Positions 1 through 11,408 are shown, counted from the first letter of the stretch. The stretch is DNA of 11,408 nucleotides from an uncultured bacterium (GCA_963977445.1 CAXBPH010000227.1:1-11408); one strand, 5' to 3'. Numbers and translations: made by a program. Notes: generated by a model from the letters alone, not told the origin.

Positions 1-3000
1 GCAGATAGACACCGTCTTCCATGCGTGCGTTGGGCATTACCGTTTCCGTAAAGCGTTCCGACTTCACCAGATCGACTAAAGCCGCAGTTTCTGTAGTTGG
101 GACGCCATCCTGGGGAAGACCCCGATAGCCGGTCGTACCCAGGCTGAGTTCGCTGGTGCCACAATCGTTGATCGCTTTGACGAAGTAGAAATAGATTACG
201 TTGGTGATAATGAATTCACCTGGATTGAAGCAACCCCGATTAATCAGTTCGTAGTCGGGCGATTTCGCCAGGGTGTCGGAGTAGCGGGGCTCGGTAGAGG
301 TGCCGATGAGTTCGACCCGGTCGGGCTCTCCCGAAGGACTCCGGAAGATTTCATATTGGGTCGCGCCGGGTGTGGCACTCCAGAGTAATTCTACCGAGTT
401 GGCGTGGATACCATCACTTGCCGCCACATTGGATGGGCGCAGCAGCAGGACGCAACCTAACTGGGTGATGGTGGCAATCTGGGGGCTGCCCTCGGCACCC
501 GGAGCTTCAATGCGGATGGTTCCGCTACGGGATTCTTCCGTATCGTTGGGGGCAGCGATAACCTGAAGGCTACCGTCTCCCGAACCATTGGCGGCGGCGG
601 CGAAGCTGAGAAACTGGGCACCGGTTACAAACGATGCGGTCCAGTTCAAGGCACCTGAGCCACCATTTTCAATGGAGATGTTGACCGGTCCACCACCGGA
701 GCCGACGGTCTGTTCGGCCGGAACCACGCGCAGGACGGGTGTGCGTGGTGTCTGCACAATGGTCACCTGCCGTGGACTGTTCGATGAGCCGGGTGCCTGC
801 ACCTGGATAGTACCGGTACGCTCCAGGGTGCTGGTGTTTTCGCTGACCGAAACCGTAATGACGCCGTCATTATTGCCGGAGATGCCGTCGGAGATACTGA
901 TGAAGTTGGCACCGCTCGTAACAGAAGCAGTCCAGTTCATGGTACCCGTGCCAACATTCTGCACCTGGAAACTTACCGCACCTGCGGCGGATCCGGTGGT
1001 CTGGATCTCCGGCGTGACTTCGAGCACCGATTCCTGGGCGGTTTGTGTGATGGTGACTTCCACGGGAGAATTGGTGGCATCACCCGATTCCACACGGATG
1101 GTCACGACTCGGTTTTCCGTGCCAGGGTTGCGGGTCAGGGTTACCGTGACAAGGCCCGAATTGGTCCCACTGGTATTGTCGCTGATCGCCGCGAAGGAGC
1201 CACCCTCGACGACGGAAGCGGTCCAGTTCAAGGTACCGTTACCGCCGTTGGTGACATTGATCGAGGCGTTGCCTGCGGCGGAGCCGAGGAGCTGTGTCGA
1301 TGGCGTGACCTGCAAGAGGGGCACGCCCGCTTGCTGTACGATTTCTACTTCCAGGGGCGAGTTCACTGCGCCTGGTGCGGTGACCGACAGGGTGGCCGTC
1401 CGCTGGAGCACGCTGGTGTTCTCCAGAAAGCTGACGACGAAGGTGCCATTGTTGGTGCCCGTCGCGCCGGAGCTGATGGAGGCGAATCCGGTGCCTGCAA
1501 GGACAACGGCATTCCAATCAAAGGTGCCCGTGCCGGTGTTGCGCACCTGGACGACAATTTCGTCGCCCTCGGCATTCGCAATCGTGCTGGCGGCGGTTAC
1601 CGATAGGGTGGGCACGGCGGCGGACTGCTCAATGGTGAGGATGACGGGCTCACTGCCGACGTCGTCCGAAGAAACGAGCAGGGTAGCCGTACGTGGTTCC
1701 GCCTGGACGCTCACGGCAACATTTACCGTGATGGTGTCGTCATTGGTGCCCGACGCGCCTTCACTCAGGGTGACGAATTCGCTGCCCGACGTAATGGCCG
1801 TGGTCCAGTTCACGTCGCCCGTATTGCCACTCACGTCCACATTGAAGGTCAAGGGACCGCCCTCGGGCCCGACATTCCGGGTCGTGGGGGAAACGGCCAG
1901 TGCGGGAAGAGAGACGAAGAAGGCCGTAACCGATTTGTCGCCATTCATGACCAATTTGGTGGGATTTTCAGAGCCGGTGATATCGCCTTCCCAATGGTCG
2001 AAGACCGAGCCTGCTTCCGGCGTTGCCGTCAGGGTGACTTCGGTATCGGCATTGTAGACGCCGCCTTCGGGGGCGAGGCCTATCGATCCGGGGCCGTTGA
2101 TGGCTGTGCTAAGGGAGAAGCGGGCGTCCCACAGCAAAATGCCGGGTCCACCAGCGCCGCCGTCGTTACCCAGCACCGTGCCTACACCACCCGCGCCGCC
2201 ATCTACGGAGACCGCACCATTTTCGGTGCTCAGACTCTGAATCCAGACGCTGCCACCGGCACCACCGCCGCCACCGGAAAGATCAGAGCCGCCCTCGGCA
2301 CCGTCGGCCGTGATGGCGCCTTCGTTGACGATATTCTGAGCTTCGATGATGATGACGCCACCGCCATTACCACCGAGGGAACCAATACTTACGAAATTCA
2401 TGACCTGGCCGCCACGGCCCCCGCCACTTCCGAATCGGGGAAAGGGATAGGTGTCACGGAATACCTGACCCAGAGAGGTGGCCACCGTATCAAAGGAGGC
2501 TCCGCCGATTCCGCTCGTGTCTGCACCCATACCGGTTGTGCCCCGTGCGCCCGGTTCACGATGTCCGCCACCGCCCCCGGCACCGGGGTTGTTGCCGCCG
2601 CTGACTTCGCCGAATCCACCGCCGCCGCCCCCGCGGTTGGCTTCGCCACTGATGCTGCCCACACTGCCCCAGGTATCACCCTGCTGACCAATGCGGCCGG
2701 GTTCGGCCCCTTCCGTGGTGCCACCACGGTAGCCCCGGCCCGTCGCCGTAATAGCGGCACCCGCCGGAATGGTCAGGGTGCCCCGGACTTTGAGACGCAG
2801 TACACCGCCCTCCGTGGGATTCACGCCCCCGAGCGGGTTGCCAGCATAGGCGCTTACCGTGAGGGTGCTGCCGCTGGACAAGGTCAGGTTTTCCAACGCC
2901 GGTACCTGGGCACCATCGTTGGGATTGTAGGCCGTGGCATCGGAGCCCAGTCGAATCTGGGACCAGAGGTCCTGGATGGTGGTAACACCGGCAGGCACTG

Positions 3001-3151
3001 TGAAAGAGCCATGTCGGCCATCGCCAAAGTCGAATGTGGGGGTCTGTGCCGAGGCCAGAGGCGTATGAATCAGCAGCGCCATCGGAACGAATAAGGACGC
3101 GACCCGTTTCTTGTGGCGATACAGGGTGCGTAACATTGTAGGAAGTCCCAT
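1..3151 (-). CDS. Large secreted multidomain surface protein (Gly-rich head, InlB B-repeat, 5x BACON-like, FN3-like); partial, 3' end beyond window edge
   Basis: Manual translation of the minus strand is open from ATG 3151 to the window edge (1050 codons, no stop). GAAGGG RBS-like sequence lies 9 nt upstream; an alternative in-frame ATG is at 3136. The N-terminus MGLPTMLRTLYRHKKRVASLFVPMALLIHTPLASA|QTP looks like a Sec signal peptide with AxA cleavage. It is followed by a Gly-rich region, an InlB B-repeat-like segment (VTLTATPEAGSVFDHWEGDITGSENPTKLVMNGDKSVTAFF), five repeats with LNWTA-type motifs and an FN3-like segment (RPSNVAASDG..VELLWSATPGATQYEIFRS..YFYFVKAINDCGTS). Confidence 0.92.
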   Translation of the reverse strand, partial: MGLPTMLRTLYRHKKRVASLFVPMALLIHTPLASAQTPTFDFGDGRHGSFTVPAGVTTIQDLWSQIRLGSDATAYNPNDGAQVPALENLTLSSGSTLTVSAYAGNPLGGVNPTEGGVLRLKVRGTLTIPAGAAITATGRGYRGGTTEGAEPGRIGQQGDTWGSVGSISGEANRGGGGGGFGEVSGGNNPGAGGGGGHREPGARGTTGMGADTSGIGGASFDTVATSLGQVFRDTYPFPRFGSGGGRGGQVMNFVSIGSLGGNGGGVIIIEAQNIVNEGAITADGAEGGSDLSGGGGGAGGSVWIQSLSTENGAVSVDGGAGGVGTVLGNDGGAGGPGILLWDARFSLSTAINGPGSIGLAPEGGVYNADTEVTLTATPEAGSVFDHWEGDITGSENPTKLVMNGDKSVTAFFVSLPALAVSPTTRNVGPEGGPLTFNVDVSGNTGDVNWTTAITSGSEFVTLSEGASGTNDDTITVNVAVSVQAEPRTATLLVSSDDVGSEPVILTIEQSAAVPTLSVTAASTIANAEGDEIVVQVRNTGTGTFDWNAVVLAGTGFASISSGATGTNNGTFVVSFLENTSVLQRTATLSVTAPGAVNSPLEVEIVQQAGVPLLQVTPSTQLLGSAAGNASINVTNGGNGTLNWTASVVEGGSFAAISDNTSGTNSGLVTVTLTRNPGTENRVVTIRVESGDATNSPVEVTITQTAQESVLEVTPEIQTTGSAAGAVSFQVQNVGTGTMNWTASVTSGANFISISDGISGNNDGVITVSVSENTSTLERTGTIQVQAPGSSNSPRQVTIVQTPRTPVLRVVPAEQTVGSGGGPVNISIENGGSGALNWTASFVTGAQFLSFAAAANGSGDGSLQVIAAPNDTEESRSGTIRIEAPGAEGSPQIATITQLGCVLLLRPSNVAASDGIHANSVELLWSATPGATQYEIFRSPSGEPDRVELIGTSTEPRYSDTLAKSPDYELINRGCFNPGEFIITNVIYFYFVKAINDCGTSELSLGTTGYRGLPQDGVPTTETAALVDLVKSERFTETVMPNARMEDGVYL
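449..1906 (-). repeat. Five tandem ~97-aa BACON-like (Ig-like) domain repeats within the surface protein
   Basis: Conserved Trp codons (CCA on the + strand) start at 1805, 1514, 1223, 932 and 641, exactly 291 nt apart. Shared pattern: PxLxVxP..G....V.N.G.G.LNWTA.V..G..F..IS...SG.N.G...V....N.....R..TI.V.APG..NSP..VTI.Q. The terminal R-x-x-T-I-x-V...V-x-I-x-Q pattern is characteristic of BACON domains. Confidence 0.85.
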
Positions 3152-3197
3152 GAAAATAATCCCTTCAGGTGACCGGTAAATTGGTTAGGCATAGTCT

Positions 3198-3217
3198 TTT
3201 TGGGTATATACCCAAAA
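3198..3217. promoter_or_regulatory. Perfect 20-bp palindrome TTTTGGGTATATACCCAAAA, candidate operator in divergent intergenic region
   Basis: Exact self-reverse-complement read directly from the sequence. It lies 46 nt upstream of the surface-protein ATG (3151) and about 120 nt upstream of the GNAT ATG. Its function is inferred. Confidence 0.55.
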
Positions 3218-3324
3218 CATTCTAAAGGTTCCCGACCCATAGCACAAATACTGGCAGGATAACGGGATAGACCTATTTCTTGTGGCGCCTGCTGTTCAGG
3301 TGGCCCGAAGGCCTGGCCCTTCGC

Positions 3325-3330
3325 TATGAT
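3325..3330 (+). promoter_or_regulatory. -10 element (TATGAT) of a probable leaderless promoter for the GNAT gene
   Basis: TATGAT lies 6 nt before ATG 3337 and there is no Shine-Dalgarno sequence, the usual geometry of leaderless transcripts. Confidence 0.5.
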
Positions 3331-3336
3331 GGGCCT

Positions 3337-3819
3337 ATGATTCGTGACGCCACACCCCTCGACGCCCCGGCCCTTGCGGCCCTCTACAACCCCTATATCT
3401 TCGAAACGGACATCAGTTTTGAGGAAAAGCCCCTCAGCGACGGGGAAATGGCCCACCGCATGGCGGGGGTTCAGGCCCACTATCCCTGGCTGGTCTGCGA
3501 AGAGGAGGGTGTGCTGCTGGGCTACGCCTATGCCACCCGGTGGAAAGAGCGCCACGCCTATCGCTATTGCGCAGAAACCTGTATTTATCTCCGCCAGGAC
3601 GCGGGAGGTCGGGGTGTTGGCTCGAGGCTTTACGACGCATTGTTGCCCCGTTTGCCTGCGGCCGGCGTACAGATTGCTATCGGCTGCATCGCCCTGCCCA
3701 ACGAGGGGAGTGTCGCGTTGCACGAGAAATTCGGTTTTGAAAAGGTGGGGCACTTTCCGGCCGTGGGCTTCAAATTCAACCGCTGGATTGATATGGGCTA
3801 CTGGCAGAAAAAACTCTGA
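3337..3819 (+). CDS. GNAT N-acetyltransferase, phosphinothricin / methionine sulfoximine / arsinothricin acetyltransferase (Pat/YncA/ArsN1-like) family
   Basis: 160 aa from ATG 3337 (MIRDAT...). Family motifs: YNPYIFETDISFEE, PWLVCEEEG..LGYAYA..W..R.AY, acetyl-CoA motif GRGVGSRLY, IALPNEGSVALHEKFGF, VGFKFNRWIDMGYWQ. Confidence 0.9.
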   Translation: MIRDATPLDAPALAALYNPYIFETDISFEEKPLSDGEMAHRMAGVQAHYPWLVCEEEGVLLGYAYATRWKERHAYRYCAETCIYLRQDAGGRGVGSRLYDALLPRLPAAGVQIAIGCIALPNEGSVALHEKFGFEKVGHFPAVGFKFNRWIDMGYWQKKL

Positions 3820-3855
3820 GCCTTCCGGGCGGGTCTAATTTTCGCCTTTGTCGCT

Positions 3856-3927
3856 GGGTACCGTTACCGATTGATTGAGCGCCCGATTCCAATATACCGC
3901 GATGTGCTCCAATCGGAAACGGTCCCC
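3856..3927. repeat. Long imperfect inverted repeat / stem-loop (REP-doublet-like) between GNAT and sulfatase genes
   Basis: Arm 3856-3882 (GGGTACCGTTACCGATTGATTGAGCGC) pairs with arm 3904-3927 (GTGCTCCAATCGGAAACGGTCCCC). There are 22 pairs (one G-U), two mismatches, a 3-nt bulge and a 21-nt loop. Confidence 0.7.
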
Positions 3928-3945
3928 GTGGCAGGGAAGAAGGTC

Positions 3946-3974
3946 TTGTCTTCCGGTCATCCACGTGTCACTAT
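3946..3974 (+). promoter_or_regulatory. Possible sigma70-type promoter for sulfatase
   Basis: TTGTCT (3946-3951), 17-nt spacer, CACTAT (3969-3974), with TGn extended -10. It ends 32 nt before the ATG. Consensus match only. Confidence 0.3.
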
Positions 3975-4006
3975 AGCGCCTTAAATTTCGGAAGGAGAAC
4001 ACCACC

Positions 4007-5392
4007 ATGACCCCATCACGTCGGCAGTTTCTGAGCACCGTGGCGACGGGTGCCCTGGCCTTCGGGGTATCGGCGCGTAGTACCGGCCAAGGGACCCAAT
4101 CACCGCCCAATATCGTTTTTCTCTTCTCCGATGACCATAGTGTGCCCGATCTCGGTTGCTATGGAAACACGGCGATTCGAACCCCCAATCTGGACGCCCT
4201 GGCCGCTGGGGGCATGCGTTTTGACCGGGGTTACGTGACGAGTCCCCAATGCAGCCCCAGCCGGGCGAGTATCCTCACCGGGCGGACGCCCCATGCGGTA
4301 GGGGCCTCGCGCCTTCACGTCAATGCGCCCGAGGAGACGGTCAATGTGCCCCAACTCCTGAAAAAGGCGGGGTATCACACGGGTGCCCTTCGTAAGGTGC
4401 ATCAGGGCCATATTCAGCGCGATTTCGACTATTACGGTGGTAAAAACAAGCCCACGGCGGACTTTTTTGAGCAGCGCCCGAAAGACAAGCCCTTTTTCCT
4501 CTGGTTTGGGTCCGTTGACCCCCACCGGGACTATGGCCCCGGTGCCTTGGAGCCGCCCCATGATCCGGCGACGGTGCTGGTGCCGGATTTTCTCCCTGAT
4601 ACCCCCGAAGTACGGCAGGATTTGGCCTACTACTACGATGAAATCGGCCGTTTCGACACGGAATGTGGGGAGATTATTGCCCTGCTGGAGCAACAGGGCG
4701 TGCGGGATAACACCCTGATTGTCATGGCGGGGGACAATGGGATGCCCTTTCCACGGGCCAAGGCGACCCTCTATGAACCGGGCGTGCGGGTGCCCTTGCT
4801 CATGAACTGGCCCGGCGTGATTGATGCCGGTCGTGAGACCCGTGCCCTTGTTTCGCTCATGGATCTGGCAAAGACCTGGCTCGATATCGGTGGGGCGGAG
4901 ATTCCAAACAGCATGGAAGGGGTCAGCCTCCGTCCTTTGCTGACGGGAGAAAAAGAATCGGTACGGGAGCATATATTCTGCGAGCGGAACTGGCACGACA
5001 ACTGGGACCCCATGCGGGGCGTCATTACCGAGCGCTATGCGCTGATACAGAACTACCGTCCCGAAGTGGGCTATATACCCAGTTGGGACCTGCTCCGTTC
5101 GCCGAGTTTTGAATCGATTAAAAAGCAGGCGCAGGCAGGCACCCTCGCGGGGCCATTGCGGTGGTATGCGGCCACCACCAAACCCCTGGTGGAGCTCTAT
5201 GATCTCCAGGCGGACCCCGGTGAGTGGAATAATCTCGCCGAAGATCCGGCCCATGCCGACCGGGTGGAGGCCCTGCAAAAGGTCCTGGGACAGTGGATGA
5301 ACGAGACCAACGATTTCCTGCCGCCACCGGCGGCGGCCTACGGGAAGGACCGACAAAATACCCTGGATGGTGGTGCCATCTGGTGGGAGTGA
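4007..5392 (+). CDS. Tat-exported Cys-type formylglycine sulfatase (N-sulfoglucosamine sulfohydrolase-like)
   Basis: Strong RBS AAGGAG at 3992-3997. Twin-arginine signal SRRQFL; PNIVFLFSDDH; TPNLDALA; sulfatase signature CSPSRASILTGR; KPFFLWFGSVDPHR; DNTLIVMAGDNGMPFPRAKATLYEPGVRVPL; ELYDLQADPGEWNNLA. Confidence 0.93.
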   Translation: MTPSRRQFLSTVATGALAFGVSARSTGQGTQSPPNIVFLFSDDHSVPDLGCYGNTAIRTPNLDALAAGGMRFDRGYVTSPQCSPSRASILTGRTPHAVGASRLHVNAPEETVNVPQLLKKAGYHTGALRKVHQGHIQRDFDYYGGKNKPTADFFEQRPKDKPFFLWFGSVDPHRDYGPGALEPPHDPATVLVPDFLPDTPEVRQDLAYYYDEIGRFDTECGEIIALLEQQGVRDNTLIVMAGDNGMPFPRAKATLYEPGVRVPLLMNWPGVIDAGRETRALVSLMDLAKTWLDIGGAEIPNSMEGVSLRPLLTGEKESVREHIFCERNWHDNWDPMRGVITERYALIQNYRPEVGYIPSWDLLRSPSFESIKKQAQAGTLAGPLRWYAATTKPLVELYDLQADPGEWNNLAEDPAHADRVEALQKVLGQWMNETNDFLPPPAAAYGKDRQNTLDGGAIWWE

Positions 5393-5434
5393 GGGGCTGT
5401 CCCCATCATCGTGCCCCCGCATGACAGGCATAAT

Positions 5435-5463
5435 TTCATTTTTTTTCGGGGCTTGTGTACAAT
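5435..5463 (+). promoter_or_regulatory. Possible sigma70-type promoter for the phosphatase/kinase/STAS/MCE cluster
   Basis: AT-rich intergenic region with TTCATT (5435-5440), a 17-nt spacer and TACAAT (5458-5463), ending 30 nt before the GTG start. Confidence 0.4.
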
Positions 5464-5493
5464 ACGGACTTAATTTTTTATGAGGAGTACTAC

Positions 5494-7197
5494 GTGCTAC
5501 GGGGATACGTGATAGTGGATGCCGATGGGCGCAAGGTGCCTGTCGAAGAGTCATTGGTGGTTGGCCGCACTTCGGATAGTGGTCTGATGATCGATGATAG
5601 CGCAGCGTCACGTCGTCACATGGAAATTAAGGCGCGCCCTAATACGTTTGTCTGGAAAGACTTAGGGAGTACCAACGGCACCATATTGAATGGGGCCAAG
5701 ATGCTCGCCGGTGAATTGAAGCATGGTGATCGCATCCAGATTGGGGAAACGACCCTCACCTTCGAAGTCCACGGCACGCCCGAGGTGAAAACGCCTGCGG
5801 ATCGGGTCGCCGCACCCCCCGACGAAAACCGTCTTTTTACTGAAACTATCATGGATGCCCAAGGCTTCGTTAAGAAGCAGGAAGTGGCACCTTCGAAGAC
5901 GACCCAACTGCTTGAAGCCGTGTATTCGGTGGCCAATGAGATTGCCACGAATTACGATGTATGCAGCCTGATGGATGGAGTCCTGACGACCACCCTTGGG
6001 GCGATCAATGCCCAGCGCGGTGCGATCTTCCTGGCCGACACGGCCCACGAGCTACTGCCCTGTCCAAATTGTGGCACCGTCCACAGTATCGCCAACGGCA
6101 CCCTCGTGAAAGCCCAAATGGGCGACATACAAATCAGTAGCACCGTGGCCTCCCGGGTTATCCGGGATGGGGAAAGTGTGCTCTATCAGGATACGGACAG
6201 CGATCAGGAGCTTAACGTCTCCGAGTCCATCATGTCCTTGCAGCTTCGTTCCATCGTTTGTGTTCCTTTGCGGGCGAAACACGGCATCCTGGGTATCCTG
6301 TATATCGATTCTGATCGACAGGATCAGAATTATTCTCATGACGATTTACTCCTGGCCGCTTCCGTTGGCAACAGCGCCGGTCTCGCATTGGAAAATGCGA
6401 AGATGCACACGGAGATTCTGGAAAAACAACGTATCGAGCAGGATCTGGCCACGGCGTGGACGATTCAGGAGGGCTTCCTGGTCAAGGAATGGCCCCAGGA
6501 TGACCCCCGCTTTGATGTGTATGGAGAGACCCGCCCGGCGAAGACGGTGGGGGGCGATTTCTATGACTACGTCCGCCCCCGGACCAATACGGTAGGTCTT
6601 TTGCTGGGTGATGTGAGTGGCAAAGGGGTACCTGCGGCACTGACGATGGCCCAGTTGCTGGCCCAGTTTCGCCTGCTTGCCCGGGATTTAGACTCGCCCT
6701 GCGATGTGTTGAAAGAATTGAATCGTGGCCTGGTCAAGCGAAGCCAGCGGGGTATGTTTTGCACCCTCTGTTACCTGACCATCGATCTCACCAACGGTCA
6801 TGTAATTTGCGCCAATGCGGGGCACCATCCCGTCCTGCAGATTGGGAAGAATGGTGTGTCCAATTTTGGTGACGCGACGGGACCGCCTGCGGGCATACTT
6901 CCGGACGGGCCCTGGGTGGAGACCCGGGCCATCATTAATCCGGGAGATAGCGTCTTGCTCTATACCGATGGTATCGTAGAAGCGCGCAGTATGACCACGA
7001 TTATTGAGGGCACGCCCAACGCGTCCCCCAATGAATATGATGAAGAAGGGTTGCATCAATGTGCGGGTCGCCTATATGGTGAGAGTGCCCACACATTGAT
7101 AGATGCAATAAACGCTGACGTGCAACGGTACACGGCACCCATGCCGCCCCATGACGATTGCACGATGATCGCGATGAGGTATCATGGCGTCCAGTAG
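5494..7197 (+). CDS. FHA-GAF-PP2C (SpoIIE/RsbU family) serine phosphatase
   Basis: GTG 5494 is preceded by the RBS GAGGAG. FHA motifs: VGR, SRRH, DLGSTNGT, LKHGDRIQIG. GAF motifs: AQRGAIFL, ISSTVASRV, SIVCVPL..ILGILYIDS, GLALENA. PP2C metal-binding motifs: VGGDFYD, LGDVSGKG, NAGH, LYTDGIVE, HDDCT. Confidence 0.93.
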   Translation: MLRGYVIVDADGRKVPVEESLVVGRTSDSGLMIDDSAASRRHMEIKARPNTFVWKDLGSTNGTILNGAKMLAGELKHGDRIQIGETTLTFEVHGTPEVKTPADRVAAPPDENRLFTETIMDAQGFVKKQEVAPSKTTQLLEAVYSVANEIATNYDVCSLMDGVLTTTLGAINAQRGAIFLADTAHELLPCPNCGTVHSIANGTLVKAQMGDIQISSTVASRVIRDGESVLYQDTDSDQELNVSESIMSLQLRSIVCVPLRAKHGILGILYIDSDRQDQNYSHDDLLLAASVGNSAGLALENAKMHTEILEKQRIEQDLATAWTIQEGFLVKEWPQDDPRFDVYGETRPAKTVGGDFYDYVRPRTNTVGLLLGDVSGKGVPAALTMAQLLAQFRLLARDLDSPCDVLKELNRGLVKRSQRGMFCTLCYLTIDLTNGHVICANAGHHPVLQIGKNGVSNFGDATGPPAGILPDGPWVETRAIINPGDSVLLYTDGIVEARSMTTIIEGTPNASPNEYDEEGLHQCAGRLYGESAHTLIDAINADVQRYTAPMPPHDDCTMIAMRYHGVQ

Positions 7198-7612
7198 AGA
7201 TTTCTATGTTACGTTTCGATCGTCGCCCCGGCTTCTTTGTGATGTTCGGGCGATGTTGCGTAGTTACCTGACCAGTCACGGTGTGGATTCCGATAAGATT
7301 CAGGAAGTGGTGCTGGCGGTGGATGAGGCCTGTACGAATGCCATTCGTCATGCCTATTCTGGTCGGGAAGATAAAATGTTGGAACTTTCTCTCTGTTCCG
7401 GGGATGGATGGATAGAGCTGGAGTTGTGTGATTCGGGAATTCCCGCGCCCTATGAGCGCATTAAGCCCAAGAGCGAAGAAGTGATTGCGGCAGAGGCGCT
7501 CACGCCGGGAGGGCTGGGCATGCATCTGATTTACAACGTATTTGACGATGTAACGTTCACGCCCGGTGATTCAGCGGGAAACACAATTGTGATGCGACTC
7601 CGTTGCGCCTGA
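7184..7612 (+). CDS. RsbW/SpoIIAB-like anti-sigma factor / serine kinase (HATPase_c)
   Basis: N-box LAVDEACTNAIRHAY, G1 box CDSG, G2 box GGLGMHLI..VFDDV. Overlaps the phosphatase 3' end by 14 nt, suggesting translational coupling. Confidence 0.92.
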   Translation: MASSRDFYVTFRSSPRLLCDVRAMLRSYLTSHGVDSDKIQEVVLAVDEACTNAIRHAYSGREDKMLELSLCSGDGWIELELCDSGIPAPYERIKPKSEEVIAAEALTPGGLGMHLIYNVFDDVTFTPGDSAGNTIVMRLRCA

Positions 7613-7720
7613 TGTGGGTGTAACGTGATTCGGTAAGGATATTTTCGACACAAGCGACCGGTATCGGGCGGAGATTGGGGCCTCCACCGTCACACGGGAA
7701 CGATAGCAAGGGTGAATAGG

Positions 7721-8035
7721 ATGGCGCTAGAATTATCACAAGTGGAGCAAGACGGTCATTGTATCGTGATGGCCAAGGGTGAAATCGACCTGTACTCTTC
7801 GCCTCAGTTGCGCGACGCGATACTCAAGGCGTGTAAAGCGTCCAAAAATAAAGTAGGCGTCAATCTCAGTGAGGTTGCCTACATGGATTCGTCCGGCGTG
7901 GCCACGCTGGTGGAAGGCCTCCAGGCGTCGGGCGGCGCAGATTCTTTCCTGTTGATTGCGCCCTCACAATCTGTGCTCAAGGTGCTGCAACTTTCCCGTC
8001 TGGATTCCGTCTTCAGCATTGTGGAGCACGTGTAG
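7721..8035 (+). CDS. STAS-domain anti-sigma-factor antagonist (RsbV/SpoIIAA-like; possible MlaB role)
   Basis: 104 aa from ATG 7721. Motifs GEIDLYSSPQLR, VNLSEVAYMDSSGVATLV (Ser57, codon 7889-7891, is the RsbV/SpoIIAA phospho-acceptor position) and VLQLSRLDSVF. An alternative GTG start is at 7712. Confidence 0.92.
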   Translation: MALELSQVEQDGHCIVMAKGEIDLYSSPQLRDAILKACKASKNKVGVNLSEVAYMDSSGVATLVEGLQASGGADSFLLIAPSQSVLKVLQLSRLDSVFSIVEHV

Positions 8036-8041
8036 GGTCTC

Positions 8042-8833
8042 ATGTCTGCCATTCTGGGAAATACGGGCCGCGTCACGATGAACGCCCTCTATGCCGCCAG
8101 CACGGTATGCGTGCTGATGGTGGATACCCTCAATTGGATGATCTGGCAGCCCCTGCGTGGCAAGGGCATCCGCATGCGGAGCGCCACGGAGCATTTCGTC
8201 GAGTTTGGCGTTCGCTCCGTGCCTATCGTGGGGCTGATTTGCGCCCTCATCGGGGTCATCATGGCCCTGCAGGCGGCCTACACCTTGCAAAAATGGGGTG
8301 CGACGGCCTTGATCGCCAACCTGGTCGGCATTTCTGCCCTCCGGGAACTGGCCCCCCTCATGACAGCCATATTGATTACCGGTCGTTGCGGCTCCGCCAT
8401 TACGGCAGAGATCGGCACGATGAAAGTGGCGGAAGAAATCGACGCCCTGAATGTCATGGGGCTGAATCCCACAAAATTCCTGGTCGTGCCAAAGTTCATG
8501 GCCATGTTTTTTGCCGTGCCCTGCGTTACGGTGCTGGCCATGTTTATCATGATTATGGGCGGTGCCTTTGCCGGGGTGGTGTTGGTGGGGGTGGACCCGG
8601 TGGTTTACTACAATCAGACGGCCGGCGCGTTGACACGGATGGACCTGATCTCGGGTCTTACCAAAAGCGTGTTTTTCGCCGTGACAATCTGTTGGGTAGG
8701 TGTGTATCGCGGTTTCCGCGTGAGCGGTGGTGCCGAAGGTGTGGGTCGTGAAACGACCTCTTCGGTAGTTACCTCGATTCTGATTATCATTGTCGTCGAC
8801 TTGGTGTGGACGTCCTTATTTTTTGCACAGTAG
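8042..8833 (+). CDS. mlaE: MlaE-family ABC transporter permease (MCE system)
   Basis: Motifs GVRSVPIV, RELAPLMTAILITGRCGSAITAEIGTMKVAEEIDALNVMGLNP..LVVP and GGAEGVGRETTSSVV, with multiple TM segments. Starts 6 nt after the STAS stop. Confidence 0.95.
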   Translation: MSAILGNTGRVTMNALYAASTVCVLMVDTLNWMIWQPLRGKGIRMRSATEHFVEFGVRSVPIVGLICALIGVIMALQAAYTLQKWGATALIANLVGISALRELAPLMTAILITGRCGSAITAEIGTMKVAEEIDALNVMGLNPTKFLVVPKFMAMFFAVPCVTVLAMFIMIMGGAFAGVVLVGVDPVVYYNQTAGALTRMDLISGLTKSVFFAVTICWVGVYRGFRVSGGAEGVGRETTSSVVTSILIIIVVDLVWTSLFFAQ

Positions 8834-8836
8834 GCT

Positions 8837-9637
8837 ATGGATAAAGATACCGACAACATACTCGAAGTGCGTGACCTGGTGGTCAAATATGGCGACCGAA
8901 CCGTCCTTGATGGCATAAACATTGATATCAAGCGTGGTGAAGTCTTTGTGATTCTTGGCGGCTCCGGCTGTGGCAAGAGCACCTTGCTCCGCAATCTTGT
9001 GGGGCTGATGCGGCCCCATTCGGGCCAAATCCGTTATAACGGCCAGGACTTCACCAGCATGAACGATGAAGAGCGCGTGAATACCCGAAAGAAAATGGGT
9101 ATGTGCTTTCAGGGTTCTGCGCTGTTTAATTCGATGACGATTGGCGACAACGTGGCGCTGCCCTTACGGGAGCATACCAGTCTGGAGCCATCCACCATTG
9201 ATATCATGACAAAAATTAAGCTGGAGCTGGTGGGGCTGGGTGGCTTTGAAAATTTCATGCCCGCCGAATTAAGTGGCGGCATGATGAAGCGCGCGGGTCT
9301 GGCGCGGGCGATGGCGATGGATCCCGACATTATATTTTATGACGAGCCCTCTGCCGGCTTGGACCCCATTGTAGGCGCGGGTCTGGATATGTTGATCCGC
9401 AAGATGCAGCAGACCTTTAACCTGACCAGTGTGGTGGTGACCCATGAGATGGAGAGCGTTAAGCTCATCGCCGATCGCATCGTCATGCTGGATAAAGGGA
9501 AGGTGATTGGCATGGGTACGCTCGAAGAAATTATGCAGACCGACCATCCTTTCATCGAGCAGTTCTTTGCCCGTCGTCCCGATGCGGAGGGTGAAGATAC
9601 GGCGAAGTATCTTCAGTCACTGACCGACTCAAACTAG
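8837..9637 (+). CDS. mlaF: MlaF/Mkl-family ABC transporter ATPase
   Basis: Walker A GGSGCGKS, FQGSALFNSMT, signature ELSGGMMKRAGLARA, Walker B IIFYDEPSAGLDP, H-loop VVTHE. Starts 3 nt after the mlaE stop. Confidence 0.95.
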   Translation: MDKDTDNILEVRDLVVKYGDRTVLDGINIDIKRGEVFVILGGSGCGKSTLLRNLVGLMRPHSGQIRYNGQDFTSMNDEERVNTRKKMGMCFQGSALFNSMTIGDNVALPLREHTSLEPSTIDIMTKIKLELVGLGGFENFMPAELSGGMMKRAGLARAMAMDPDIIFYDEPSAGLDPIVGAGLDMLIRKMQQTFNLTSVVVTHEMESVKLIADRIVMLDKGKVIGMGTLEEIMQTDHPFIEQFFARRPDAEGEDTAKYLQSLTDSN

Positions 9638-9771
9638 CCGTCGTGCCGTCGCCCCGGTTGCCGGGTGTGTTCTGGCTGTGACGTAAAATTTTGATATGCA
9701 ACGTCTGGCTGGCCGAAGAGGCCCGTGACGGCGCATTAATGCAACATTAATAGAAGCGGAGTAGGAAGGCC

Positions 9772-11013
9772 ATGGCCAGTAAGAAACATAACTTTTCCCG
9801 GACCGAAATCGTCGCGGGTCTTATGGTGCTCGTAAGTCTGGCGGTATTGACAGGCTTTGTGGTTGTCATCGAACAACTGCAGACGGAGCCACCGACCAAA
9901 ACCCTCTATGCCCGGTTTACGAGCACGGTGGGTCTGAGCGACACGGCGGTTGTCCGCTTTGGTGGCCTGCAAGTGGGTCGGGTGGCGGAGATTACCTACG
10001 ATCCCAATGATCAGTCCCTGATTCAGGTTGAGATCCACGTTGATCCCGATGTGCCCATTAACGAATCGAGCCGGGCGACGGTGGAGCAGGTGGGCCTTAC
10101 CGCCGAAAAGCACCTGGAAATATCCACGGGCAGCTCCGACGGCATCTTGATCCCCGATGGGGGCGATATGGCGGTTATCAATAGTGGCTATGGCTTCATC
10201 GACATTCCCGACGTGGATGGCCTGGTGGGTGGCAGTGAGCAGCTCATTGGGGATCTCCGCGATTTTCTCGGGGTAGAGGCGGCGAAAAAAGCCGAAGCGG
10301 CCGGCGAAGAAGAGCTCGCCAGCATTGCCCGCATCTCGGCCGACGTTCGGGCCTTTATGGGTATCAAAGAGGCGCTGGATCGGGAGGCGGCGGGTGGCGC
10401 AGATGCCGTGAAGATTGCGGCCTTGGCGGAAGACCTGCAGAAATTGCTGGGCGTGCGTGAAGCCGTCGCAACGGAAGAAGCGGGCGGCAAAGAATTCGCG
10501 AGCGTATCCCGGATTACCGGTGATGTGCGCGGTATTCTTGGCTGGGAGGCGGCATCGAAAGAAGCCGCGGCCAGCGGAGGTGATGCACCAAATGTTACGG
10601 ATACCATTGGTAGTGTGGATGGTATGCTCACCGACTTCAAACCGCAAATCGATGAAATACTCCAGAAGTTTCCTCCGTTGCAGGATGCCGCGACCAATGT
10701 GATGTCGGGCGTCGCCGACACGATCAATGGTAACCGTGAAGACATCGACGGCATTATCGCGAATGTGAATGGTATTACCACCACGGTCAATGACGATCTC
10801 GGCAAGATTCTTGAAGATATGGGCAGCACGCTGGAGCGCGTTAAGGGGTTGAGCGGTGAAGCAGAAGAGTTGCTGCATCAGAACCGACCGGCTATCGAAG
10901 ATTTGATTGGCGATTTGGGGCACACCATACAGGCCCTGAATGTGTTGTTGGACGATTTGAAGAGCCAACCCCAGTCCGTGTTGTTTGGTCGTCCGGAGGT
11001 GGGTCGGAAGTAG
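9772..11013 (+). CDS. mlaD: MlaD/MCE-family protein with single MCE domain and extended helical C-terminal region
   Basis: RBS AGGAAGG. N-terminal TM (EIVAGLMVLVSLAVLTGFVVVI); MCE motifs GLSDTAVVRFGGLQVGRV and GLTAEKHLEISTG; long helical tail ending in the PqiB-like motif LKSQPQSVLFGR. Confidence 0.92.
   Translation: MASKKHNFSRTEIVAGLMVLVSLAVLTGFVVVIEQLQTEPPTKTLYARFTSTVGLSDTAVVRFGGLQVGRVAEITYDPNDQSLIQVEIHVDPDVPINESSRATVEQVGLTAEKHLEISTGSSDGILIPDGGDMAVINSGYGFIDIPDVDGLVGGSEQLIGDLRDFLGVEAAKKAEAAGEEELASIARISADVRAFMGIKEALDREAAGGADAVKIAALAEDLQKLLGVREAVATEEAGGKEFASVSRITGDVRGILGWEAASKEAAASGGDAPNVTDTIGSVDGMLTDFKPQIDEILQKFPPLQDAATNVMSGVADTINGNREDIDGIIANVNGITTTVNDDLGKILEDMGSTLERVKGLSGEAEELLHQNRPAIEDLIGDLGHTIQALNVLLDDLKSQPQSVLFGRPEVGRK
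10252..10611 (+). repeat. Four tandem 30-aa repeats (2x60-aa) inside MlaD
   Basis: DLRDFLGVEAAKKAEAAGEEELASIARISA / DVRAFMGIKEALDREAAGGADAVKIAALAE / DLQKLLGVREAVATEEAGGKEFASVSRITG / DVRGILGWEAASKEAAASGGDAPNVTDTIG. Each unit starts with Asp, at 10252, 10342, 10432 and 10522 (exact 90-nt period). Confidence 0.85.
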
Positions 11014-11094
11014 ACCCCTTTCCTGTCTGCTCAACTTGGAAACGTGGGTTGCTGCGTGGTGCTTGGACACCGCCGACCCCGAGTAGGAGATATC

Positions 11095-11408
11095 ATGAAG
11101 AAATACATAGCGATAATTGCACTGGCGGGGTTGATTTCCAGCTGCGCAACGTCCCCCAGCCCGAGTATCTATACGGTGAATATGGACCCGTCGTCTAATG
11201 CGGGGAGTCCGGTCAATGTCTCGGTCGGTCGTCTGCGTGTTTCGGAGTCCTTGCTTAACAAGCGGATCTTGATAAAGACGAGCCCCACCGAAATCGAATA
11301 CTATGCGACAGCGCAATGGGCGGCGAGTCTGGATGAAATGTTGCGGGAGAAACTCGCGGTAGAGTTTGGCCCGATTGATACCAGTCGCCCAACTTATGTT
11401 GTGTCGGG
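11095..11408 (+). CDS. PqiC-like / ABC-type transport auxiliary lipoprotein (partial, runs off window)
   Basis: Not in the ORF track. RBS AGGAG, then MKKYIAIIALAGLISSC (lipobox Cys17) ATSPSPSIYTV...VGRLRVSESLLNKRILIKTSPTEIEYYATAQWAASLDEMLREKL. The 'YY...WA..L..ML' pattern and the position after the MCE gene fit the PqiC/ABC_trans_aux family. Confidence 0.85.
   Translation, partial: MKKYIAIIALAGLISSCATSPSPSIYTVNMDPSSNAGSPVNVSVGRLRVSESLLNKRILIKTSPTEIEYYATAQWAASLDEMLREKLAVEFGPIDTSRPTYVVS

Follow-up and report, generated by a model that had tools for sequence, protein, structure and literature searches.

A trio of phosphatase, kinase and STAS protein is best known for the control of sigma factors. 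In the window analysed here, an entire contig of 11,408 nt from an uncultured member of the Hydrogenedentota, the genes for such a trio are followed by those of an MCE transporter. Two questions arise from this arrangement. First, is the output of the switch a sigma factor or the transporter? Second, what would phosphorylation of the STAS protein do to that output? An earlier note, made from the DNA alone, had proposed that a partner-switching module is wired to the transporter instead of to a sigma factor. The seven co-directional genes it described were recovered by Pfam and NCBIfam profile matches in the same order and on the same strand:

5494..7197, + strand: FHA-GAF-PP2C (SpoIIE/RsbU-type) sensor phosphatase, 567 aa; Pfam SpoIIE (PF07228) E 2e-42, FHA 5e-16, GAF 2e-10
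6061..6084, + strand: C190-x-x-C193-x3-H197 motif within the GAF insertion, from residue conservation and model
7184..7612, + strand: RsbW/SpoIIAB-like serine kinase, 142 aa; HATPase_c_2 (PF13581) E 7e-30
7721..8035, + strand: stand-alone STAS protein, 104 aa; TIGR00377 73.8 bits, cut-off 53.45
7889..7891, + strand: codon of Ser57, predicted phosphoacceptor, first Ser of D-S-S-G, from alignment
8042..8833, + strand: MlaE permease, short form, 263 aa, no N-terminal STAS; PF02405 E 2e-72
8837..9637, + strand: MlaF ABC ATPase; PDB MlaF matches E 1e-55 to 2e-65
9164-9229, + strand: predicted STAS-binding helix of MlaF, aa 110-131, from the complex model
9772..11013, + strand: MlaD/MCE protein, 413 aa; PF02470 at aa 42-120
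11095..11408, + strand: PqiC-like (ABC_trans_aux/DUF330) lipoprotein, gene cut by the contig end; PF03886 E 1e-7

The intergenic gaps, measured again, are 108 nt (kinase-STAS), 6 nt (STAS-mlaE), 3 nt (mlaE-mlaF), 134 nt (mlaF-mlaD) and 81 nt (mlaD-pqiC-like), the first three being the same as originally reported. The 108-nt gap is atypical, the median in relatives being 13.5 nt and the gap being at most 40 nt in 58 of 72. The phosphatase and kinase genes overlap by 14 nt, a detail absent from the earlier note. Promoter and terminator scans of the window gave counts at chance level (4 against 4.3 expected and 7 against 5.4). As had been stated, no sigma factor gene was found on the whole contig, and MlaE has no STAS domain match, the STAS protein being encoded by a separate gene. 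The gene block is confirmed as real, and its order is not due to chance, since it is kept across phyla.

The gene set of mlaE, mlaF, a long mlaD and a pqiC-like gene makes the transporter one of the Mpc (Mla-Pqi chimeric)/DUF330 type, which from its family would move lipids between membranes. MlaD consists of a TM helix, one MCE domain and a long C-terminal part, modelled at low confidence (mean pLDDT 69) as helix between aa 156 and 405. This part probably forms a needle of the Mpc/PqiB type; MlaD is 331-413 aa long in 63 relatives. The PqiC-like protein has a signal peptide with Cys17, and full-length forms are present in relatives. The same set of E, F, long D and PqiC-like lipoprotein, again with no MlaC, is found in MpcEFDA of Brucella abortus; MpcE, however, carries its STAS as an N-terminal fusion (PMC12436622), whereas here the STAS is a separate gene accompanied by a kinase and a phosphatase. 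The Mla ferry pathway (MlaA-MlaC-MlaFEDB) was considered and rejected, because MlaC (PF05494) and MlaA (PF04333) were found in none of four genomes (94-97% complete, two of them single-contig) in which the search was made, with E. coli and Caulobacter controls positive.

The catalytic motifs of both enzymes, previously described as intact, are indeed so and are conserved in orthologues. The phosphatase start, GTG at 5494, is preceded by GAGGAG, with an in-frame GTG at 5455 as an alternative. The PP2C metal-binding aspartates D355, D373, D492 and D555 are present in 74-75 of 75 orthologue rows, and the FHA residues G24, R25, S39, H42 and N61 in all 75. Three ordered domains are seen in the AlphaFold2 model (mean pLDDT 87.9), in which the CxxC region of the GAF insertion is also ordered. 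The CxxC occurs in 69 of the 75 rows, and C157, C190, C193 and H197 are each conserved in at least 90% of 50 rows; together they possibly form a metal or redox site. In the kinase, which has N and G boxes, the catalytic residues E48, N52, H56, D83, G85, G110 and G112 are intact and conserved in orthologues, with R22, E48, N52, H56, D83, G110 and G112 invariant across 27 cross-phylum rows. It scores under the NCBIfam equivalog cut-offs for RsbW and SpoIIAB, and the best PDB matches of its profile are RsbW 6M36 (E 2e-25) and SpoIIAB.

The linkage of switch and transporter was surveyed in 135 genomes of the phylum, some counts being tallied by hand. All 82 genomes with an mlaE orthologue also have the STAS and the kinase, and the stretch from kinase to mlaE is contiguous in 79 of them; in one of the other three a contig end interrupts it, and two (G064, G065) keep STAS-mlaE with the phosphatase-kinase pair moved elsewhere. 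With the queries used, 48 of the 135 genomes have none of the three genes. The module recurs in Nitrospirota, Acidobacteriota, Omnitrophota and Alpha/Gammaproteobacteria, and its order holds across five phyla. Lack of synteny in relatives had been named beforehand as an outcome that would count against the proposal; what was found is synteny both in the own phylum and in at least four others. Among 80 mlaE loci from other phyla (5 cut), a kinase lies upstream in 22 of the 27 whose STAS is a separate gene but in 0 of 48 that are fused or otherwise arranged. When anchored on the STAS instead, 120 loci (the best 30 from each of family G140, order G141, class G142 and phylum G143) have a kinase upstream in 116 cases (3 cut, 1 with none) and mlaE within 1.5 kb downstream in 118 (2 cut). 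The STAS subfamily was found in 37/151, 141/201, 57/201 and 42/201 genomes of these four groups, respectively. The phosphatase forms a single protein with the kinase in 29/30 loci of the G140 family and 23/30 of the G141 order; in 25/30 Acidobacteriota-class loci the 1.6 kb upstream contain none. Its sensor domains are FHA plus GAF with CxxC here and GAF, HDOD or none elsewhere.

How might the STAS protein contact the transporter? In a predicted complex it sits on the helical, MlaB-binding subdomain of MlaF with Ser57 inside the interface, touching M124, I127, K128 and D162, which favours the binding anticipated in the earlier note. The model scores 0.75 against 0.17 for the best control, in a control set containing no other STAS; the mark for such scores is reached by 116 of 157 solved pairs and 2 of 215 mismatched ones. 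At least 93% of contacts recur between separate runs, with a partner pLDDT of at least 86. The model resembles the solved MlaFB and may reflect it, as close cousins often pass such a test. Identity at the MlaF interface is 0.66 against 0.57 for the whole protein in 21 module loci, but 0.34 against 0.45 in 42 fused or other loci and 0.26 against 0.50 in nine paralogues of the own phylum, with T120, I123 and M124 present in 20, 19 and 19 of the 21. Judged by these alignments, the MlaF residues at the modelled interface are specifically conserved in module operons. The C-terminal tail of MlaF, Y258-x3-L262, is like the 'handshake' extension of E. coli MlaF (Y261/L265/L266; PMC7367683).

The suggestion that the STAS acts as MlaB stands in one sense and not in another. 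It is modelled on MlaF in an MlaB-like way, but its profile matches anti-anti-sigma factors in the PDB at E 3e-23 to 1e-8 and MlaB chains only at E 0.009-0.8, so that sequence rules out MlaB orthology and the suggestion can concern function only. We regard it as an anti-anti-sigma-type protein with a predicted MlaB-type role. Its motif is D56-S57-S58-G59, as reported before; Ser57 aligns with Ser56 of SypA (PMC10120452) and, in 1TID, with an Ala of the SpoIIAA chain. Among 211 distinct module-type STAS sequences, gathered with a STAS profile and thus biased toward conserved STAS residues, position 57 is always Ser and A61, central in the modelled interface, always Ala; the latter is Ala in 16/22 MlaE-fused STAS and in 0/9 other STAS (Gly in six).

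A pattern at two further residues bears on whether the kinase belongs to this STAS at all. D23 and S58 correspond to D22 and S57 of SypA, which are described as kinase-docking and phosphorylation-stabilising (PMC10120452). Both are present in 201/201 distinct STAS with an adjacent kinase. Five kinase-less Acidobacteriota sequences have D23T and S58A, yet keep S57, A61 and E65; as they form one clade, the loss counts as a single event. This lineage has lost the kinase-docking residues and kept the MlaF-facing ones. Against this reading, D-S-A-G is also present in TM1442, which is phosphorylatable. One could suppose that the STAS is a constitutive subunit and that kinase and phosphatase, though encoded beside it, serve only other STAS proteins in the cell: six further TIGR00377 matches exist in the source genome, kinase-less versions occur, and the STAS stays beside mlaE where the enzyme genes have moved. 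Even those two STAS still have D23 and S58, however, and the confinement of their loss to the kinase-less clade, the absence of kinases upstream of fused or other mlaE loci and the order held across five phyla make this explanation very improbable.

The first question concerns the sigma factor. A SigB-like factor encoded elsewhere had been named as a check. At E<=1e-42, with up to 19 candidates scored per genome, no sigma factor of the SigB/F/G type was found in the 135 phylum genomes, nor was one in five module genomes from other phyla. The best TIGR02980 score in the source genome is 134.8 against a cut-off of 234.35, the matches being FliA and RpoD-like. A canonical SigB/SigF system was accordingly rejected. 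This survey was aimed at SigB/F/G types, and FliA, RpoD-like and ECF factors remain candidate partners of the kinase. The STAS could thus have two jobs, as MlaB-like subunit and as anti-anti-sigma or other regulator, with such a factor or an unknown target as the main output and the transporter as a STAS sink or sensor. The source genome does have FliA, the STAS is anti-anti-sigma-like, and an N-terminal Arg of the kinase aligns with SpoIIAB R20. Moreover, four of 86 genomes with a STAS orthologue keep STAS, kinase and phosphatase without an intact transporter, which makes a second output possible. In G134, 100% complete, the transporter genes are cleanly absent and switch scores undiminished; the others are G061 (92%), G063 (82%; STAS drifted at predicted MlaF contacts) and G073 (85%; mlaE truncated, mlaF not found). 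These cases fit recent transporter loss and a second output equally. On the other hand, FliA does not track the kinase (72/87 kinase-positive against 30/48 kinase-negative genomes, tallied by hand), no sigma domain occurs among the 60 of 180 flanking ORFs scanned at other-phyla loci or the seven recurrent Hydrogenedentota neighbour clusters scanned, and switch and transporter are jointly absent from 48 genomes. We therefore consider a two-job STAS unlikely.

We propose, with a probability of about 0.6, that the operon encodes a phospho-switchable, MlaB-type STAS subunit on an Mpc-type transporter, so that the transporter is what the partner switch controls, as first suggested; this reading is supported, and the checks on synteny, on STAS-MlaF binding by model and on SigB/F/G factors did not refute it. 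MlaE, MlaF, the long MlaD and the PqiC-like protein would form a lipid transporter probably bridging both membranes. Unphosphorylated STAS would bind the MlaF helical subdomain, like MlaB in E. coli, and the ATPase would depend on it for stability and activity. The kinase would dock on the same STAS face (D23, S58) and phosphorylate Ser57, which in the model lies beside MlaF D162; the STAS would then be released and transport turned off, until the sensor phosphatase, here with FHA and GAF as its likely input, reversed the modification.

The second question, that of logic, is sharpened by work on E. coli, where a STAS-subunit phosphoswitch was proposed as a hypothesis, with no kinase named (PMC5016091, PMC7367683). 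The same wiring could follow another rule: instead of releasing the subunit, phosphorylation would adjust or even activate the MlaF ATPase, with the STAS either remaining in place or being captured by the kinase without turnover. MlaB T52A loses ATPase activity but keeps binding and assembly (PMC5016091, PMC7367683), a result its authors found hard to reconcile with simple phosphoregulation (PMC7367683); phosphorylation of BtrV promotes BtrW binding (PMC8256260); and Asp or Glu stands at the Ser57 position in 4/22 MlaE-fused STAS. By contrast, T52E weakens MlaFB, reducing MlaF pull-down (PMC7367683), phosphorylation in SiaABCD blocks output binding (PMC8457831), Ser57 is buried against MlaF in the model, and the kinase-less lineage keeps its transporter, implying that the unphosphorylated state works. 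Tuning without release is, on balance, quite unlikely.

Compared with E. coli MlaFEDB (PDB 6XGY/6XBD; PMC7367683, PMC5016091), the present system is alike in MlaE, MlaF, an MCE protein and a separate STAS, in the predicted STAS site on the MlaF helical subdomain with a Ser/Thr in the interface, and in the Y-x3-L tail. It differs in that the STAS is anti-anti-sigma-like and encoded upstream of mlaE with its kinase and phosphatase, and in having a long MlaD and a PqiC-like lipoprotein where E. coli uses MlaC/MlaA. With RsbU/RsbW/RsbV-SigB and SpoIIE/SpoIIAB/SpoIIAA-SigF it has in common the PP2C, the HATPase_c_2 kinase and the D-S-S-G of the STAS, the nearest solved structures being RsbW/RsbV and SpoIIAB/SpoIIAA; here, in contrast, there is no SigB/F/G sigma, the kinase falls below equivalog cut-offs and the order is phosphatase-kinase-STAS-transporter. 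Partner switches without a sigma factor are already known in SiaABCD of P. aeruginosa (PMC8457831), SypE/SypA of V. fischeri (PMC10120452) and Bordetella BtrUVW (PMC8256260), and in each the STAS-type protein itself is the output, as proposed here. SiaABCD matches in its order of phosphatase, kinase, STAS-like protein and effector and in phosphorylation blocking effector binding, and SypE joins kinase and PP2C like the fused proteobacterial versions of the present module. Their outputs are a diguanylate cyclase (Sia), an unknown biofilm target (Syp) and type III secretion (Btr), none an ABC transporter subunit. The belief that no such system had been characterised thus holds for MCE transporters, no description of one under a partner switch having been found in the literature searched ('kinase' and 'phosphoryl' occur 0 times in the main text of the MpcEFDA paper, PMC12436622), but not for sigma-free switching as such.

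If the proposal is true, intermembrane lipid transport would be under direct post-translational on/off control, and a transporter would join the list of things that partner switches control. Annotation as 'anti-sigma' regulators, to which these genes are prone, would be mistaken. Since the operon naturally offers kinase, phosphatase, STAS and transporter together, the question of Mla phosphoregulation becomes testable with five purified proteins. More tentatively, the module may be a widespread, undescribed way of controlling an ABC transporter, in which a whole partner switch has interchangeable phosphatase sensors and acts solely on the assembly of an envelope-spanning lipid pump; it may also be ancestral within the family, the common STAS-MlaE fusions and perhaps MlaB being descendants that lost the kinase and fixed the subunit 'on'. 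A quick, midpoint-rooted MlaE tree fits this reading, with 70 long forms in one clade (97% SH-aLRT) and the module-type short forms outside. Long forms make up 116 of the nearest 150 MlaE cluster representatives, 52 of them matching the STAS profile N-terminally at E<1e-3, and the second MCE locus of the source genome has a permease of this long, STAS-bearing form.

Domain and ORF annotation bore out the seven co-directional genes described in the earlier note, which lie in a host genome of 7.1 Mb (94% complete); the window forms an entire contig of that genome. The genes of the window are as follows.

2–3151, minus strand: large secreted protein containing several BACON domains and a stretch rich in glycine, its gene interrupted by the contig end
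3331–3819: GNAT acetyltransferase
4007–5392: sulfatase with a Tat-like N-terminus
from 5494, plus strand: FHA-GAF-SpoIIE phosphatase, HATPase_c_2 kinase, STAS, MlaE, MlaF, MlaD and PqiC-like lipoprotein, the last gene interrupted by the contig end

The kinase gene overlaps the phosphatase gene by 14 nt, and the gaps downstream of the kinase are 108, 6, 3, 134 and 81 nt, the first three as the note had read them. The named homologues of MlaE are from Candidatus Hydrogenedentota. The kinase and phosphatase motifs had been called intact, and the kinase, PP2C and FHA catalytic residues are indeed present and almost invariant in about 75 orthologues; the DSSG motif was likewise read in the STAS as D56-S57-S58-G59. 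Since the FHA domain keeps residues that we take to be pThr-binding and the genome gives 35 Pkinase matches, the input of the phosphatase may come from Ser/Thr kinase signalling. An insertion in its GAF domain carries a CxxC-x3-H motif (C190, C193 and H197; with C157 as well, 5962–6084), possibly a metal or redox sensor, of which the CxxC is kept in 69/75 Hydrogenedentota orthologues. Five more FHA-GAF proteins with other C-terminal parts are encoded on four other contigs of the same genome (C10, C61, C78 and C81), so that FHA-GAF is a recurrent input module there. The promoter and terminator scan of the window stayed at chance level, and terminator-like hairpins at 9653–9665 and 11001–11017 were given no weight; no intergenic repeats were found in the window, and mlaD has no DNA repeats beyond short families of two copies. 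The secreted BACON-domain protein has no relation to the operon, and among relatives the genes upstream of the operon show no conservation.

The orthologue of the window's mlaE was found in 82 of 135 Hydrogenedentota genomes (54–100% identity, E < 1e-80), clearly separate from paralogous mlaE at about 40–46% identity. All 82 neighbourhoods were viewed, 75 at about 14 kb and those of the window and six others at ±1.5 kb. The STAS lies immediately upstream of mlaE in 81 of them, the remaining locus (G013) being split by a contig end, with phosphatase-kinase-STAS terminating another contig. In 79 of the 82 the STAS has the kinase upstream of it, and the order is conserved. In genomes G064 and G065 STAS-mlaEFD-pqiC is intact while phosphatase-kinase is located elsewhere, so that a split of the block leaves the STAS with the transporter. 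In G094, mlaF-mlaD-pqiC has been relocated ahead of the phosphatase, with STAS-mlaE remaining downstream of the kinase. The 108-nt kinase-STAS gap of the window is not a general break, since the gap is at most 40 nt in 58/72 relatives. The kinase occurs in 87/135 genomes (in one of them, 63% complete, as a fragment), the STAS in 86 and mlaE in 82, and all three are absent in 48; their presence and absence agree, in counts tallied by hand over genomes that are related by descent and hence not independent.

In other phyla, long forms make up 116 of the 150 nearest MlaE cluster representatives, and the N-terminus of 52 of these 116 matches the window's STAS profile (E < 1e-3); the second MCE locus of the window's genome also encodes a long MlaE with a STAS-like N-terminus. 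Seeding a scan with short MlaEs from outside Hydrogenedentota gave at least 572 confirmed candidates, of which the best 80 were analysed. A separate STAS gene was present at 27 of these 80 loci, with a kinase upstream in 22 (20 outside Hydrogenedentota), whereas none of the 48 fused or other loci had a kinase within 1.5 kb upstream; a contig end interrupts the remaining five. The module loci are labelled as Nitrospirae, Acidobacteriota, Omnitrophota, Gammaproteobacteria and Rhodospirillales. A further three labelled Verrucomicrobiia (L140, L144 and L146) are nearly identical to the Acidobacteriota locus L141, a mislabelled record or a recent transfer, and were not counted as a further phylum. 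With a cross-phylum STAS profile, matches were obtained in 37/151 family, 57/201 class, 141/201 order and 42/201 phylum genomes, these being the groups of four module-bearing records. Among the best 30 STAS loci per group (120 in total, the four seed genomes included), the kinase is upstream in 116 (three contig-cut, one absent) and mlaE downstream in 118 (two of these at 0.9–1.5 kb; the other two contig-cut), which extends the synteny beyond the phylum. It is very improbable that kinase and phosphatase are mere neighbours of the transporter. The phosphatase input varies: FHA-GAF in the window, it is GAF or HDOD at other loci, or a sensor is lacking there; many Proteobacteria have GAF-PP2C-kinase fusion proteins. 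No phosphatase was found within 1.6 kb upstream in 25/30 Acidobacteriota-class loci; some loci viewed more widely have one downstream on the opposite strand. A plasmid search with module-type STAS returned eight weak matches (32–35% identity). The MlaE tree used was a quick tree.

In sequence the window's STAS is an anti-anti-sigma protein, its profile having PDB matches to TM1442 (E 3e-23), RsbV (3e-15) and SpoIIAA (8e-13) and MlaB chains at E 0.009–0.8 only. Its Ser57 aligns with an Ala position of the SpoIIAA chain in PDB 1TID, which we take to be a phospho-site mutant. It also aligns with SypA Ser56, the phosphorylation site stated in PMC10120452. D23, S57 and S58 are present in 201/201 distinct STAS that have a kinase gene next to them, and the two STAS whose kinase has moved elsewhere keep D23 and S58. 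In contrast, all five kinase-less Acidobacteriota STAS with mlaE have D23T and S58A while R31, S57, A61 and E65 are kept (a divergent kinase-less locus, L175, with T23 and D-T-S-A, was left out of the five). No module-type kinase was found in these five genomes, where matches reach at most 67 bits, against 137–168 for module kinases, and several such matches adjoin a STAS of their own. Because the five form one clade, the loss is a single natural experiment; the FastTree STAS tree (about 100 columns) was used solely for the nesting of this group, and module STAS were not recovered as one clade against generic STAS. For a presumed contact of SpoIIAA D23 with SpoIIAB R20 no printed source was found in the full-text literature searched, and the docking argument rests on SypA/SypE instead: according to PMC10120452, SypA D22 and S57, the equivalents of D23 and S58, dock on arginines of the kinase and stabilise the phosphorylation. 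Kinase R22 and E48 are kept in 27/27 cross-phylum rows.

The earlier note had the STAS acting as MlaB and proposed a structure model with MlaF. The sequence is not MlaB-like, but the STAS was modelled on the expected MlaF subdomain with a score of 0.75 against 0.17 for the best control, a mark reached by 116/157 solved complexes and 2/215 mismatched pairs. The runs agreed in at least 93% of contacts with partner pLDDT of at least 86; as the MlaFB complex is already solved, the pass may stem from likeness and is not proof that this copy binds. The predicted interface comprises MlaF 110–131, 161–162 and 193–194 and STAS 23–31, 56–65 and 87–94, with Ser57 placed against M124, I127, K128 and D162 of MlaF. 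According to PMC7367683, Thr52 is at the centre of the contact that E. coli MlaB makes with this helical subdomain. Sequence patterns independent of the model score agree with the predicted interface. Over 18 interface positions referenced to the window's MlaF, interface identity exceeds whole-protein identity in 21 kinase-module loci, 19 of them outside Hydrogenedentota (0.66 vs 0.57), whereas it falls below in 42 fused or other loci (0.34 vs 0.45) and nine own-phylum paralogues (0.26 vs 0.50); shared descent contributes to the likeness among module loci. An aromatic-hydrophobic-x-x-hydrophobic C-terminal tail, resembling the E. coli MlaF handshake helix (Y261/L265/L266; PMC7367683), occurs in 20/21 module, 4/4 kinase-less and 7/42 fused or other loci and in 53/72 Hydrogenedentota orthologues. 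STAS position 61 is Ala in 211/211 module-type, 16/22 MlaE-fused and 0/9 other STAS. In four loci with STAS fused to MlaE (L154, L161, L176 and L178), Asp or Glu replaces the phosphoacceptor Ser (D-D-F-G, D-E-F-G), which may represent a natural phosphomimic-like state.

Taken together, the kinase-docking and MlaF-docking residues would lie on one STAS face, as a partner switch requires. We propose, with a probability of about 0.6, that unphosphorylated STAS stabilises and activates MlaF, that the kinase, acting at Ser57, would turn STAS-dependent MlaF off, and that the sensor phosphatase would restore the on state. The same parts working with a different polarity would be an unlikely arrangement.

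The note had seen no sigma factor in the window. The best SigB/F/G score in the window's genome, 134.8, stays below the cut-off of 234, with FliA and RpoD-like factors as the matches, and SigB/F/G factors were found in 0/135 phylum genomes and 0/5 module genomes from other phyla; SigB/F was therefore rejected as the output. FliA was rejected as an obligatory output, since it does not follow the kinase (72/87 kinase-positive vs 30/48 kinase-negative genomes, tallied by hand). The partner search covered SigB/F/G and FliA. No sigma domain was present among the 60/180 flanking ORFs scanned in other phyla, nor in seven recurrent Hydrogenedentota neighbour clusters, which include a protein of unknown type (37 loci), PilZ (20), amidase_3 (19) and PagL-like (7). 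These results stand against a second, possibly sigma, output of the switch, which we regard as improbable, though a little less so than altered polarity. What speaks for it is that four genomes keep the switch without an intact transporter. The STAS of G134, a genome of 100% completeness, directly adjoins the gene that is usually found behind the operon; G061 and G063 have a similar layout with phosphatase-kinase elsewhere, and the sole MlaE of all three is the long paralogous form. In G073, mlaE is truncated and mlaF was not found. Several predicted MlaF contacts (L24, S27, P28, V60, V64, L91 and R93) have drifted in the STAS of G063, and the G061 and G063 kinases score lower (E 2e-16 and 6e-20) than their congeners (1e-26 and 6e-29), which suggests decay of the switch. 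The G134 switch shows no sign of decay, and this is the main evidence that the switch may have another output.

The module is real, and its parts are of known kinds. Non-sigma partner switches include SiaABCD (PMC8457831), SypE/SypA (PMC10120452) and BtrUVW (PMC8256260), and phosphoregulation of MlaB has been proposed without a kinase (PMC5016091, PMC7367683). The note knew of no such characterised system, and no paper joining the two was found in the full-text literature searched, which lies outside supplements and most subscription journals.

The transporter, whose substrate is presumably a lipid, matches the architecture of Brucella Mpc in the make-up of MlaD, in its PqiC-like lipoprotein and in that neither MlaA nor MlaC was found in the four genomes searched; the Mpc permease carries its STAS as a fusion (PMC12436622), whereas here the STAS is a separate gene. 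Operons of the MCE-DUF330 type are common according to PMC5561183, a paper whose main text contains neither 'kinase' nor 'phosphatase'. In MlaD a single MCE domain precedes a long, predicted helical region; residues 156–267 (10237–10572) are modelled as four helix-helix units of about 27–34 aa each. Together with lengths of 331–413 aa in 63 relatives, these units suggest that needle length changes by repeat number. Downstream, a protein of about 265–295 aa that matches neither Pfam nor NCBIfam families (e.g. L074:6233-7117) follows pqiC in 37/83 Hydrogenedentota loci, and is still beside the STAS in G063 after transporter loss. In L072, L073 and L085, mlaD is followed by three tandem pqiC-like genes, and in one Nitrospirae and one Acidobacteriota locus (L136 and L137) an AI-2E family transporter follows the pqiC-like gene.
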